From: a virus
DNA length: 64,000 nt
IMG/VR virus record: IMGVR_UViG_3300036820_000004
Coordinates: 32,001 to 96,000 of that record
Strand: one strand, 5' to 3'
Shown one piece after another: positions 1-64,000 of this stretch. How positions within the stretch are numbered: the stretch's first letter is position 1; each line of letters begins with the position of its first letter. The translations under genes were made by a program, and so were the position numbers. The notes under the pieces were generated by a model that saw only the letters and a list, made by a program, of their open reading frames with translations, ran no database searches and was not told the origin of the DNA.

Positions 1-25
1 CCCTCACTCTCGCCGGGGGGCTGGC

Positions 26-178
26 ATGATCGCCGTTCTCGCTGCCGCGCATGTCTGCGGGCAGGGCTGCCAGTCGGTGAACGACTTCCGCAAGGCCGGC
101 CCGCTCGGGGCCATCGAGGGCGTCGCGATCCTGCTCATCTTGTACGGCGTGACCTTCGGCCGGAAGCGGAGGTCGTGA
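26..178 (+). CDS. small membrane protein
   Basis: Translated by hand: MIAVLAAAHVCG...AILLILYGVTFGRKRRS; hydrophobic stretch with basic tail; stop overlaps the next start. Confidence 0.5.
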   Translation: MIAVLAAAHVCGQGCQSVNDFRKAGPLGAIEGVAILLILYGVTFGRKRRS

Positions 179-420
179 TGGGCGGACTGACAGCGGTGTG
201 CCTGGACTGCGGCCGGCCGTACTTTCTCGCCGAAGGCCATGCCTGCACAAGTCCCGCCGGGGCCAGCGCAACGGGTGGCCGCGCGCTGGTCCCGGCGGCC
301 AGCCTCCCGGATGGCACCGCGCATCCTGGCCCGTTCCTCGCGGAGCGCGGCTGGATAGTCATCGGCGGTATTTACCGCCGTGCCACGGGTCCCGGCGATG
401 GCGAGGAGGCCGTAGCGTGA
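175..420 (+). CDS. hypothetical protein
   Basis: ORF with overlapping start/stop codons on both sides; CxxC motif. Confidence 0.5.
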   Translation: MMGGLTAVCLDCGRPYFLAEGHACTSPAGASATGGRALVPAASLPDGTAHPGPFLAERGWIVIGGIYRRATGPGDGEEAVA

Positions 421-521
421 ACATCCTCGCCATCGCGTTCCTGGTCGTGTTTGTCCTGTCGGCGCTGGGTTTCCTGCGCGTCCGCCAAGTCACGCGCCGG
501 GTCAGCAGGGGGCACTGGTGA
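417..521 (+). CDS. small membrane peptide
   Basis: GTGA-coupled ORF VNILAIAFLVVFVLSALGFLRVRQ...; one TM helix and basic tail. Confidence 0.5.
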   Translation: MNILAIAFLVVFVLSALGFLRVRQVTRRVSRGHW

Positions 522-1012
522 AGGGGCGTGCCTTCGTGGTCTCGGCCGCTATCGGCGGCCTGGTCCTGGCTGGCTACAGCAGGCAGGGCAGTACCGCGAC
601 GGGCGCAGTCGAGCCCCAGTCTCTTGCTGCCATCCCGGTCGGCGGTTCCTACACCCCCGCATCGTGGGCGTCAGCGTTCCTCGGCGTGATCGGCGAGCCG
701 GATACCTCATGCAATCAGGCTGCGGTTGAGGCGTGGGCGGCCGCCGAGGGTGGTGCGTGGGGCGGCGACGGGGCGACCGCGAATCCCTTGAATACGACCC
801 AGCCCGAGTCCGGTGACTGGTCGATCAACCCGGTCGGTGTCAAGGCGTACCCGTCGTGGCAGGAGGGCCTGCAAGCTAATGCCACGGCCATCACCAATGG
901 TTTGTATGGCGGGGTTCTCGCAGCGCTGAGGGCCGGGAACAACGCTCAGGCGGTGGCCGATGCCGTCAGCGCCTCCCCCTGGGGCACGTCCAGTTTCGAG
1001 GTGAGCTGCTAA
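518..1012 (+). CDS. exported lysozyme-like / peptidoglycan hydrolase-like protein
   Basis: N-terminal signal or anchor; W..AEGG...NPLNTTQ...GVKAY.SW.EG..A motif seen in actinobacterial lysozyme-like domains. Confidence 0.55.
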   Translation: MKGRAFVVSAAIGGLVLAGYSRQGSTATGAVEPQSLAAIPVGGSYTPASWASAFLGVIGEPDTSCNQAAVEAWAAAEGGAWGGDGATANPLNTTQPESGDWSINPVGVKAYPSWQEGLQANATAITNGLYGGVLAALRAGNNAQAVADAVSASPWGTSSFEVSC

Positions 1013-1191
1013 TGAGCATCCTCGGTGCCGCGCCGCTGATCGCAGGCCGGCCGCCGCTCCTGGTGCTCGGCTGCGGGGTCGCCGCCCTGGTGAGCACCCT
1101 GGCCTTGTTCTCCCGGGACACCGGTCCCGGCCGCCATGTCCTGGCGGTTGCCCTGATCGGCGCCGCTGTCATCGTCTTCGCCCTCTCGTAA
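1012..1191 (+). CDS. small two-TM membrane protein
   Basis: TAATG coupling; MSILGAAPLIAG...VALIGAAVIVFALS. Confidence 0.5.
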   Translation: MSILGAAPLIAGRPPLLVLGCGVAALVSTLALFSRDTGPGRHVLAVALIGAAVIVFALS

Positions 1192-1215
1192 CCCGTCACC
1201 GAAAGGAAACCCGCA

Positions 1216-1410
1216 ATGCCGAACCACATCATCGCAGCCGGGCTGAACAACCCGGCCAGCAACTGGCTGAGCCAGTGGAAGGGCGGCTGGGACTCAACTC
1301 CGTCGACCTCCGTGGCGTCTGGCAGCACCAGCCACACCGGCCTGATCATGCTCGTCCTGATCATGCTCGTCGTCGCAGTCTTGGCCGGCCTGAAGAAGAT
1401 CGCGAGCTAG
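1216..1410 (+). CDS. small membrane protein
   Basis: RBS GAAAGGA; C-terminal TM helix. Confidence 0.6.
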   Translation: MPNHIIAAGLNNPASNWLSQWKGGWDSTPSTSVASGSTSHTGLIMLVLIMLVVAVLAGLKKIAS

Positions 1411-1423
1411 GAGCACCCCTGTC

Positions 1424-2023
1424 ATGAGCCTGCTCACCCTGCGCCTGCGGGAAGACCGCGGCGAAGAAGAGGCCCCGCAGCCGGTCCCGGTCACGGTGGC
1501 TGAGCCGGAGGCTGCCGTGGCGTCCCCGGACGGAGAGGTGAGCAAGCACATGCCGTTGTTCGCCGTGATCCGCCACACTTTCCGGGTCGCCCGCCGCCGC
1601 GCGAAGGACATCTCGGACCGCGAGGGCGGGTGGGTTAACGGCGCCCTCGCGGGCAAGCCGCCGTCGGTCAACGAGCAGCGGGATTACCGGGCGAACCGCA
1701 GGTGGCTTGAGCCGGGCCACGAGAACGGCATCGCCGACAGGTTCGGCGACGGCTACCACGTGGCGATCGGGATCCCGGGCGTTGCAGTCGGCGACTTCGT
1801 GTCGTGGCTGTTCGCCCGGCCGTTCCGGTTCATCTGGGGCGTGATCATCTTCACGGTCCTGAGCCTGTTCGTGCTCGAGGTCACGCGGTCGCTGACCGGG
1901 CTGACGGCCCGGGGCAGCGTCCTGGCTGCCGTGCTGCCCGCGCTGCTGGTCACCGGTTACTGGGGCGTGGTCACAGGCCTGCTGGCCTTGCGGCGCTTCA
2001 TCGGGCAGCGGGGGGCCGAGTAG
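1424..2023 (+). CDS. membrane protein
   Basis: RBS AGGAG; 2-3 TM helices in the C-terminal half. Confidence 0.7.
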   Translation: MSLLTLRLREDRGEEEAPQPVPVTVAEPEAAVASPDGEVSKHMPLFAVIRHTFRVARRRAKDISDREGGWVNGALAGKPPSVNEQRDYRANRRWLEPGHENGIADRFGDGYHVAIGIPGVAVGDFVSWLFARPFRFIWGVIIFTVLSLFVLEVTRSLTGLTARGSVLAAVLPALLVTGYWGVVTGLLALRRFIGQRGAE

Positions 2024-2175
2024 TGACCTATCTCGCCCCCGAGTTCCTCGTCTGCGTAGTCGTGGGAGCAATCGTCCTGACCGGAAGGCGCGGCAGCGCG
2101 TGGCGAGCACTATGTGTCCTCCTCGTCATCGCCGATGTCTTCTGGGCCGTGCATTCCATCGCGGCTCACCACTGA
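2023..2175 (+). CDS. small membrane protein
   Basis: GTG start coupled to previous stop; VTYLAPEFLVCVVVGAIVL..., two hydrophobic segments. Confidence 0.5.
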   Translation: MTYLAPEFLVCVVVGAIVLTGRRGSAWRALCVLLVIADVFWAVHSIAAHH

Positions 2176-2188
2176 GAGAAGGAAGATC

Positions 2189-2908
2189 ATGAAGGGACTC
2201 GCCGGCGACCCGCTGGCCTGGTCGCTGCTGACCGGGGCTTTCGGCTTCCTGCTGTGGGCCTACGAGCACCACTTCCAGCGGTTCACCCTGTGGCTGTTCG
2301 CCGCGTCGGCGGCGTTCGCGGTCGCGGGCATCCCCAGCTGGAGGGATGCGCTGGCCGGGCTGACCATCACGGGGGGCGGCCTGACTGTCCTCGGTGTGCT
2401 GGTCATGGTGTTCGGGCCCGCGTTCCACTTCTCGGCGGTCCGTTCCGCGAAAGGTACCCGGCTGAGCCGCATTCTGAAGGGGAAGGGCAAGGGGAAGGAC
2501 AAAGGCCAGCCGGGTACCGCGCTGGCCCTGATGGGCAGCAGCGCACCTAAGCGCAACCGCTACCACCGCACGTTCTCCCCCGCTGTGGCGCTGGTCGCCG
2601 GAACCCTGTTCGCGGTCGTGCTCGGCGGATGGCGGCTGATGGCCGCCGCTGCGGGCAAGTCCCTCGCAGGTGCCGGGGCGGACATGCTCCAGTCCTCGGC
2701 GAAGATCAGCAATGGCACGGCAGCCAAGGGCGTTCCCGCTAGCCACCGGCCGGAACTCCTGCTCATCGGCGTTGTCGTGCTGATCGTCTTCTTCTTCATC
2801 CTGCGTGCGATCGAGAAGGCCAAGCGCGGCGCCCAGAACAAGAACCAGCGCGGCGGCGGCGCCCCTCGTGGTGCCATACGCGCCCAGATCGCCGGGAGGA
2901 ACGGGTAA
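2189..2908 (+). CDS. multi-TM membrane protein (Spd-like context)
   Basis: ATG after AGGAAG; about five TM helices; directly upstream of the FtsK gene. Confidence 0.7.
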   Translation: MKGLAGDPLAWSLLTGAFGFLLWAYEHHFQRFTLWLFAASAAFAVAGIPSWRDALAGLTITGGGLTVLGVLVMVFGPAFHFSAVRSAKGTRLSRILKGKGKGKDKGQPGTALALMGSSAPKRNRYHRTFSPAVALVAGTLFAVVLGGWRLMAAAAGKSLAGAGADMLQSSAKISNGTAAKGVPASHRPELLLIGVVVLIVFFFILRAIEKAKRGAQNKNQRGGGAPRGAIRAQIAGRNG

Positions 2909-4900
2909 ATGACCGCGCCCCAGCCCGCCGAGGAAGCCCGCGCCTTCTGGACCCGTCACCACAACCTCCTGGTGCCGGTCATCTGGATGGCCCTGGCCGA
3001 CCTGACCGCGCTCGCCGCCTACTACTGGGCGACTGGCGGCCGGGCGCTCCTGGTGTGGCTGGCGGCCATGATCATCGTCGCCGTCCGCTCGGAGTGGCGC
3101 CGAAGGGACGCCCGCGAAGGCCACGACCGCGCTCGCCTCTCACTCCTCCTCGGCGCGCTCTGGCTCCTGCTCGCCTGCGTCGCCGGCCCGTCCGCCCTGG
3201 ACGGCGCCCTGCAAGTCCTGCTGATCGGCGGGGGCACCATACTGGCCGCGCCGCACCTGCACGGCAGCAAGATCCGCCCGGCCGGGCACCGTACCCTGCG
3301 TGCCCGCCTCGCCCGCGACACCCGGCCCGGGGCGACACAGGGGCGTGCCCCGGACCTGGACGTCACCGACGCCAGGCCCTATGAGACCCCTGTCGTCACT
3401 GGCGAGGTCGTCAAGGACAAGCCCGGCGATGTTTACACGCCGCCCGGTGCCAGCGTCCTGCAGTCCGGGCCCGCACCGCAGAAGCGCACCAGGGCGGGGG
3501 ATGACATCGCCGCCGCGTTCAACGAAGTGCTCGGGCAGTTCAATGTGAACGCCGCTGTCACCCGCCAGGTCCGCGGCCCGGCCGTGACCCGGTACGAGAT
3601 CGAACTGGGCCCCGGCGTCCGCGTGGAACGGGTCACGAACCTGGTCAAGAACTTCGGCTACGCCGCCAAGACCGGCAACGTGCGGATCCTCGCCCCGGTC
3701 GAAGGCCAGTCCGCTGTCGGCGTCGAAGTGCCCAACGCGGACCGGGAAGTGGTCCGCCTCGGCGACGTGCTCCGCTCCCCGGCCGCGCTCGCCGACAACC
3801 ATCCGCTGCTAGCCGGGCTGGGTAAGAGCGTCGAAGGCGAGTTCGTGCTGGCCAACCTCGCGAAGATGCCGCACCTGCTCATGGCCGGGGCGACTGGCTC
3901 GGGTAAGAGCTCGGAACTGAATGCCCTGATCGTGTCCGTCTTGTCGCGGGCCACCCCGGACCAGGTGCGGATGATCCTGATCGACCCCAAGCGCGTCGAA
4001 CTGGCCGCCTACGCGACGATCCCGCATCTGCTGACCCCGATCATTACCGAGCCGGTGAAGGCCGCCGAGGCGCTCCAGTGGGTGGTGGGCGAGATGGGCC
4101 GCCGCTACGACGACCTCGCCTATGCCGGGCTCAAGCACATCGACGACTTCAACCTGAACGCCGCCGCCGGGAAGGTCATCCGCGACGGGCAGGTCCTGGA
4201 GCCGTATCACTACCTGCTGATCATCGTGGACGAACTGGCCGACCTGATGATGGTGGCCCCGCGCGACGTGGAGGACTCCGTCGTGCGGATCACCCAGCTG
4301 GCCCGCGCGGCTGGTATCCACCTGGTGCTGGCGACGCAGCGGCCGTCCGTGGACGTGGTGACGGGGCTGATCAAGGCCAACGTCCCGTCGCGGCTGGCGT
4401 TCGAGACGGCGTCGCTGACCGATTCGCGGGTGATCCTGGACCAGCCGGGCGCGGAGAAACTCACCGGCCAGGGCGACGCCTTGTTCCTGCCGGCGGGCAC
4501 GTCACGGCCGGTGCGGTTGCAGGGGGCGTTTGTCAGCGAGGCGGAGATCCGCGAGGTCGTGCGGCAGGTGAACGCGCAGAGCCCTGCTTACCGGGACGAG
4601 CCGCAGATGCAGCCCGCCCGTTCCGCCGGCGATGACACCGGCGGGGACGTGGACCTGCTGGAGAAGGCCGCGGAGATGGTGGTGTCCACGCAGTTCGGGT
4701 CGGTGTCGATGCTGCAGCGCAAACTGCGGCTCGGTTTCGCGAAGGCCGGGCGGCTGATGGACGTGCTCGAGGCGCGGGGGGTCGTGGGACCGGCTGACGG
4801 GTCGAAGGCCAGGGATGTCCTGGTCGCCCCTGCTGACCTTCCTGAGCTGCTGGAGCGCCTGCGGTATCCCGCGAGCGCTGAACTGGAGGATGCCCGATGA
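2909..4900 (+). CDS. FtsK/SpoIIIE-family DNA translocase (TraB-like context)
   Basis: N-terminal TMs; Walker [17 protein letters not shown], Walker [24 protein letters not shown]; gamma w[24 protein letters not shown]. Confidence 0.95.
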
Positions 4901-5054
4901 CCGCAGACCAGAGTTGGGGCGCCGCCAAGGCCGCAGTCGGTACCGCGCGCTGCCCGCACTGCCTGACGCTGCTGCTTGGAGCGTCCCTGCAGAACAGCCT
5001 GTACTGCGTGACCTGTGATGACCTGATCCACAAGACAGAGTGGGTGCTTGACGC

Positions 5055-5324
5055 ATGAGCGGCGAGAGTCAGCACCCCACCAGCCGCAAGGCGGTCGCCC
5101 TGACCGGCCTCGGCGTCCTCATCTGCGCTGCCGCGTGGATTCACAACCAGGGCCAGCACGCCCCCGCCGCAGTGCAGAAGCAGGTGGTCGTGGTCCACGA
5201 CACGGTAACCAAGGTCATCCAGCAGCACTCGGCGCTGACCAGCGGCGACAAGACAGCCATCGCCATTGTCGCTGTCGTTCTCGCGTTCGGTGTCCTGTGC
5301 GCGATCTTCATGAGGAGCAACTGA
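5055..5324 (+). CDS. small membrane protein
   Basis: Two hydrophobic helices; coupled to the next ORF. Confidence 0.6.
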   Translation: MSGESQHPTSRKAVALTGLGVLICAAAWIHNQGQHAPAAVQKQVVVVHDTVTKVIQQHSALTSGDKTAIAIVAVVLAFGVLCAIFMRSN

Positions 5325-5626
5325 TGGGCGTCCGTCTTGCTGCCGCTGGCCTGGCAGTCGCAGGCGTCGCTGCCGTGGCGACGAACATGGGCTACGGCCC
5401 GGTGGCCAGCAGCCACCTGTTCGCCCCGTCGCCGCAGATCACCTGTACCTCACCCGACCATCCCGTCATCGCCTGGTACCCGGATTCCGCGCCCCAGGTG
5501 CAGGACGGCTACGGCGGTGGCTCCAAGGATGTCTACCCGGGCGAGGTGAACGCCGTGCGCTGGCTGGGCTGGACCGGCATCGCCGGCTGCGGTGAGTCGC
5601 TCACCATCCACACCGGGGCGCGCTGA
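5324..5626 (+). CDS. putative secreted protein
   Basis: TGATG coupling; signal-like MGVRLAAAGLAVAGVAAVA; two Cys. Confidence 0.55.
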   Translation: MGVRLAAAGLAVAGVAAVATNMGYGPVASSHLFAPSPQITCTSPDHPVIAWYPDSAPQVQDGYGGGSKDVYPGEVNAVRWLGWTGIAGCGESLTIHTGAR

Positions 5627-5931
5627 TGCGCGGCCGCCTGGAACGTGCCGAACGCCGCGCCTACCTGTACGAGGACGAGGCCCGCGGCCACCTGAAAGCC
5701 CGGGACGCGCGCATGGCCGTCAACGTCGTCGTCGCCCACCTGCAGAGCGCGCTGTCGAAGGAGATGCGTCACGGCAGCGAGCGCGGCCTGCGGGTGAGCG
5801 CGCTCGTGGCCGGGATCATCGAGCATCTGGCGAGGGCTGTCCCCGGCGCCGACGCGGGCGGTACTGGCCGCCCGGCCCTGGCCGAGCTGATGGACCTGTT
5901 CGATAAGGGGCTCGCTGATGGCGGCGCGTGA
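5626..5931 (+). CDS. hypothetical protein
   Basis: TGATG coupling; high-GC codon usage. Confidence 0.6.
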   Translation: MRGRLERAERRAYLYEDEARGHLKARDARMAVNVVVAHLQSALSKEMRHGSERGLRVSALVAGIIEHLARAVPGADAGGTGRPALAELMDLFDKGLADGGA

Positions 5932-6118
5932 CCCCTCCCCTGCCGGCCGCCGGCCCCGGCGAGGTGACCCCCATACGTCCGTATGCGCGCATGCACATGC
6001 ACGTTGCGTGACACGCGTGCGTGATTGTACACCTTCCCCGGACCTTCCCCCGGTTTCCCCGCGCCGCTGACCTGCGTAAACACCTAAATCCCCCGACTTT
6101 CCCAGGAGACCCGAGAAG

Positions 6119-7033
6119 ATGAGCGTCATGACTGCCGGAAACCCCGCGCACCGGAAGAAGGCCGCAGGGAAGGGCGAGGGCACGGTGGCCGCCTGGGCTG
6201 TCCTGCTCGGCATGGGCGGTACCACCGTCACCTACAACATCTTCCACGCCGTTCACCACGGGCCGATGCCGAAGTCGCTGACCCTGGGCCTGGCGCTACT
6301 GTACGGCATCGCGCCCGTCTTCGCCGCGATGTGCCTGTCCCACCTTGTCGCCGTCCGCAAGGGCGACAAGGTTATGCAGAGGCTGGCGTTCGCAGTGATG
6401 CTGGGTGCGATGGCGCTGTCGATCGGCGCGGTCGGCGCGGTGGTCAAGCCGGTCGCCGGCCCGTACTTCTGCTGGGTGTTCGGCGCCGTTCTCGATGCGG
6501 CGGCGCTCCTCGCGCTGCGTATGATCCTCGGCGGATACCAGCGGAAGGCCGACGAGGCTACCGCGCTCGAGATCGCCGAGACTGCTGCCGCTGACGCGTG
6601 CCGGGAAGCCGGTACGGCTCGCCAGGAGGCAGCCGACGTGGCCGGTAAGGCGTCCGCACTTGAGACGGAACTGGCGGCCGTACGCGCTGCACTGGAGGCG
6701 GAACGAGCACGCCGGGTTCCGCCCCGGAAGCAGCGCCGCGGTTCCGGGCGCAAGGCGCCCGGAACCGGGACCCGGAACCGGGCGCCCGTGCCGCCCGGAA
6801 CTACCGCCCCGGAACCGGTGCCTGATATTGACGCCGAGATAAGGACCGACTTGCGGATCATGGAACTCGTCGCGGAGGGGCACAGTGCCTCGGAGGCGGG
6901 CATCCTGGCGGGCGCGAGCGACAGCTACGGGCGGCAGGTGGTCCGGATGGCGAAGGCCGCCAGGACCGAGCCTGCGGGCGATGAGCGCACCGACGGGGAT
7001 ATGGCCACGGGCGAGCAGCCCCGGGTCCAGTGA
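6119..7033 (+). CDS. Spd-like (DUF2637-like) membrane protein with coiled coil and C-terminal HTH
   Basis: RBS AGGAG; 4 TMs, then Ala/Glu coiled coil, Pro-rich linker and HTH-like tail, the architecture of Streptomyces spread proteins. Confidence 0.6.
   Translation: MSVMTAGNPAHRKKAAGKGEGTVAAWAVLLGMGGTTVTYNIFHAVHHGPMPKSLTLGLALLYGIAPVFAAMCLSHLVAVRKGDKVMQRLAFAVMLGAMALSIGAVGAVVKPVAGPYFCWVFGAVLDAAALLALRMILGGYQRKADEATALEIAETAAADACREAGTARQEAADVAGKASALETELAAVRAALEAERARRVPPRKQRRGSGRKAPGTGTRNRAPVPPGTTAPEPVPDIDAEIRTDLRIMELVAEGHSASEAGILAGASDSYGRQVVRMAKAARTEPAGDERTDGDMATGEQPRVQ
6723..6815. repeat. cluster of 8-bp CCCGGAAC repeats (clt/TRS-like)
   Basis: Direct copies at 6758, 6771, 6794, 6808; inverted copy at 6741; one-mismatch copy at 6723; spacings 13/23/14 are out of codon phase. 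Confidence 0.7.
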
Positions 7034-7038
7034 GAGGA

Positions 7039-7301
7039 TGCCGGGTATGCGAAGCGTGCTCCCCGATAACCACAAGGTAGAGACGTGGCATGAACTGTGC
7101 CTGGCGCTCGGCGGCGACGTGACCTCGTTCACGGGCGACCTGCTGCGGCTGATCGCCAAGGCTGATCCCGGGAACCGCGCACGGCTGCGCGCAGGCTTCC
7201 CGAAGCACGTGGCGGCGTGGGAGGCGTGGCAGGCAGCCGACCCGGGAGCCTTGACTGCGGGTGAGCTTCAGGCCGCACTCAGGGCCGTCCCGGATCTGTA
7301 A
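7039..7301 (+). CDS. hypothetical protein
   Basis: ATG after GAGAGG; SFTGDLLRLIAKADPGNRARLRAGFP resembles a small phage protein family. Confidence 0.55.
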
Positions 7302-7399
7302 GGAACACGCCGCTAGTCAAACTAGCCCCTGCTGTTGGAACTCGTCTCCTCGTGGCTCTACGCTCCTCTGCATTACTCCGGTAGCCGGGAGGCGGGGAC

Positions 7400-8506
7400 A
7401 TGGCTCAGCGGGAACGGTACTGGGTACACGGTCAGCCGGAGGTCAGCACCGAGGAGGAAGAAGGCCGTGCCTGCGCTCAGGGCACCTGGTGCGCCTCGCC
7501 GGTCCTGATACGCCAGGAAGACGGCACCTACCGGCGCGAGCCGCGCCCGGGCCCGAGAGCGTTCTGCGACCGGGACCGGGAGATCATCCGGGACAGGCTC
7601 GGCGAGCTCCCCGAAGGCTACGGCAGGCTCGGCGAGGAGATGCAAGAACTGCGCCGGGCGGGTGGCAGCAACCTGCGGATGCCGTTCGGCCCGTCGCTGC
7701 CGCTGCATGAAGGCATCGAGGCGCTGATGCGGGAGATGGCCCGCACCCTGGCCGGCTGGCACGCCCGCGTCGCCGCGGTGGCTAGGCTCACACCGCCCGA
7801 TCCGGAGCTCGTGATCCGCGACGGGAGCAAGGTCGTGGCCCGGGCCGCGGCGGTGCTCTGCGCGGATACGCACATTGACACGCTGCTGGGCCTGGAAGAT
7901 GGCTGGATGACCCGCAGCGTCTCGGTGCCGTTCCGGCATGAGCAGGAGATTGTCCGTGACCCGATCGCCCGGCCGGCGTGGCGTGTCCCGGCGCGTGACT
8001 GGCTGCCGGTGCCCGGCCAGGTCCAGGCCGCGCGTTCCCGTGAACCGCTGCCGCCCGGAATCGCCGAGGAGTACGCGGACTGCGAGATCGTGCATGTCGG
8101 CGCCGACTTCCTCAAGGTCATGAAACAGCCGGGCGGCGAACAGGCTGGCCTGGACATCCTGTCGCTGCACCGCCGCTGCGAGCGCCTCCTCGGTGAGGTC
8201 CGCCAGCACGCGGAGACCCTGGACGGGGTGCCGTGCCGCGAATGCGACGACATGGCCCTTGAGCGCGCCGAGCCGCCGTCGGACCCGTCCCGGCCGGCGA
8301 TGTACTCGGCGTGCGCGTCGTGCCGGGACACGATGACCCTCGCCGAATACCGGCAGTGGTCGGCGTGGTACGCCCGGTGGGCGGACGGCGCGGGCATGGA
8401 ATGCGCCCGCTGCCAGCGCGGATACCACGAGCAGTGTGAGTACAGCGCTCGCGTCTCGGCCCACGGCGGGTGCCGGTGCATGGCGTGCGGTCATCTCGCT
8501 GCCTGA
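7400..8506 (+). CDS. Cys-rich (Zn-binding) phage protein
   Basis: RBS GGGAGG; multiple CxxC pairs; precedes an HTH gene as in actinobacterial prophages. Confidence 0.7.
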   Translation: MAQRERYWVHGQPEVSTEEEEGRACAQGTWCASPVLIRQEDGTYRREPRPGPRAFCDRDREIIRDRLGELPEGYGRLGEEMQELRRAGGSNLRMPFGPSLPLHEGIEALMREMARTLAGWHARVAAVARLTPPDPELVIRDGSKVVARAAAVLCADTHIDTLLGLEDGWMTRSVSVPFRHEQEIVRDPIARPAWRVPARDWLPVPGQVQAARSREPLPPGIAEEYADCEIVHVGADFLKVMKQPGGEQAGLDILSLHRRCERLLGEVRQHAETLDGVPCRECDDMALERAEPPSDPSRPAMYSACASCRDTMTLAEYRQWSAWYARWADGAGMECARCQRGYHEQCEYSARVSAHGGCRCMACGHLAA

Positions 8507-8507
8507 C

Positions 8508-8536
8508 TTGACCGCAGGTCAGTCCAATGCCACACT
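8508..8536 (+). promoter_or_regulatory. sigma70-type promoter candidate
   Basis: TTGACC-17 nt-CACACT in the intergenic gap. Confidence 0.45.
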
Positions 8537-8612
8537 AAAGACGCCTGACACCATTGTGCCCTGGAGCAACTCACGTCCGGGGCACCTTTTTTATGCGCCG
8601 GGGCGGGTGAAC

Positions 8613-8873
8613 ATGCTGGCCACCCGCGGAGACGGGCTCCTGAACACGGCGCAGTCGGCCCAGCTGGTCGGCGTGGAGCCGGCCACGATCCGCTCGTGGC
8701 GCAGCCGCGGGTGGCTGAAACCCCAGGGCCTGGACGAGCGCGGGCGCAAACTGCATTCCCGCGAGGCTGTGCGCACCGCTGACCGCATCGTGCGCGAGAA
8801 CGGGATGCGCACGCCGGTCGGCGATCCGCGGCGCCGGCGCGGGCGTTCCCGCCGCGCGCAGGCCGCTGCCTGA
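8613..8873 (+). CDS. MerR-like HTH DNA-binding protein
   Basis: LLNTAQSAQLVGVEPATIRSWRSRGWL. Confidence 0.75.
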   Translation: MLATRGDGLLNTAQSAQLVGVEPATIRSWRSRGWLKPQGLDERGRKLHSREAVRTADRIVRENGMRTPVGDPRRRRGRSRRAQAAA

Positions 8874-8888
8874 TTCTTGCCCCGTCAC

Positions 8889-10234
8889 CAGGGGCCTGTC
8901 CGAGAAAGCCCCGTCGTTCAGGGCGGGGATGAATCGGATGCCCTAACGCCCATCGTGTCGCTTACTCAAACCACCGAAATGTAGTAAACTTGCATTGTGA
9001 GGACGGCGCACAAGGTGCGGGCCTACCCGGCCCCCGAGCAGCAGGCGGTGCTGAACCGCACGTTCGGGTGCGTCCGCGTCGTCTGGAACCGCACCCTCGC
9101 TACCCGCCACGCCCGCTACCACGCCGAAGGCAACGGCACGTCGTACCGGGAATCCGACGCGGCACTGACCGCGATGAAGAAACTCCCCGAGGTGGAATGG
9201 CTGAACGAGGTGTCAGCGGTCCCCCTCCAGCAAACCTTGCGGCACCAGCACGCCGCGTTCCAGGCGTTCTTTCAGAAGCGCGCCCGGTACCCGCGGTTCA
9301 AGTCCCGGCGCGGGAAGCAGTCAGCTACCTACACCCGCGCGGCCTTCCGGTGGCGTGACGGGCATCTGACTCTCGCCAAGATGGACGCGCCGCTGCAGTT
9401 GGCGTGGTCGTGGCCGCACATTGACCCGGCGACACTGGACCCGTCCACGGTGACCGTGTCTCGCGACCCAGCCGGGCGGTGGTTCGCCGTCCTCCACGCC
9501 GACGTCCCGGACCCGGAACACCTGCCCGCGACCGGCCGGAACGTCGGCGTGGACCTCGGGCTCAAGGACTTCGCGGTGCTGTCCACGGGCGAGCACATCC
9601 CCCACCCGAAGCACATGGAACGCCGCGAGCGGCGGCTCAAGCGCTACCAGCGGCGGCTTGCCCGGTGCCAGCGCGGATCCGCGAACCGCGCCAAAGCAAA
9701 ACGGAAGGTCGCACGGCAGCACGCCCGGGTCGCTGATGCCCGCCGGGACTTCCTCCACAAGGCCAGCACTGATCTGGTGCGCCGCTTCGACGGCATCGCG
9801 GTCGAAGACCTGAACGTGTCCGGCATGGTCCGCAACCACTGCCTGGCCAGGTCAATCAGCCAGACCGGGTGGGCCGAGTTCCGCGCGTTCCTCGCCTACA
9901 AGGCAGAGCGGTACGGCCGGACCCTGGCTGTGGTGGACCGCTGGTACCCGTCATCGAAGACTTGCTCGGGATGCGGGCATCTGCTCGCGTCCCTTTCTCT
10001 GGGCACCCGCAAATGGGTGTGCCCAGGATGCGGCGTCCTGCACGACCGGGACGTGAACGCCGCGAAGAACATAGAGGTTGCCGCCGGGCTGGCGGCAGGT
10101 GCCGGAAACGGTGCCGATGCCTGCGGAGCGGATGTGAGACGGGCGGGGGCAACCCCGGCGCGGTCTGCTGTGAAACAGGAACCCTCGGGCGCGAGCCCGG
10201 GAATCCCCGTCCTTTAGGGCGGGGAGGATGTCAA
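8889..10234 (+). mobile_element. non-autonomous IS200/IS605-family element (tnpB only)
   Basis: Follows TCAC (8885-8888); left hairpin CCCCGTCGTTCAGGGCGGGG; right hairpin CCCCGTCCTTTAGGGCGGGG followed by TCAA at 10231-10234; no tnpA. Exact ends inferred. Confidence 0.85.
8997..10217 (+). CDS. tnpB: RNA-guided endonuclease TnpB
   Basis: N-terminal RAYP...FGCVRVVWN; RuvC VGVDLG, IAVEDL, HDRDVNAA all intact; Zn ribbon CSGC...CPGC. Confidence 0.95.
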   Translation: MRTAHKVRAYPAPEQQAVLNRTFGCVRVVWNRTLATRHARYHAEGNGTSYRESDAALTAMKKLPEVEWLNEVSAVPLQQTLRHQHAAFQAFFQKRARYPRFKSRRGKQSATYTRAAFRWRDGHLTLAKMDAPLQLAWSWPHIDPATLDPSTVTVSRDPAGRWFAVLHADVPDPEHLPATGRNVGVDLGLKDFAVLSTGEHIPHPKHMERRERRLKRYQRRLARCQRGSANRAKAKRKVARQHARVADARRDFLHKASTDLVRRFDGIAVEDLNVSGMVRNHCLARSISQTGWAEFRAFLAYKAERYGRTLAVVDRWYPSSKTCSGCGHLLASLSLGTRKWVCPGCGVLHDRDVNAAKNIEVAAGLAAGAGNGADACGADVRRAGATPARSAVKQEPSGASPGIPVL

Positions 10235-10249
10235 CGGAAGGAACTTGCT

Positions 10250-10465
10250 GTGCTCGAAGAACTGCTTGCCGCGTTCCGTACCGTCGAGAAGGGCCTGTCC
10301 GGCACAGGCGTCGAAGCCGCTGCCAGCGAAGACGTGCAGAAGCTGGAAGCGATTCTCGCCGAGAGGGAGCAGGAAGCCGCGGCGGCAGTCACCCGGGCGG
10401 AGCAGAAGGCTGCGGCGTGGCTGGCGTCAAGGCTGCACCCGGAGGCGGTGGCACCGCCGCAGTAG
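10250..10465 (+). CDS. hypothetical helical protein
   Basis: GTG after RBS GGAAGGA, just outside the IS right end. Confidence 0.55.
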   Translation: MLEELLAAFRTVEKGLSGTGVEAAASEDVQKLEAILAEREQEAAAAVTRAEQKAAAWLASRLHPEAVAPPQ

Positions 10466-10520
10466 CAACGTGGGTGCGCTTTCCGCATTGCGGGCGATGA
10501 CGTGTGGCAGGCTGGGGCCG

Positions 10521-10970
10521 GTGAGCGACACCGTAACCGTGCCGGACGGCATGAGGATCACTATCTGGCACTCGCTGACCGAGTTCACCACGACGCCCGT
10601 GCGCGCCATTCTCCACGTCCCCACCACGGTCACCGCCAGCTATGACGGCAACGCCCCCGGCTGGGTGCCCGAGACGCCGCCGCGGCGGCTGATCGGGTTC
10701 AGTTTCAGCTTCCTGGGCGAGATCGCCGGGCGCGCCATGGCCGAGGTGGACGAGATCGCCGCCATGATCGCCGCCCATCTGGCCGCGATGGATGAGGACT
10801 GGCCCGGTCAGGAGGCGCACGTGCGGCTGTACCCGGTCGTGGACATCTCGCTGATGTGGGAAGTTACGCCGGACCTGCAGCCCGATGGCCCGCGCCCTGA
10901 CGTGACCTTGTCGCTGCTCAGCCAGATCATGCCAGGCATCACCGGGACCGCGGTTTCTCCTCCTCGCTGA
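10521..10970 (+). CDS. hypothetical protein
   Basis: Protein-like portion of ORF 10245-10970 starting at GTG 10521. Confidence 0.5.
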   Translation: MSDTVTVPDGMRITIWHSLTEFTTTPVRAILHVPTTVTASYDGNAPGWVPETPPRRLIGFSFSFLGEIAGRAMAEVDEIAAMIAAHLAAMDEDWPGQEAHVRLYPVVDISLMWEVTPDLQPDGPRPDVTLSLLSQIMPGITGTAVSPPR

Positions 10971-11385
10971 CGTTCTTTCCCCGTTCCGCGTCCCACTCCC
11001 GGTAGGTGGCCATGTGCCACCGTGGCTTGTCTCCCTCGAACTCGTCGGGTTCGGGGATGTCGCCCTTGTCCCGTAGTTTGACCTGCCACCGGTAGGTGAT
11101 GCCGGCGAGCCGGGCCCACTGGACGGGGCCGATGAGTGCGTCTCCGGGCAGCGCCGAGGGGTCGGGGGGCAGCCGTGCGACGCGGTGCGGCCGTGCTGAC
11201 CCGGGTGTGAGGTCGTCGCGTTCGGGCAGCCACCCGTGGACGTCTCCGATGCCCGGCACCGGGATCACGTAGTCCGGTCCGGCGATGGCGTCGCTGCCGC
11301 GTTTGAGGCGCTGGGTGACGGCCCTTCGGGACAGTCCCATGCGCTTGCCTGCCTCGGTGGAGTTGAGCAGCCGCTTCGGGGTCAT
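10939..11385 (-). CDS. tandem HTH (Xis/AlpA-like) DNA-binding protein
   Basis: RBS GAGGAGG; LLNSTEAGKRMGLSRRAV and a second unit LIGPVQWARLAGIT...PEPD...PRW. Confidence 0.65.
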   Translation of the reverse strand: MTPKRLLNSTEAGKRMGLSRRAVTQRLKRGSDAIAGPDYVIPVPGIGDVHGWLPERDDLTPGSARPHRVARLPPDPSALPGDALIGPVQWARLAGITYRWQVKLRDKGDIPEPDEFEGDKPRWHMATYREWDAERGKNVSEEEKPRSR

Positions 11386-11528
11386 GCGTCCTCCTCGGCG
11401 CCCCACGCAATGATGCCGCCTGCGGTCGCCGCAGTGAAGTACGGGACATCACGCCATGTCGGGGTCATCATCCGCGTGAGCCGGTCAACGCTGTGCCGCG
11501 TCTTGTCGTCCAGGTCGTCGGGCGTCAT
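11382..11528 (-). CDS. hypothetical protein
   Basis: RBS GGAGG; ATGA coupling. Confidence 0.5.
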   Translation of the reverse strand: MTPDDLDDKTRHSVDRLTRMMTPTWRDVPYFTAATAGGIIAWGAEEDA

Positions 11529-11893
11529 GCGTCCTCCGTGGTACTGAGGGCGTCCAGGGCGGCGTTCAGCCGGTTCTGGCGTTCCTGGTCGGCGTCGGAA
11601 AGGTTCAGCCGCCAGCATGCAACGGAGACGCGCCCGGCCTGGCCGAGGAGACGCCAGTTCGCGGTGAACGGGTCGTCAAGGATCACCTCGAGGACGCCTT
11701 GCGTGCGAGCATGGATGTAGACGTGCTTGCGGATGATGCCAGCCACGACCGGGTCGCACAGGTCGGGGAAGTCCCCGGCGAGGACGTCGACCACGGCGCA
11801 GGCGTAGGGGTCCGCGTCCCATGGTGCTGCTGTCTCGCTGGTCACCGGAAGCTCCGCGAGGAAGCCCCGTCGTTCACGGCGGGGAGTAGTCAA
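11525..11893 (-). CDS. hypothetical protein (N-terminus extended by mini-IS)
   Basis: TTG at 11893 is in frame with the probable original GTG at 11845. Confidence 0.55.
   Translation of the reverse strand: MTTPRRERRGFLAELPVTSETAAPWDADPYACAVVDVLAGDFPDLCDPVVAGIIRKHVYIHARTQGVLEVILDDPFTANWRLLGQAGRVSVACWRLNLSDADQERQNRLNAALDALSTTEDA
11846..11893 (+). mobile_element. 48-bp IS605-type mini-element (single hairpin + TCAA)
   Basis: TCAC|cggaagctccgcgagGAAGCCCCGTCGTTCACGGCGGGGAGTAGTCAA|; hairpin nearly identical to the TnpB element ends. Confidence 0.7.
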
Positions 11894-12171
11894 CGGTTGC
11901 TCCCTTCCTGCTGCTCGAAGTACTCCGCGATCAGGTCCCGCTCCGGCTTGTCGTTCCGGTGCGCTATCCCGTACGCCACCCCGAAGACAACAAGCGCAGC
12001 GATGACGCCGAGGATGCACAGCGCGATCACGCGGGCCGCGCCGCCCACGGCGATGGGGACAGCAAAGATCACGAAGATCCAGATGACCTTGGTCAGCGGC
12101 TGCCAGTCAGTCTTCTGCCCGGTGCCGCCCCGTCGTGCTGACCTCAGGCCAGCGAACACGATCCAGCGCAT
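11890..12171 (-). CDS. membrane protein
   Basis: RBS AAGGAGG; two TM helices. Confidence 0.6.
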   Translation of the reverse strand: MRWIVFAGLRSARRGGTGQKTDWQPLTKVIWIFVIFAVPIAVGGAARVIALCILGVIAALVVFGVAYGIAHRNDKPERDLIAEYFEQQEGSNR

Positions 12172-12212
12172 CACTCCTCCTTGGTGAGAGTCTGCTGTCC
12201 GGGCTGAAAAGC

Positions 12213-12455
12213 TCAGCGAGGGACGACGGCGCCGCGACGGATGTCGCCCGCGAACAGGGCGCACACCTGGATGCCGGTAAGAAACCCGACGATCCCTTCC
12301 TTGGTTGTGAACTTGAGGATCTGGCCGCGCCAGCCCACGATCCACTGCTCGCCTATGGGGTCGGTGGGCAGCACGTACTCGATCATGCCGGCTTCCTGGT
12401 AGGCCTTCAGGTCCTCGTAGATGCGCTCGTCGGTCACTTCGGCTGGTTCGCTCAC
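12213..12455 (-). CDS. hypothetical protein
   Basis: RBS GAGGAGG; typical codon usage. Confidence 0.6.
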   Translation of the reverse strand: MSEPAEVTDERIYEDLKAYQEAGMIEYVLPTDPIGEQWIVGWRGQILKFTTKEGIVGFLTGIQVCALFAGDIRRGAVVPR

Positions 12456-12542
12456 CGTTCCTCCTCGCTGCTGATCTTGGTTGTCCTGCGTGCCCGGCGG
12501 TGCATCGCTGCGTACGGCGGGAACCCGCCGCCGGGCTGGTGG

Positions 12543-14027
12543 TCACTCGTCCTCGCTGAACGCGTCCCAGCCGGTCATGATCTGGTCCAGGCGCTCGGCC
12601 TTCTCCTCGTCATCGGCCGGCTGCCCGCCCGTGGCGACCATTTCCTCGATCGCGTCACGCGCGACCTGCGGCCAGTCACCGCCCGCGACGTCGGCCACGA
12701 TCAGGAGCGGCTCGGCCAGCTGCGCCGACCGGTTGCCGATGCCCTCAGGCATCTCCGGCACGTGCGTGGCGAGTTCGCCGATGTGCTGCCCGGCCCACGT
12801 GCTCATCCGCTCCGAGATGACCTGCGCGGCGAACCGCGCCGAGGAGTCGTAGCGCGGTGCCCGCCAGTTGTCCGGTGCGCGGCGCATGCGCAGCCGCCAC
12901 GCGCGGCTGAGCGTGGCGGCCATGGTGCCCTCAGTGCCGTGCTCGATCTTGTCGAGGCCGGCCAGGGCCAGCGGCCCGAACGTGCAAAGCCGGTGAACCG
13001 ATCCGTTGCGCACCCTTGCCCACACCCCGTCGGGAGTGTAGCCATCGTTGATGATGGCCCGGATCGCGGCCTTTCGCGTGCCCTTGCCGAACAGCACATC
13101 GGCCTCGTCCAGGAAAATCGACTCGTGCGCGCCGATGGAGTGCGCGACCGCCGGCTCGCTCGGCTCCGTCATCACCACAGGCGACGGGCAGAGCCGGGAG
13201 ACGGCTTTCATGGCCTCGCTCTTGCCGCTGCCCGGCTCAGCCGAGGAGAACAGCAGCCGCGGCGATGACAGGAACACGAGCATGCCGCTCGCGTCCCGGC
13301 AGTGGGTGTGCATCGCCCACAGCGCCGCGACGGTGAGAGCTTCGGGGCTCGGCCAGATGATCAGGTGGCCGAGGAACTTGCGGGCGTACTCAATCGTCTC
13401 AGCGCCGTCCGCGAATCCCCGCGACCGCGCCACGGCCGAACTCTCGCGTACCGCGACCCGGCCGCGCGCCTGAGCGCTCAGAACCGCCGCACGCTCCCGC
13501 CCCGCCGCCTGGTAGCCCGCTATCCGGCTAGCCGCCGTGGTGTCCGCTGCCGCTGGCTCAGCGGCGCGCCGTGCCGTGTCTTCGTCCATGCCTTCTCCCT
13601 TGCTGCTGTCTTGTGCCGCTGCGTCGCGTTCATCGCGCTGGATACGGCGGCCGTCGCTGATCTGCTGCCGGTACTGCGTCACTGAAACCCTCGGCGACGA
13701 ATCCCAGAAGTTCCGGAGCTCCTCGGTCGCGTTCGCCATGGCCCAGGCCTGCGTGCCCGACCACAGCGACCATGCGTCGGTGACCTTGGAACCGCGGGCC
13801 ACAAGATTTCCAGCGCACGCCTCCTCGGCTGCCATGTATTGCGCGTGCGCCGCGTCCACCCATTCGGATGCGTCGCCGCGGCGTGCCCGGCGCTGCCGCT
13901 CGAGCTTCTCCCGGCGTTCAATCTCGCCGAGGACAAGGCCGGCCGCGCTTTCGTCGTGGGCCACCTTGCCGTACAGGTCGGTGAGCGCGTCCAGTGTGGG
14001 AACGTCCCGCAGTGCCGCGGTGCTCAC
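12543..14027 (-). CDS. DUF3631-like P-loop ATPase (replication-associated)
   Basis: SSAEPGSGKS Walker A, IFLDEAD Walker B, RAIINDG, ALAG, LSR motifs; GTG start coupled to upstream stop. Confidence 0.7.
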   Translation of the reverse strand: MSTAALRDVPTLDALTDLYGKVAHDESAAGLVLGEIERREKLERQRRARRGDASEWVDAAHAQYMAAEEACAGNLVARGSKVTDAWSLWSGTQAWAMANATEELRNFWDSSPRVSVTQYRQQISDGRRIQRDERDAAAQDSSKGEGMDEDTARRAAEPAAADTTAASRIAGYQAAGRERAAVLSAQARGRVAVRESSAVARSRGFADGAETIEYARKFLGHLIIWPSPEALTVAALWAMHTHCRDASGMLVFLSSPRLLFSSAEPGSGKSEAMKAVSRLCPSPVVMTEPSEPAVAHSIGAHESIFLDEADVLFGKGTRKAAIRAIINDGYTPDGVWARVRNGSVHRLCTFGPLALAGLDKIEHGTEGTMAATLSRAWRLRMRRAPDNWRAPRYDSSARFAAQVISERMSTWAGQHIGELATHVPEMPEGIGNRSAQLAEPLLIVADVAGGDWPQVARDAIEEMVATGGQPADDEEKAERLDQIMTGWDAFSEDE

Positions 14028-14296
14028 AGCTGGTCCGCGAACATGTCGGGCGTGCCGCACGGGTCGGGTTTCGGCTTCGCGCCGAGGTCCAGACCGGGCG
14101 TGACGTCGAACAGGGTCAGCGGCTCGGCCGCGTCCATGTCCTGCCTGCGCAGGTCCGCCCACAGAGGCTGGCCGTGCGATACTTGGTCCATCGGAAACCT
14201 CTCCCAAGGTTGCTTTTCCGATGCAGGCCCGGGGCGTTCCAGCGCCAACCGGGCCTGCCCTCTCTTGAGTTGTGCGGGTGAGTCTAGCAGACTCAC
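14024..14296 (-). CDS. hypothetical protein
   Basis: Coupled ORF in the leftward operon. Confidence 0.5.
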   Translation of the reverse strand: MSLLDSPAQLKRGQARLALERPGPASEKQPWERFPMDQVSHGQPLWADLRRQDMDAAEPLTLFDVTPGLDLGAKPKPDPCGTPDMFADQL

Positions 14297-14369
14297 GATG
14301 TGAATGGTGCCCGGCTCGCGGTCTGGCCGCTGCCGCCCCGTGGAGGCGCGGGAAACCGGGCGGAAAAGC

Positions 14370-14525
14370 TCAGCGAGGGGATGGGTCCGCTGGCCTGATC
14401 ACGGCCATATAGCCGCAGTTGTCGCACCAGACCATGAACGTGTCGCGGACCAGGCCGCTGACCCACTTGTTCTGGCCGCAGTAGCACTCCTCGCCGGCAG
14501 GGACCTGGACGGCCGGTTTCACGAC
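14370..14525 (-). CDS. small Zn-ribbon protein
   Basis: CYCG...CDNC; start uncertain. Confidence 0.45.
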   Translation of the reverse strand, partial: VVKPAVQVPAGEECYCGQNKWVSGLVRDTFMVWCDNCGYMAVIRPADPSPR

Positions 14526-14701
14526 TCGCCGCCACCCGCGTAGAGGTGGCAGTCGCACTCGTCCAGGCCGCACGGCACGTCGGCGCACCGGTCCATGCGT
14601 CCGTTCATGCCCTCCATCTCGGCTTCAGTGACGCCGCAGAAGCGGCAGGTCAGTCCCTCGCCGCGGTACTCCGGGTCGCGTATCCACTCGTGCTCACCCA
14701 T
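14519..14701 (-). CDS. small Cys-rich protein
   Basis: RBS GAAAGGA before MGEHEW...CRFC... Confidence 0.55.
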   Translation of the reverse strand: MGEHEWIRDPEYRGEGLTCRFCGVTEAEMEGMNGRMDRCADVPCGLDECDCHLYAGGGES

Positions 14702-14792
14702 CAGCGTTTCCTTTCGGTGCTGGTTTTGCTTGTCGTGCCTGCCGTTGCTTTGAGGCGTAGCCGGCGAGACTCCCGGCACGGCAGGCTAGGTG

Positions 14793-15152
14793 CTAGCTGA
14801 TTCGGTTGATCACCAGCAGCGGGTACAGGCTCCGGAACGCGCCATCACCGCCGCCGTTGTCCATCTCAATCTCCCCGGCTGGCTCAATCTCGTACACGCA
14901 TCCCCGCGGCCCGACCGCATCGGCGTAACTCTCGGCCGTCGAAAGATCCGTGGTGAAGTACACGTACACCGACCGGCCACGGTCATCGAACGTGTCGCCC
15001 CACGAGTTAGGCCTGGCGCCAGCTGTGAGCACGTCTCCGGGGTGCATGCGCGCCGAGCCGCCGTGGTAGAACGGGCCGGCCACGACGCGTGTCTCTTCGG
15101 TGTAGTCGCCGTCCGGTGTAGCCACGAGCACGCGATACTCGGCGCTGGTCAT
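14793..15152 (-). CDS. Arr-like ADP-ribosyltransferase
   Basis: PFYHG...PGDVL..G...N; YVYFT.DL..A; VYEIEP.G; FRS..PL.V follow the motif order of the rifampin ADP-ribosyltransferase family. Confidence 0.7.
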   Translation of the reverse strand: MTSAEYRVLVATPDGDYTEETRVVAGPFYHGGSARMHPGDVLTAGARPNSWGDTFDDRGRSVYVYFTTDLSTAESYADAVGPRGCVYEIEPAGEIEMDNGGGDGAFRSLYPLLVINRIS

Positions 15153-15404
15153 CGCTCCTCCCTCGGTGCGCTCTTGATCTGGCCTAGAACGGCGGCGCGA
15201 ACGCCCGCAGTGCCCACATGGTGTGACGCCCGGTGCTGCGCAAGTTCAGGCGGAACGTGTAGCGTCGGGCGTGGCGCCCGCGGCGCTGGCGGATCATGGT
15301 CATCGCTGGTTTCTCCCTTGGCTGAGGGTTGCTTTTGGTGTTGCGTGCCTGCCGCCGCTTCCGGGGCGTGGCCGGCTGATACCGGCACGGCAGGCTGAGT
15401 GTTG

Positions 15405-15716
15405 CTAGCCGGCGCGCTGCGCTTCCCGCTTGACCGCGGTCACGTGCTGGCCGTGGAAAGATGGCGCGAGCCACTTGCGGACGTAACCGGCGGCCCGCCA
15501 CCCGCACGAACATTGAGCGTTGACCAGGTGGGGAAACTCCGCATCGGCAAGCGCGCGGTATTCGTGCGGTTCGATGCTCGCTAGCGATTCCGTGTCGACC
15601 TTGACAGTGCACGGGTCCTGCCGGTTCTTGTGCGTGAGCAGCGGGTATCCGCATTGCTCACAGTGCCGGTACATCCCGCAGTCATCGCCGTGGGTGTGCG
15701 GCCTTCTCGGTGCCAT
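15405..15716 (-). CDS. Cys/His-rich protein
   Basis: RBS GGGAGG; CxxC and CSCGW motifs. Confidence 0.55.
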   Translation of the reverse strand: MAPRRPHTHGDDCGMYRHCEQCGYPLLTHKNRQDPCTVKVDTESLASIEPHEYRALADAEFPHLVNAQCSCGWRAAGYVRKWLAPSFHGQHVTAVKREAQRAG

Positions 15717-15783
15717 CACTGCCTCCCGGGCTCATCAGCGTGCGCTCCACGCACGGACCCGCACACAAGGTGCAGGTTTCGCC

Positions 15784-16038
15784 CTAGTTCCCGTAGTGAG
15801 CCACAGCGACCCACACACCATCGGTGCACACAAACTCCCGGCCAGCATGCGGCAAACGCCACGCCGACCCCTCACCAGCACCGTTCACCGTGACCGACAT
15901 CGCATCACCAGACGGCAGCGACGGACGCGAACACGCCGCCGGACCAGCCGAACCATGCGGCACAACAGCCAGCGTCACACCAGCAGCCAGCACAGCACCG
16001 CACACAGCGGCGACAAGACTCCGGACCATGACCAGCAC
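15784..16038 (-). CDS. putative secreted protein
   Basis: RBS GAGGGAG; signal peptide; two Cys. Confidence 0.55.
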   Translation of the reverse strand: MLVMVRSLVAAVCGAVLAAGVTLAVVPHGSAGPAACSRPSLPSGDAMSVTVNGAGEGSAWRLPHAGREFVCTDGVWVAVAHYGN

Positions 16039-16374
16039 ACTCCCTCACTCGATGAATGCTTGATCCTGCCGACCACACAGGTTCGGCACAGTCGCCGTAT
16101 CTAGGCGAAAGTTGTTCATTACGCGGTTACCCGCGAGTAGAAGTGCCACGTTTGCGCAGGTCGCACCCGTACCCGTGAGTAACACTGTGCCCTGGCGTGC
16201 TTTGAGGCCTAGCCGCGACGTCCGGCCGCCAGAGCTTTAGGTGACTGCCCGCTTACCGTGACGTTTCCGCGGAGCCTGTGCGCCGACCGGTTCGCTCTCA
16301 CGCTTAGCTATCCGGCGCACATCCCCGGACCTGGCTCCGGGTGGCTGTTCAGTTATCAAGGTGCTTGCGTGAGC

Positions 16375-16533
16375 TCAGCGCGCTTCCGCTTGCCGGTGCT
16401 CACAGCATGTCCAGCAGATCAGCTCACCCGTGCCGGCCCACTGTGTGGCCGGTGGCTCGGTGCCGCACTGCTCGCACAGACCGCATGCGCGCCACTGGCT
16501 CCGGACCCACTCGGGTGGCTTGCTCTGCTTCAT
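16375..16533 (-). CDS. leaderless small Zn-finger protein
   Basis: Hand translation MKQSKPPEW...CEQC...CWTCCEHRQAEAR; ATG lies 7 nt after the -10 box. Confidence 0.5.
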   Translation of the reverse strand: MKQSKPPEWVRSQWRACGLCEQCGTEPPATQWAGTGELICWTCCEHRQAEAR

Positions 16534-16540
16534 AGCCATG

Positions 16541-16570
16541 AGTCTGCCAGACTCGTCTCTTACCTGTCAA
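16541..16570 (-). promoter_or_regulatory. leftward sigma70-type promoter
   Basis: TTGACA-18 nt-CAGACT on the minus strand, heading the leftward operon. Confidence 0.6.
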
Positions 16571-16578
16571 GGGATTGA

Positions 16579-16645
16579 GTGTTACTTCTGCACAGTCTAG
16601 CTCGCATACCTGCTATGTGCTGTTACAACCAGACAGAAGTAACAC
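16579..16645. repeat. 12-bp perfect inverted repeat (operator-like)
   Basis: GTGTTACTTCTG (16579-16590) and CAGAAGTAACAC (16634-16645). Confidence 0.65.
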
Positions 16646-16927
16646 CTAGACCCGTCTCAGCACTGCTCAGCCATCACTGACCAGGCCACCACGCGATGAC
16701 ACGACACACACACCCGGGCACAACTGCCCGCGGCCGGTGCCACCACATCACCAGCACCCAAAGCACACAGCCAGCTCCGGCCCGCGGCACGCACACACAC
16801 CGCGGCACACGCCCCGCGTACTCCTATCACCCGATCGGTAAGATAGGAAATAGACCACGACTACCGTCTTCGCGGATTCTGGTGTGGTCCCCTATCTGTG
16901 CCCGTTTTGCCCGGTTTGGGAGGTTCG

Positions 16928-17542
16928 GTGCCTGACGGTGGTCCGCGGAGGCCGCGTAACCGGACGAGGACGTCGAAGCAGGCGATCCGGTGCAAGGCTC
17001 ATATTGAGCACGGGCCGCGTAAGGGTGAGCCGTGCCCGTTCTGGGCGATGACGGGACAGCTGGTGTGCGGGCGGCACGGGGGGAAGTCGCCGCGGGCTTT
17101 GCTGGGGGCGAAGGTGACTTTGGGTGAGGACCGGGCGCTGAGGGAACTGGCGCGGCTTGATCTGGAGCCGGTGGGTAACGCGCTGGAGGCGTTGCAGGCG
17201 CATGCGGCGATCGTGATCGCGTGGCGGGACCGGTTCGCGGCGGTGGTGAATAAGCTCACTGAGGACAGTATCCGGTATGAGGGCAAGTTGCACGGGGAGA
17301 TGCTGCGCGCGGAGATCGTGGTGTTCGAGCGGGCGATGGACCGGTGCACGACGACTCTGGCGGCGCTGGCGCGGTGTCAGGTGGATGAGCGTTTGACGAC
17401 GATCCGGGAGAATGACGCGAAGATGATCGCGGCGGCGCTGGCTTTGGCGCTGAGCGAGGCTGAGATCCCGGAGGATGCGGCGGAGCTGGTGCGGATCGGG
17501 TTCGGGCGCCGGCTGCGCGCCATCCCGTCCAAGGTTGGCTAG
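16928..17542 (+). CDS. putative terminase small subunit (HGGxSTG-like)
   Basis: RBS GGGAGG; C.A....G.PC......VC.RHGGKS motif; upstream of the large terminase. Confidence 0.7.
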   Translation: MPDGGPRRPRNRTRTSKQAIRCKAHIEHGPRKGEPCPFWAMTGQLVCGRHGGKSPRALLGAKVTLGEDRALRELARLDLEPVGNALEALQAHAAIVIAWRDRFAAVVNKLTEDSIRYEGKLHGEMLRAEIVVFERAMDRCTTTLAALARCQVDERLTTIRENDAKMIAAALALALSEAEIPEDAAELVRIGFGRRLRAIPSKVG

Positions 17543-17915
17543 CGGGCCTCGGGCTTGCTCGTGAGGTGCCAGTAGCCCCCGTTCTCGCACTGGTAGGTGC
17601 CCCGCAACGGCTTCCAGCCCGGATCTGCGGCCCGGCTCTGGTTGATCGCTCCCAGTTCCAGCAACGCCTCGGACTGCGTGGTGAAGCGCAGCATCTTGCG
17701 GTTGCAGAGTCGCTGACCCGGGCGCAAACGGTCCGCGCTGGCGTTGTTCTTGCAGCGGCGGCCGCAGAACCGCCTGGGCTTGGCCCGTTCGTCAGCGAGG
17801 TCGTCGCAGAAGATGCACCCGCATTGCGGGCACCTCACGGCGCCAGCCCGATGGCGGGCGGTTTCTCCGGGAACCGCCCGGCCCGGTGCCTCTTCAGGCG
17901 CCGCCGGTTGCTCAC
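17539..17915 (-). CDS. Zn-finger protein
   Basis: CPQC...FC.RRC and YQC...WHLTS motifs; start uncertain. Confidence 0.5.
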
Positions 17916-18139
17916 GGAGCCAGTATCCGCATCGCCGCCAGCCGGTTCCACGCCTGCACGTACACCCGGGTATAAGGCTCAGCAAGAGCCAGCATCGGCC
18001 AGATGACCGCGGCGATGGCCAGCGCGCCGTCCCGGTCCTTCATCCGGTCCAGGATCGCTGCCGCCGCGACTGACGCGAGATAGGCGCCGGCGAGCAGGAC
18101 AAGGCCGTCAGCCGGGGTGATCTGCGGGTTCTCGGTCAC
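17912..18139 (-). CDS. small membrane protein
   Basis: GTG after AAGGAG; hydrophobic. Confidence 0.45.
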   Translation of the reverse strand: MTENPQITPADGLVLLAGAYLASVAAAAILDRMKDRDGALAIAAVIWPMLALAEPYTRVYVQAWNRLAAMRILAP

Positions 18140-18483
18140 TTTCCAGTCTCCTTGGTCGCGCAGTCCAGGCAGAGCGCCGTGCCGTCCTTGGTGGTTACCG
18201 CCGGGAGCATCCCGCCGCCGTGCACGGAACTGGTGACAACGCGGGCCGGGTGCCCGCATGTACCGGTGATGCACCGGAAGCACATCAGCGGGCCGGCGGG
18301 GGCAGGGCCGAACCGGGGCGTGGCCGGCGGCGTAGCCTCCGCCTTGTCCCAGCGGGCGTTGGCAGCATTGCGGGCAATACTGGCCCGCTCTTCCGCAGTT
18401 AGCGCCTTGGCGCGGGCTGCACCGCCTTTGCTGGCGCCCAGGCGGGAAAGCCGTCTCGCGGCCTCGCTGATCTCGTCACTCAC
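18136..18483 (-). CDS. hypothetical protein
   Basis: LGASKGGAARAKALTAEERASIARNAANARW motif plus Cys-rich tail; start uncertain. Confidence 0.55.
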   Translation of the reverse strand: MSDEISEAARRLSRLGASKGGAARAKALTAEERASIARNAANARWDKAEATPPATPRFGPAPAGPLMCFRCITGTCGHPARVVTSSVHGGGMLPAVTTKDGTALCLDCATKETGK

Positions 18484-18526
18484 CGGGCAAGCATAACCCG
18501 GGCAAGCATGCACCGGGGGTGGTCTC

Positions 18527-21499
18527 GTGCCCAAGCGCGCCGCCGCCCCGCCCATCCCCGCGAACCCGGTCTACGGGATGATCGCGGACGAGGTAGCCGA
18601 GCAGGCCGACCTCGGCGCGAAGTTCCGCGACGAATGGCGGGCGCAGGCCCGGCCCGAGCAGATCCCCCCAGACGGCCGGTGGCGGACCTGGTACCTGGCA
18701 GGTGGCAGAGGTGGGGGTAAACTGCTATGCGTGGATACCCCCGTTCCCACCCCCGGCGGGTGGACGCCCATGGGCAAGCTCGCCATCGGCGACAAGGTCT
18801 TTGACGAGGCAGGGAAGGTCTGCCACGTCACCGGGATCGTTGACGACGTGCCGGAGAAGGCTTACCGGCTGACATTCTCCGACGGTGCCCAGATCGACGC
18901 CTGCGCTGATCACCAGTGGGTCACCTGGACGCATGCCGAGCGGAAGGCGTTCCTGCGCTCCCCCTACGAGGACACCTCGCGCATGCCAGACAACTGGCCG
19001 GCATGGCGGCTACGCCGGGTCAGGACTGCCGCGATCCTGACGCGCGAGCAGGTAGAACCCGCGCTGGAACTTTACGCCCAGGGTCTGTCGATCCGGCAGG
19101 TCGTGAAGCGGACGGGCCTGTCACGTATCGGGCTCACCCGCCACCTCCAGGCAGGCCGGTACCTGTCGCCAGAGCCGCAGGTCTACCCCGGCTCGCCGGG
19201 CCCGCAGATCCGCGTTACGCAGGAGATCGCTGACACCCTGACAACGGGCGAGCGCGGGGACACCAACCATGCCGTCCCGGTCTGCGGTGTTCTCGACCTC
19301 CCAGATGCCGCCCTGCCCGTTGACCCGTACGTCCTTGGTGCGTGGCTTGGTGACGGGACTGGGCGCGAGGGCATCATCACGATCGGCGATGAGGATGCCG
19401 GGGAAATGCTCGGCTACCTCGCAGCGGGTGGCGCACCGCTCAGCGGCCGGCCACGCCGCCGCGCTGAATCCAAGAGCGCCGCGTACCCGATAGGCGGTGC
19501 CCCGGCGGCCCGCGACGTCCGGACCGGCCGCATCACCGCGAACGGCAGCCTGCACTCGGCACTGGAAGCGCTCGGGGTGCGTGGCGTGAAGCATGTCCCT
19601 GCTGTCTACCTGCGGGCATCGCCGACACAGCGCCTGGCACTCCTCCAGGGCCTGATGGACACTGACGGCGGATGGTCCGGGTGCAACGTCGAGTTCACTT
19701 CCTGTACGAAGCCGCTGGCAGATGCCGTGGCAGAACTGGCTCGCAGCCTCGGCCAGAAGCCCGTTATCCGCGAAGGCCGCGCCACGCTGTACGGCAAGGA
19801 CTGCGGACCGCGGTGGCGGGTTCGCTGGACGCCTACCGTGAACTGCTTCCGGCTCCAGCGCAAGGCGGCAGGCGTCCGGGCGAGCGGCCCGCAGATGTTC
19901 CGCCACCATCACCGGATGATCGTCAGCGCCGAGCCCGTCGATCCCCGGCCGATGCGCTGCATCACCGTCGACTCGCCGAACCACATGTACCTGTGCGGCG
20001 ACGCCATGATCCCCACGCACAACTCCTGGACCGGGGCACACACCCTCGCCGAATGGATCCTCACCGACCCCGTCCCCGGCGAATGGGGCATCGTCGCCCC
20101 CATCTACGCCGACGCATGGAGTGTCTGCGTCGAAGGAGAGAGCGGCATCCTTGCCGCGTTCGGAACGAACGTTGAGGAAGTCAAGCGCGGCAAGTCGAAA
20201 CTGGTCGAGTACTGGCACAAGAGCTTCGCCGAGCTCAAGATGCGGTCCGGGCACATTATCCGCGTCGCCTCCGCCGAAGACGGCGGCCTGCGCATCCAGG
20301 GCAAGAACCTCAAAGGTGCCTGGTGCGATGAGATCGGCTTGTGGGACGCGTGGAAAACCACGTGGGATGAGTCGCTGAAGTACGCGGTCCGCAAGGGCCG
20401 GTCCCAGATCGTGGCGACCGGCACGCCGAAGAAGTCCCGCAAGGCCCGTGAGCTGATCCGGCGTCTCATCGCCGATCCGGCGGTGCGCAAGACGCGGGTG
20501 CGGACAATCGACAACCGGGCCAACCTGTCCGAGGAGTTCTTCGGCGAGGTCGTCAGTTCATCCAAGGGCACCCGCCTCGAACAGCAGGAACTCGAAGGCG
20601 TCCTCCTCGACGACGTCGAGGGCGCGCTGTGGACCGCGGACCTCATCGACTCCTACCGCACCGAACCCGGCAAGGTCCCGGACCTGCTGCGTGTCGTCGT
20701 CGCCGTCGACCCCGCCGTGTCCAACGACGAGGACTCCGACGAGACCGGCATCGTCGTCGTCGGCGAGGCTGAGGGCGGCCACGGGTTCGTCCTCGCGGAC
20801 TACTCCATGCGGGGCACCCCGGACGCGTGCATGCGCAAAGCCGTCTGGGCGTACCACCACCACCAGGCCGACAAGGTCATCGGCGAAGCGAACAACGGCG
20901 GCGACTACATCGGCTCGCTGCTCAAGACGGTTGACCCGGACGTCCCCTACGAGAAAGTCATCGCCAGCCGGGGCAAGCGGGTCCGCGCCGAGCCCGTCTC
21001 CGCGCTCTACGAGCAGGGCCGGGTCCACCACGTGGGCTGCCACACCATGCTCGAGGAGCAGATGATCTCCTGGGTGCCGTCCGACCCGGGTGACTCCCCC
21101 GACCGTGTAGATGCCCTGGTCTGGGCGTGTTCGGCACTTAGAAGCCTTTCGTCCGGTTCGTGGCTGGAAGCGTACGGCGTGAAGCGCTGCGGCGACTGCG
21201 GCAAAACGTTCCCCGAGCGGGAGGGCGAGTGCCCGTCCTGCCACCCGAAAGCACCCGACGCTGGCAAGCCGGCGGCGAAGACGACAACCCCGGCCGAGCC
21301 TGCGGCGATCGGCGGGTGGGCTTCAGCGTACGGGGACTTCGTCCGCTGCCCCGCCTGCTCCCGCCCCTACGACAAACGCCGCCACGGCAAATGCCCGGCC
21401 TGTCACGGCGGGCTGATGCGGATGCTGCAGCAGAACGGCCGGCCCGCAGGAATGCCCGGCGGGATGCCCGCTGGCGGGATGACGGGAGGATTCAGGTGA
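18527..21499 (+). CDS. terminase large subunit, intein-containing
   Basis: Walker A GGRGGGK|S split by intein; Walker B AWCDE; TGTP; nuclease VAVDPA...DETGI, DRVDA; C-terminal Zn ribbons. Confidence 0.95.
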   Translation: MPKRAAAPPIPANPVYGMIADEVAEQADLGAKFRDEWRAQARPEQIPPDGRWRTWYLAGGRGGGKLLCVDTPVPTPGGWTPMGKLAIGDKVFDEAGKVCHVTGIVDDVPEKAYRLTFSDGAQIDACADHQWVTWTHAERKAFLRSPYEDTSRMPDNWPAWRLRRVRTAAILTREQVEPALELYAQGLSIRQVVKRTGLSRIGLTRHLQAGRYLSPEPQVYPGSPGPQIRVTQEIADTLTTGERGDTNHAVPVCGVLDLPDAALPVDPYVLGAWLGDGTGREGIITIGDEDAGEMLGYLAAGGAPLSGRPRRRAESKSAAYPIGGAPAARDVRTGRITANGSLHSALEALGVRGVKHVPAVYLRASPTQRLALLQGLMDTDGGWSGCNVEFTSCTKPLADAVAELARSLGQKPVIREGRATLYGKDCGPRWRVRWTPTVNCFRLQRKAAGVRASGPQMFRHHHRMIVSAEPVDPRPMRCITVDSPNHMYLCGDAMIPTHNSWTGAHTLAEWILTDPVPGEWGIVAPIYADAWSVCVEGESGILAAFGTNVEEVKRGKSKLVEYWHKSFAELKMRSGHIIRVASAEDGGLRIQGKNLKGAWCDEIGLWDAWKTTWDESLKYAVRKGRSQIVATGTPKKSRKARELIRRLIADPAVRKTRVRTIDNRANLSEEFFGEVVSSSKGTRLEQQELEGVLLDDVEGALWTADLIDSYRTEPGKVPDLLRVVVAVDPAVSNDEDSDETGIVVVGEAEGGHGFVLADYSMRGTPDACMRKAVWAYHHHQADKVIGEANNGGDYIGSLLKTVDPDVPYEKVIASRGKRVRAEPVSALYEQGRVHHVGCHTMLEEQMISWVPSDPGDSPDRVDALVWACSALRSLSSGSWLEAYGVKRCGDCGKTFPEREGECPSCHPKAPDAGKPAAKTTTPAEPAAIGGWASAYGDFVRCPACSRPYDKRRHGKCPACHGGLMRMLQQNGRPAGMPGGMPAGGMTGGFR
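18722..20023 (+). mobile_element. class 3 intein with LAGLIDADG endonuclease (434 aa)
   Basis: Block A LLCVDTPVPTPGGW; block B ACADHQW; block F MRCITV; ends THN|S; LGAWLGDG and LQGLMDTDG motifs. Confidence 0.9.
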
Positions 21500-21717
21500 A
21501 CGTTCGCGCCGTGATCGCAGGCAACTACGCCGAATACCTGGACTGGTGCCACGAGCACGGCATCAACCCGCGCGGCCGGGATGTCTTCTACGCCACCCCG
21601 GAGTCTCTTCGCGGGCGAAGGAACCTGACCGTCGTCCGCACTGGCACGTACGCACAGCGCGATGACCTCGCCGAGATCGGGCAAATCCTCCGCTACACCG
21701 CGCTCGTCTCTGGCTGA
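21496..21717 (+). CDS. hypothetical protein
   Basis: GTGA coupling after GGAGG. Confidence 0.55.
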   Translation: MNVRAVIAGNYAEYLDWCHEHGINPRGRDVFYATPESLRGRRNLTVVRTGTYAQRDDLAEIGQILRYTALVSG

Positions 21718-21762
21718 CCAGCACGTTCACCACCCATCTCGCCACCAGGAGCTGTGTGACCC

Positions 21763-22182
21763 ATGTCCAAGAACAAGAAGAACGACGACTTCGCCGACTG
21801 GCAGGTCCACTTCCAGCCTTCGGGCGGGACCACCTGGCACTCGCCCGTCATCCGCGCCTCAGCCGTCAGTGCCCGCGACGGCTGGCTGTGGCTGGAAGAC
21901 GCCTCTGGCGCCTCCCTGTTCGCTGCCCCGCACGCCGCTGTCCTGTACGTGAAACGGCTGGAGCCGGGCACCGACCGGCCGGTCGTGGCACCGCATGAGC
22001 TTGCGCTCCCGGCCCCGTTCTGGCCAGTCAATCTCGTCGAGCCCGACCTGCCGCAGCCCGACCCGGTACCGGCCGGTGCCGCTGACGAGAAGGCGGCCGA
22101 GGATCCCGGTCCGATCGAGACGGGCCCGGCAGCCAGGAAGGCAGATACCCCGCGCCCGCGCAGCAGCAGGCGCGGCAAATGA
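21763..22182 (+). CDS. hypothetical protein
   Basis: RBS AGGAG. Confidence 0.6.
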   Translation: MSKNKKNDDFADWQVHFQPSGGTTWHSPVIRASAVSARDGWLWLEDASGASLFAAPHAAVLYVKRLEPGTDRPVVAPHELALPAPFWPVNLVEPDLPQPDPVPAGAADEKAAEDPGPIETGPAARKADTPRPRSSRRGK

Positions 22183-22577
22183 CCGGCGAGCGCAGCCTGG
22201 AGGAGCGTGTCGCCGCGCTGGAGGAACTGGCCGCGCACCCGCTGCGGTCAGTCACGATGCCTGAGTTCACGGGGGAAGACGCGGAAAAGTTCCGGCACGA
22301 CATTGAAGCCGCCGGGCTCGCGGCACACGAGTACACGATCCTTCCGCCCGGCCCGCGCCTCACCGAGGACGAGGTCCGTCACCTCCTCCGCGAGTGCGTC
22401 ACCGTGGTCAAGCCGGGCGAACTGCTGGTGATCCGGGTGGCGGATTTCACGCCGCAGCAACTCCGCGAGTACAACGACCTGGTCTCCTGCTGGCTGGACG
22501 GGTATGCGCCCGGTGTCCGGTGCCTGATTACCCTCGGCGAGGAACTGGGCGTGGCAGAGGCGGCCGCCGGTGCCTGA
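22179..22577 (+). CDS. hypothetical protein
   Basis: ATGA coupling. Confidence 0.6.
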   Translation: MTGERSLEERVAALEELAAHPLRSVTMPEFTGEDAEKFRHDIEAAGLAAHEYTILPPGPRLTEDEVRHLLRECVTVVKPGELLVIRVADFTPQQLREYNDLVSCWLDGYAPGVRCLITLGEELGVAEAAAGA

Positions 22578-22986
22578 CCGTCCGGAGCACTTCGAGGGCA
22601 CCGTCACCGTCGAGTGGACACCGGACGGCCCGTCGCCGATGCGCGGCTGGCGGTTCATGATCAGCGCCGAGGACGGGACGCCCATCACCACGGTCACCGG
22701 ACTAACCATCCACGCCAGCGCCGGCAACCTTGTCTGGGCCGAGCTGACTATGTTCACCGATGAGGATGGCCGGCCGGTCTGCAGTGCCGCGGTCATCTTG
22801 CCGAATGAGCCGCCGCGGGCCACGTTCGCGTTCGAGGTTGCGGGCATGGGTGTAGCGGACACCGGGCTATTCGGTCCCCTCTCACCGATCCCGCCCGTCC
22901 CGCTGGATGGGCCGCCGGGTTCGCCGCGTCCGGAACCCCGGCGATTTCAGTACCCGGTCGGCTACGGGGCAGGCGGCCATGAGTGA
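22570..22986 (+). CDS. hypothetical protein with portal-like C-terminal peptide
   Basis: Overlaps neighbours; tail resembles a segment near the portal N-terminus. Confidence 0.6.
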   Translation: MPDRPEHFEGTVTVEWTPDGPSPMRGWRFMISAEDGTPITTVTGLTIHASAGNLVWAELTMFTDEDGRPVCSAAVILPNEPPRATFAFEVAGMGVADTGLFGPLSPIPPVPLDGPPGSPRPEPRRFQYPVGYGAGGHE

Positions 22987-23236
22987 GCCCCTGACCAACC
23001 ATGTCGAGATAGCCGGCGACCCGTCCTCCGGTGCCCTGCGCATCGACGGCCACCTGCTCCCCTTCTCGGCGGCGGTCTTGAAGATGGAAGCCCCCCGCGT
23101 CCCGGTCCTGTCCGTCGCCCTGCCCTGCATTGGCGGGGTGGTCGTGACCCTGGAAGCGGAAACAGAGTTCCAGGAGACCACCCGGGCCGCGCTGATCGCC
23201 ATGGGGTGGACGCCGCCACCGGAGCCTGAGACGTGA
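22979..23236 (+). CDS. hypothetical protein
   Basis: ATG at 22979; coupled to neighbours. Confidence 0.55.
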   Translation: MSEPLTNHVEIAGDPSSGALRIDGHLLPFSAAVLKMEAPRVPVLSVALPCIGGVVVTLEAETEFQETTRAALIAMGWTPPPEPET

Positions 23237-23649
23237 GCTACCCCGACAATATGGCCGGCCGGCACGCCGCCCCGCTGATGATCCAGGCCGCCCGCGGCAG
23301 GCTCGAACGCTCCGGCGGCCAGCCGCCCGCGCCGCGCCACAAGAAGGCCATGACCGCTGAAGCCCGCGCCGAGGCAGCGGCGATCCTGCGCGCCGGCGGC
23401 GGGTGTTTCCTGTGCGGCGGCCTGCACGCAGGCACTGAACTGGCCTGCCCCCGGCTGGCCACGTTCACCCTCGGCGGCGACGGCGTCCCGGTTGAACTGC
23501 GCGCCCAGATGCCAGACGGCCAGGTCAGCACGCGGACCGTTTTCATCGCCGAGGCCACGTTCTGGCCCAACGGCTCCTGGGAAGACCCCGAGCGGGTGAT
23601 CCTCGCCGAGGACGCGGAGGAAACCGATGACCCCGCCCTCCCAGGCTGA
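23233..23649 (+). CDS. hypothetical protein (CxxCxxxH...C)
   Basis: GTGA coupling. Confidence 0.6.
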   Translation: MSYPDNMAGRHAAPLMIQAARGRLERSGGQPPAPRHKKAMTAEARAEAAAILRAGGGCFLCGGLHAGTELACPRLATFTLGGDGVPVELRAQMPDGQVSTRTVFIAEATFWPNGSWEDPERVILAEDAEETDDPALPG

Positions 23650-23890
23650 CGGAATCCGCAGGCTCGCGTCCCTCGCGGGCGAGGCACCGGACCTGTCGCG
23701 TGACCACGACGTGCTCGCTGTCGCCATGATCGTCGCCGCGAAAGCACGCGGGATGACGTGGGCGCAGATCGGTTCCGCGCTCCTCGGCCGCCCCGATCCC
23801 CGGCTCGCGAAGAAGCACGCCCGGATGCTGGCCCGGGCCGCGAACCGGAAAGCCGCCGCGTCGATCAGCCTGGAGGGACTCGATGCCTGA
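23627..23890 (+). CDS. HTH-like protein
   Basis: RBS GGAGG; AKARGMTWAQIGSALL. Confidence 0.55.
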   Translation: MTPPSQADGIRRLASLAGEAPDLSRDHDVLAVAMIVAAKARGMTWAQIGSALLGRPDPRLAKKHARMLARAANRKAAASISLEGLDA

Positions 23891-24182
23891 CCGCCTCGTT
23901 ATCACGTGTCCTGAGCATGGCTGCCCGCTCGTCCCCTCCCTTGCCGACCCGGTCATGCTCTACTGCCCGCAAGACGCCGCCTGCGACACCTCTGTCCGCA
24001 TCTTCGCGTCAGATGCCCCGCTGTTCCCCTCCTCGCCCATGACCGAGCTTGAGCAGGGCGGTGCTCAGCAGCACGAGTTCGTGCTCTCCCGTGTCGCTGC
24101 GGGGTTCTCGCGAACGGAGGCCATGCAGATCCTCTGCTGCATCGTCTCGGCCGGGATCATGAAGGGATCCGGTGATGGCTGA
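23883..24182 (+). CDS. hypothetical protein
   Basis: RBS GGAGG; CPEHG motif. Confidence 0.55.
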   Translation: MPDRLVITCPEHGCPLVPSLADPVMLYCPQDAACDTSVRIFASDAPLFPSSPMTELEQGGAQQHEFVLSRVAAGFSRTEAMQILCCIVSAGIMKGSGDG

Positions 24183-24372
24183 CCCGCCAGGCACGTTCCG
24201 CCGCATCGACGACCCGCAAGCCGAGGTAGAACGGCTCGCCCGCGAGCGGCAGATAGCAGCGGGCCAGGTCTGCGCCGAAGTGGTCCGCCGTGACGGCTGC
24301 CCGATGCGCCGCCTGCCGCCGCGCAGCCGCGCCCACGACCCTGACCACTGCGACCGCGCATGGGGGGGCTGA
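24175..24372 (+). CDS. hypothetical protein
   Basis: Coupled small ORF. Confidence 0.45.
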   Translation: MADPPGTFRRIDDPQAEVERLARERQIAAGQVCAEVVRRDGCPMRRLPPRSRAHDPDHCDRAWGG

Positions 24373-24374
24373 CC

Positions 24375-24971
24375 ATGGCTGACGACGACGCCTACCTGGC
24401 CGCTGACGCGCAGGACCGCCGCGCTGCCCTCGCTGCCGCTGTTGACCTGGCCTCCCGCCGCGGCGACATCGGCTTCCACCACGACGCCGACCCCCACTGG
24501 CTTCACCTCGCGGACTCGGCCTACCGCTGGCTCCGCAACCGCGACACCCTGCACGTCGTCTCCGTGGCGATCACGCCCGGAACCCCTTTCAAGGAAGGAA
24601 CTACCGCCATGACCGCCACCTTCACCCTCGACGACACCGATGAGGTCGTCTTCTCCCTGACCGGCCAGGACGCCAAGGGCGCCGCGGTGCCGCTGCCCGA
24701 CGGTTTCACCGCCGCCTGGACGCTGGCCGACCCGGACTCGACGGGTGCCGTCCTCACCGCGTCCGCGGACACCACGACCGCGACCCTGGCCGCCGGGGTG
24801 CCGGACTCGAACCTGATGGTGTCGGTCGTCGTGACCATCACCAACCCGGACGGGTCGGCCACGACCCTGAACGGCGCCGAGGCCGTCATCGTCCAGGCCA
24901 CCGCCGCGACCACGGTGGGCCTGGTCGCCGGCACGCCGTCCGCTGAGCCCCCGGCCGCGCCCTCAGCCTGA
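24375..24971 (+). CDS. hypothetical protein with beta-rich (Ig-like) C-terminal half
   Basis: Thr/Ala/Val-rich; internal RBS AAGGAAGG before ATG 24609 suggests a second start. Confidence 0.6.
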   Translation: MADDDAYLAADAQDRRAALAAAVDLASRRGDIGFHHDADPHWLHLADSAYRWLRNRDTLHVVSVAITPGTPFKEGTTAMTATFTLDDTDEVVFSLTGQDAKGAAVPLPDGFTAAWTLADPDSTGAVLTASADTTTATLAAGVPDSNLMVSVVVTITNPDGSATTLNGAEAVIVQATAATTVGLVAGTPSAEPPAAPSA

Positions 24972-25043
24972 CAGCGCGGGGCCGCGCCGGGCTGGTGCGG
25001 GGAGACCGGCGCGGCCCCGTCAGGTCAGGCATGATGGGACAGC

Positions 25044-25349
25044 ATGAGCGAGGAAGACGAGATGGCCGATGTCGTACAGGCGCAGGTTCTCCGGGCGTTC
25101 GGGTTGAAGCCCTGGGATGCTGGCCTGGCAGCTGTCCCGCTGCGCATCCGGATCTGGCGTGCGGTCACCCGCGCCTACCAGCGCGGCAAGGCCATCGACT
25201 GGCGCTCATACAACGCGGCCGACGCTGCGGCCCGCGCTGCCATCGAGGCTTATAAGGCCGCGCTTCCCGGCCGCGCGCAGGAGATCGCGGACGAGCTCAG
25301 CGAGGACCTGCCGCCGGGGATGCGGTTCGAGTGGGTGCCCAATGACTGA
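25044..25349 (+). CDS. hypothetical protein
   Basis: ORF track; codon usage. Confidence 0.55.
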   Translation: MSEEDEMADVVQAQVLRAFGLKPWDAGLAAVPLRIRIWRAVTRAYQRGKAIDWRSYNAADAAARAAIEAYKAALPGRAQEIADELSEDLPPGMRFEWVPND

Positions 25350-25938
25350 CGACGCCGCAGGCCACCTCCTGCACAACATCCTGAACCCGCCATCCCGGCC
25401 CGGACCGCCGTACACGCATACCATCGACCTGAGTCCTCCTGACCCGGCCGAGGCCGTGGCGTGGCTGCGCAAACAGATCAAGGACGACAAGGTAGCCGCC
25501 GAGGCGGCCACACCCGGCCCGTGGGCATGGGAAGCAACTGGCGAGAAGGACAGTTCCTGGGCGGTCGGCCTAGTCCAGGACGAATACGGGAACACGCTCA
25601 GCGCCCAGATCGAGCCCGGCGAGGGAATCATCATCGACGGGGTCTGTGAAGGGATCGACGGGAACCTTGCCGATGCTGCGCACATCACGCTGCACAATCC
25701 AGCCGACGTAATCGCTGATTGCGAAGCCAAGCTGGCCATCCTGGACGCCTGCCAGCCAGACGCGGCGATGGATGCCGCTCTGGAGGACGGCGACATCTCC
25801 ACCGGGGAGTACGTGAGCACCGAGGCAACAGGTGCCCACATCCTGCGCCTCCTCGCTGCGGGTTTCCGCCGCCGCGACGGCTACTCCCGCTACTGGGGTG
25901 ACCCGGTAACCCACACCATCACCGAGGACGGGCAGTGA
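25342..25938 (+). CDS. DUF6221-like protein
   Basis: WLR..I..D...A.AATPGPW, HI..HNP..V.A.CEAK.AI and LRLLA..F..R.GY motifs. Confidence 0.6.
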   Translation: MTDDAAGHLLHNILNPPSRPGPPYTHTIDLSPPDPAEAVAWLRKQIKDDKVAAEAATPGPWAWEATGEKDSSWAVGLVQDEYGNTLSAQIEPGEGIIIDGVCEGIDGNLADAAHITLHNPADVIADCEAKLAILDACQPDAAMDAALEDGDISTGEYVSTEATGAHILRLLAAGFRRRDGYSRYWGDPVTHTITEDGQ

Positions 25939-26267
25939 CCAGCGGCGAACTGGCACGGGGCGCCCTCTGCCTGGACGGTTGCGACCGGATCGACATCCAC
26001 GCTGGCGGTACTTGCGAGCGGGATGGTCAGCCGCTGGTTCCCGGCCCGCTTGACATAATGCACCGTCACCCGGACATCCCGGTGTTCACGCCGATCCGCA
26101 ATGAGGGCGTCCTCATCTACGACATGGTGCTGCCGAAGTGGCCCGGGCCCGAGGGCGTTCCCTGGACCCCGATGCGGAATGCCTTCGCCCGCTGGCATTC
26201 GGGCAAAATCTGCTACACCCTGCCGTCCGGCAACATAGTCCACGTCAAACCAGACTGCCGCTGCTGA
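25935..26267 (+). CDS. hypothetical protein
   Basis: GTGA coupling. Confidence 0.5.
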   Translation: MTSGELARGALCLDGCDRIDIHAGGTCERDGQPLVPGPLDIMHRHPDIPVFTPIRNEGVLIYDMVLPKWPGPEGVPWTPMRNAFARWHSGKICYTLPSGNIVHVKPDCRC

Positions 26268-26288
26268 CGTTCGATGCTGGAGGTGACC

Positions 26289-29200
26289 ATGGCCTCCCCT
26301 TCGGCCATCCTCGCAGCGAGCAAATCCATGCCCGGCGGGGGCCGGCCGAACCCGGGCCCCCAGCAGCAGCAAGGCCCTTACATCGGCCGCATGTCCCCGC
26401 TGGTGCAGCAACTCAACAATGAGCATGGATATGCGAATACGTATGGCGGCTTTTTGCCGAGGCCGCCGCAGACGTTTACCGATGGCGCATTCAGCCCGTT
26501 CTCGCCGATCATGCCGGTGCCGATTGATGCGCCACCACCTGGCTTCGAGCGGCCAGAACCCCGGCGATTCGCCTACGAGGTAGGTTACAACCTTCCTATC
26601 GGCGACCCGGGCACTGAGGGCGGCTACAAGCTCGCCCCGTTCTCGGTGCTCAAGTCGCTGTCGAAGAACTACTCGATCGCGCGGCGCTGCATCCAGCTAG
26701 TGAAAAAGGAAGTCTGCGGCCTGGACTGGGACATCACCCTCACCTCCCACGCGGAGAAGGCCTACCAGGGTGACCATGAGGCGCAGCGGGACTTCGGGGA
26801 ACGGCGCGCGAAGGCGATGCGGTTTTTCCGCAAGCCGGACCCGAACTACTTCGACTTCACGTCGTGGATGTCGGCGATGCTGGAGCAGATCCTCACCATC
26901 GACGCCCTGAGCTTGTACCTGTGCCCGAAGAAGGGCACCGGGATGGGCCGGGGCCTGCTCGGCTCGGACCTGGACGGCTTGTGGTGCATCGACGGGGCGA
27001 CGATCCGGCCGCTGCTGAACCTGCACGGCGGCATGCCCGTCCCCCCCGCGCCCGCCTACCAGCAGTACGAGTACGGCGTGCCCCGCGCTGATTTCACGAC
27101 GGTGATGGCCGGCCTGGACCTGCCCGAGATCGCCGGCGGGGAACGCGGGGCTTACCGCGGCGACCAGCTGGTCTACCTGCCGATGTGCCCGTTCCCTGAC
27201 TCGCCGTACGGGTTCTCCCCGACCGAGCAGGCGCTGGTCCCGATCCTGACCGGGCTCCGCAAGCAGGGCTACCAGCTGGAGTTCTTCACCGAGGGCACCG
27301 TGCCCGCGGTTTATATTTCACCAGGCGATACATCCATGACTCCCAATCAGGTAAGGGAGCTTCAGGATGCATTGAATGCGGTCGCGAACGACCAGGCATT
27401 TCATTGGAAAGTCATTGTTTTGCCGCCTGGAAGCAAAACAATGCCACAAAAGCCTAATGATATTGTCGACCAGAGCGACGAGTGGATCGCCAACGAGGTC
27501 TGCATGATGTACGGCGTCTCCCCCATGGACGTCGGCATCCTCCCCAAGGTGTCCACCGTGGCCAGCCCGTTCGCGGCGCGGGAAATGGCGCAGGCCAGCC
27601 GCACCAACCAGGAGAAGACCGACACCACGCCGCTGCTGAAGTTCATCGCCTCGATCCCGAACTTCATCCTCCAGATCGTGTGCGACCAGCCGGACATGGA
27701 GTTCTCGTTCGAGGGCATGCGCGAGGTCCAGGACGAGGCGGCGCTGACCGACACCTACGTCAAGCAGGCGCAGATCGGTGTCCGGTCGGTCGACGAGTTC
27801 CGCGACAAGATCGGCCTGCCGCCGTGGGGCCTGGACGAGACGAGCGGCCCGCTGGTGTTCACGCCGATGGGACCGATCCCCCTGTCGGAGGCCGTGTCGA
27901 TCGCGCAGGCGCAGGCACAGGCCAAGGCACTGCCGCCCGGGTCGTCCGGCGCCAAAAAGCCCGCGGTGACCGCGAAGCCGCTGCCGTCCGGCACCGTCAC
28001 CGGGCGGCAGCGCGCCCGCGGCGGTGCCGCGCTCACCCCGGCGCACGCCGCGTCCGAAGGGTTCATGCCCGAACGGTCGGCCAAGAAGCCCTCGGCGGGC
28101 CCGGCTCACGCCCAGGCGTCAGTTAAGGCGACGCTGGCCGAACTGGAGGCCCTGACCCGGCACCTGCGCAAGGGACGCCTGATCTCCACATGGGAAGCCC
28201 GGCATCTCGAGCCCCGCGCGCTGTCGCTGATCGCCGAGCAGATGGCGAAGGGCATGGACGCCGAGCAGGCCGCGGGCCTGGTGAAGACCATCGTCCTGCC
28301 GCCCGCGTCCTACCAGTGGGCAGAGAAGGCCCGGCACGAGCAGTCCCCGCAGGCTCAGATCCAGGCGCAGCAACTGGCCCTGGAGCAGGAGTACACGCGG
28401 CGGATCGAGGCCGCGTTCGCGTCCGCTGCCGCCGCGGCGGCGAAACTCATCGCCGCGTGGGGCGCGGGCACTCTCGCCGTGACTACCGCGGTCCTCGCCG
28501 GGCTCATCGCCGCCGAGTTGCGCAAGGCGCTGACGGCAGCGCTGAGCGGCCTGTGGGCCGACGCGTGGGCGCACGGCGAAGCCGAAGCAGGCGGATCCGC
28601 TGGCGGGGCGCTGGAAGCGTTCCTCGGCACCGTCGGCCGGCAGGTGCAGGAGTGGGTCAGCGAAACCAACGTCGCCGCCATCATCGCCGACCTGCGGGAC
28701 CTGGCCGGCCTGAAACGCAAGGCCCTGATCGCCGCGCTGCTGCGACTCCTCAAGGCAGATGAGCGGGCCGAACTCATCGCTGTCACCGAGCTGATGCGCG
28801 CCTGGAACCAGGCCGTTCTCGCCGTCTGGAAGCTGCTCGGGGTCACCTATAAGGGCTGGCAGACCCGCAACGACGCCAAGGTGTGTTTCCCCGCAGGTAC
28901 GCCCGTGGCGACGCCGACTGGCGAAGTGCCGATCGAGCGGCTAAAGCCCGGGGATCTCGTCATCACGCCAGAGGGGCAGCGTCCCGTCATTGCCACCATG
29001 GAGCGCCTGTACACAGGTGGCCTTACGGTGATTCAGGCGGAAGGCCGGACGGTCACGGCGACTGACAATCACCGGTTCATGACCACCAACGGCTGGCGCA
29101 AGGCTGCCGACCTCAAGCCCGGGGACCTCCTCAAGTCGCTTGAGGACGAGTCGGCAGAGATTGGCAGCGTCGTTCACTTCTCGCTCGCCCAGCCGGATGA

Positions 29201-31529
29201 CGTGCCAGCCGAGGCGGCCAAGTTCCGCATCGCGGATGGCGTCCTTGGCCGCAGTCCGCTGGTGCCAGTACTCGCCGTCGGCCTCAATGGCGACGGCGAG
29301 ACTGGTGAGCGCGAAGTCGATCGTCCAGCGGCTCACGTCAAGTTCGGGCGTGAACTCAAGGCGCAGCAGGGTGAGCGCCTGACGGACGCGGAACTCCAGC
29401 ATGGTCTCGCCCGTAAACTTGCGGTAGCAACTGCGGGAGCAGAACTGCCGATCGGCAGCGGCAAGGCCCGGCTGCGTGCGGAAGGTGACACTGCACGTCT
29501 TGCAGGTGAGGTAGACCGGTGGCCGGCGGCATTCCTCGGAACAGAACCGCCTGTTGAGATGCTTCTCAGCCCGGAAACGCGTTCCGCAGCGGTCACAGTC
29601 GACGTACTTGGTCTCGGCAGTGGTACATGCCCGCGAGCACGTCCTGTAGCGCTCGGCGGTGGACTGGCTGACGGTGAAGTCCTTGCCGCAGACAATGCAG
29701 GTCTTCGTGACCTTGCAACTGTCCTCGTAGCACGCCCGGGAGCAGTGGATCTTGGTCTTGTTATTGAGCCTGCCGGGGCGGAAGACGATGCCGCAGCCCG
29801 GGCAAGTGCGTTCGGCGTGGACGCGCGTAGCGGTGTGATAGCACTCGTTGGAGCAGAAGACTCGGGGGCTCCGGGTGCGCTGAGCACGCACGACGATTTT
29901 GCTGCACTGGGCGCATTGGTAAGTGAATGGCACGGACAGGCTTCCCCCATTCAAGCCATTATCGTTAATCACCCGCTTACAGTTTACAATGTCAGCGTTG
30001 AAACGGAGCCCGTTTACTACGCGAGTCGCTTCCTAGTTCACAATTGCGGGGAATGCAAGGCCAACCAGGCGGCCGGCTCCATTCCCGTCGGTGCGCGTTT
30101 CCCCAGCGGCGACCTGATGCCGCCAGGACATCCGCGCTGCCGGTGTCATGCGACCGCGCCCCCGCCCGGCTGGACACCCCCGGTCACGGCCGCGAACAAG
30201 AAGCGCAAGCGGGGCGTGAACCTGGACGGCGAAGTCGTTCTGGCCGACGCCAAGCCCGGAGACGAGAACCCTGCCGGCGGAGGTGGCCGCACCCTTTACC
30301 CGCACCGCCCTGACGGAACCGAGGTACCCGGGGGTGTTCCCGGCGCGTCTGCGGGAGGGGAGCCGCCGCGCTGGGACGCCTCCACCCCGGAACGCCGCGG
30401 CTACGTCAACACCTACGGCGAGGACGACGGCGACTGGCCTGAGCATGTCCGCGAGGTCGCGCCCAGGCCGGATCAGGACTACCCGGACGGCGGCGGCGAA
30501 GACGAGGACCTGTGGCCGGAAGGCGGCCACGGCACCGCCCAGCCCCCGGTGACGTCGATCGGCGGCGGACCGCGCGGCCGGGCACCAAACGCGGTGGGCA
30601 AGGCCGCCGACGCTGCGGCACAGTTCCTGAAGGACGCGCCGAAGGCCAAGGCCAGCGCGGTGCGCAAGCTCATGCAGGAGAACTTCCCGCCGGACGCCCT
30701 CGCCTGGGTAGGTCGCGCCACATGGGTGGGCCCCGTTGAGATCCCGCTGGAACTCATGGACCTGTCCGGCCGGAAGGGGTGGGCGGCGAGCCACCAGCAG
30801 GGCCACGTCAAGGCCATCGCCCGCGACCTGAAGGCCGGCCGGAAAGTCAACGAGATCATCGGCGTGCTGCGCCCGGGTCACAACCACGTCCGCCTTGTTG
30901 ACGGCAGGCATCGCACCCTGGCCTGCGAGAAGAACAAGATGCCGGTCCGCGGCTACGTCGGGTTCCTGGACCGCGACTCCGACCTGGAAGCGGCGTATGA
31001 CACCTACCACCAGCAGCATCACTTCGGGGACAGCCCGAAGAACAAGGCCGCAGGCTACGACCTGAGCCCGCGGTCGGGCATGATCTCCCTGGACCTGCCG
31101 GAAGGCCTCATCCAGCCGGTGCCCGGCGGCGTGGACGACCACCACGTGACGGTCGCCTACCTCGGCAAGGATGTGGACGATAGGGAGCTGGATATTGTGC
31201 TGGCGCAGGCACGCACCGCGGCCCGGCATGCTCCGGGCCCGCTGGCCGGGATGCTGTCCGGCATCGGCTCATTCCCGCCGTCCGATGGCAGTGACGGCAT
31301 GGTGCCCGCGTTCGTCCCGGCCCGCATCCCCGGCGCGGAGAAGCTCCGCGCCGACCTTGAGCACCTGTCGGCCAGCGAGCACAAGGACTGGGCGCCGCAC
31401 GTCACCCTCGCCTACCTGCAGCCGGGTGAGCCGCTCCCGGCGCCGCATCCCCCGGTGCCGGTGACGTTCACCCACCTGTCAGTGCACCGGGGCGATGAGG
31501 TGTACCGGTTCCCGCTGGGTGGCGAGTGA
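26289..31529 (+). CDS. portal protein fused to MuF head-morphogenesis domain (intein-split), ParB-like domain and 2H-phosphoesterase
   Basis: RBS GGAGG; portal motifs IDGATIRP, SPYGFSP.E, F.EG.VP, DEFR..IGLPP; MuF W.T.ND.KV|C.EC...FPSG...PP.HPRCRC; LVDGRHR; HHVT...PHVT. Confidence 0.9.
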   Translation: MASPSAILAASKSMPGGGRPNPGPQQQQGPYIGRMSPLVQQLNNEHGYANTYGGFLPRPPQTFTDGAFSPFSPIMPVPIDAPPPGFERPEPRRFAYEVGYNLPIGDPGTEGGYKLAPFSVLKSLSKNYSIARRCIQLVKKEVCGLDWDITLTSHAEKAYQGDHEAQRDFGERRAKAMRFFRKPDPNYFDFTSWMSAMLEQILTIDALSLYLCPKKGTGMGRGLLGSDLDGLWCIDGATIRPLLNLHGGMPVPPAPAYQQYEYGVPRADFTTVMAGLDLPEIAGGERGAYRGDQLVYLPMCPFPDSPYGFSPTEQALVPILTGLRKQGYQLEFFTEGTVPAVYISPGDTSMTPNQVRELQDALNAVANDQAFHWKVIVLPPGSKTMPQKPNDIVDQSDEWIANEVCMMYGVSPMDVGILPKVSTVASPFAAREMAQASRTNQEKTDTTPLLKFIASIPNFILQIVCDQPDMEFSFEGMREVQDEAALTDTYVKQAQIGVRSVDEFRDKIGLPPWGLDETSGPLVFTPMGPIPLSEAVSIAQAQAQAKALPPGSSGAKKPAVTAKPLPSGTVTGRQRARGGAALTPAHAASEGFMPERSAKKPSAGPAHAQASVKATLAELEALTRHLRKGRLISTWEARHLEPRALSLIAEQMAKGMDAEQAAGLVKTIVLPPASYQWAEKARHEQSPQAQIQAQQLALEQEYTRRIEAAFASAAAAAAKLIAAWGAGTLAVTTAVLAGLIAAELRKALTAALSGLWADAWAHGEAEAGGSAGGALEAFLGTVGRQVQEWVSETNVAAIIADLRDLAGLKRKALIAALLRLLKADERAELIAVTELMRAWNQAVLAVWKLLGVTYKGWQTRNDAKVCFPAGTPVATPTGEVPIERLKPGDLVITPEGQRPVIATMERLYTGGLTVIQAEGRTVTATDNHRFMTTNGWRKAADLKPGDLLKSLEDESAEIGSVVHFSLAQPDDVPAEAAKFRIADGVLGRSPLVPVLAVGLNGDGETGEREVDRPAAHVKFGRELKAQQGERLTDAELQHGLARKLAVATAGAELPIGSGKARLRAEGDTARLAGEVDRWPAAFLGTEPPVEMLLSPETRSAAVTVDVLGLGSGTCPRARPVALGGGLADGEVLAADNAGLRDLATVLVARPGAVDLGLVIEPAGAEDDAAARASAFGVDARSGVIALVGAEDSGAPGALSTHDDFAALGALVSEWHGQASPIQAIIVNHPLTVYNVSVETEPVYYASRFLVHNCGECKANQAAGSIPVGARFPSGDLMPPGHPRCRCHATAPPPGWTPPVTAANKKRKRGVNLDGEVVLADAKPGDENPAGGGGRTLYPHRPDGTEVPGGVPGASAGGEPPRWDASTPERRGYVNTYGEDDGDWPEHVREVAPRPDQDYPDGGGEDEDLWPEGGHGTAQPPVTSIGGGPRGRAPNAVGKAADAAAQFLKDAPKAKASAVRKLMQENFPPDALAWVGRATWVGPVEIPLELMDLSGRKGWAASHQQGHVKAIARDLKAGRKVNEIIGVLRPGHNHVRLVDGRHRTLACEKNKMPVRGYVGFLDRDSDLEAAYDTYHQQHHFGDSPKNKAAGYDLSPRSGMISLDLPEGLIQPVPGGVDDHHVTVAYLGKDVDDRELDIVLAQARTAARHAPGPLAGMLSGIGSFPPSDGSDGMVPAFVPARIPGAEKLRADLEHLSASEHKDWAPHVTLAYLQPGEPLPAPHPPVPVTFTHLSVHRGDEVYRFPLGGE
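28884..30044 (+). mobile_element. intein (387 aa) in MuF Zn motif, no in-frame endonuclease
   Basis: Starts CFPAGTPV; block B TATDNHRF; GW..A.DL.PGD; block F VYNVSVE; ends LVHN|C. Confidence 0.9.
28941..29933 (-). CDS. Zn-finger-repeat DUF559/Vsr-like endonuclease, antisense inside the intein
   Basis: Five CxxC...CSxxC units, then E...IDF...VAIEADGEYWH...D..RD..L...GW.VIR; SD-like GGGGGAAG 7 nt before GTG 29933. Confidence 0.85.
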   Translation of the reverse strand: MPFTYQCAQCSKIVVRAQRTRSPRVFCSNECYHTATRVHAERTCPGCGIVFRPGRLNNKTKIHCSRACYEDSCKVTKTCIVCGKDFTVSQSTAERYRTCSRACTTAETKYVDCDRCGTRFRAEKHLNRRFCSEECRRPPVYLTCKTCSVTFRTQPGLAAADRQFCSRSCYRKFTGETMLEFRVRQALTLLRLEFTPELDVSRWTIDFALTSLAVAIEADGEYWHQRTAAKDAIRDAELGRLGWHVIRLGEREVNDAANLCRLVLKRLEEVPGLEVGSLAPAVGGHEPVIVSRRDRPAFRLNHRKATCVQALHGGNDGTLPLWRDDEIPGL

Positions 31530-31840
31530 TGCTGGCTGATCCGGATCGGCCATGCCTGCACGGGAACTTCAGGGCCGGTGTTGAGGTCAACCGCCTCAGC
31601 GACACCGAGAATGGCCCGGTCACGGGCTACGCGGCCGATATCAAGGTCTGGTGCGATGACTGCGGCGAGCCATTTCGCTGGATCGGAGTGCAGGCCGGCC
31701 TTGACCCGCGCAGGCCGATGTGTTCCGTGGACGAGACGGAACTTCGAGCACCGCTGCGGCCTGCATCCGCAGACCCGGACTTCGGTTTGGGCATCCCCGG
31801 CTTCGCGGTGACATGGCGCGAGGGTTCCGGCAATGGCTAG
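31529..31840 (+). CDS. hypothetical Cys-containing protein
   Basis: Coupled to the portal stop; C.H...C..CG.PF motif. Confidence 0.6.
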   Translation: MLADPDRPCLHGNFRAGVEVNRLSDTENGPVTGYAADIKVWCDDCGEPFRWIGVQAGLDPRRPMCSVDETELRAPLRPASADPDFGLGIPGFAVTWREGSGNG

Positions 31841-32189
31841 CCGGGTCACCCTCACCGCAGCCGAGCTAGCCGGGCTGGGCAAGTCGGCCGAGACCCCGGT
31901 CGTTTCCACGGTGCATCACCCGCTCGGCACTCACGGGCTCTGGCACACGCCCGGCAAGAAGGTGCCGGAGATGCAGCAACTCCCGGCGTATCACCAGAAC
32001 ACAGCGCGGGCGCTCATGCGCGACGAAGGCATGAGCGAGTCGCAGGCCATAGCGACTGCGATCAACGCCATCCGCGAATGGAAGGCAGGCCGCGCGTTCG
32101 GCGGCCGGGTGAAGGTGACACCGGAAGTGCAGGCCGCCGCGGCACGGGCCGACGCCGAGTTCGAACGGCTGCGTGCCGCCCATCACTGA
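31833..32189 (+). CDS. putative head-associated protein
   Basis: LPAY.QN.A.AL....MSESQAIATA motif; located between portal and protease. Confidence 0.6.
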   Translation: MASRVTLTAAELAGLGKSAETPVVSTVHHPLGTHGLWHTPGKKVPEMQQLPAYHQNTARALMRDEGMSESQAIATAINAIREWKAGRAFGGRVKVTPEVQAAAARADAEFERLRAAHH

Positions 32190-32199
32190 GGAGGATCCT

Positions 32200-32421
32200 T
32201 TGGACTTCGGAGACGCGATCAGGGCGCTCAGGGCCGGCCAGCGGGTCACCCGCGCCGGGTGGAACGGCAAGAACATGTGGCTTGCGCTGCAGGTGCCGGA
32301 CGCCAACTCCAAGATGACACTGCCTTACATCTACATGAGCACTGTCGCGGGAGATCTGGTGCCCTGGCTGGCCAGCCAGACGGACATGCTCGCCGAGGAC
32401 TGGGAACTCGCCCCGGCGTGA
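32200..32421 (+). CDS. DUF2829 / Tad2-like protein
   Basis: RBS GAGGAGG with TTG start; DFG.A...L..G..V.R.GWNGK.MWL...PY.......VPWLASQTDMLAEDW. Confidence 0.85.
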   Translation: MDFGDAIRALRAGQRVTRAGWNGKNMWLALQVPDANSKMTLPYIYMSTVAGDLVPWLASQTDMLAEDWELAPA

Positions 32422-32720
32422 GCAAGAAACACGGCGCCAAGCGCAAGCACCGTAAGAAGGCCGCCAAGCGCGTCCTGTGCGCCTCCTGCCGTCAGCCCGT
32501 CGACGAGCCCTGGGGCCTGCTCGCCTCCCTCGCCGCAGCCTTGAACGCCTGCGAGGACGCCGGGTACAAGGTGGTCCTCACCGGCTGGCAGGCCATCCAC
32601 ACCAAACGCGGCTACGTGCTGCGCCTGAAAGATCGCAGGTGGGCGGCAAGGACCCAGGACTACGAGCCGTTCCCGGTCGCAGCCGGGGATGACGTGCTCG
32701 GCGACGGGATGGACGACTGA
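32418..32720 (+). CDS. hypothetical protein (paralog of 33570-33950)
   Basis: GTGA coupling; L.AALN...DAG..V motif. Confidence 0.55.
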   Translation: MSKKHGAKRKHRKKAAKRVLCASCRQPVDEPWGLLASLAAALNACEDAGYKVVLTGWQAIHTKRGYVLRLKDRRWAARTQDYEPFPVAAGDDVLGDGMDD

Positions 32721-32722
32721 GG

Positions 32723-33013
32723 TCAATTCCAGCGTGCAAGCGCCGCGCGGGAAGTGCTCTCATCCTTGAGCAGGCCGTGCTCACAAGCTGGCCCGACGCT
32801 TACCTTCGCATCGCTGCCATCTGCCGCAACGGCCCAGAGATGAGGACCGCCCGGCAGCAGGCCGTGCGGGAATGAGAGCACCTGATGACATGCAAGAGCG
32901 AATCCGCTGCGGGACGTGACAGTCGGCGAATCGCCCACGTAAACGAAGGCCTCTGCGTCATTCCGGATACCGAGATCATCACAGCCGCAAACCGGGCAGG
33001 GTTGGCACATCAC
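32723..33013 (-). CDS. hypothetical protein
   Basis: PCPVCG...RAALARWN (Lar-like ends); coupled to upstream ORF. Confidence 0.45.
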   Translation of the reverse strand: MMCQPCPVCGCDDLGIRNDAEAFVYVGDSPTVTSRSGFALACHQVLSFPHGLLPGGPHLWAVAADGSDAKVSVGPACEHGLLKDESTSRAALARWN

Positions 33014-33366
33014 GCTTCCAAGGATGCCCGGTCATCCCTCCGCTTGTTTCGGATGTGCAGGTTGTACCGGGGATTCGCCGAGAACGACAACCGCAGCGAC
33101 GGCACCCCGGCCATGAGCCCCCGGAACCCCCCGCCGGACGGCAGGCCGAGCCCGGTGGTGCGGATCACCTGCGCCGAGAGGGATTCCGGGTCATTCATCT
33201 GCCAGTCCTGCGGCTCGCGGGCCTCGTACTCCTTCACTGTCCCGTCGGCCCGTTCCACGACCACCAGAACCCGGGTCACCCTGTCTGCGTCCTCGTCCTC
33301 GTAGCGGATGTCCGCCGATTGCGGGGCCGGTACCAGCACGCCTTCAACTGCCTCTGATTCGCTCAT
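33010..33366 (-). CDS. hypothetical protein
   Basis: ATGA coupling in a three-gene antisense block. Confidence 0.55.
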   Translation of the reverse strand: MSESEAVEGVLVPAPQSADIRYEDEDADRVTRVLVVVERADGTVKEYEAREPQDWQMNDPESLSAQVIRTTGLGLPSGGGFRGLMAGVPSLRLSFSANPRYNLHIRNKRRDDRASLEA

Positions 33367-33560
33367 TCACGCTCCCGGAGCATCGCTTCTATGTCGGCGG
33401 CTAGTTGTTCGCCGCACTGTTCCACTTTGCCGCCGTCCCCGCTGAACGCCACGAAATGGTATGCGCCCTCAAGGTCCGGGCCACTGTAAACGTTCCAGCC
33501 GATAGCGCCGTCAGGTAGCGGCGGTAGCGCCTCAAGCGGCCATGGCTCGGTCTCGCTCAT
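33363..33560 (-). CDS. hypothetical protein
   Basis: First gene of the antisense block. Confidence 0.5.
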   Translation of the reverse strand: MSETEPWPLEALPPLPDGAIGWNVYSGPDLEGAYHFVAFSGDGGKVEQCGEQLAADIEAMLRERE

Positions 33561-33569
33561 CCGCCAAGG

Positions 33570-33950
33570 ATGCCACGGGAGGTACCCGTGTACGTGGGTC
33601 CGGTCAGCGTCGCCCCGTTCTGCCTTGACTGCGGCCGGGTGCTTTCCCGCTGCCCGTGCCCTGAGTCAACTCCAAGTCCCAGCCCTCCGGCTAGGACTTC
33701 GCTTGGAGGTGCGGCCGTGTTCCTGGACGGCGAGCGCGAGGAACTTCTCGATGACCTGATGGCCGCCCTGAACCGTCTCGCCGACGCGGGCTGCCCGGTT
33801 ACCGTCAAAGACGGCCGGCTGGACTCCCGCGCCGGGATGGTCGTTCCCTCGCCGCGGGGCCGGTGGACTTCCCGTCCCCTGATCCCGTCGTTCGCTTCCC
33901 GCCCGTGGCCTCCGGTGCTGTCCGAGCACCTGGACGAGGACGGCTGGTGA
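33570..33950 (+). CDS. hypothetical protein (paralog of 32418-32720)
   Basis: CxxC then L.AALN..ADAG..V...R.G.V......W; start uncertain. Confidence 0.55.
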   Translation: MPREVPVYVGPVSVAPFCLDCGRVLSRCPCPESTPSPSPPARTSLGGAAVFLDGEREELLDDLMAALNRLADAGCPVTVKDGRLDSRAGMVVPSPRGRWTSRPLIPSFASRPWPPVLSEHLDEDGW

Positions 33951-34420
33951 CCGCAGGCTGCGCCCGCTGCGGCGAATGCTGCACGCACATCTGGCTGAAC
34001 GCCGACCCGCGTCCCTACTCCACGGGCGCCCTTGACGGCGTACCCGATCCCGGCACCGAGGTCGGCTGGGCTTACTGGCTTGAGCACAGCCGCTACCGCG
34101 AGGCAGACCGTGACGATGCCATCCGCCGCTACAACCCGGACGGCAGCATGCGCGCCAATGCGGACTTCGTAGCTGCGCACTGGGCAGAGACCTGCGACGG
34201 TCACTGGACCTGCGACGCCTACGACCCCGAGCACGCCACCTGCACCGCGCATGAGAACCGGCCGCCGCTCTGCCGCGACTATCCCTGGTACGGCGAGGAA
34301 CCCGACCCGGAACGCGCGGACCACATGTACCGCCAATGCTCCTACCTCGCCGACCTGCCGCCCGACAAACGCCCCGATGACGCACGCCCGCTTATCCCGC
34401 TAGCCGTCATCTCGCACTGA
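33947..34420 (+). CDS. YkgJ-like cysteine-cluster (CxxCxxCC) protein
   Basis: CARCGECC...C..YD.....C..HENRPPLCRDYP. Confidence 0.75.
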   Translation: MTAGCARCGECCTHIWLNADPRPYSTGALDGVPDPGTEVGWAYWLEHSRYREADRDDAIRRYNPDGSMRANADFVAAHWAETCDGHWTCDAYDPEHATCTAHENRPPLCRDYPWYGEEPDPERADHMYRQCSYLADLPPDKRPDDARPLIPLAVISH

Positions 34421-34453
34421 CCTTCCCGAATATCTTCCGGAAATTGGAGCCGT

Positions 34454-37400
34454 GTGGCCGCTGCAGTCCTGACCGAGCCCGAGGCCGCGAAGGCTGCGAC
34501 CACGTCTGCCGGTGATGACCTCGTCTACTTCTCGATGCCCATCGAGAAGTCGGAGGACACCAAGACCGTCAATCCCGTGGACGGCACCCCCGACATAGAA
34601 ATCTTCGGGAAAGTGACCGACGGGACTGTTGACTCGGATCTTCAGGTGGTCGATCCCGAGGCCAGCCTGCGGTGGATCAAGCGCTGGAAGGACGACGGCA
34701 AAGCCAACGTCCGGATGCAGCATGATCCGAAGAAGCCGGTCGGCAAAGGCCTGCACGTCGATGGCCACAACGTCCGTGCCCTGATCGCTGACCCGATCGC
34801 GAAGCACTTCATCCGCACGGGCATCCTCAACGACTGGTCCATCGGGATCATGAACCCGGACATCCGCCGGGGCGATCCCGCATTCAAGCACCTGGACCCG
34901 GCGGGCAAGGCCATCAACGGCGTGATCACCGACCGGGCGGACGGGCTCACCGGACTGGGTGAGATCAGCGTTGTCGACCGCGGGTCGAATTACGGCACCA
35001 AGTTCTCCCTGTGCAAGGCAGCGGCCGATGGCTCGGTGGAGTGGACCGGCGAGCTGACCGCGCCAGACGAGGTGCTGGCCAAGGCCGCGGCCCCGGCGAA
35101 GCCCAAGACGGTGACGGTCGAACTGCCGGCCGACATGCACGTCAGCATCAAGCCGTCCCAGCTGGCCAGGCTTGCCACGTTCGGGCAGCAGCTGGCGCGC
35201 GAGCAGGCGGCAGCGAAGGGCGCCGTGCCGTCGGTGATCACCAAGACGGCGGAACCGGATGCGGCCAAGGCTGACAATGCTGCACCCGAACCGGTTCCCG
35301 GCGCCCTGCATGACGCTGTGCTGAACCGCGCCGCGGAGGCAGCGGTTTACAAGCGCGACATCGACACCGCGACCCGCAGCCGTCTCGCCAGCGAGGGCAA
35401 GGCGCTGAGCGACGGCTCATACCCGATCGAAACCGAATCGGACATGCACAATGCCTACACCCTCGCCCGGTCCAAGCACGGGAAGTGGAAGGCCGCGCTC
35501 AAGCTCATCGCCCGCCGCGCGAAGCAGGAGGGCTGGACGCCTCCGGGTAAGCAGGACAAGGTCGCGGCCAAGGGCGCCAAGCCGCAGGTCACCAAGTGCA
35601 TGAAGTGCGACGGCTCCGGGATGACAGACGGCAAGCCCTGCCCGGACTGCAAGAAAGGCAAGAAGGCACTCAAGGCGCAGAAGCGCACGATCCGCAAGGC
35701 GCTCCGCCACCTGGACGATTTCGCCTCCGTGGTCAACGGCCAGCCGGCGACCAAGAAGGCCAAGGTCCTGTGCGGCGGCTGCGGGGCCAAGCAGAGCCGC
35801 AAGCATCAGATGTGCACCGAATGCGGCAAGCCCATGGCCGGGGCCATGCCGGTCACCAAGAACCACGACTTCCGGTGCCTGGGCTGCGGCCACGACCCGC
35901 TCGACAAGGGCGAGAAGCACTGCCCGCAGTGCGGCAAGGAAAACCCCGGCTACAACCCGATGGCCGACCACAAAATCCCCATGAACGCGGGCAAGGCAGC
36001 CGCTAAGGAGCGTGTGAGCAAGCGGAAGAAGGCCAAGAGCGGCAAGGGCAAGAAGGGGAACCCGTTCGGGGACAAGCAGGCTCCTCCCTTCGGCGCCAAA
36101 GACGACAGCGGCGAGGACGGCGGGAAAAAGCCATCCAGGGCCAAGAAGGCCGCGAGCCCGCAGGCCGCCAAGCGCAAGGGAAAGGGCAAGGGCCGCAACC
36201 CGGCGCACGGTGTCACCGGCCACGGCGGCGACGTCAAGGGCCTGCCCGCTCACCGCGAACCGGACGGCGCGCCGGTCGAGGAGTTCGAGGACGACGCGAA
36301 CATGCAGGACGGCGACGAACGGCAGGAAATGGCCGCGGCGATGCGCCACAAAGCCCTCGGGGCCGCGGGCCTGTCCCGCGAGGACGCGCTCCTGCACGAC
36401 CTGACCTGCGCCGCGTTCCGCCCGGCGGACGTGCGCAAATGCTTCCCCTACGCCTCCCTCGGCGACATCGACGGCGCCATGTGGCAGCGGCAGGCCCTGA
36501 TGAAGGCCGCGGCCGCCCCGGCAGCGGAAGCGCTCGCGATGCGGGACCTGTTCCGCCACGCCGAAACCCTCAAGAACGCATCGGATGACCTGCTGCTAGA
36601 CCTGCGTGAGCAGGCCCACGCGGACTTCCTCGCGGTCAACAAGGTGCTGACTGACGCCACCCCGGGCCCGGCGTCGTTCCCGACCCCGGCGCATGTCACC
36701 CCGCAGCAGTATCAGCGGCCGTACATTCACGAGGGCCATTCGGCGCCGTCACCGCAGCAGGGCGCCCCGCACGACTTCCGCGTTCCCGAAGGCCAGCCGT
36801 CGGCGGAGGACTTCACCCGCGGATTCCTCGCCGATGGCCGCGCCGCGGACGCCCCGGCCAACGACACCCCCCGGCATGAGCCCATTCCGGCACCGATGAC
36901 CCCCGGCATGCCGTCCCGCGTTTATTACACCGGGGCGATGCGGGACAACGCCCGCCAGGCGATGACCGCCATGCACGACCACATCTCCCGCGTTTTCCCC
37001 GACGTGTGCCCCATGTCCCCGGAGGTCAGCGGCATTCAGAAGCCCGCACCGCAGGTCCCCGAAGGCGTCGGCGGCCCGGCACCGAGGAGCGGCAAGAAGG
37101 CCGCGAAGGCGAAGGCCCGCAAGCAGCGCAAAGCCCTGGCCGCCAAGCGCCGCCGTCTCGAGCAGCGCGTCCTGAAGGGATCGATGACCGTGAAGCAGGC
37201 ACGCCGCAAGCTCGGCCTCAAGGCCAAGGGCGCCAACCTCACAGCGATGAAGCTGGCCAAGGCGTTGCCTTCTCCTTCGGTGCCGGTTCCTTCTCCGCTG
37301 GATCCGGACGTCATCAAGGCGGCCATCGCCGAGGCCAACGCGCCGCTCCTCGAGCGCATCGCCGCCCAGGACAAGACCCTGCGCAAGCAGCGGAAGGCCA

Positions 37401-37648
37401 TCGACGCCATCGCCGACCACGCCGACACCTCCCAGGCCCCCCTCCGCGGGGTGGTCTCCCTCAACAAGGCTTCTGCGGCGCCGGCGGCGCCGCAGACCGC
37501 TACGGCATCCGCGGAGCGGGTGCAGATGGCGGAACTCCAGCGACTCCACTACGTGTCGCGCTCCAGCCCGGACCCGGGCATGCGGGAAGCAGCCCGCCGG
37601 GACCTCGAAACCAAGCTCGGACTGGACTCCATGACCCCTCAGACGTAA
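34454..37648 (+). CDS. HK97-type prohead protease with long multi-domain / scaffold extension
   Basis: VRMQH, WSIG and EISVVDRGSN protease motifs; then ALSDGSYPI domain, three Zn ribbons, Lys-rich linkers and coiled-coil end; directly upstream of the capsid gene. Confidence 0.85.
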   Translation: MAAAVLTEPEAAKAATTSAGDDLVYFSMPIEKSEDTKTVNPVDGTPDIEIFGKVTDGTVDSDLQVVDPEASLRWIKRWKDDGKANVRMQHDPKKPVGKGLHVDGHNVRALIADPIAKHFIRTGILNDWSIGIMNPDIRRGDPAFKHLDPAGKAINGVITDRADGLTGLGEISVVDRGSNYGTKFSLCKAAADGSVEWTGELTAPDEVLAKAAAPAKPKTVTVELPADMHVSIKPSQLARLATFGQQLAREQAAAKGAVPSVITKTAEPDAAKADNAAPEPVPGALHDAVLNRAAEAAVYKRDIDTATRSRLASEGKALSDGSYPIETESDMHNAYTLARSKHGKWKAALKLIARRAKQEGWTPPGKQDKVAAKGAKPQVTKCMKCDGSGMTDGKPCPDCKKGKKALKAQKRTIRKALRHLDDFASVVNGQPATKKAKVLCGGCGAKQSRKHQMCTECGKPMAGAMPVTKNHDFRCLGCGHDPLDKGEKHCPQCGKENPGYNPMADHKIPMNAGKAAAKERVSKRKKAKSGKGKKGNPFGDKQAPPFGAKDDSGEDGGKKPSRAKKAASPQAAKRKGKGKGRNPAHGVTGHGGDVKGLPAHREPDGAPVEEFEDDANMQDGDERQEMAAAMRHKALGAAGLSREDALLHDLTCAAFRPADVRKCFPYASLGDIDGAMWQRQALMKAAAAPAAEALAMRDLFRHAETLKNASDDLLLDLREQAHADFLAVNKVLTDATPGPASFPTPAHVTPQQYQRPYIHEGHSAPSPQQGAPHDFRVPEGQPSAEDFTRGFLADGRAADAPANDTPRHEPIPAPMTPGMPSRVYYTGAMRDNARQAMTAMHDHISRVFPDVCPMSPEVSGIQKPAPQVPEGVGGPAPRSGKKAAKAKARKQRKALAAKRRRLEQRVLKGSMTVKQARRKLGLKAKGANLTAMKLAKALPSPSVPVPSPLDPDVIKAAIAEANAPLLERIAAQDKTLRKQRKAIDAIADHADTSQAPLRGVVSLNKASAAPAAPQTATASAERVQMAELQRLHYVSRSSPDPGMREAARRDLETKLGLDSMTPQT

Positions 37649-37696
37649 ACCGCGCCGCGCCGCGAAAGCGCGCGGCAGCAGCGAAAGCGAGACCGT

Positions 37697-40444
37697 GTGA
37701 CAGCAGTTCTGGACGGCACCATCCCGTCCCTGAATGACGGCGTGACCGCGCCGCCGCCCGACCAGGTCACCAAGGCGCTCTACGGAGAAGCCGCACGGCC
37801 CGACCTGGGCACCAGCCAGTACTCGAACACCGCCGAAGCCCTCGTCGGCAAGATGAGCCACCTCGTCAAGGGCGCCGGCTTCGCCGGCGAGGGCGGCAAC
37901 ACGCCGCTGACCAACCAGGCCGACATCGGCCGCCGCGCGTTCGAGGCGACGATCGACCTGCGTTCCGCCACCCGCCAGGGCATCTACGCCAAGTCGACGG
38001 TGGTCAAGTCCATGTCCCAGGATTTCCTGGGCCGGTTCGGCGCGCTGCGCCTGGCCCTGGAAACCCCGTCCATCCAGGAGTTCATCGGCACCGTCGCCAG
38101 CCCGGACATCGCCCGGTCATTCACGGCCGGAAATTTGGGGATAGGGTCGACGTACGGTTTGACCCCTTTCAACCTGTTGGCTCCCTCCCGCCTTAACTAG
38201 ATGGGGCCGTCGCGCCGTGAGGCGCGGATGACAACTCCGCGAACTGCTGGAACACCCGAGCCACCTGCGTGCGCCACAACGTGAGGCGAAAGCCTGAGCG
38301 TGACGGCCGAAAAGCTACGCAGCAGGGGCAATCAGCAGCCAAGCCCGCCTGCCGTCGGCGACGGGAAGGTCCAGAGAGCATGCACGGAGCGCCTCCCTGA
38401 GGCGATGATGTGCTCCGAGCCTGCGTGAGAGCGCAGGAGGCGACCGGAAACGAGCCGCCCCTCTGTTGAAACGGACAGAGAGTAACAATTTACGCATCTA
38501 TCCCATCTATACCGTCAACTAGGCGGCTCCGGAGGGCGACCTCCGGATGACAAGCGCACTGCCCGGGGAACCCCGCCCGTATACTGACCTGAAGCCGTCG
38601 CTCGCGCCCTCCTCATACAGGGGTACGATCGGCGGTTTGCTGTGTCTGGGGAATCCCGGTCCGCGGCGATGCCCGCCGCGGTGTAGAGACTGTACGTGCG
38701 CGCTCTGCCACGGACGCGGCCACGGGGCATTACGTGGCCACGGCCGCAGAGCATGAGACAGTCCGGACCTGCGTGGATGGCAAACCGCAGGAGGCGCACG
38801 GAAACGATGCGCCCGCTCGCCTCTTCGGCGAGAGGTAACAGAATCGCTACCGCAACAAGTTCGCCCGGCCGCCCGGCCAGGGCGCGTCCCTGATCGAGCG
38901 TCTCGCGGTCGGCATCTCCGGTTCACAGACCGGCGGCCAGTCCGTGCTGGACTTCTCGATCCCTGAGATGGTGCAAACCGGCGGGTCGTTCGGCCAGTGG
39001 CCGCTCAACCTGCCCCCGGCCGTCAGCGAGCAGTTTGTGACACTGAACGTGCCGTATCGTTTCTTCGGCGTCACGGAGCAGCTCAGCTTCCTCGCCCAGT
39101 GGGCAGGGCAGGGGTTCGAGGATCTGTCCGCGCTCGCCAACCTGATCCTTCTGCAGGCCGCCATGCAAGCGGAGGAGTTCCAGCTGATCGCGGGATCGTC
39201 GGCGAACCTGGCCATCCCGGCCGCGCCAACGTGCACGGTCCGCAACGCCCAGTCCAACGAGACCGCGCTGTCCACTTCGGTCGTCAACGTCCAGGTGGCT
39301 GCGGCGAACTACTTCGGCCGCACGGCTTCCAGCGGGTCCACGTCGGTGACGGTGGGCGCGGGCCAGGTCGTGGACGTGACCATCTCGCCTGTGACCGGGG
39401 CGATGAACTACCAGATCTTCGGCCTTTCCTCGGTCCCGACCACGTACCTGCTCGCGACCTGCGGGGGCGTGAAGTACACGCTGCAGGGCGCGCTGCCCGC
39501 GGCGGTCACCACCAACCCGACGGCTGACACCGGCACCGGGGCCGGAACCCGGATGGAAGGCGTCATCCCGACCCTGACCGGCCTGTCGGCGCAGGCGGCC
39601 ATCTACCCGAACGGCAACCCGATCGTCTGGCAGGGCGGCTACGTCAACCAGAACGTCGGCCAGCACCTCAACTACAACGTCATCTACACCGCGCTGAAGG
39701 CGCTGTTCGACTCGCCGTCGATCTCGCCGGGGGCGTTCAAGGCCGACCCGGCGGAGATCATCTCCTCGGGTTCGGACATCGCGAACCTGTCCCAGGATGT
39801 GATCTCGCAGGGTTCGGGCACCAACTTCGAGCTGTTCATCAAGCAGGGCGAAGTCGGGAACGTCACCGTCGGTGCGGCCGTCAGCCAGTTCCAGAACCCG
39901 GTCACGAGGTCCATCCTGAAGACCGTGGTCCACCCGTTCTACCTGCAAGGCAACGCGGAACTGCTGTCCTACCAGCTCCCCCAGAGCTGGACGAACGTGG
40001 CCAACGCGTGGGAAGTGTCCTGCGTGCAGGACTATGTGACGCTCAACTAACTAGGGCGCGCGGCAGGGTGACCTGCCGTGGAAAACGGCACTGTTCGGGG
40101 AACCCCTCCAATCACCGGGGAATCCCGAGCTTCAGCGATGCCCGCTGGAGTGTAGAGACTGTACGTGCCGGATCTGTGCGACGGGATCAGCGACGGGGCA
40201 TTACGCCGCTGGCACCGCAGATCATGAGACAGGCCGATCTGCACCGATGGAAAAGGTGCAGAGGCCGGCAGAAATGACCGGCCCGCTCACCATCTGGTGA
40301 GAGGTAACAGAATGCGCACTCCCCGTGATCGATGTGACCTACAGGTACATCCTCCTGCTCATGGCTGCCCTGGTGGCCCATGCTCCGATGTATTCTGCCC
40401 ACCTGGGCGGTTTGCAGCAGTCTGATGTGACTCCGTACAGTTAG
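37697..40444 (+). CDS. major capsid protein, spliced: join(37697..38193,38495..38515,38847..40043,40315..40444), 614 aa
   Basis: Joined exons total 1845 nt in one open frame: ...FNLLAPSRL-IYPIYTV-YRNKFARPPGQG...QDYVTL-ALPVIDVTYRY...SDVTPYS*; position after the protease. Confidence 0.85.
38194..38494 (+). ncRNA. group I intron 1 (301 nt, no ORF)
   Basis: Exon ends in U, intron ends in G; P1 GCCU/GGGC; P10 UAGAUG/CAUCUA; P3 CUCCG/CGGAG; P AACUGCUGGAA, Q AAUCAGCAG; P7 GAGCAU/GUGCUC. Confidence 0.9.
38516..38846 (+). ncRNA. group I intron 2 (331 nt, no ORF)
   Basis: P1 CCGU/GCGG; P10 UAG/CUA; P3 GCGCAC/GUGCGC; Q AAUCCCGG; R GUAGAGACUGUAC, S AUGAGACAGUCC; terminal G. Confidence 0.9.
40044..40314 (+). 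ncRNA. group I intron 3 (271 nt, no ORF)
   Basis: P1 CGCU/GGCG; P3 CGGCAC/GUGCCG; P UUCGGGGAA, Q AAUCCCGAG; R GUAGAGACUGUAC, S AUGAGACAGGCC; 3' end GUAACAGAAUG as in intron 2; P10 weak. Confidence 0.85.
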
Positions 40445-40486
40445 TCCTAGTTTGTCCGGTTTGGCAAACCTATGACTCCCGCCTCA

Positions 40487-40525
40487 GGGCCGACCCGGGT
40501 ACTACGAAAGTACCCGGGTCGGCCC
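40487..40525 (+). terminator. 17-bp perfect hairpin after the capsid gene
   Basis: GGGCCGACCCGGGTACT-acgaa-AGTACCCGGGTCGGCCC; no U tract. Confidence 0.65.
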
Positions 40526-40548
40526 CAACCATCCAAGGAAAGGACCGT

Positions 40549-40917
40549 GTGAGCGGAATCTTCGCGGCCGGAATCCAGCAGGTTCAGTCCAGCATCGGCA
40601 CGACCTCGGCGCTGGTCTGGAACCCTGAGAACACCAGTGCCACCACGTTCGGCCCGCTGGGCTCCGTCCCGGCCACCGCGGTCCTCAAGGACGTGACCAT
40701 CCTCAACACCGGCACCGTGACCGTGTACATCGGGTCCGGGTCGCTTACCGCGGGCGGGTCGCAGACCCCGCTGGCCATCCCGGTCGGCGGCCAGGTCACC
40801 GTCCAGGGCTACTCGGTGTCCAGCCCGTCTGGTGCTACCGGGCAGATCTGGGGCAACACGTCCTCAGGCACCGGTTCCACGCTGGCCGGGCTGGTGTCTG
40901 TCGCGAGCGTGATCTGA
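40549..40917 (+). CDS. putative capsid decoration protein
   Basis: RBS GAAAGGA; small, Gly/Ser/Thr/Val-rich; follows the capsid gene. Confidence 0.65.
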   Translation: MSGIFAAGIQQVQSSIGTTSALVWNPENTSATTFGPLGSVPATAVLKDVTILNTGTVTVYIGSGSLTAGGSQTPLAIPVGGQVTVQGYSVSSPSGATGQIWGNTSSGTGSTLAGLVSVASVI

Positions 40918-40918
40918 G

Positions 40919-41320
40919 ATGGCCGGCAGCGGCAGCCCGGTCAACCCGGTCGGCTCGGCGTGGTTCCCCGGCGACGCCGCGACCGGTGCGAAGGTCACGA
41001 ACACGCCGCAGGTCTTCGCCCAGCCGGTGGTGTTCCAGAAAGGCTTCGCGACCGGTGTCAACGGCGCGACGCCTCCTGCGATCACGGCACCGGGCACCGT
41101 GGCGTCGGCCGGGACGGTATCCAACGGCACCGGCTACGACTGCATGGTGTACCTGTCGGCGACAACCGGCATCCAGAAGATCGTGTACGTCGGCGTGGCT
41201 GGCGGGACGATCGCGGGTACCACGCCGGCGGCGCAGACGACCGATCTCTACGTGCCGAACAACCAGGCCATCGCGGTCACCTACACCGGGACGCTGACCT
41301 GGACCTGGCTGGCGATCTGA
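40919..41320 (+). CDS. putative virion structural protein
   Basis: Thr/Gly-rich beta protein in the operon. Confidence 0.65.
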   Translation: MAGSGSPVNPVGSAWFPGDAATGAKVTNTPQVFAQPVVFQKGFATGVNGATPPAITAPGTVASAGTVSNGTGYDCMVYLSATTGIQKIVYVGVAGGTIAGTTPAAQTTDLYVPNNQAIAVTYTGTLTWTWLAI

Positions 41321-41321
41321 G

Positions 41322-41615
41322 ATGTTCGTCACCGGCCAGGTCACCGCGGGCACCGCGTCGTCCGCCCTGTGCCAGATGCCCCCGGGCCCGTGCATGCTTT
41401 CCGTCTCCAACCCTTCGTCGGTGACGGTGTACATCGGGCCCGGGGGAACGGCGCTGACCACCGGGAACGGGTACCCGGTACCTGCCGGGCAGACAACGGC
41501 ATGGGCCGGGTACCAGGGCAGCAAAGGCGCGGCGCTGAACGTGATCGCCGCGTCCGGAACCGCGAACTCGGTGGGGTTCCTGATCTCGTCGGCAACCGGG
41601 CAGACGGGGTTCTGA
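41322..41615 (+). CDS. putative virion structural protein
   Basis: N....TVYIG motif shared with the 40549 gene. Confidence 0.65.
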   Translation: MFVTGQVTAGTASSALCQMPPGPCMLSVSNPSSVTVYIGPGGTALTTGNGYPVPAGQTTAWAGYQGSKGAALNVIAASGTANSVGFLISSATGQTGF

Positions 41616-41621
41616 CGTGCC

Positions 41622-42347
41622 GTGACCACCCTCACCAACTCGTTCGAGGGCGGCACCAGCGGCACAACCATCACCCCCGGCAATTCCGGCGGGGTGTCAG
41701 GGAACGCGTTCGACGTCGTTAACATCGGCGCATCGGCCGCACTCGCCTACAGCAACACCCAGGCCGCGCATGGCACGCTGTCAGGCGAGTTCACCGAACC
41801 CGGGACCAGCACAACGTGCTTTGCGGCCTGGGCCGGGAGCCTGACCGGGTCCTCGCTGGCCACCATCTGGTACCGCGCCTACGTTTACCTGCCGGCGCTG
41901 CCCCCGGTCACCAACATGAGGCTCATCGCCCCCTACGACAGCACCTCGATCTGCGCCGGGATCGCGGTCAGCACCGCAGGCAAGATCGTGGTCCAGGCCG
42001 GGACCACGGACACGACGCAGTACACGAGCACCAGTGCGGTCAACACCGCCGGGTGGTTCCGGCTGGAGGGTTTCGTCACCGGGTCGGCCAGCGCGGGCCA
42101 GGTGTCGATGGCGTTGTACAACTCGCCGGACTCCGCGACGGCCACCGAGACCTTCACCTCGGCCGCCAGCCTGAACACGACCGGCGCGATCACCAGCGTC
42201 CGGTTCGGCTCCTCGGCGCAAGGCACGAATTACTCCTGGTTCATGGATGATCTCGGCGCTTCCAGCACCGGTCCGGTTGGTCCCGTTGTCAGCCCTGCCG
42301 CCGGCGGCGGCAGCAGCATCGTCCCTGTTCTCGTCGCGAGCATGTGA
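41622..42347 (+). CDS. virion beta-sandwich protein (paralog of 61064-61777)
   Basis: TTLTNSFEGGTSGTTIT...YRAY.YL...WFRLEG...DD.G.S..GP.GP. Confidence 0.75.
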   Translation: MTTLTNSFEGGTSGTTITPGNSGGVSGNAFDVVNIGASAALAYSNTQAAHGTLSGEFTEPGTSTTCFAAWAGSLTGSSLATIWYRAYVYLPALPPVTNMRLIAPYDSTSICAGIAVSTAGKIVVQAGTTDTTQYTSTSAVNTAGWFRLEGFVTGSASAGQVSMALYNSPDSATATETFTSAASLNTTGAITSVRFGSSAQGTNYSWFMDDLGASSTGPVGPVVSPAAGGGSSIVPVLVASM

Positions 42348-42360
42348 AAGGGAGGCGCCT

Positions 42361-43497
42361 GTGCGGATCCTGGTTTACTCAAACGCGCCGTGGGCCTGGT
42401 CGGGGTACGGCACGCAGACCGCGCAGCTGGTTCCGCGGCTGGCCGCCGCCGGTCATGAGGCGGCGGTGGCCGCGTTCCACGGCTTGCAGGCCGCGCCGCT
42501 GAACTGGCAGGGGTTCATGGTGTACCCGGGCAGCGGCGAGGACCCGTGGGCGCAGGATGTGCTGCAAGGCCACTACGCCCACCACCAGGCGGACCTGCTC
42601 CTCACCCTCATGGACGCGTGGGTGCTGAACCCGGCCCTGCTCGCCGGCATGAATGTGGCCCACTGGATGCCGGTCGACTGTTCTCCGCTATCGGCGATGG
42701 ACAAGCATGTCCTCACCGAGGGCGGCGGCAGGCCCGTCGCGATGAGCGGTTTCGGCCGCCGCCAGCTGGAAGACGCCGGCTGGGCACCGCTGTATGTTCC
42801 GCACGCGATCGACACGCAAGCCATGTTCACCCCGCTCCCGGACCGGGATGCTCTGCGCAGCGAGCTCGGCCTGGCCGGCCAGTTCCTGGTCGGCATCAAC
42901 GGCGCCAACCAGGACCCGGTCAGGAAAGGCCTAGCCGAGCAGTTTGAGGCGTTCGCCGCGTTTCGCTCCGCGCACCCGGAAGCGCTGCTGCTGGTCAACG
43001 CACGGTGCGAAACCCGGCAAGGTATCAGCCTGACCGCCCTGGCCGCCGCGCACGGCCTCGGCCCGGACAGCGTCCAGTTCGCTGACCAGTACCTGTACTC
43101 GGCGGGGCTGTTCGGACAGGACAAACTCGCTCGCTGGTACGGCTTGCTGGACGTGCTGTCGAACTGTTCCTTCGGTGAGGGGTTCGGCTTGCCCGTCCTC
43201 GAGGCACAGGCATGCGGGACACCGGTCGTGGTCACGGACTTTTCCGCGATGACCGAGCTGTGCGGCTCCGGGTGGCTTGTGGAGGGCAGCCGGTTCTGGA
43301 ACAAGGGCCACTCCGCGTGGTGGCTGCGGCCGTCGGCAGCGGCCATCGCCGGCGCGTACGAGGAAGCGTTCGCGTTGTGGCAGGCCGGGGGCCTGGGTGC
43401 CTACCGGGAGAAAGCGCGGCAGTTCTCGCTGGCCTATGACGCTGACCGCGTGCTCGCCGAGTACTGGGTTCCCGCACTGGCTGAACTCGCCGGCTAA
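42361..43497 (+). CDS. GT4-type (GT-B) glycosyltransferase
   Basis: RBS GGGAGG; SNAPW..SGYG.Q, RKG, EGFGLPVLEAQACGTPV. Confidence 0.9.
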   Translation: MRILVYSNAPWAWSGYGTQTAQLVPRLAAAGHEAAVAAFHGLQAAPLNWQGFMVYPGSGEDPWAQDVLQGHYAHHQADLLLTLMDAWVLNPALLAGMNVAHWMPVDCSPLSAMDKHVLTEGGGRPVAMSGFGRRQLEDAGWAPLYVPHAIDTQAMFTPLPDRDALRSELGLAGQFLVGINGANQDPVRKGLAEQFEAFAAFRSAHPEALLLVNARCETRQGISLTALAAAHGLGPDSVQFADQYLYSAGLFGQDKLARWYGLLDVLSNCSFGEGFGLPVLEAQACGTPVVVTDFSAMTELCGSGWLVEGSRFWNKGHSAWWLRPSAAAIAGAYEEAFALWQAGGLGAYREKARQFSLAYDADRVLAEYWVPALAELAG

Positions 43498-43997
43498 CTG
43501 GCTTGTGCCTGGGCTCTCCATTCAGCAGCCCACTGGAAGTCCAGCCCGGCCAGTTTCGCGCACTGCTCATCCTCTGGCAGGTCACCAACCATGAGTCCCA
43601 TGTACGGCGGATAGTACTCACCAAAGCGGGCCGCGATGTCAAGCGCGGACTCGATCAGCAAGCCCGGCGACGGCTTACGGCACCAGCACCGGGCAAATTC
43701 GGGAAGCTTCGCATTCGGGTGATGAATGCAGAACGCGATCTTGTCGAATAGTTTGCCAGATTGCCGGTAGGTCTCCCGCATGGCGGCCTCAACCTTGGCG
43801 TATGTGACGATGCCAAGCGAGACGCCGCCCTGATTGCTGACGCCGATAATCCGTCCTCCGTCCGCTTTCCAGCGACGCATCATCTCGATCGCCTCGGGAA
43901 ACACCACGACATCGTCAGGACCATTCACGAACCGGCCGAGCGCATCATCCTTGCCCTGTCGCACAGTGCCGTCAAGATCCAGGTACAGGACCGGCAC
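43494..43997 (-). CDS. HAD-IIIA phosphatase (GmhB-like)
   Basis: DLDGT, VSNQGG, C.H...CWCRKP.PG, MVGD...D; RBS AAGGA before GTG. Confidence 0.85.
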   Translation of the reverse strand: MPVLYLDLDGTVRQGKDDALGRFVNGPDDVVVFPEAIEMMRRWKADGGRIIGVSNQGGVSLGIVTYAKVEAAMRETYRQSGKLFDKIAFCIHHPNAKLPEFARCWCRKPSPGLLIESALDIAARFGEYYPPYMGLMVGDLPEDEQCAKLAGLDFQWAAEWRAQAQAS

Positions 43998-44103
43998 AGC
44001 GCGTTCCTTCTCGTCCCGCACCATGCGGGTGACCTGGTGGCCCACAGGCTGCCTCCGTTGGGGGGGTGGTTTGAGTTCGGATCCTCGTGCATAGCAATGC
44101 GCC

Positions 44104-45210
44104 ATGGCTCCCTACTTTAGGGCTGGCTATGGCGCTCAGACGGCCATGCTAGCGCCCCGGCTGGCAGCAGCCGGCTACGAGGTAGCGATCTCCGCGTTCG
44201 CCGGGCTGCAGGGCGCTGCGACCACGTGGAACGGTCACACCGTCTACCCGGGCGGTCTTGACCCCTACGGCGGTGACGTCCTCCCGGCCCACGCGGCCCG
44301 GTTCGGCGCCGACCTCGTCCTCACCCTCATGGACGCGTGGGTGCTGAACCCGGCCATTGTCAACGGCCTGAACGCGGCGTGCTGGATGCCTGTCGACTGC
44401 ACGCCCCTGTCGGCGATGGACCGCGGGTTCCTGCGCAACTCCGGGGCCCGGCCCATCGCGATGAGCGAGCACGGGCGCGCCGAACTCGAAGCCGCCGGGT
44501 GGGCTGCTCTGTACGCGCCGCACGCGGTGGACACGCAGGCGTTCGCCCCGCAGGACAAGACCGCGGCGAGGAAGGTCATGGGCGTCCCGGCGGACGCCTG
44601 GGTGATCGGAGTCAACGCAGCCAACCTGGACGCGGTCCGCAAAGGCTTCCCGGAGCAGATGGCCGCGTTCGCCGCGTTCCGCAAGGACCATCCCGAGGCG
44701 ATCCTCCTGCTGCACACTCATCCCGCCGGCCCCGGTTCCGGATGCGATCTGCGGGACCTGGCCGGCCGGCTGGGCATCGGCGACGCGATCCGCTGGTCCG
44801 ATCCTTACCGGTACACCTGCGGCGGGTTCAGCACGGCGGACATGGCCCGCTGGTATGCCTGCCTGGACCTGTACTCCGGGTGCGCGTACGCCGAAGGATT
44901 CGGCCTGCCGCTCCTCGAAGCCGCAGCGTGCGGTGTCCCGTCGGTGACCACGTCATTCTCGGCGATGCCGCAAGCCGCCGGGCCGCACGCCTACCTGGCC
45001 GCAACCGAGCCGTTCTGGAACGCCCGGCACCGGGCCTGGTGGGGCAAGCCGCTGGTCGCTGACATCGCCGCAGCCTACGAGCAGGCATTCAAGGACGAAC
45101 ACGACAGCGACGCGATCCGTGCCCACGCCCTGGCCTACGACGCGGACGCGGTGTTCGCGGAGCACTGGCTGCCCGTCCTGGCGGTCCTGGCGGAAGGAGG
45201 TGCCTGTTGA
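44104..45210 (+). CDS. GT4-type glycosyltransferase paralog with disrupted 5' end
   Basis: Closely similar to the 42361 gene (LTLMDAWVLNP, WMPVDC, EGFGLPLLEA); RILVHSNAPW lies upstream in another frame. Confidence 0.8.
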   Translation: MAPYFRAGYGAQTAMLAPRLAAAGYEVAISAFAGLQGAATTWNGHTVYPGGLDPYGGDVLPAHAARFGADLVLTLMDAWVLNPAIVNGLNAACWMPVDCTPLSAMDRGFLRNSGARPIAMSEHGRAELEAAGWAALYAPHAVDTQAFAPQDKTAARKVMGVPADAWVIGVNAANLDAVRKGFPEQMAAFAAFRKDHPEAILLLHTHPAGPGSGCDLRDLAGRLGIGDAIRWSDPYRYTCGGFSTADMARWYACLDLYSGCAYAEGFGLPLLEAAACGVPSVTTSFSAMPQAAGPHAYLAATEPFWNARHRAWWGKPLVADIAAAYEQAFKDEHDSDAIRAHALAYDADAVFAEHWLPVLAVLAEGGAC

Positions 45211-45746
45211 GCCTCCGCGACGACTACCTGGCCCGGCTGGAGCCGTGGAGCGACATCCAGGACTGCCTGGTGCGCCTGCACGACGCCGCGGCCCGGTATC
45301 CCGGGGTGCGGGTCCTGGAGCTGGGGGTCCGGTCGGGCAACTCGACCGCGGCGTTCCTCGCCGCCGCCGACCGGGCGGACGGGCATGTCTGGTCGGCCGA
45401 CATCATGCCCCCGGACGTGCCCGCGCACTGGCACGACTGCGGCCGGTGGACGTTCATCCCCGGCGACGACATGATCATAATCCCGCCGCCGGGGCCGTTC
45501 GACATCCTGTTCATCGACTCCTCGCACCGCCGCGCCCACACCCTCGCCGAACTGCGCAAGTTCGCGCCACTGGTGCGGCCGGGAGGGAAGGTGCTGCTGC
45601 ATGACACGCGGCTGGAGCACGTGGACGGCGAAGAAGTGCCGTTCCCGGTGGCCCGGGCAGTGAGCGCCTTCTGCGGGGAGACCGGGTTGTCGTGGACCGA
45701 CCATGACGCCTGGTACGGTCTCGGCGAGATCGTGATCCCGGCGTGA
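45207..45746 (+). CDS. class I SAM-dependent methyltransferase (Methyltransf_24-like)
   Basis: VLELGVRSGNST, FIDSSH, PGG..LLHD. Confidence 0.85.
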   Translation: MSLRDDYLARLEPWSDIQDCLVRLHDAAARYPGVRVLELGVRSGNSTAAFLAAADRADGHVWSADIMPPDVPAHWHDCGRWTFIPGDDMIIIPPPGPFDILFIDSSHRRAHTLAELRKFAPLVRPGGKVLLHDTRLEHVDGEEVPFPVARAVSAFCGETGLSWTDHDAWYGLGEIVIPA

Positions 45747-45827
45747 ACGCCCCCGGGCTCGCCGGAGTCCTCGCCGCGCTCGAGGAAGGGTCGGCGTTCT
45801 GGCTCGGCTACGGATGGCTGAAGGCCC

Positions 45828-46331
45828 GTGGAACGCATTCCCGCTGAGTCCTGGCGCGACCACCCGGGCCACATCAGACGCTACCTGTGGGCAGCGTTCC
45901 TCACCGCGCCGTCCGAGCGGGTCAATGACATCGCCTGCGGCACCGGGTACGGTTGCCTGCTGCTGCCGCACGCCGGCTACCACGGCTACGACAAGCCCGG
46001 CGTGCCCCGCGGGGACCTGTTTCCCGGCGAGTTCACCGGGTGCGACATCGACGACCCGGCGTGGATGCCGCGCGAATGCGACGTGACGTGCTGTTTCGAG
46101 ACCCTGGAGCACGTCCGGGGCCCGGCCGCGCTGGCGAAGGTGATCACGGCCACGACCCGGCGCGCGGTGTTCGTGTCGGTGCCGGTCATCCCGACCGTGC
46201 ACTGCAACGAGTTCCACCGCTCGGACTTCACCGCCGCTGACATCCCGCCCTTGCTCGGCGGGTTCGCCGTCGCGGAAGAATGGGCCCAGCCGGAGGAAAC
46301 CTCGCACGTGTGGATGTTCACCCGTGCCTGA
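45828..46331 (+). CDS. SAM-dependent methyltransferase
   Basis: H..RY.WA, DIACGTGYG, FETLEHV. Confidence 0.8.
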   Translation: MERIPAESWRDHPGHIRRYLWAAFLTAPSERVNDIACGTGYGCLLLPHAGYHGYDKPGVPRGDLFPGEFTGCDIDDPAWMPRECDVTCCFETLEHVRGPAALAKVITATTRRAVFVSVPVIPTVHCNEFHRSDFTAADIPPLLGGFAVAEEWAQPEETSHVWMFTRA

Positions 46332-46983
46332 CGCCGCGATCATCACCGCGGTGTACGGGGCCTATGACGTGATCAAGCCAGTGTGCCCGCAAGACGGCAC
46401 CGACTGCGAGCACATCCTGGTCACCGACGATGAGACTCTCGGCGAGGACCACCTGGGCTGGCGGGTCGTCTTGCGGCCCCGTCCCGGCGTTTCCCCCATG
46501 CGGGCGGCCAAGTGCCCGAAGCTGTGCCCCTGGGAATACACCGCCGCCCCGGCATCGGTCTGGGTGGACGGGTCGGTCATCGTCACGTCGCCCCGGTTCG
46601 CCGGCCAGGTCCTGGATGCCGCCGCGCCGCTCGCGCAGTTCGCCCACCCGGACCGGGACTGCATCTACGAGGAGGCCGTGACGTCGTCGGCGATCGCCAA
46701 GTACGCGGGCGAGCCGGTCATGGCGCAGGCGCGGCACTACCGGCTGCAAGGACATCCGGAGCACTGGGGACTGTGGGCGGCCACGGTGATCGCCCGGCAC
46801 CACACCCCGCAGGTCCGCGACCTCGGCGAGCAGTGGACCGCCGAGGTCGGGGCATGGTCGTTCCAGGATCAGGTCTCCCAGCCGTACGTGCTGCGGAACC
46901 TGGGCCTGCGGCCCGCGGTGCTGCCCGGATGTTACCGGGACAACTGCTGGCTGCGCCTGGAAGGGTCGGGGAAGCACTGGTGA
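46324..46983 (+). CDS. DUF616-like glycosyltransferase
   Basis: TAVYGAYD, SVWVDG, HPDRDCIYEE, QDQVS.PYV motifs. Confidence 0.75.
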   Translation: MPDAAIITAVYGAYDVIKPVCPQDGTDCEHILVTDDETLGEDHLGWRVVLRPRPGVSPMRAAKCPKLCPWEYTAAPASVWVDGSVIVTSPRFAGQVLDAAAPLAQFAHPDRDCIYEEAVTSSAIAKYAGEPVMAQARHYRLQGHPEHWGLWAATVIARHHTPQVRDLGEQWTAEVGAWSFQDQVSQPYVLRNLGLRPAVLPGCYRDNCWLRLEGSGKHW

Positions 46984-47180
46984 CGGCCCCCGCACCCGAG
47001 GTGACGATCGCCATCGCGGGCCAGCCCGCAGTGCGTGCCCGGTGCTGCGGCAGCCCGCGGCCGGACACGTGGTGGACGCTGCGCGACAAGCACGGGAATT
47101 TTGCCCTGGAGATGCGGTGCCGCAGTTGCCAGGCCGCGCTGGGCGCCATCACCTGGCATGAGGACATGAGGCCAGCATGA
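46980..47180 (+). CDS. small Cys-rich protein
   Basis: GTGA/ATGA coupling. Confidence 0.45.
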   Translation: MTAPAPEVTIAIAGQPAVRARCCGSPRPDTWWTLRDKHGNFALEMRCRSCQAALGAITWHEDMRPA

Positions 47181-47989
47181 CCGTCTGGCTCCCGGTGATG
47201 TTCCGCGACGAACTTGAGCTCCTGGAGATGCGGCTCGAGGAAACAGCCGCGTGGCCGGCGCGGACCGTGCTGACGGAAAGCCCGCTCACCCACCGGGGCA
47301 TGCCCAAGCCGCTGCACTACGCGGAGAGCCGCGACCGGTTCGCAAAGTGGAACGACTCCATTGTGCATGTCGTCGCGGACCTGCCGGACGTGCCGCCGTG
47401 GGCGCGGGAGCACGCCCAGCGCAACGCCGCGTGGCCCGTCATCGACGCGAACGCTGAGCCCGGGGACACGGTCATCATCGCCGACCTGGACGAGATCCCG
47501 TCCTCCTCGCTGATGAACTGGCGGCAGGTAACCGGCGGCCGGTACACGGTCATCGCGGCGCGGATGCGGACCGCCTTGTTCGCCGTGGACTGGCTGGTGC
47601 CAGATGAGGTGCTGCCGCCGACATGCGTCGCGGCCACCGTGGAATGGCTGCGGGCGAGAGCGGCCGAGGGCCAAGGGCTCGGCGAGGTGCGGGACCGGCG
47701 CGGTGAGTTCTTCCAGCTGCGGGACGGCGGCTGGCATTTCTCGTGGCTCGGGGGACCCGCAGCGCAGCAGCGCAAGCTCCTGACCTCCACCTGTCACACC
47801 GAACTGCTCGGCACCGAAGAGGGGAACCTGATCCTGTCCGGGGAGCGGTACCGCACCGGCCGGCATGCCGCTGGCCACCTGCCCGTCGTGGGCGCGGACG
47901 CGGACGGGACGTGGCCGGCGTTCATCAGGGAGCGGCGCTGCCCTGCTGAGTGGTTCCGGCCCAGAAAGGAAGCCGCCTGTGCCCTCTGA
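47177..47989 (+). CDS. GT17-like glycosyltransferase
   Basis: ELELLEMRLEE, ES..TH.G.PKPL, W.RE..QRN, DLDEIP, GGWHFSWLG. Confidence 0.8.
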   Translation: MTVWLPVMFRDELELLEMRLEETAAWPARTVLTESPLTHRGMPKPLHYAESRDRFAKWNDSIVHVVADLPDVPPWAREHAQRNAAWPVIDANAEPGDTVIIADLDEIPSSSLMNWRQVTGGRYTVIAARMRTALFAVDWLVPDEVLPPTCVAATVEWLRARAAEGQGLGEVRDRRGEFFQLRDGGWHFSWLGGPAAQQRKLLTSTCHTELLGTEEGNLILSGERYRTGRHAAGHLPVVGADADGTWPAFIRERRCPAEWFRPRKEAACAL

Positions 47990-48788
47990 CTTGTCCTCCA
48001 TGGCCGTGATGACCACCGCCTGGAGACGTCCCTACTACTTCGAGCGCGTCCTGCTTTCCTGGTCCCGCGCCGAGGGCATCGAGAGCCTGGGCCGGTTCGT
48101 GATCTCACTGGGCCGCACCGACCGCTACGACCGCCAGGTGAAGCTCATTGACCGGATGCGCTCCCGGTTCGGGGTGCTGGAGATCCTGGACCAGTCCGGC
48201 CGGGCCATGTCAGTCAACGGGCCGCACACCGCTATCGCCGAGGCCGCGATCCACGCGTTCGCCAGCGACGGCATCGACTTCCTGGTGTTCGGCGAGGAAG
48301 ACGTGATGGTCTCCTCCGACGTGCTCACCTTCATGTGGCGGGCCGCAAGCCAGTTCCGGGATGACGAGCGCGTGCTGGCGGTTCTCGCCCATTCCCGATG
48401 CGGGCAGGGCTGGGACGGCCCGTCGGTGACCGACGACCCGGACGCGGATCCGGGGATCGTGCGCCTGGCGCCGTACTTCAACCCGTGGTGCTGGGGCGTG
48501 TGGCGGGACCGGTGGGAGCAGGTCCTGGAACCGGAGTGGGACTGGGACTGCACGAGTGGCGGCCCGATGGACAGCGGCTACGACCACAACATCCAGGCCC
48601 GCATCCTGCCCCGCCACAACATGCTCTGCGTCGTTCCCGACGCTTCTCGCTCGCAGAACATCGGCCAGCACGAAGGCTGGGCGACCAGCCCGCAGACCTG
48701 GGCCTTCTCCCAGGCGAAATCCTTTCGCGAGCACCGCGACCCGTGCGAGTTCCGGCTAGCCGAGGAGACGCAATGCCCAGCCAAGTGA
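47979..48788 (+). CDS. GT-A fold glycosyltransferase
   Basis: RRPYY..RVL.S, EED.MVS.D.L.F, FNPWCWG.WRDRW, SRSQNIG. Confidence 0.7.
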   Translation: MPSDLSSMAVMTTAWRRPYYFERVLLSWSRAEGIESLGRFVISLGRTDRYDRQVKLIDRMRSRFGVLEILDQSGRAMSVNGPHTAIAEAAIHAFASDGIDFLVFGEEDVMVSSDVLTFMWRAASQFRDDERVLAVLAHSRCGQGWDGPSVTDDPDADPGIVRLAPYFNPWCWGVWRDRWEQVLEPEWDWDCTSGGPMDSGYDHNIQARILPRHNMLCVVPDASRSQNIGQHEGWATSPQTWAFSQAKSFREHRDPCEFRLAEETQCPAK

Positions 48789-49063
48789 ACCTGCCCCCCG
48801 GCTGCAGGTCACTGCGCATGGAAGACGGCTCCCGCTACGTCGCGGCCCGCGAGGGCGGCAAGGTCACCGTCGAAGACCATCACGCAGCGGCGATCGACCA
48901 GATGGACGGGAACGGCACCGCGGGCTTGGTGACCGGAGCGTTCCGGGTGTTCGGCAGCAGCAGGAAGGCCGGGCGCTGGTGCCGGTCCTGCCAGCCAGCA
49001 CGGCTCTGGAACGCCTGGAATTTGCTTTGTCCGCGCTGCGGTGCGGCTACGGAGCCTGAGTAA
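48773..49063 (+). CDS. small protein with C-terminal Zn ribbon
   Basis: RBS GAGGAG; CRSC...CPRC. Confidence 0.6.
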   Translation: MPSQVNLPPGCRSLRMEDGSRYVAAREGGKVTVEDHHAAAIDQMDGNGTAGLVTGAFRVFGSSRKAGRWCRSCQPARLWNAWNLLCPRCGAATEPE

Positions 49064-49092
49064 ATCCACCACTCACCGGAAGGAACCATGCC

Positions 49093-49782
49093 ATGACCCT
49101 CTTTGCCCGGAGTGATGTCGCTTCGGTGCATGTCCCTGCCGAGGACTTCGGAGGCTGCGCGCAGACGCATCGCCGACCCGTGGTCAACGGCGCGCCCGCC
49201 CAGGTCTGGGCGCTGGACTGCCCCTCATGCGAGAACCATCTCCGCCACAGCGACCAGTGGGGTGTCACCGCATCCGAGATCCCCGAAACCCACGATGAGG
49301 GCAAGGCCCGCGAGGACTTCGACAAGCGCGGCGCCAAGGACAAGGACGCGATCCTCACCCTGGCACTGGCCCGTCTCGCCGGGATCGACTCCGCCGAACT
49401 TCCCGAGTCACTGACCCGGATGATCTCCGGTGCGCCGCTGCACGTCCCGGTCCAGGGGCAGATGGAATGCCCGGACGGTCATGGACAGCCGGCCGGGTCC
49501 AGGTTCTGCAACCAGTGCGGGTCGCCCATGTCGCAGCCGGCCACCAAGGCCGCTCTCAGTGCCCCCCAGCGCGCCGCTGAGCCTGCCCCTGCCGCAGCTC
49601 CGCCACCGTCGGCACTGCGGGCTCAGCGGCTGCGGGACGCGCGGCTGGAAACCCTTCAGGCGCTCGCCCGCAGCAGGGACCTGGACGCGGACGGCACCCG
49701 GCCCGACCTCATCTCGCGACTCGCGGCAGCCGGGGTCACCAACGCCGACCTTCAGCGGTTCCTCGAGCCCGCAGCCGTCTAG
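49093..49782 (+). CDS. Zn-ribbon protein with SAP-like C-terminus
   Basis: RBS GGAAGGA; CPDGH...FCNQCG; L..LA..R.L...GT..DLI.RL. Confidence 0.7.
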   Translation: MTLFARSDVASVHVPAEDFGGCAQTHRRPVVNGAPAQVWALDCPSCENHLRHSDQWGVTASEIPETHDEGKAREDFDKRGAKDKDAILTLALARLAGIDSAELPESLTRMISGAPLHVPVQGQMECPDGHGQPAGSRFCNQCGSPMSQPATKAALSAPQRAAEPAPAAAPPPSALRAQRLRDARLETLQALARSRDLDADGTRPDLISRLAAAGVTNADLQRFLEPAAV

Positions 49783-50010
49783 GGAGCATGTGGGAAGGCG
49801 TAAAGGGGCATCCTGCGCCCGGTGCGGCGGGACGAAGCGCACCAGGGGGCGGCGCAAACCGCAGATGCAGTGGGGAACATCGCAGGGTGCCCCGATCGGC
49901 ATGTGCGTGGACTGCCAGGAACCTGTTTGCCTCATACATGCGGTGGAAGCCCCCGACGACGGGGGGTACCGCTGCACGAAATGCCAGCGGGCCAAACGGA
50001 AGGGCACGGC

Positions 50011-50985
50011 ATGACGTTCCCGGCGCAGGCCGTCCCCCTCCCCGCAGGGCAAACCCCTTACGTCACCGCGGACCAGCTGCTCAACGGGATGTGGCCGACC
50101 GGGATCAGCTGGGCGTCGCTCCCGCCGGGGCGCGAGGCTACCGTTGACCAGAAGTACGCGGCGGTCTCCACGGTCTGCGCGGAAGGCACCAGTGAATGCG
50201 ACGCGGCCTGCAACCAGCCGCTCCGCTGCACGGCGACAACCGAGTTCCTCCACGGACCCGGCGACGGCGGGAACCGGGTCACGATCCAGCCCGGGTCCGG
50301 GCTGTGCCGGGTCATCCTCCAGCGCCTGCCCGTCCTGATGATCACCCAGGTACGCGTGTCACCGAACGTGTTCCCGCGGCAGTGGACCACACTGCCCGAC
50401 GGGTACTACTCGCCCGAGTACCCGGCCCTCGGCCTGTACGACTCGATCGCGCCGTCTGCGGGCGGCCAGGGCGGCCAGGCCATTCTCATCGCCCAGGGCT
50501 ATGTCCCTCCGGTCCGCTACGGCACGGCGATCCAGGTGTCCTACACTCACGGCTGGCCGCACGGGTCACTGACCGAGGCGGCCGACGCTGACGCGACCGA
50601 GATCAGCGTGGATGACTGCACGGGCTGGGGCATCACCACCGCGGCCGGGACCGGGGCCGCGGGCGTCGTCTACGACGGCGCGTCCGGGTCACAGGAAGCG
50701 ATCAAATGCACCGCTTCATCTGACCCGTCCGGGCCCGGGATGCTTACTCTCGCAACGCCGCTGCAGAACGCCCACAATGCCGGGATCATGGTGTCGTCGT
50801 TCCCGCAGGACATCATCTGGGGCGCGGCCCTGTTCGCCTCCGCTACGGCGCTCACCAGGGGCGCAACCGCGACCACGATCCAGGAAGCGCCCGGGCGCGG
50901 GTCAGGCAGCGGCGGCGACGCGGGCGTGACCGGGCTGATGAAGGCCGCCCAGAAGAAACTCCGGTTCTACGCGAGGACAATCTGA
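50011..50985 (+). CDS. putative head-to-tail adaptor
   Basis: PYVT..L, A...D..CNQPL, V.YTHGW, P.DI..A; position in the virion module. Confidence 0.65.
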   Translation: MTFPAQAVPLPAGQTPYVTADQLLNGMWPTGISWASLPPGREATVDQKYAAVSTVCAEGTSECDAACNQPLRCTATTEFLHGPGDGGNRVTIQPGSGLCRVILQRLPVLMITQVRVSPNVFPRQWTTLPDGYYSPEYPALGLYDSIAPSAGGQGGQAILIAQGYVPPVRYGTAIQVSYTHGWPHGSLTEAADADATEISVDDCTGWGITTAAGTGAAGVVYDGASGSQEAIKCTASSDPSGPGMLTLATPLQNAHNAGIMVSSFPQDIIWGAALFASATALTRGATATTIQEAPGRGSGSGGDAGVTGLMKAAQKKLRFYARTI

Positions 50986-51542
50986 TGTCGCTCGCCGCGG
51001 TCCAGCAGTACATCAAGAGCCTGCTGGATCAGATGCCGTGGCCGGACACGATGACCGGCCTGCCGGCCCCGAACTGTTACATCCAGCCGCCCAACCCGAA
51101 CGTGCAATCGGAAATCCCGTCGATCTACGTGTGGATGCAACGGGACCGCGAATCCCGCGACACCGACAAACTCCGCTCGGGCACTATCCCCCGCGCCGCG
51201 GCACCCGGCGGCCCGTCTGGCACCAAGGCCGTCGACTACATGATCCCGGTATGGCTGGTGTGGATGATGTCATCCGACGATCCTGACATCGACAACCTGT
51301 TCCCCGGCATGATCTGGGCCGTGCGCACTGTCCTGCGCGGCGGCGCTTTCGCCGAGGACGGCACCTCCTACAGCCAGACGCCGTACCTGCTGACCGACCC
51401 GTGGACCAGTGAGCAATCCTGGCTGATTGACCTCGGTGAGGACATGACCACCGAGAACTACGAGCGTGTTCTCGAAGATCAGCGATTCCTGCGTTTCGAC
51501 GCGGTCATCGACTGCTCGGTCAGCGAAGTCATCGCTTCCTGA
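50985..51542 (+). CDS. putative tail terminator / neck protein
   Basis: Size and position before the tail tube gene. Confidence 0.55.
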   Translation: MSLAAVQQYIKSLLDQMPWPDTMTGLPAPNCYIQPPNPNVQSEIPSIYVWMQRDRESRDTDKLRSGTIPRAAAPGGPSGTKAVDYMIPVWLVWMMSSDDPDIDNLFPGMIWAVRTVLRGGAFAEDGTSYSQTPYLLTDPWTSEQSWLIDLGEDMTTENYERVLEDQRFLRFDAVIDCSVSEVIAS

Positions 51543-51584
51543 GCTGCCTTTACCTTCACCTTCACCCTCACCGACAGGAGCCGT

Positions 51585-51836
51585 GTGGCTGGTGGTCCTT
51601 ACTCGTTTTCCGGCCTGAACACCCTGGGCTACCCCGACTACCGCGACCTCGGCACCGGCCGCATGCTGGTCGCCGCCCCCGGCGAGTCCTACGAGATCGC
51701 CGCCATCGACGGCCAGCTCGTCGTGCCGCCCCCGGACGGCCGCTGGGCCGCGGCAAGTTCCGGTGCCCCGCCCGGCATCACCCCTCCCCCTCCAGTCCCG
51801 CCTGTGCCCGCAGTCGAGGGGAGTGAAGCGGCATGA
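51585..51836 (+). CDS. hypothetical protein
   Basis: RBS AGGAG; coupled to the tail tube gene. Confidence 0.6.
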   Translation: MAGGPYSFSGLNTLGYPDYRDLGTGRMLVAAPGESYEIAAIDGQLVVPPPDGRWAAASSGAPPGITPPPPVPPVPAVEGSEAA

Positions 51837-53113
51837 CCAACATCCCCCCGGGCGTCGCGCCGTCCTCCAGGTCCTGGCTCGGCATCGCCCGCGAGATCGG
51901 CGGCGCCGGCATCTCCGGTGTCGGCACCCCGACCCTGCCCACCGCGACAATCCCCCTCGACAAGTCCTCGTACGAGGTTGAGGACATGCCCAAGTTCCTC
52001 GAGGACCTCGCCATCCGCGGCAGCATGTCGCAGCGGTTCGCCGACGTGATCGGCGTCCAGGACGCCTCGTTCTCGTTCGGCGGCCCGGTCTTCGGCGACG
52101 TGTGGGGCTACTTCTTCGACAACCTCTTCGGCGACCTGTCCACCACCGGTTCCACCCCGGCGAACGGCACGCACATCGTCAACCCGGGCGGCGTTGTCGT
52201 GGGCGGGACGCAGGTCACGGTGGCCAGCACGACCGGTTACACGAACTCGTCGATCGTCCAGATCGACAGCGGCTCCGTCAGCGAAGTCGTCATCCTGAAC
52301 ACATCCGGCGGCACTGTGGGCGGCACCGCGCTGGTCTTCTCCAACTACCCGCTGCGGTTCGCCCACGGGTCCGCCGCGACCGTCAGCACGGTCACCGGCC
52401 CCTACATGCACACCTTCGCTGTGCTCAACTCCACAGCCGGGTACGGCGGCGCGAACGGCGCCCAGCCGCCAACGCACAGCCTGACCGACAACACGTACCT
52501 CACCCCCGGCGTCTACGCACGCACCTACCCCGGCGCGTGCGTCGGCCAGATCGAGATCAACGGCAACGCCGAAGGTCTCTTTATGGGGAAAAGTTCCGGA
52601 AATACCTGGTTGTCCGCCCCGGCCTCGACCATCCCGACTAACTCGACTACCTTCACGGTTCCCCTGCCGAACTGGCGTTCCACGCTCACTGTCGGCACCG
52701 CGGTCACTTACGATGTGGGCGAGTGGACGTGCACCTTGAAGCGGGAATTGCAAGTTTTTTGGACAGAACAGAACAATCAGACTCCATTTATCATCGCGCG
52801 AGGGACTCTCGACGCGTCCGGGGGCATGAAGTTCACCGTCCCTTCAGACGAGACCCCCCTGAACTACATGCTGAACAACGTTCCTCTCTTGGTCCAGATA
52901 GTCACGACCAACGGCCTATCAGGGGTCAACGAGATCCAGTACACGGTGACCGCGCATAACGCGCAGTTCGTCAAGTCGAAGCCCGTGAGGTCGGGCGTGC
53001 TGGTCGGCTACGACAACGAGTACCGCACTGAGGCAAACACTTCAGATGTGGGCGGATCCGGCGGACTAGGACAAATGACGCTCCAGATTCTCAATAACGT
53101 TCCGACATACTAG
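51833..53113 (+). CDS. major tail tube protein
   Basis: WLGIARE..., LED.AIRGSM, Y.HTF, TY.G, I.RG.L..SG; upstream of chaperones and tape measure. Confidence 0.75.
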   Translation: MTNIPPGVAPSSRSWLGIAREIGGAGISGVGTPTLPTATIPLDKSSYEVEDMPKFLEDLAIRGSMSQRFADVIGVQDASFSFGGPVFGDVWGYFFDNLFGDLSTTGSTPANGTHIVNPGGVVVGGTQVTVASTTGYTNSSIVQIDSGSVSEVVILNTSGGTVGGTALVFSNYPLRFAHGSAATVSTVTGPYMHTFAVLNSTAGYGGANGAQPPTHSLTDNTYLTPGVYARTYPGACVGQIEINGNAEGLFMGKSSGNTWLSAPASTIPTNSTTFTVPLPNWRSTLTVGTAVTYDVGEWTCTLKRELQVFWTEQNNQTPFIIARGTLDASGGMKFTVPSDETPLNYMLNNVPLLVQIVTTNGLSGVNEIQYTVTAHNAQFVKSKPVRSGVLVGYDNEYRTEANTSDVGGSGGLGQMTLQILNNVPTY

Positions 53114-53126
53114 ACATTTCGGATAC

Positions 53127-54173
53127 TCAGGACAGTGTGGCCTTGCCTATGAGTGCGGCCTCAAGGTCTGCCACCCTGACCAGCAGGGCATTCCTCTCGC
53201 GGGTCAACTCAGCGATACTGCGCCTGTGATGGGCCTGCACCTTGGCCGTCTCCCATGCGCAGTTACCGGGCTCGTAGTTTCCTTCTACATCCGTCCGGTC
53301 GAGACTGTACTCAGGGGTCGGCTTCGGGCCCATGTCCGCGATGAAGTTCTGCAGGCCCTCAGGTAGCCCGAGCCAGCGATCGCAGACCTTGATGCCCCGG
53401 CCGCCGTAACCTTCCCAGTTCCGCGCATCCGGGTTGGTGCAGCGATCCACCATGCTGTACCAGGTCTGATACAGCGGGTGTTTGCTGAGACCGTGGGTGA
53501 TGCGTCGCTCCCGCTGGATACACCCGCAGGATCGGGTAACGCCGAATTTAAGGCTGTTGGCTTTCGGCTTCGCCTCGTTTCCGCACTCGCAGGTGCAGCG
53601 CACCCGGTCGTGGCAGAAGTAGACATCTTCCAGGAGTGTGAGACGCCCGAAAACCGTGCCCGCTGCCAGATACGGCTGTTTTCCCGGGGACACTGTCATC
53701 GGACGCCCTAGGGGTTTGCCCTTCCGGTGGCAGACGCACGGCTTGTTGCCCCACCTCAGCAATGCATCGGCCGAGACGAGACGCTCGTTGCCACATTCGC
53801 AACGAACCGGAAGGACAGTACCGTCGCGGCCATAGTTCTTCAGTACTGTCCAGGTGCCGATGACATCGCCGGCGCTGATCTGAGGCTCCCGGCGCTTCAC
53901 GCGCCCAACAGGGCCTGGATCGCCGTTTTTCTCCACGCGGCGCCAGTGCATCCGGCACCAGCCGAAAGCCCACGCATAATTGGGGCAGTCGTCCAGGTGC
54001 TGGCACTTCTTTCTGCCCCGGCGCCGCAGCGAGGCTTCGTGTGCATGCCGGGCGCGGCTGGCACGCTCACGGATGCACTCTGCCTTGGTAGTGCAGATGC
54101 CGACCCGGTTACTGGACCGGAGCTGGCCGCGGCAGACCGCGCAGGTGCGGGTCGCGGGGGTAGCCTTGTCCAT
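53127..54173 (-). CDS. free-standing HNH-type homing endonuclease
   Basis: RBS GAGGAG; C.CGN repeats, SCGC, HG.S..PLY..W..M..RC, YGGRGI.VC.RW, SLDR.D..GNYEP.NC.W. Confidence 0.85.
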   Translation of the reverse strand: MDKATPATRTCAVCRGQLRSSNRVGICTTKAECIRERASRARHAHEASLRRRGRKKCQHLDDCPNYAWAFGWCRMHWRRVEKNGDPGPVGRVKRREPQISAGDVIGTWTVLKNYGRDGTVLPVRCECGNERLVSADALLRWGNKPCVCHRKGKPLGRPMTVSPGKQPYLAAGTVFGRLTLLEDVYFCHDRVRCTCECGNEAKPKANSLKFGVTRSCGCIQRERRITHGLSKHPLYQTWYSMVDRCTNPDARNWEGYGGRGIKVCDRWLGLPEGLQNFIADMGPKPTPEYSLDRTDVEGNYEPGNCAWETAKVQAHHRRSIAELTRERNALLVRVADLEAALIGKATLS

Positions 54174-54281
54174 GTCGGTGCTCCTCTGTTAAGGGTTAAG
54201 CACTGGCCAAGCCCGGGGCGGTCTGACCACCGTCGCCGGGATTATTCGTGCGAACATTCTATCTGAAATCAGGAGACGCCT

Positions 54282-54644
54282 GTGCGCATTTCCCTTCCGT
54301 CCGGTGCCTGGATTGAAGTCCGCGACAATGACAAGCCGAGTGATCGCTGGGCGGTAGCGGACGCCCCGGACGTCGTTAATATCGACGGTCAGGTCTCCGT
54401 CCGTAATGCTCAGGGGAACATGGGGAAAACCTACTACGCCCGGGTCATCCTTGCGTGGTCCTACGAGGCCCCGTTTTCTCCAGAGAACCTGGAGCTTTTC
54501 GGCGATGAATGGCCCGGCGATATGGATGACTTCCTAGCACTAGAGGATGCCCTGCAGGAGCGTTTCAGCCGTGTGTCCCGGTCCCGGCGCTCCCCAAACC
54601 CGCAGAGGCCGCCCTCGCCGACGAACGCGACATCTCCCGCCTAG
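54282..54644 (+). CDS. tail assembly chaperone
   Basis: RBS AGGAG; position; ...I.AWS motif; slippery site near the 3' end. Confidence 0.7.
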   Translation: MRISLPSGAWIEVRDNDKPSDRWAVADAPDVVNIDGQVSVRNAQGNMGKTYYARVILAWSYEAPFSPENLELFGDEWPGDMDDFLALEDALQERFSRVSRSRRSPNPQRPPSPTNATSPA

Positions 54645-54886
54645 TCGCCTGCTTCGCTTCGGACGGCACGCAGGGCGGCCTGCCGGACGGGATGCCGCCG
54701 CGGGAGATGACGTACTGGTGGTGGCTGGACAGGCACGGTCTCACACGCAGGCAGGTTGACGAGGACATCTCCCTCGAGGACCTTGAGTGGGTTCCGAAGT
54801 TGGACGCAGCTAAGGCGCGCGTGACCGAGATGAGGCAGAAGCAGGCCGCTCGCGAGGCTCGCAGCGGTCGGCAGCGCGGGTTCTAG
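54593..54886 (+). other. -1 programmed frameshift (C CCA AAC) and extended chaperone frame
   Basis: X XXY YYZ heptamer in the correct phase at 54593-54599; the -1 frame is open to the stop at 54886. Confidence 0.7.
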
Positions 54887-55185
54887 CGCCGCACATGCGC
54901 GCAGGTCAGCACTGTTGCCACTGGCATTAGCACCGGCCCCGCGTAGTCCGGCACCCCTCCTGACGCCCATCCGATGGCGATCCCGGCCAGTTCACCCGCG
55001 GCGACGGGGACAGGTGACGGAAACCGGATCTCTACGGTCTTCCCTTCGGTGCTCGCCGCGGCCGGGTGACCGGGCACGCAGGTAAGCATGATCCGCACCA
55101 TGCCGTCGCGCCGGATCACCGACATGGCCACGCCGCCGTTGAACGCACGCCCGGAGATGATCCTCGGCGCGACACGGGAGCCCAT
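54883..55185 (-). CDS. hypothetical protein
   Basis: Fills the gap in antisense orientation; start uncertain. Confidence 0.4.
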   Translation of the reverse strand: MGSRVAPRIISGRAFNGGVAMSVIRRDGMVRIMLTCVPGHPAAASTEGKTVEIRFPSPVPVAAGELAGIAIGWASGGVPDYAGPVLMPVATVLTCAHVRR

Positions 55186-55208
55186 GAGCGAAGCGTAGGG
55201 GGTGCCCG

Positions 55209-55700
55209 GTGGCTATCACCCTCGCTGAGCTTGTGCCCGTCCTGGAAGCGCTGCGGGACCGGGCTGCGACTGCCGCGCCGCCAGCGGTGACGGCCATCGG
55301 GCAGACATATCAGAAGCACCTGCAGAAGGTCACGTTGCGGCGGTATTTCGCCACACCGGGACAGTTCGGCACGTCGTCGCCGCCGGGGCAGCCTCCCGCG
55401 TGGCGGACTGGCGCCATGGCCCGGTCGGTGACGACCGTTGTCGGCCCGTCGTCCGGGATGACTGCCACGGCCAGCGTAGGCCCGCATGTGATCTACGCCC
55501 GGACTCAGAATGAAGGCGGGATTCACCGGCCGTCCCGGGCCCGGTACATGCACTGGATCAACTCGGGCGGCTCCTGGTACCTGAAGCGGGTCAATATCCC
55601 GGCCCGGCCGTTCATGGAGCCGGCGCTGCGCGAGTGCATCGAGAACGGGTCGCTGACCAAGGCGGCCGCCGAAGCGTTCCTGGCTTGGGTGTGGGGGTGA
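55209..55700 (+). CDS. HK97 gp10-like neck / tail completion protein
   Basis: SPPGQPPA.RTG.M.RS, VGP..IYAR.Q..GG, IPARPFM.PA. Confidence 0.75.
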   Translation: MAITLAELVPVLEALRDRAATAAPPAVTAIGQTYQKHLQKVTLRRYFATPGQFGTSSPPGQPPAWRTGAMARSVTTVVGPSSGMTATASVGPHVIYARTQNEGGIHRPSRARYMHWINSGGSWYLKRVNIPARPFMEPALRECIENGSLTKAAAEAFLAWVWG

Positions 55701-55706
55701 ATTCCC

Positions 55707-58700
55707 CTGCCTAGCCTGCCGGACGTCGAAGAGACCTTCAAGGCAGATTCAGGCCCGTACGTTGCCGGTCTTGAGGCAATGATCGCGGCGGCCGACCGGG
55801 CCGAGCAGGCCAACTATGCGCTCCTGGTCTCCATCGGCGCGCTTCAGGCAGGCCAGGACGCGGCAGCACGCGGGGCCAGCGTTGACGCCGCCGCGAACGC
55901 CTTCCTGGCCGAGCAGGCGGGGAACGCGGCCCGGGCCAGCACCGAGGCGGCTGCCGCAACGACCGCCGCAGGCGATGCGGCAGGCGATGCGGCAGGAAAG
56001 TTCGCTGCCGATGACGCAGCCATGCGAGGTGCCGCGGACGCGGCCACGGACGCGGCCCTGGCTGAGGCGGCTGCCACGGTTTCGACGAGGGCTGCAGGTG
56101 ACGCAGCGCTGGCATCAGTCGCGAAGACGGATGCGTCGCGGCTGGCGATCGGCCGGTGGGGTATCACCTGGAACGCGCTGCACTGGATCATCGCGGGCGG
56201 CGCGGAACTTCTGGCTGTCACCCTCCCGGCGGCGGTCGCAGCGGGGTCGGCGGCGTTCGTGCTCTACCAGGGCGTCGTCGAGCAAGTCGGTTTCCGGCTG
56301 CAAGCCCTGTACGGGACTACCGAGGCCACCGCCGCGATGCTGAACAAGACCACAGGCGATGTCCTCGGCCTGGGGCACGCATTCCAGACGGCCCAGAACG
56401 CGGCTGACCCGATCGCCTACCAGTTGCTCGGCGAGTACGTGAACGCCGCTAAGAGCCACATGGTGGACCTGGCCAGCGCCGGCGTGGCCGTGGACCGCGC
56501 CCTCGGTGAACTCGGCGCGAAGATCGACGTCGACCTGATCCAGCAAGGCGGCCAGCTCAACTCCCTGCTCGCCAACATGGTCTCCGATCTGATCGAGATC
56601 GGGCAGGTTTTCGGCAATCTCGGGCATGCCGTCTTGAATCTTGCGGCTGACATGCCGGGGCTGGCCGAGGTGCTCCTCAAGATCGCTGACGCGGCGTCGC
56701 GTGTCGTGCTGTGGGTGTCCGAACTGCCGGCGCCCCTGATCTTGACGTTCATGGTGTTCGAGGAGTTTTCCCGGTGGGGCGGCCTGGTCGTGACCATGCT
56801 CGGGAAATTGGGGCTGGCCAGCAGCGAACTGTCGGGCGGCCTGTTCTCGGTGTCACGGTTCGGCGGAATCCTGTCCAATGTCCTCAAGGCTATCCCGATG
56901 CTGGCCGCGGGTGCGGTCCAGGGCCTGGGATCGCTCATGCAGGCCGTCGCTAGTGACGAATATGCGTTCGGCCGGGCCGGGACGGCGGTAAAGGGACTCG
57001 GCGAGGACATGGAGGCCGGCATCGCCGACATTCCCATGTGGCAGGCCGCGCTCGGCGCGCTGGCGATCGGCGGGTTCATCTTCTTCGCCGACAAGGCCCT
57101 GACCGCGCGGAACGCGACACAGCAGTTCACTGATTCGCTGCAGAAGGCGGCCGAGGCCGCGTCGAACGTGAACGTGATCGGCACCATCGCCGACAACATG
57201 GCCCGGATCGACACCGCCCAGCGGCAGGCCGCCGCGTCGGCGGGCACCCTGGCGCAGAACTGGACGCAGATGGGCAATGCCGCGCACCTCGGCGTTGAGC
57301 CTGTCAGCGACTTGCAGGAGAAAATGGCCGGCCTGTCAGCGGGGATGACCCAGCAGGACCAGGATCTGCGGAATGTCAGCCAGGGCGTGCAGGTGCTGGG
57401 ACGGGCGTACGGGACTGACCTGACCCAGTCGCTTGCTCTCGCCGATGAGGCCGGGGTGAAACTGGTCAAGGGCATCACCGGGACCGGGCAGGCGGCGCAG
57501 GTTGCGCGGGCTCAGGTCGCCGGCCTGGTGCAGGGTTACAAGGCGATGGACCAGACCGGGGGGATCCTCGGCAATGACATGAACACCCTGGCGATCCAGA
57601 CCGGGCTGGCTGACACCAAGGTCCAGGGCCTCAACCAGGCGTGGGACCAGCTCCTTTCCAATGCCACCGGCCTGACCAGCAATTTTGCCGGGCTGATCAC
57701 CGACATCGGCGAGATCAACAACGCGATCACGACCAGCGGCAAGAAGTTTGACGTGTTCGGCGGCGAAGCTGTGTCGAGCACGCAGGCTGCTGCCATGTCG
57801 ATGAAGTCATTCGGCGGGGTCGGCGCGCAGGTGTGGTCGAACTACGACTCGGCGCTGCAGCAAGCCGGCCAGTTCACCGACTCGCTGCGCACCGCCGCTG
57901 CGTACGGCGCGGTGTCACAGAAAGCGTTCACCCAGCAGATCGCGTACACGGTGCAGCAACTGCTGCCCTATGCCCGGTATTCGCAGACCGCTGCCGCGCA
58001 GCTGGGGATCCTGGTGCAGCAGGCCGGCGGCCCGGCGCTGACTAGTTTCAAGTCGCTGAAAGAGTGGGTGGATAAGAACTCCGAGTCTGCTTCGGCGTTC
58101 AACAAGCAGATGGCCGGGGAGACCGTCCAGTTGTCGGACGTGTCTCAGGCCGCGTCAGAGTTTGCGTCCACGCTGAACTCGCAGGTCGCCTCTGCGCTGG
58201 ACTCGGCGAAGATCTCGACGTCGGGGCTGACGCAGGCCGCGCAGCGGCTCAACCAGGCGTACACCCAGACCCACGGCACAGTCTCAGGGCCAGTTGTCTC
58301 CTCGTTCGCCCAGTTGGTGACGAGCCTTGACCGGGTGTACGGCAACACGCAGACCGCTACCGGGATCGCGAATGCTTACGCCCGGTCGCTGGGCTTGACC
58401 TCTGCCCAGGTGAAGATCCTGGACTACGACGTGTCCGGCCTGGTCGCGCAGATGAACCAGCTTCACTCCAAGACGGTCACGGTCACCGTGAACGGTCAGA
58501 TCACCGGGTCGGGGGCGGCGGCGCTGGCCGCGGGAGGCGTTTCCCCGGTCACGATCATCCACGCCCGTCAGCCCACCCAGCTGGCGACTGGCGCGCAGTA
58601 CGCGGCGGCGGGCATGGCCGTGGTCGGCGACGCGGGGCCGGAACTGGTGCGGTTCGGTGGCGGGGAGCAGGTCATCCCGTCGTGGCAGACCGCGGCAGCG

Positions 58701-58853
58701 GTGCACGGCGGGGGCGGGGAGGGGACGCTGAATTTCTCCCACCAGTCCAGCATTCAGGTCGACGGCACGAAGCTCGGTGCGGTGACGCGAACCCAGTCAC
58801 TGACATACCAAAGGCGCAATCCGTCCAATAACCTGTCATTGCGGACACGCTAG
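55707..58853 (+). CDS. tape measure protein
   Basis: About 1050 aa, Ala-rich and helical; C-terminal A.G....AG..VVGD.GPELV.F; probable CTG start at 55707 (first ATG at 55779). Confidence 0.85.
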   Translation: MPSLPDVEETFKADSGPYVAGLEAMIAAADRAEQANYALLVSIGALQAGQDAAARGASVDAAANAFLAEQAGNAARASTEAAAATTAAGDAAGDAAGKFAADDAAMRGAADAATDAALAEAAATVSTRAAGDAALASVAKTDASRLAIGRWGITWNALHWIIAGGAELLAVTLPAAVAAGSAAFVLYQGVVEQVGFRLQALYGTTEATAAMLNKTTGDVLGLGHAFQTAQNAADPIAYQLLGEYVNAAKSHMVDLASAGVAVDRALGELGAKIDVDLIQQGGQLNSLLANMVSDLIEIGQVFGNLGHAVLNLAADMPGLAEVLLKIADAASRVVLWVSELPAPLILTFMVFEEFSRWGGLVVTMLGKLGLASSELSGGLFSVSRFGGILSNVLKAIPMLAAGAVQGLGSLMQAVASDEYAFGRAGTAVKGLGEDMEAGIADIPMWQAALGALAIGGFIFFADKALTARNATQQFTDSLQKAAEAASNVNVIGTIADNMARIDTAQRQAAASAGTLAQNWTQMGNAAHLGVEPVSDLQEKMAGLSAGMTQQDQDLRNVSQGVQVLGRAYGTDLTQSLALADEAGVKLVKGITGTGQAAQVARAQVAGLVQGYKAMDQTGGILGNDMNTLAIQTGLADTKVQGLNQAWDQLLSNATGLTSNFAGLITDIGEINNAITTSGKKFDVFGGEAVSSTQAAAMSMKSFGGVGAQVWSNYDSALQQAGQFTDSLRTAAAYGAVSQKAFTQQIAYTVQQLLPYARYSQTAAAQLGILVQQAGGPALTSFKSLKEWVDKNSESASAFNKQMAGETVQLSDVSQAASEFASTLNSQVASALDSAKISTSGLTQAAQRLNQAYTQTHGTVSGPVVSSFAQLVTSLDRVYGNTQTATGIANAYARSLGLTSAQVKILDYDVSGLVAQMNQLHSKTVTVTVNGQITGSGAAALAAGGVSPVTIIHARQPTQLATGAQYAAAGMAVVGDAGPELVRFGGGEQVIPSWQTAAAVHGGGGEGTLNFSHQSSIQVDGTKLGAVTRTQSLTYQRRNPSNNLSLRTR

Positions 58854-59097
58854 CCGGCCAGACCGGGGTGTATGGCCTGCTTGTGCGCGGCGGCCAGTTC
58901 GTTGAGCCGCTCAAGCGGCCACGCGGTGTCCCACCTGTTGACAGGTTCGTCGCGCAGCAGGTCCGCCTTCTCCTGCAGCCCTGCGTCCAGGCCACGCCTG
59001 GCACCACAGGCTCATTGCGGACATGTCGTCGTAGCTGACGAGGAACGCGCCCGTCCCGGTGTCCGTCATGCCGCACATGGTACGAGGAGGTGCTCGC

Positions 59098-61056
59098 TTG
59101 GCCACTCTGGAGCAGTTCACCCTGCCGCCGCCAAGGTCCGTGGGAAGCCCGAACCCGCCTGTCGATGTCAACAACATCGTCAACTGCGTCACCGCCTACG
59201 GATCAGCGTTCAACATCGTCAACACCGGATTCGCCGGCGGCGCCTACCTCGATGGCACCAGCGATTCGACAGCGGCCATCCAGGCGTGCATGGACGCCGC
59301 CGCCACCTATGGCGCTGCGGTGTTCATTCCTGGCGGGGTGATCTTCCGGGCATCGCAGCTGACCTGGAACGCCGGGCAGATCATCCAGGGTGTCTACTCC
59401 GGCACCTACCCGGGCGAGGACTCGATCACCACGGCGAGCATCCTGGCCCGGCTGGCTAGCACCAATGAAGACCTGATCACCGTCCCGGACGGCACCGACT
59501 ATGGCATGATCCGCGATCTGATGATCGACGGGAACAAGTCGAATAACAGCGCGGGAGACGGTGTTCACATCGCCGACGGGATTTCCGACCAGGAATGCCA
59601 GATCGTCATCGAGCGGTGCTACATCCACGACAACCCGGGCAGCGCCGTCTACCTGGGTAACAACCGGCGCGGCACCAAGGTCCTCACCTCAGTGCTGCAC
59701 GAATCCGGGATTGACGGGGTAACGATCGCCGGCTCAGACAACCATGTCTGGAACTGCATCATCGGCGACAATACCCGCGCCGGGATCTGCCTGGGCACCA
59801 CGATCACGCAAAACTGGGCGGCCACCAGCGGCTTCGCGTTCAGCGTGGCCCACATCGGCGGCAATGACATATTCAAGAACGGCGTGGGCATCGCCATCGC
59901 CAGCGGCGTCAATGATGTCACCGCCTACGACAACGGCATCGACCATAGCCAGAAACAGGGCATCACTGTCTACGACGGGTCAGCCAACTCGCTGGTGCTC
60001 AACAGCCTTCATTCCAACAGCCAGGCCGCGAACAACACCTACGCGCACATCGACGTCGGCGCGAACGTCACCTCGGTCAGCATCGACGACAACAACTTCG
60101 GCCCGCTCGACTCCGACGCGACCAACGCGCCGTCGTACTGCGTGAATGCGGCTACGGGCATAGCCACCGGCACGATCCTGGGCAACCTCGGCTCGATGAA
60201 CGCGACATCAACGGTGGGCGGCCTGATCAACTCGGCGGCGAACACTGACCCGTACGTGTGCCTGTCCAATGCCGGGGCGCTGATCAAGGGCTCGGGGAAC
60301 AACATCCTGTCGCTGAAGAACGCGTCGGGCACGCTGGTCACGAAGGTCAGCAACGGCGGGTCGTTCGTGCACCAGGGGGGTGCATTCCAAGCAACAGCGA
60401 CTGGCGGCGGCCACGTTTTCGGGTCGGCGACCGCGCTGCCGAACACCGCACTGTCGGTGATCGGCAATACTGCCGCCAATCCGGTGCTCGGCATCCAGGC
60501 CGCTACGTCTCAGATCGGTGACCTGCTGGACTTCTGGAGCAGCGGCGGCTCACCTACGCTGCTCCAGGCGGTGGACTTTACGGGCGCGATGCCGGGACTA
60601 TACCTGTGCACGCCGACGCAGTACGCCCCGGGCTCGCAGGTCACGTTCTCGTCAACCGCGCAGACATTCTCGGCGGTGTCCTCCGCGAATATCAACACGC
60701 GCTCGTTCACTGCACCCGCATCGGGAGAGGTCCTTGTCGGCGCGACCCTGACGTCTCAGGTGAACTCGGACGGTAACACTGTCGCCTTCGCGCTTGCCGA
60801 GCACGGGACCACGACTCCCCTAGTCAGTACCGCGTCTGTGCTGAAGTACCCAGGGTCGGCGTTCCCGTTTCCGCTATCACTCCCATTCCTGGTCAGCGAC
60901 CTAGCTGCGGGGAGTGCCTACACCTTTGACCTGATGTGGTGCGTGGCCAGCGGTGGCACCGTCACCGCCTATGCCTACGGGCAGACGGGCACCACGCCGA
61001 CGCAGGGCAATTCCGGACTCGGCGGCCCGGCAATTATGACCGTGCAGGCGGCGTGA
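59098..61056 (+). CDS. beta-helix (pectate-lyase-like) tail spike protein
   Basis: RBS GAGGAGG with TTG start; DG..D.TAAIQA..DAA...V.IP.G; Asn/Gly-rich parallel beta-helix repeats. Confidence 0.75.
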   Translation: MATLEQFTLPPPRSVGSPNPPVDVNNIVNCVTAYGSAFNIVNTGFAGGAYLDGTSDSTAAIQACMDAAATYGAAVFIPGGVIFRASQLTWNAGQIIQGVYSGTYPGEDSITTASILARLASTNEDLITVPDGTDYGMIRDLMIDGNKSNNSAGDGVHIADGISDQECQIVIERCYIHDNPGSAVYLGNNRRGTKVLTSVLHESGIDGVTIAGSDNHVWNCIIGDNTRAGICLGTTITQNWAATSGFAFSVAHIGGNDIFKNGVGIAIASGVNDVTAYDNGIDHSQKQGITVYDGSANSLVLNSLHSNSQAANNTYAHIDVGANVTSVSIDDNNFGPLDSDATNAPSYCVNAATGIATGTILGNLGSMNATSTVGGLINSAANTDPYVCLSNAGALIKGSGNNILSLKNASGTLVTKVSNGGSFVHQGGAFQATATGGGHVFGSATALPNTALSVIGNTAANPVLGIQAATSQIGDLLDFWSSGGSPTLLQAVDFTGAMPGLYLCTPTQYAPGSQVTFSSTAQTFSAVSSANINTRSFTAPASGEVLVGATLTSQVNSDGNTVAFALAEHGTTTPLVSTASVLKYPGSAFPFPLSLPFLVSDLAAGSAYTFDLMWCVASGGTVTAYAYGQTGTTPTQGNSGLGGPAIMTVQAA

Positions 61057-61063
61057 AGAAGAA

Positions 61064-61777
61064 ATGACAACGCTCACCAACTCGTTCGAGGGCGGCACCA
61101 GCGGCACAACCATCACTGCCGCCAACTCCGGCGGCGCGTCGGGGAACGCGTTCGACTCGGTTTCCATCGGGACCAGCGGCTCCCTGGTGTTCGACAATGC
61201 CCGCGCCGCGCACGGACTGCTGTCGGCCAAGGCGGCCACGGGTGGCACCGCAGACGAAGTGCTGATGGAGTGGACAACATCGCTCGGCACCCAGGCCACC
61301 GTCTACTACCGCGCTTACCTTTACCTGACCTCGAACTCGGCTGCGGTGCAGCCGGTTGAGGTGCGGGCAGGCGGATCGTCAGCGGCGTCCATCGCGATCA
61401 GCACCAGCGGCAACCTGCGCCTGGTGAACGGCGCGTTCGCTGTAGTGATGACGTTCAGCGGCATGGTGCCCCTCGGCCAGTGGTTCCGCCTCGAGGGGCT
61501 TTTCACCGGGGATCCCTCCAATGGCGTGATCTCCTGCTCGCAGTTCAACTCGATGGATTCGGTCACGCCCACTGAGTCGCACACCCTTACAGGGCAGGAC
61601 ACGACTGGTTCGCTGACCCAGACCTGGTTCGGGCAGACCTCCAGCGTGGCGAACACGCCCGCTTTCTGGCTGGACGATGTCGGCGTCTCGTCGTCGGGCC
61701 CGCTTGGTCCCTGGACGCCGCCCGGCGGCGCGGGCTGCAACATCGTCGCCCCGCTTGTCGCCAGCGGCGCTATCTAG
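61064..61777 (+). CDS. virion beta-sandwich protein (paralog of 41622-42347)
   Basis: Same N-terminus TTLTNSFEGGTSGTTIT and shared motifs throughout. Confidence 0.75.
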   Translation: MTTLTNSFEGGTSGTTITAANSGGASGNAFDSVSIGTSGSLVFDNARAAHGLLSAKAATGGTADEVLMEWTTSLGTQATVYYRAYLYLTSNSAAVQPVEVRAGGSSAASIAISTSGNLRLVNGAFAVVMTFSGMVPLGQWFRLEGLFTGDPSNGVISCSQFNSMDSVTPTESHTLTGQDTTGSLTQTWFGQTSSVANTPAFWLDDVGVSSSGPLGPWTPPGGAGCNIVAPLVASGAI

Positions 61778-61832
61778 TCCCCGCTTGCGGTTCTCCTGCT
61801 GACCGGCTAGCGCCACCCTAAGGAGGGCCGGC

Positions 61833-64000
61833 GTGGCCGAAACCCAGTACATGCTCATCGGGCTCTACTCCTACCCGCCGAGCGCGTTCTGGACCGCGGC
61901 GATCGACGCGTACCCGACAACGGCGATCATCATCGCCAACGTCGACTCCGGTCCCGGCACCGGTTACGAGTCCAACTTCGGCGCCATCTACACCGAAGCA
62001 TCGGCCGCCGGGATCATCCTCGCCGGGTACGTCTACACCTCCTACGCCGCCCGGTCCGAAGCCGACGTCGAAGCCGACATCGACAACTGGTTCACCTTCT
62101 ACGGCACGTCCGGCGTCACCAGCATCTTCTTCGACGAGGTTGACGCCACCGCCGGCAACGAGACCTACTACACCACCATCACCGACTACGTCCACACGAA
62201 CTATCCCGGCTCTACGGTCATCCTCAACCCGGGGAATATCCCCGACGAGGACTACCTGTCGGTGCCCATCGGCGACATCATCCAGGTCGAGGAAAACTCT
62301 TACGCCAACCTCGCCGGGGACGCCGCGGGTGCTCCGTCGTGGCTGTTTGACTACCCGAGTTCGCAGCTCGCGGTCACGGTCAACACCTGCCCGACCGAAG
62401 CGGACATGGCCACCGCGGTCGGCCTGGCCGCGTCCGCGTTCAACGCGCAGTACGTGTGGGTCACCGCAGACGACATCTACAGCGCCGAGCCGTCATACTT
62501 CGCCGCCGAGGTAGCGCTCCTCGTCGGCGGCGGCCCGTCCGGTGACCTGACCGTCACCGCCACCCAGGGCGGCAGCACCAACCCCGGCATCCTGCTGCGC
62601 GTCCTTGTGCTCGACAACGCCGCCGTCGCAGGCTCCCCGGCCACGGCATCCCAGTCCGCAGCCGCAGCCCACCAGGCATCCGTCACCACGACCATCGCCG
62701 GGTCTGTCGTTTACGGCACGGTCATCGACGGCGCTGACTCCGCGGTCACCATGCACGCCGGGTGCACCGCGATCGACAACATCACCGACGCGACAAACAC
62801 GCTGTGCTACGCCACGTTCCACACCGCGGCGACAGTGACCCCCGGCGCAGCTACCGTTGGCGCCACCGCGACCGATCCCGGGGGCATGGCCGCACTGGAG
62901 GTGCGCCCGTCCGGCGGCAGCATCACCACCGACGCGTCCAGTCCCGCTGTCGCCGACTCGACGACAGCAACAGCGATCACGTCGGCCGGGTTCACGCCAC
63001 CCGGGGGAACGCTGCTGGTTGCCCTGGTCTCGGCCGGGGGCCTGGGCGGCGACGTCACCACGATGACGCTGGCCGACTCCTACGGCCTCACCTGGCACGC
63101 CGCTGTCCAGGCTCACGCCGCGGGCCAGTTCTACGCCGGCGTGTGGTACGCAGAAGCTCCCGCAGCGCCGGACATCACCACCAGCAGCCTGCCCGGCGCC
63201 ACCGAGGACAGTGCCTACGCGCAGGCGCTGGGCGTGACCGGCGGCTGGCTGCCGCTGTCCTGGTCGCTTACCACGGGCAGCCTGCCCTCAGGCCTGTCCC
63301 TCGGCGCATCATCCGGGGTGATCAGCGGCACCCCGCACGCCACCGGTACCTCGTCGTTCACTGTTGAGGTCACTGACGCGTTCGGGAACTCAGCCACCCA
63401 GCCACTGTCGCTGACCGTCGCCGGATCCGGGAGCGCGGTCTACACGTCGCTGTACCCGGCGGTGTACGGCGGCGGGGCGGGCCCCTCACCCGGGTCGGTT
63501 GTCAACGTGTGGAGCAGGGGCTACGGCCGGCCGCCCGGCGAGGCACCGTCGCCTGCGGTGTCGCCGCTCGCGCTGGAACTGGACTCCGCCACCTCAGTCG
63601 GCGGCGGGTCGGGGACTCCGACCAGCGGGAACTGGATGTTCGCTGTCGTGGCATGGCGGCAGGACGCGGGCACCGCCGGGGTACTGCAATACCCTTCCAC
63701 CAACACGATCTGCGACGACACGCACAACTTCTGGATCCCCGTCTCCGTCGTGGGGCCGGAAACGGGGATCGTGCGGACCGCGGTATGGATGGCTCCGGCG
63801 TTCCGCGCCCCGCAGTTCGTGTTCGCGTCGCCGACCGCCTACCAGTCCGCGGTCACGCTCCTGGTGTTCGAGGTCACCGCCGCCGTCCCCTGGTATGAGG
63901 TGGCCGCGTTCGCGACCGCGTACACCAACCAGGGCCTGAGTGTCACCCAGTCGCAGGACACCGCAGCCGGGCTGTTCTCCGCGGGCGTCATCGCCTACGA
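61833..64000 (+). CDS. multi-domain tail protein: spherulin-4/GH135-like domain + Ig-like domain (3' partial)
   Basis: Not in the ORF track (no stop in window); RBS AAGGAGG; N..SGPG, GYVYTSY..R....V..DID.W, IFFDE, LNPG; ITTSSLP...GSLP.GL.L..SSGVISGTP. Confidence 0.75.
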   Translation, partial: MAETQYMLIGLYSYPPSAFWTAAIDAYPTTAIIIANVDSGPGTGYESNFGAIYTEASAAGIILAGYVYTSYAARSEADVEADIDNWFTFYGTSGVTSIFFDEVDATAGNETYYTTITDYVHTNYPGSTVILNPGNIPDEDYLSVPIGDIIQVEENSYANLAGDAAGAPSWLFDYPSSQLAVTVNTCPTEADMATAVGLAASAFNAQYVWVTADDIYSAEPSYFAAEVALLVGGGPSGDLTVTATQGGSTNPGILLRVLVLDNAAVAGSPATASQSAAAAHQASVTTTIAGSVVYGTVIDGADSAVTMHAGCTAIDNITDATNTLCYATFHTAATVTPGAATVGATATDPGGMAALEVRPSGGSITTDASSPAVADSTTATAITSAGFTPPGGTLLVALVSAGGLGGDVTTMTLADSYGLTWHAAVQAHAAGQFYAGVWYAEAPAAPDITTSSLPGATEDSAYAQALGVTGGWLPLSWSLTTGSLPSGLSLGASSGVISGTPHATGTSSFTVEVTDAFGNSATQPLSLTVAGSGSAVYTSLYPAVYGGGAGPSPGSVVNVWSRGYGRPPGEAPSPAVSPLALELDSATSVGGGSGTPTSGNWMFAVVAWRQDAGTAGVLQYPSTNTICDDTHNFWIPVSVVGPETGIVRTAVWMAPAFRAPQFVFASPTAYQSAVTLLVFEVTAAVPWYEVAAFATAYTNQGLSVTQSQDTAAGLFSAGVIAY

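Follow-up and report, generated by a model that had tools for sequence, protein, structure and literature searches.

A MuF intein of a soil phage with a predicted homing endonuclease gene on its opposite strand, in codon register with the intein frame

The interrupted head-protein gene and its intein

The window analyzed here is a 64,000-nucleotide stretch of DNA (positions 32,001 to 96,000 of IMG/VR record IMGVR_UViG_3300036820_000004), and the gene of interest within it is a soil phage head-protein gene that is interrupted by an intein. Based on the ORF list, its translation and Pfam searches, this gene (26274-31529, plus strand) encodes a portal-MuF fusion precursor of 1751 aa, in which we detected Phage_portal (2.9e-16), Hint_2 (1.8e-10, above cutoff), Intein_splicing and 2_5_RNA_ligase2, the C-terminus of the fusion being a 2H-phosphoesterase-like domain. 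The intein is a class-1 element of 387 aa (aa 871-1257 of the host ORF; 28884-30044, plus strand), and it splits the MuF zinc motif D-x-[KR]-V / CxxC...HxxCRC in frame. Of the insertion site, which is also the presumed homing site, the N-extein side (28872-28883, plus strand) codes for ...DAKV and the C-extein side (30045-30056, plus strand) for the CxxC of the zinc motif (CGEC). An earlier note on this DNA had described an intein of this length dividing KV from CGEC, and we found each of the splicing elements that such an intein should contain, namely C1, T60xxH63, a VYN block and a terminal HN followed by the +1 Cys. In an alignment of 53 inteins (A4), C1, T60, H63 and N387 are invariant, and at least 90% of the sequences share V367, A380, V385 and H386. 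Among the C-extein codons of the 53 intein-bearing alleles, the TG of the first Cys is kept in 98-100% and that of the second Cys in 96%.

Structure prediction with AlphaFold places two confident segments at the ends of the intein. The N-terminal Hint part (intein aa 1-105; 28884-29198, plus strand) has pLDDT values of 95-98 over residues 1-100, and its best Foldseek matches are 2lwy and the gp41-1 intein 6qaz (TMt 0.68, rmsd 2.2). The C-terminal Hint part (aa 357-387; 29952-30044, plus strand) runs from the VYN block to HN and has pLDDT values of 91-97 over residues 361-387. The intein model as a whole matched mini-inteins and BIL domains with E values down to 1e-7, and in this model the Hint fold is formed by the first ~105 and last ~30 residues only. 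Between them, aa 106-356 (29199-29951, plus strand) have pLDDT values of 33-51 and no strands, and are predicted to be disordered despite a 53-row alignment. As the earlier note had stated, the plus frame is open here, with neither a stop nor a recognizable motif, and a Pfam search of this frame across 29190-29850 returned 0 families even at E<=10. We refer to this segment as filler.

The two closest MuF relatives in our set (L132 and L133; 74% and 60% identity over 300 aa) are both without an intein. Their DNA is identical to the window at 28/30 and 25/30 nt, respectively, in the left flank of the insertion site, and at 24/30 and 18/30 nt in the right flank. A homing reading of the intein gains support from these intein-less alleles. 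By eye, we saw in the flanks no pseudo-palindromic target of the kind recognized by I-Bth0305I.

An endonuclease gene on the opposite strand

The filler is the antisense read-through of a minus-strand gene (28941-29933) that, on the evidence of its ORF, homologues and structural model, is predicted to encode a homing endonuclease of 330 aa, followed by a TAG stop. The longest minus-strand ORF extends over 28941-29972 and has 343 aa when read from the first GTG, and the GTG at 29972 is an alternative start. In 7/19 homologues (alignment A1) we found a start equivalent to MPFTYEC, which fits the GTG at 29933. Upstream of this codon, the sequence reads GGGGGAAG (29948-29941, minus strand), a Shine-Dalgarno-like site separated from the GTG by a 7-nt spacer, for which we infer a role in ribosome binding; a similar GAGGGGAA precedes the GTG of a free-standing relative of the gene (L005). 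The stop codon at 28941-28943 falls at intein codon 20, the first Cys codon of the endonuclease lies 43 codons from the C-terminal end of the intein, and the minus gene and the plus frame of the intein are in codon register. The Shine-Dalgarno-like site, the stop inside the N-terminal Hint coding region and the shared register had each been proposed in the earlier note and are borne out here.

The N-terminal half of the predicted protein contains exactly five zinc-finger units by regular-expression count (29418-29918, minus strand), each of the form CxxC-(16-19 residues)-CxxxC and mostly (F)CSxxC, a treble-clef-type pattern that may place them with the FCS / MYM / YacG-like zinc fingers. In alignments A1 and A3, the Cys columns of the fingers show either no variation or at least 90% conservation, and this region is modeled with pLDDT >90. 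It has matches among PHROG families that bear the name HNH endonuclease (phrog_1271, 4.2e-16), and profile matches to 2l8e, 2w0t, 2das and 1lv3 are weak (E 0.013-0.073). A Pfam search with the zinc-finger half by itself returned no significant match (best E 0.17), and an N-terminal NUMOD or helix-turn-helix region was not found, the five fingers standing in its place. We presume the finger array to be the DNA-recognition module.

The fingers are followed by an EDxHD/Vsr-like (DUF559) nuclease domain (29130-29417, minus strand), which was identified by Pfam, profile and Foldseek searches. On the minus ORF, DUF559 scores 37.5 bits against a cutoff of 20.6 (E 2.4e-9), with further matches to MTES_1575 and, weakly, Vsr; this agrees with the nuclease type that the earlier note had read from the letters, and the HMM search of both frames that it had called for places a match to DUF559 on the minus strand and nothing on the plus-strand middle. 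Profile searches matched the nuclease to I-Bth0305I (3r3p, 1.6e-17), Vsr (1cw0, 1.2e-4) and 4oq2, and the best structural match of the endonuclease model was again 3r3p (TMt 0.79-0.81, rmsd 2.4 over 94 columns). In alignment A3, which has 53 sequences with the window as reference row, E180, E217, D219, W223 and H224 do not vary, and at least 90% of the sequences share D206 and D231. Using the Vsr alignment and the residues described for the family in PMC3239194, we assign to these conserved positions the predicted catalytic Glu, Asp, His and Asp of EDxHD. The overall pLDDT of the endonuclease model is 85.9, with residues 1-275 mostly above 90. The C-terminal tail (aa 269-330; 28944-29129, minus strand) is antisense to the N-Hint coding region and has pLDDT values of 38-54; in most relatives the ORF ends earlier, at a median of 68 codons inside the intein versus 20 in the window, and the tail is probably a functionless extension.

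Transcription signals for this gene were sought by several routes. A sigma-70 consensus scan of 28700-30300 returned 0 promoters, and the AT-rich, promoter-like stretch reported in the earlier note proved to be merely a less GC-rich region (GC 0.58 over 29750-30049) that includes GATAAT at 29963-29958. We saw no shared promoter motif upstream of the gene in the window, in L003 and L006, and in the free-standing L004, L005, L032 and L017, and in the closest relatives the DNA upstream of the endonuclease is conserved only where it codes for Hint block residues. A terminator scan found one terminator-like site on the plus strand, which is within chance expectation.

Relatives of the endonuclease and selection on the two frames

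Protein searches with the endonuclease identified 43 homologues at E<=1e-3, the closest of which (P0003, 79% identical) has a conserved tail that suggests it too is intein-embedded. For the comparison of loci we used the best 80 of 283 viral relatives together with genome loci, 37/47 of which (L093-L129) were left out since they match the nuclease domain only; 90 loci were examined and removal of 19 near-duplicates gave a non-redundant set of 71. Alignment A3 leaves out 19 loci whose tblastn range ran through a natural stop. At 52 of these 71 loci, the endonuclease lies inside an in-register antisense open frame, and these embedding frames match Intein_splicing in 49/52 cases and Phage_Mu_F in 20/52. 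The embedded relatives keep C1, the terminal Asn and the +1 Cys in 52/52 and the penultimate His in 51/52. Thirteen other relatives among the 71 are free-standing and convergent; they lie just downstream of a MuF gene that has no intein, about 70-450 nt from the site that holds the intein in other phages. L047 departs from both arrangements in being a fractured, split-intein form with >15 host-frame stops. The zinc-finger array of L071 has up to about ten units.

In the phage collection, distant-mode blastn of 28600-30300 gave no match. When 50,697 phage records were searched by tblastn with the endonuclease as query, 18 weak matches at about 25% identity resulted, none of which lies in a MuF intein; they fall in the methylase region of a Mycobacterium phage and in Microcystis phage MaeS. 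In an endonuclease tree (a quick search, unrooted, with 32/68 forks unresolved and L080 dropped by the motif filter), embedded and free-standing states are interleaved, and the well-supported branches force at least 7 changes between them.

Which strand is under selection was assessed from codon-position GC and from substitution patterns among the relatives. Across 29154-29933, GC3 of the minus frame is 0.78-0.90; in the filler, GC3 of the plus frame falls from about 0.9 to 0.36-0.68 and its GC1 rises to 0.78-0.90. We used counts of differences by codon position in place of dN/dS because synonymous sites are saturated, the nearest examined locus being 58% identical in protein. When all pairs of 53 genes are compared over the fingers and the nuclease, amino-acid identity is 0.38-0.39 if read in the endonuclease frame and 0.20-0.21 if read in the host frame. 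Nucleotide differences over these regions are most frequent at endonuclease codon position 3 (0.66-0.67), with 0.42-0.51 at the other two positions. Where the gene overlaps Hint, in its tail and upstream parts, the opposite holds and the pattern follows the plus frame. Both measures place selection on the minus frame in the middle of the intein and on the plus frame at its Hint-coding ends; a per-strand comparison of homologous inteins had been suggested in the earlier note. Even the few conserved residues of the filler (VPV) are the complement of the invariant YWH of the nuclease. The absence of a Pfam family and of predicted structure on the plus strand, together with these patterns, supports the view that the plus frame across the endonuclease gene is filler.

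Codon register leaves a trace in the endonuclease gene, since only TTA, CTA and TCA codons within it would stop the host frame. In the window, 1.57 such codons would be expected from the Leu and Ser codon usage of the exteins, with P(0) of ~0.21; at 68% GC the open plus frame of the window alone could be due to chance, and significance comes from the family. The embedded loci span GC contents of 0.32-0.73, with probabilities of chance openness from 1.6e-8 to 0.6 per locus, and summed over these loci 279 forbidden codons are expected and 0 observed. The count is 0 in all 53 embedded family members, a result that is partly circular because the embedded class is defined by its open antisense frame. 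Relatives without the host-frame constraint do contain these codons, with 68 in the 13 free-standing genes, 15 in the split-intein locus and 20 in a same-strand locus, and some free-standing copies retain a scar of codon avoidance; in this comparison, L084 had no background ORF on which to base a codon expectation. Independent support for codon avoidance comes only from the Hint and MuF matches, the low-GC members and these free-standing controls.

A probable mobile intein with an inverted endonuclease gene

Inteins are usually taught as one polypeptide with an in-frame endonuclease domain. Our data instead point, with good probability, to a mobile intein whose predicted homing endonuclease is encoded separately, by a gene that runs along the other strand, codon for codon in register with the intein frame. 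Codon-position GC, the substitution pattern, the predicted fold of the minus-strand protein and the predicted disorder of the plus-strand middle all agree with this arrangement. According to this model, the precursor would be translated through the filler, which would loop out as a disordered tether while the Hint halves associate and then splice it away. The endonuclease would be made from its own antisense message, using the Shine-Dalgarno-like site and the GTG at 29933, and its timing and amount would therefore be uncoupled from the late head operon. Its finger array would bind DNA and its nuclease would cut MuF alleles that lack the intein, either at the D-x-[KR]-V / CxxC site or close to it, and repair from an intein-bearing genome during co-infection would copy the intein and the gene together. 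Several considerations count against this model: the sigma-70 scan shows no promoter for the minus gene, the DNA upstream of it is conserved among the closest relatives only where Hint block residues are encoded, the openness of the plus frame in the window alone could be chance, the ~250-residue unstructured insert might slow or block splicing, and the distribution of homologues could also reflect vertical descent with losses. The antisense gene also meets head-on transcription from the late operon, which is a further point against it.

In phages, free-standing homing endonuclease genes that lie beside their target gene, as in T4 and cyanophages, take part in intronless or collaborative homing. 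The 13 free-standing relatives beside intein-less MuF resemble such genes, and the copy in the window differs in sitting inside the intein. Together with the tree, they raise the tentative reading, to which we give slightly less than even weight, that a widespread zinc-finger EDxHD lineage specialized on MuF alternates between an antisense, in-register position in the intein and a free-standing, convergent position past the stop of an intein-less MuF gene. If so, selection inside the intein would purge the three codons that stop the host frame, the family would form a natural series of free-standing homing genes and inteins joining or parting, and an antisense in-register frame would be a general way for a foreign gene to reside inside a protein-coding splicing element.

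The inverted layout itself is not new, contrary to the earlier note, which knew of no description of it: anti-sense VSR-like homing endonucleases in full actinobacteriophage inteins are described by Gosselin, Arsenault and Gogarten (bioRxiv 10.1101/2025.01.02.630785), who point to Gorbalenya 1998 and Gogarten 2002 for LAGLIDADG endonucleases in anti-sense orientation. Of the earlier interpretation, the inverted, in-register gene and its filler frame are supported and the homing reading gains support, whereas the promoter and the claim of novelty are not borne out; the window adds a MuF-intein case to a known layout. As in the preprint's cases, a contiguous intein holds a Vsr-like endonuclease antisense between its splicing blocks, with an in-frame middle that has no recognizable structure. 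The authors matched their Vsr core to 1CW0 and, using HHpred, to 3R3P, and the window nuclease matches both as well. The preprint lists the minor capsid (MuF) protein among hosts of non-canonical inteins and gives the host proteins of its VSR-like cases only in a figure and supplements. Its phages come from PhagesDB, unlike the uncultured soil virus of the window. Term searches of its main text gave no mention of codon register, zinc, codon usage, metagenomes or promoters, nor of adjacent free-standing copies. In these searches, the placement in MuF inteins at 52/71 loci, the absence of TTA, CTA and TCA, and the 13 free-standing relatives did not turn up in the main text either; the supplements may contain some of these family-level points.

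Other systems share parts of this arrangement. I-Bth0305I, the prototype of the EDxHD homing-endonuclease family, cuts its host gene only in the allele that is not interrupted (PMC3239194), and like the window protein, in which the DNA-binding role is presumed, it combines an N-terminal DNA-binding region and a C-terminal Vsr-like catalytic domain with a tie to a self-splicing element. It is encoded on the same strand as its host, in a group I intron of phage recA, whereas the window gene is antisense in an intein, and its N-terminus has NUMOD/helix-turn-helix motifs where the window protein has five zinc fingers. The fractured genes of Dassa et al. 2009 (PMC2677866) likewise have a Vsr-like endonuclease as a separate ORF at the endonuclease position of an intein, but they consist of split-intein halves; a break of the host gene of this type is absent from the window, where one uninterrupted 1751-aa ORF crosses the whole intein. 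In anti-sense LAGLIDADG inteins such as Synechocystis DnaX, as cited in the preprint, the endonuclease is also opposite the intein strand and the nuclease family differs.

Alternative explanations bear on whether the gene is expressed, what its product does and which strand is real. The intein could still splice while carrying a relic, an unexpressed or inactive endonuclease that is inherited vertically, with open frames owed largely to the rarity of the relevant codons at 68% GC. The window's P(0) for forbidden codons and the empty sigma-70 scan are in keeping with this, and some of the VSR-like cases in the preprint (10.1101/2025.01.02.630785) look vertically inherited. We nevertheless consider a relic unlikely, as the window protein has all of the zinc and catalytic positions that are invariant in the family (A3), its confident fold extends to residue 275, the mid-intein codon bias on the minus strand is one that a long-dead gene would lose, and the absence of the intein from the closest MuF relatives fits recent gain or loss. 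The nuclease might instead be active in another role, as a weapon against co-infecting phage or host DNA, or through an antisense transcript that regulates MuF, with the intein serving as a safe harbour. To judge by Pfam names and by PDB entries 1cw0 and 4oq2, DUF559/Vsr-like domains also have members in repair and restriction, and the 13 free-standing relatives by intein-less MuF imply that the nuclease does not need the intein. Such a role is rather improbable in our judgment, because a near-exclusive tie to one gene (MuF) and one site, whether embedded or adjacent, is the signature of site-specific homing, and because cutting the MuF alleles of competitors and being copied in during repair is itself homing; moreover, the closest solved relative, I-Bth0305I, is a proven homing endonuclease (PMC3239194).

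GC-rich DNA commonly gives rise to long antisense ORFs in codon register that are mere artefacts, and the plus frame of the intein is indeed open, so that one could propose that its middle is a real but unrecognized intein domain and the minus ORF its shadow. This proposal has next to no probability and is already contradicted: it is the minus ORF that has a Pfam match over the curated cutoff and 43 homologues and whose product is predicted to fold confidently into a match of a solved endonuclease, and it is the plus-strand middle that has no family, predicted disorder, the wrong codon-position GC and a conserved VPV that merely complements the YWH of the nuclease.

In the preferred model of a mobile intein with an inverted endonuclease gene, the opposite-strand position would separate two selfish functions and free the dose and timing of the nuclease from those of a late, abundant head protein, at the cost to the host of translating ~250 meaningless filler residues solely to keep a frame open. 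The family is a clear example of two overlapping genes between which selection alternates, in a way that can be put in numbers, and its free-standing members beside intein-less MuF bear on how homing endonucleases and self-splicing elements met. Should the DNA-binding role of the fingers hold, the protein would be a natural zinc-finger nuclease whose recognition code could be worth solving. The avoidance of TTA, CTA and TCA could serve in searches for further elements of this kind and in distinguishing embedded copies from free ones. Gene callers, for their part, will report either the host ORF, so that the endonuclease is missed, or a shadow ORF, and a miscall of the latter type seems to be present in gene 55 of phage Camster.

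Strand assignment of the gene within the intein

The intein (28884-30044, + strand; host residues 871-1257) interrupts a 1751-aa portal-MuF fusion ORF (26274-31529, +), in which Pfam recognizes a phage portal domain and a Hint/intein signature, followed at the C-terminus by a 2H-phosphoesterase-like domain that scores under its family cutoff (2_5_RNA_ligase2, E 2.4e-5). The source virus record is metagenomic, comprises 119,753 bases with an estimated completeness of 91%, and is represented over this stretch in one sequencing run, a soil metagenome. The intein begins with Cys, contains T60xxH63 and a VYN block, and ends with His-Asn followed by Cys; because its extein flanks read ...DAKV / CGEC..., it splits the conserved zinc motif of MuF. 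Residues 1-100 and 361-387 are modeled as a confident Hint fold, which in a structure search resembles solved mini-inteins such as gp41-1. The filler that separates these two halves (29199-29951, +) is antisense to a minus-strand ORF that runs from GTG 29972 or GTG 29933 to TAG 28941-28943 and whose codons share exact triplets with those of the plus frame. The earlier note's sequence statements on the intein and this ORF were all reproduced, except that a consensus scan found no promoter for the minus-strand gene, where the note had described a promoter-like stretch.

Three independent lines of evidence, namely codon-position GC, families and folds, and conservation, agree that the gene in the middle of the intein lies on the minus strand. 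Third-position GC of the plus frame is ~0.9 outside the intein and 0.36-0.68 at ~29150-29930, over which its first-position GC, equivalent to the minus-frame third position, climbs to 0.78-0.90. Profile searches of both frames, a check set by the earlier note, identify the minus-strand product as DUF559, above the curated Pfam cutoff, and assign no Pfam family to the plus-frame middle (zero matches at E<=10). The minus-strand protein has 43 homologues and is modeled with a mean pLDDT of 85.9 from a 53-row alignment, with residues 1-275 mostly above 90; the plus-frame middle is predicted to lack secondary structure, at pLDDT 33-51, even though its alignment is equally deep. The nuclease domain matches the catalytic domain of I-Bth0305I both by sequence profile (E 1.6e-17) and, as a model, by structure (TMt ~0.8, rmsd 2.4 Å), and E. 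coli Vsr is a second, weaker match. The finger and nuclease regions of 53 family members were compared in both readings: amino-acid identity is 0.38-0.39 for the endonuclease frame versus 0.20-0.21 for the host frame, with nucleotide differences concentrated at endonuclease codon position 3, and the substitution pattern is reversed where the ORF overlaps the Hint regions, such that selection alternates between strands along the element. Every other frame through the endonuclease gene, on either strand, contains 4-16 stops. Around P128 in the alignment of 53 inteins, conservation in the filler is confined to V-P-V, whose Pro is invariant, and an EVN-like patch, and both mirror, as reverse complement, the invariant Y-W-H of the nuclease and a neighbouring motif.

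Counted from GTG 29933, the endonuclease has 330 residues and consists of five CxxC-(16-19 residues)-CxxxC units at residues 7-169, mostly with a (F)CSxxC ending, a nuclease domain with intact catalytic residues that extends to ~residue 268, and a 62-residue tail that is antisense to the N-terminal Hint region and predicted to be disordered. Since the ORF of low-GC relatives ends directly behind the nuclease domain, this long tail appears to be a side effect of high GC. The finger region resembles PHROG families annotated as HNH endonuclease, meaning that the finger module recurs in other phage nucleases, and its similarity to FCS/MYM/YacG-type fingers is weak (profile E 0.01-0.07). The proposed start at GTG 29933 has GGGGGAAG upstream with a 7-nt spacer and agrees with homologue starts (MPFTYEC...). 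The nearest start upstream of the first Cys is ATG in 39 of the 50 relatives that have a candidate start, and its commonest distance, six codons before that Cys, is the same in the window.

Several relatives conserve a host-frame L-L-T-[DE]; read on the other strand, this stretch is a TCAGGAG Shine-Dalgarno-like site that precedes the endonuclease start. When the nearest candidate start upstream of the first CxxC was chosen by script, putative TGATATAAT-like extended -10 boxes were seen <=20 nt before it in four of five relatives (L048, L063, L072, L087 and L090), the exception being L048, with a weaker TGATATAGT within 20 nt. These boxes hint at leaderless or very short-leader transcripts. 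A second group (L068, L069, L073, L077 and L081) has TAnnnT-like boxes in the same 20 nt.

Embedded relatives and codon avoidance

Pattern scans with the family alignment retrieved 283 viral-contig relatives, together with 47 loci from prokaryote genomes and MAGs. Of these we examined 90, namely the best 80 of the 283 viral relatives and the 10 genome loci whose matches are long, setting aside 37 genome loci in which the nuclease domain alone matches. Removal of near-duplicates left 71 loci, and in 52 of them an open frame on the opposite strand covers the whole endonuclease gene and reaches >=150 nt past both gene ends. This frame is in codon register with the endonuclease in 52/52 cases and always has one architecture, a MuF N-extein ending ...D-x-[KR]-V, the intein, and CxxC...P-x-H-x-x-C-R-C. 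Pfam detects Intein_splicing in 49/52 host frames, Hint_2 in 40/52 and Phage_Mu_F in 20/52, and the splice residues are intact (Cys1, terminal Asn and +1 Cys in 52/52, penultimate His in 51/52). Intein lengths among relatives are 356-467 aa and contig GC is 32%-73%. Taxa given in the record titles are Chloroflexota, Bacillota, Actinomycetota and, for one MAG, Methanothrix, the MAG binning of viral contigs being unreliable. A portal domain is present in 8/52 of these frames, meaning that portal-MuF fusions recur.

With the two genes antisense and in register, TTA, CTA and TCA are the sole endonuclease codons that yield a host-frame stop, and in no other antisense frame could both genes remain open through avoidance of just three codons, each of which has synonyms. 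The earlier note attributed the open frame to the rarity of such codons at high GC. For the window this is fair: given the Leu and Ser codon usage of its exteins, 1.57 are expected, and none would be seen with a probability of 0.21. Expectations calculated in the same way for each of the 53 embedded genes sum to 279 versus 0 observed, a zero that is partly circular because the embedded class is defined by its open frame, and the chance of zero per locus ranges from 1.6e-8 (GC 0.34) up to ~0.6 (GC 0.73). The embedded class is nonetheless the bulk of the family, low-GC members included, and the same frames carry intact inteins. By contrast, 13 free-standing endonuclease genes contain 68 of these codons versus ~39 expected, and 15 and 20 occur in a split-intein and a same-strand locus, respectively. 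Judged from these sequences, the family as a whole shows active avoidance of TTA, CTA and TCA in embedded genes.

Free-standing, split and same-strand relatives

For the 19 loci in which no frame spans the endonuclease gene, we ran N-extein, N-Hint and C-Hint/C-extein profile searches and drew ORF maps. At 13 of them (L004, L005, L030, L032, L035, L043, L050, L055, L074, L078, L080, L084 and L089) the endonuclease gene and an intein-less MuF gene lie on opposite strands and converge. The two 3' ends abut, overlap or lie a few tens of nt apart in 12/13, the exception being L078 with a gap of ~340 nt, and the uninterrupted zinc motif is ~70-450 nt from the endonuclease end. One of these loci, L089, is on a Micromonospora genome contig, presumably in a prophage. 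Four loci (L017, L076, L079 and L082) were left unassigned.

Of the remaining two, L047 has a MuF region (L047:3501-6839, -) in which an N-extein/N-Hint ORF and a separate C-Hint/C-extein ORF flank an antisense endonuclease gene (L047:4560-5867, +), and >15 stops in the host frame separate N-Hint from C-Hint. It is a fractured gene as Dassa et al. use the term, and its sequence resembles that of a natural split-intein form of the element in the window. At L071, the same MuF intein (host frame L071:3810-6545, +) holds an endonuclease gene (L071:4720-6165, +) on its own strand in the +1 frame, with ~ten fingers in a 482-aa open frame, and both frames stay open for ~480 codons at 46% GC.

In a quick maximum-likelihood tree of 71 endonucleases (L080 dropped), free-standing genes are scattered among embedded ones, requiring >=11 changes between the two states, of which >=7 are forced by branches with SH-aLRT >=95; because the tree is unrooted and half unresolved, no direction of change can be read from it. 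The window pairs with the embedded L003, within a supported set of seven that includes the free-standing L004, L005 and L032. Two free-standing genes have few forbidden codons (L035, 4 versus 11.8 expected; L050, 2 versus 4.4) and look, by codon content, like recent escapees from the embedded state.

A distant relative (~25% identity) in Mycobacterium phage Seagreen (L001, genes 72-74) is annotated "DNA endonuclease (vsr)". In Seagreen and in Camster (L002, genes 54-57) this gene is on the opposite strand, between large and small DNA methyltransferase ORFs. The same DNA in Camster is annotated on the methylase strand as hypothetical gene 55, possibly a shadow ORF of the endonuclease gene.

Precedents and proposed homing

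The anatomy proposed in the earlier note is supported; its reading of the layout as undescribed is not, as VSR-like endonucleases antisense within full inteins are among the 63 non-canonical cases of a PhagesDB survey by Gosselin, Arsenault and Gogarten (bioRxiv 10.1101/2025.01.02.630785). In that preprint the in-frame middles are unstructured, the Vsr core matches 1CW0 and 3R3P, minor capsid proteins are among the intein hosts, and the layout is proposed to have arisen when a free-standing endonuclease gene invaded an intein. It cites Gorbalenya 1998 and Gogarten 2002 for antisense LAGLIDADG ORFs, and Vsr-like endonucleases have been known in split inteins since Dassa et al. 2009 (PMC2677866). 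Full-text literature searches on inteins with antisense or opposite-strand homing endonucleases returned no further paper on the layout. The same-strand out-of-frame layout in the preprint involves an endonuclease VII-like gene only, whereas that of L071 is a zinc-finger/EDxHD gene. A term search of the preprint's main text finds no register, zinc, codon usage, MuF, adjacent, neighbor, metagenom or promoter, and relative to that text several regularities of the family are possibly new: it reaches beyond actinophages, it keeps strict register and purges the stop-generating codons, its nucleases carry the finger array, some free-standing copies lie next to intein-less MuF genes, and one variant is on the same strand. 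The antisense-endonuclease intein is a real and rare element, at present a prediction from sequence, and the comparative data set makes the origin of intein-endonuclease partnerships testable.

We propose that the precursor would be translated through ~250 filler residues, which would form a loop at the position where an endonuclease is normally inserted, as the Hint halves fold and splice. The nuclease would be translated from its own antisense transcript, an arrangement that could decouple it from late, high-level head-protein expression and keep the nuclease out of the virion precursor. Its finger array would recognize the MuF site, the enzyme would cut intein-less alleles of co-infecting phages, and repair would copy the endonuclease gene in along with the intein.

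I-Bth0305I cuts only the uninterrupted allele, beside the insertion site of its intron (PMC3239194), and this behaviour, together with the existence of intein-less relatives, supports homing of the window intein without proving it. The closest relatives of the MuF N-extein in IMG/VR, L132 (74% identity) and L133 (60%), are both intein-less, a presence/absence polymorphism in which ...DAKV is followed directly by CxxC, and neither has an endonuclease-like ORF within 3 kb. Nucleotide identity to the window flanks is 28/30 (L132) and 25/30 (L133) on the left, and 24/30 and 18/30, respectively, on the right.

Follow-up and report, generated by a model that had tools for sequence, protein, structure and literature searches.

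Three putative group I introns and a 21-nucleotide exon in the major capsid gene of a high-GC phage

Introduction

The closest described counterparts of the introns reported here come from Cluster J mycobacteriophages, in which an ORF-less intron of 265 bp interrupts the minor-tail gene of BAKA and Optimus and another, carrying a LAGLIDADG-like ORF on its bottom strand, interrupts the major capsid gene of LittleE; splicing of the BAKA and LittleE introns was demonstrated by RT–PCR, according to the available portion of that study (Pope et al. 2013, PMC3706429). We analysed a window (the whole stretch of DNA under study, 64,000 nucleotides with 67.8% GC) of a virus record in which a capsid gene appears to be split three times. 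The Cluster J introns and those of the window lie in virion structural genes of ~110–120-kb high-GC phages, follow a U and terminate in G. Each Cluster J gene has one intron, whereas this gene has three together with a 21-nt exon; splicing has been proven for the former and we infer it for the latter, and the capsid proteins of the two groups have no homology that is detectable by tblastn.

The available text on Bastillevirinae (PMC11878797) and on Jug and crAss-like phages (PMC12880540) also describes essential genes (DNA polymerase, terL and nrdD) that contain two or three group I introns. In those accounts, gene callers fragment the split genes, several families of homing endonucleases occur and long reads or metatranscriptomes confirmed the splicing (PMC11878797, PMC12880540). 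The hosts are Bacillus and Bacteroides, and the split genes that these texts present serve replication and packaging rather than the capsid. A more distant parallel is the major capsid gene of Faustovirus E12, with 13 exons of 13–527 bp and five group I introns (PMC6247863). As far as the accessible part of that source goes, Faustovirus shares with our locus a capsid gene with several group I introns and very short exons, with some homing endonucleases, but it is a giant virus of eukaryotes whose capsid has the double-jelly-roll fold, and its introns (mean 1.3 kb) are a mixed population that includes spliceosome-like ones.

A limited word search of the open-access literature turned up no phage in which two group I introns naturally enclose a tiny exon, and a published ‘mini-exon’ case was set aside as it involves group II, not group I, introns. 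The cox1 gene of placozoans is said to contain a single-base exon. For the Staphylococcus phage Twort, Landthaler and Shub reportedly described in 1999 three group I introns in orf142 together with exon skipping, and these introns are said to belong to subgroup IA2. In both Twort and the window, a single phage protein gene holds three group I introns, and exon skipping between neighbouring introns is in question; the host of Twort is low-GC, the gene is a different one and the intron subgroup may differ as well.

Gene structure and the restored capsid protein

A sequence-only reading had proposed three insertions, each preceded by U and ending in G, the removal of which would leave one 614-residue capsid frame with a second exon of only 21 nt. 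Its boundaries proved correct to the base. When the insertions are removed and the four exons are joined (Table 1), the resulting 1845 nt encode 614 amino acids with no internal stop. Every insertion has an exon T before it, a G as its last base (38494, 38846 and 40314) and an exon C after it, and all three fall in codon phase 2. They begin with (T/C)AAC followed by TAG or TAA, which places an in-frame stop two codons inside each intron. The terminal G is kept in all ten aligned relatives, BAKA included.

Table 1 Exons, predicted introns and pairing elements of the capsid gene (window numbering)
Feature	Coordinates	Strand	Description
Exon 1	37697..38193	+	GTG start, 165 codons plus 2 nt; P0005 residues 1–166, 84% identity (tblastn); ORF listing
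Intron 1	38194..38494	+	301 nt, ORF-less; predicted group I ‘type 1’ (longer P5 region)
Intron 1 guide	38198..38207	+	UAGAUG 38198–38203, P10 half; GGGC 38204–38207, P1 half with exon 1 GCCU (computed pairing)
Intron 1 P7, 5′ strand GAGCA	38376..38380	+	Partner UGCUC 38411–38415; Rfam alignment; columns covary in type-1 alignment
Exon 2 (micro-exon)	38495..38515	+	21 nt; completes Leu166, encodes IYPIYT, begins Val173; IYPIYTV 100% to P0005 and P0007 (tblastn)
Intron 2	38516..38846	+	331 nt, ORF-less; predicted group I ‘type 2’, enlarged P5 region
Intron 2 guide GCGG	38523..38526	+	P1 with exon 2 CCGU
Intron 2 P7, 5′ strand GACUG	38688..38692	+	Partner CAGUC 38759–38763; alignment columns 170–174/245–249, motif position
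Exon 3	38847..40043	+	1197 nt, residues 173–572; 91.8% to P0005 (tblastn); phrog_13692
Intron 3	40044..40314	+	271 nt, ORF-less; predicted group I ‘type 2’
Intron 3 guide GGCG	40055..40058	+	P1 with exon 3 CGCU; P10 merely 1 bp
Intron 3 P7, 5′ strand GACUG	40157..40161	+	Partner CAGGC 40230–40234; A.G mismatch at second pair
Exon 4	40315..40444	+	130 nt including TAG stop, residues 572–614

Uninterrupted homologs follow the same division. Residues 1–166, 167–173, 174–572 and 573–614 of the homolog P0005 map by tblastn to exons 1 to 4 with none missing, and 554 of its 614 residues are identical to the spliced product, among them those at all three junctions. Six intron-less homologs are colinear with all exons across every predicted junction, with no residue lost; at the 3′ end, residues 582–623 of P0012 and 574–615 of P0027 map to 40316–40441. 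The 21-nt exon is upheld by these alignments to intact homologs.

The encoded protein belongs to a poorly annotated family. Pfam searches with the exons and P0005 returned no match, PHROGs gave phrog_13692 alone (‘unknown function’), sequence-profile searches of the PDB with the capsid protein gave nothing meaningful, and SU10_MCP was hit, as a weak sequence-level signal, by 3 of 68 relatives (best E 0.0011). A structure predicted for P0005, a 90%-identical proxy of the spliced product, was more informative (AlphaFold2 with a 68-sequence alignment, pLDDT 80.1, pTM 0.70; an earlier fold from 44 close homologs, with a pLDDT of 45.8, was discarded). Foldseek returned 90 matches to this model at E ≤ 0.001, of which the top ones are all phage capsids or encapsulins, led by the Pa223, SPO1, SU10, HK97 and T5 capsids (best E 2e-10). 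Judged from the predicted fold, the spliced product is an HK97-fold major capsid protein. The genomic context agrees with this assignment, which the sequence-only reading had also made: the capsid gene is single-copy in the 119,753-bp record and a portal gene (26274–31529) lies upstream, with a 1064-aa ORF without a named family directly upstream of the capsid gene. The proposed actinobacterial host is plausible given the GC content and the intron homologs in mycobacteriophages, but the closest portal homologs are just 25–29% identical and come from mixed hosts.

Group I structure of the insertions

The structural evidence comes from alignments of the two intron types, from R1, a covariance model made here from introns 2 and 3, and from Rfam model RF00028; helices were named from their order and from the alignment of intron 1 to the Rfam model. 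The P1, P3, P4 and P7 pairings that had been proposed are present. Each P1 has 4 bp and a U.G pair at the splice site, a length easily supplied by chance and weak evidence alone. The 6-bp P10 that had been noted beside the U.G pair of intron 1 was recovered as a computed pairing of CAUCUA (38495–38500, the first 6 nt of exon 2) with the upstream half of the guide, and the P10 of intron 2 has only 3 bp (UAG 38520–38522 with exon 3 CUA).

In the type-2 alignment (10 sequences, ten helices), 92.3% of cells are paired, compared with 32–42% when the sequences are slid, and 50 of the 74 pairs show compensatory changes against 13–20 in the slid controls, the P3/P7 pseudoknot included; the observed values were reached by none of 500 shuffles. 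Compensatory changes occur at 42 of 78 predicted pairs in the type-1 alignment. Among 61 distinct model-aligned sequences, 94.9% of cells are paired and 56 of 60 pairs have compensatory changes; because the model guided this alignment, it is biased towards the modelled structure. The P7 strands of introns 1 and 2 covary in the alignments as had been claimed (Table 1), and in BAKA the two strands of P7 have changed together in a way of their own (GACUA/UAGUC). The first pair of P7 is an invariant G-C in all ten type-2 sequences, and we take it, by analogy, to be the guanosine-binding pair.

Whether the 64-kb window or the full 119.7-kb record is searched, R1 locates exactly three places, the three introns. 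In a 536-kb search it scored 51.6 bits for intron 1 (E 4.4e-15), 221.9 bits for intron 2 (E 1.2e-71) and 258 bits for intron 3 (E 1.2e-83). It also matched the BAKA tail intron (119.3 bits) and the LittleE capsid intron (103.4 bits) over the full model length, which places the Cluster J introns in the same RNA family. The alignment to BAKA covers the whole intron, and every pair of P2, P3, P7 and P9.1 is formed (27/27). Nucleotides 195–241 of intron 3 share 87.5–88% identity with the introns of BAKA and LittleE over 42–47 nt. Against 50,697 phage records, intron 1 had no blastn match and exon 3 found THSA-485A alone by tblastn.

The Rfam model gave a mixed outcome. Nothing in the capsid region was reported at the gathering threshold and only intron 1 at an E-value threshold, with a full-length alignment of 23.7 bits against a gathering score of 50; introns 2 and 3 had no match to RF00028, even when intron 3 was searched alone. 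This failure carries little weight: the BAKA and LittleE introns, for which splicing was shown by experiment, likewise fall below the threshold (28.6 and 30.7 bits), and four type-1 relatives, with which intron 1 aligns end to end, exceed it at 56.2–65.7 bits. The covariance-model check fails in part with RF00028 and succeeds with R1 and with the relatives of intron 1. Covariation far beyond that of slid or shuffled controls and the R1 matches to introns of proven splicing support, at the level of sequence and modelled structure, the assignment of all three insertions to group I introns with a P3/P7 pseudoknot topology.

Insertions across the capsid family

Insertions are present in 26 of 66 related capsid loci and 37 are uninterrupted; the number per gene ranges from zero to four, with four each in L064 and L065. 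There are about ten insertion sites. Sites 570, 572 and 583 were distinguished by reading the junctions, and those near 148, 158, 242 and 269–282 are precise to a few residues, being placed by the ends of tblastn matches. One intron lineage occupies two sites, residues 572 and 583, both reading UCCAU|C (the bar marks the insertion point). The junction of the last intron of L057 could not be fitted to the U/G rule. Micro-exons of 29, 29 and 45 nt occur in three other loci; the idea that micro-exons always lie between two different intron types, as a guard against skipping, was dropped, as the 45-nt exon of L064 sits between two type-2 introns, and it applies to the window's own micro-exon only.

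Longer relatives of 0.8–1.6 kb encode endonuclease-like ORFs in all ten cases scanned (eight DUF559 plus HTH or NUMOD3 motifs, two LAGLIDADG), and L058 and L064 carry LAGLIDADG genes in antisense. The endonucleases of the window family are mostly DUF559/Vsr-like, whereas that of LittleE is LAGLIDADG-like. The introns of the window (271–331 nt) have no ORF beyond chance in the ORF listing and no endonuclease gene, and are probably either immobile alone or moved by enzymes in trans.

Fragmentation of the gene by ORF callers, which had been anticipated, is evident in the database, where pieces of 368 to ~445 amino acids and many shorter ones end at intron sites. The accompanying view that three introns in the capsid gene of a high-GC actinobacterial phage are unusual goes too far, as a spliced capsid intron of a high-GC phage was published in 2013 (PMC3706429) and 26 of the 66 related loci carry insertions. 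The three-intron capsid gene is a real example of an already known kind of phage intron, less unusual than claimed.

Proposed splicing and alternative explanations

We consider it highly probable that this is a single capsid gene with three ORF-less group I introns, spliced from the late transcript to give the 614-aa frame. Removal would proceed by the standard two-step, guanosine-initiated transesterification, with the 5′ splice site chosen through the short P1 ending in U.G and with G as the final base of the intron. Intron 1 would additionally position its 3′ exon through the 6-bp P10. Exon 2 contributes its first 6 nt to the P10 of intron 1 and its last 4 nt to the P1 of intron 2; as these pairings occupy different nucleotides, the two ribozymes would not compete. 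The early in-frame stop in each intron may release ribosomes from unspliced RNA ahead of the ribozyme core. Splicing in this phage, its independence of proteins and the functions of P10 and of the stop codons are what we infer from these features. The intron lineage would have spread over many sites of the capsid family and into genes of Cluster J mycobacteriophages.

It is possible, but on balance unlikely, that the insertions are group I introns of which some splice poorly, that intron 3 or the two introns beside the micro-exon need a host or phage protein, or that a mixture of products arises that includes skipping of exon 2. Intron 3 lends this some substance: the A.G mismatch in its P7 adjoins the invariant G-C pair and could weaken guanosine binding, its P10 is a single base pair, and P1 and P10 are short. 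The same mismatch is retained at the same site in L054–56, with intact exons. Skipping of exon 2, the length of which is a multiple of three, would preserve the frame and yield a capsid variant without seven residues; exon skipping is reported for Twort. Those residues are invariant and belong to the motif that the capsid family conserves best, which speaks against their loss. In the portion of an engineered study that is available, tandem Tetrahymena introns around a 24-nt exon gave both inclusion and skipping in E. coli, and skipping was suppressed when the two introns differed (PMC10136302); introns 1 and 2 are unlike in core and guide sequences. The capsid intron of LittleE is also described, in the accessible text, as ‘efficiently spliced’ (PMC3706429).

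A more elaborate proposal, which we regard as doubtful, is that ORF-less introns hop among capsid-family sites by reverse splicing at 4–5-nt matches, with micro-exons of 21–45 nt, and that skipping of exon 2 or the choice of intron tunes or gates capsid output, either at a late stage of infection or when intron-less relatives infect the same cell.

It is very improbable that the insertions, as remnants of decayed introns or mobile DNA of another kind, inactivate the gene, which would make the phage defective or the gene a pseudogene. The introns do lack endonuclease genes, and the record, a virus contig derived from a metagenome, is classed as linear and ~91% complete. Against this, the exons are free of stops and frameshifts and 90% identical to the intact homolog, 73 of 74 structure pairs are formed in intron 2 and 68 of 74 in intron 3, and the record holds no second capsid gene. 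Same-site introns persist, with open exons, in phages with capsids that have diverged to 55–65% identity. No target-site duplication accompanies the three insertions and excision is exact, and all 72 R1 hits in the 536-kb search lie on the capsid-gene strand, which would be unexpected for DNA transposons. Ribosomal bypassing or an assembly artefact, for which the restored frame is the sole point in favour, is scarcely credible given insertions of 271–331 nt with a conserved, covarying ribozyme structure, homologous insertions in 26 independent contigs and homologs that are removed at the RNA level, as the available text of their description states (PMC3706429).

Implications for the capsid family

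Reading the locus as one gene with three group I introns explains the capsid fragments produced by gene callers across hundreds of metagenomic relatives, and restores one 614-aa protein in a family that is nameless in both Pfam and PHROGs. It also connects the introns of uncultured soil phages with the only actinobacteriophage introns that have been verified by experiment. With zero to four introns per gene, about ten sites, two endonuclease families and micro-exons of 21, 29, 29 and 45 nt, the family forms a compact natural series in which to study the movement of introns from site to site and the way in which tandem ribozymes escape exon skipping. Three RNA-catalysed splicing events should be required in this phage to make its most abundant virion protein.

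A capsid gene in four exons

The virus record is 119,753 bp long, classed as linear and estimated to be ~91% complete; the window covers bases 32001-96000 and has a G+C content of 67.8%. The ORF listing breaks the capsid gene into three frames (167, 368 and 39 amino acids), the fragmentation expected of ORF callers. Read in frame, the stretches between them open with (T/C)AAC and then TAG or TAA. In work on the T4 td intron, an early in-frame stop is reported to aid splicing by halting ribosomes. Removal of the three insertions proposed in the sequence-only reading leaves 1,845 nt that encode 614 amino acids with no internal stop, the frame length given in that reading. Each insertion lies in codon phase 2, is preceded by T (the predicted exon U), has G as its last base and is followed by C, and the exon between introns 1 and 2 is indeed only 21 nt long.

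Features of the window
Feature	Position	Strand	Length	Details
Sernc389 match	9184-9778	-		83.1 bits
Portal frame	26274-31529	+	1751 aa	
ORF directly upstream of capsid gene	34454-37648	+	1064 aa	
Capsid gene	37697-40444	+		
P0005 residues 1-166	37697-38194	+		tblastn
Intron 1	38194-38494	+	301 nt	P1 GCCU/GGGC, 4 bp; P10 CAUCUA with UAGAUG at 38198-38203, 6 bp
P0005 residues 167-173	38496-38516	+		tblastn; IYPIYTV, 100%
Intron 2	38516-38846	+	331 nt	P1 CCGU/GCGG, 4 bp; P10 3 bp
P0005 residues 174-572	38848-40044	+		tblastn
Intron 3	40044-40314	+	271 nt	P1 CGCU/GGCG, 4 bp; P10 1 bp
P0005 residues 573-614	40316-40441	+		tblastn
Small ORF directly downstream of capsid gene	40549-40917	+		
Group-1 glycosyltransferase	42247-43497	+		
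Group-1 glycosyltransferase	44104-45210	+		

Of the candidates scored in a search with exon 3, 988 were relatives, and many of these are uninterrupted and 600-625 amino acids long. Six uninterrupted relatives were aligned to the window with tblastn. P0005, the homolog used here for residue and site numbering, maps onto four exons with zero residues lost. The computed spliced product is identical to P0005 at 554 of 614 residues, including the nine around each junction, with two gap columns and neither at a junction; the colinearity predicted for homologous capsids is thus borne out. In the profile search of the family, many database ‘proteins’ start or stop at profile positions ~163-168, 274-282 and 564, the pattern that introns would leave by interrupting gene calls.

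Group I structure of the insertions

By sequence and predicted structure, the three insertions are group I introns of two sequence types, intron 1 being type 1 and introns 2 and 3 type 2. Compensatory changes are obvious in an alignment of ten type-2 copies, drawn from the window and a further eight loci, in which RNAalifold found 44 of 67 pairs to be compensatory. The full type-2 structure, written by hand, comprises P2, P3, P4, P5, P6, P7 (pseudoknot), P8, P9, P9.1 and P9.2. It pairs 92.3% of cells, against 32-42% with the partner slid, and 50 of its 74 pairs have double changes, against 13-20 in the slid controls; none of 500 shuffles scored as high. At the related locus L064, P7 is fully swapped (GACUG/CAGUC to GAGCA/UGCUC).

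We built a 235-position covariance model, R1, from nine type-2 copies and searched 536 kb (the window, 66 capsid loci, and the BAKA and LittleE introns of Cluster J mycobacteriophages). All 72 matches were on the capsid strand, with exactly three in the window (258, 221.9 and 51.6 bits) and none further in the whole record. Across 61 distinct R1-aligned matches, an alignment fitted to the model, 94.9% of cells are paired and double changes are seen in 56 of 60 pairs.

The covariance-model check suggested earlier divides: R1 finds all three introns, whereas the Rfam group I model aligns with intron 1 over its full length at only 23.7 bits and has no match at all to introns 2 and 3, a point against the reading. 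In other capsid genes, four relatives of intron 1 score 56.2-65.7 bits, over the Rfam curated threshold. The alignment of intron 1 with these runs end to end; 42 of its 78 pairs are compensatory, and P7 covaries. R1 also matches these four relatives, which ties the two types together.

The only Rfam match above threshold in the window is to Sernc389, a Saccharopolyspora antisense sRNA family; because the matched region is 70% GC with high bias, it may be a conserved coding region, not an sRNA.

A U.G pair closes every P1, but these helices are short and P1 by itself is not convincing evidence. The 6-bp P10 described for intron 1 was found. The P7 of intron 3 has an A.G mismatch at its second pair, common to its counterparts in L054-56. 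In the micro-exon, bases 1-6 (intron 1 P10) and 18-21 (intron 2 P1) do not overlap. A 24-nt exon between engineered tandem introns can be skipped, and skipping is suppressed when the introns differ in core and splice-site recognition elements (PMC10136302). Introns 1 and 2 differ in both; in L064, however, the micro-exon is flanked by two introns of the same type.

Relationship to spliced introns of Cluster J phages

Over nucleotides 195-241, intron 3 matches stretches of the BAKA/Optimus minor-tail intron and of the LittleE capsid intron at 87.5-88% identity. R1 scores the BAKA intron at 119.3 bits and the LittleE intron at 103.4 bits; the BAKA intron aligns over its whole length and forms 27 of 27 pairs in P2, P3, P7 and P9.1 of a structure derived without it. 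Pope et al. 2013 demonstrated splicing of both introns by RT-PCR, and of that of LittleE also by N-terminal protein sequencing over the junction, and judged them ‘most likely’ group I (PMC3706429). Splicing is demonstrated for these introns and predicted for those of the window. The Rfam model gives BAKA only 28.6 bits and LittleE 30.7 bits, so for a functional intron of this lineage a sub-threshold score is nothing unusual.

The interrupted gene encodes the major capsid protein

Pfam has no match for the protein, and its PHROGs match, phrog_13692, is of unknown function. A first fold, from an alignment of close homologs, had a pLDDT of 45.8. The profile search gave 807 family representatives, and a P0005 model from 68 diverse full-length members reached pLDDT 80.1 and pTM 0.70. 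Foldseek returned 90 matches to this model at E <= 0.001, the best being capsids of phages Pa223, SPO1, SU10, phiXacJX1, D3, HK97 and T5, and encapsulins. Weak agreement comes from the ESM Atlas, where 15% of one cluster carries SU10_MCP, and from Pfam, whose SU10_MCP matches 3 of the 68 members (best E 0.0011). Upstream there is a portal gene, and the whole record has no second capsid gene. The spliced product is a major capsid protein. Residues 1 to ~160 of P0005 are helices modelled at low confidence, and we suspect a scaffolding or delta domain.

With intact homologs as tblastn queries, capsid residues ~300-426, a beta-rich insertion domain, weakly match the small downstream ORF (29-30% identity, E 0.004-0.011); the two may share an Ig-like or decoration domain. 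Hint/intein-splicing matches fall at ~residues 870-1257 of the portal frame, which also has a C-terminal 2'-5' RNA ligase-like domain. An intein thus accompanies the introns in the head module. The 1064-aa ORF has no Pfam or PHROG match and, judged by position, may be a protease/scaffold fusion. The two glycosyltransferases, encoded a short way downstream of the capsid gene, could glycosylate virion proteins.

Introns across the capsid family

Counting insertions over 100 nt, 26 of 66 related viral loci have at least one, 37 have an unbroken gene, and contig ends truncate the other 3. Sizes fall into two classes, 214-390 nt and 0.8-1.6 kb. Ten ORFs from long insertions were scanned and all resemble endonucleases: eight combine DUF559 with HTH or NUMOD3 motifs, and the other two, encoded on the opposite strand, have LAGLIDADG. 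The sites tabulated here were checked at the nucleotide level; further ones lie at approximate positions near 148, 158, 242 and 269-282.

Insertion sites in P0005 numbering
Site	Loci
163/164	L031, L044, L051
166	window, L065
170	L064
173	window, L044, L051, L052, L057
570	L064
572	window, L054-56
583	L064, L065, L070

The 158-173 cluster falls within the invariant motif LAPSRLIYPVYT. L064 and L065 have four introns each. Three more loci have micro-exons: 29 nt in L044 and in L051, and 45 nt in L064, between its introns at 570 and 583. The 21-nt exon of the window is shorter than any of these.

A single intron lineage is found at two sites in the capsid gene, 11 codons from each other and both reading UCCAU|C (L064:5336-5968; L065:5640-5935; L070:3931-4225), which suggests site-hopping directed by a short guide sequence. 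In relatives of intron 3 (L054:5477-5520, L065:5640-5690, L068, L070), an additional small hairpin (CAGUUC...GAACUG) separates the 5' splice site from the guide; intron 3 of the window lacks it. Strong R1 matches at L068:1454-1683 and L032:1-442 and 1138-1306 precede the first capsid exon detected by tblastn; both loci probably have more introns, and short exons that were missed.

Twort reportedly has a phage gene with three introns. Phage capsid genes with group I introns are already described for LittleE and, as cited there, Tuc2009 (PMC3706429), three-intron phage genes for Bastillevirinae (PMC11878797), dozens of introns per phage genome (PMC12880540) and a multi-intron capsid gene for a giant virus (PMC6247863). 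What is new is an HK97 capsid gene with three introns and a 21-nt exon, the extent to which introns populate a capsid family without a name, and the kinship of these introns with those of Cluster J.
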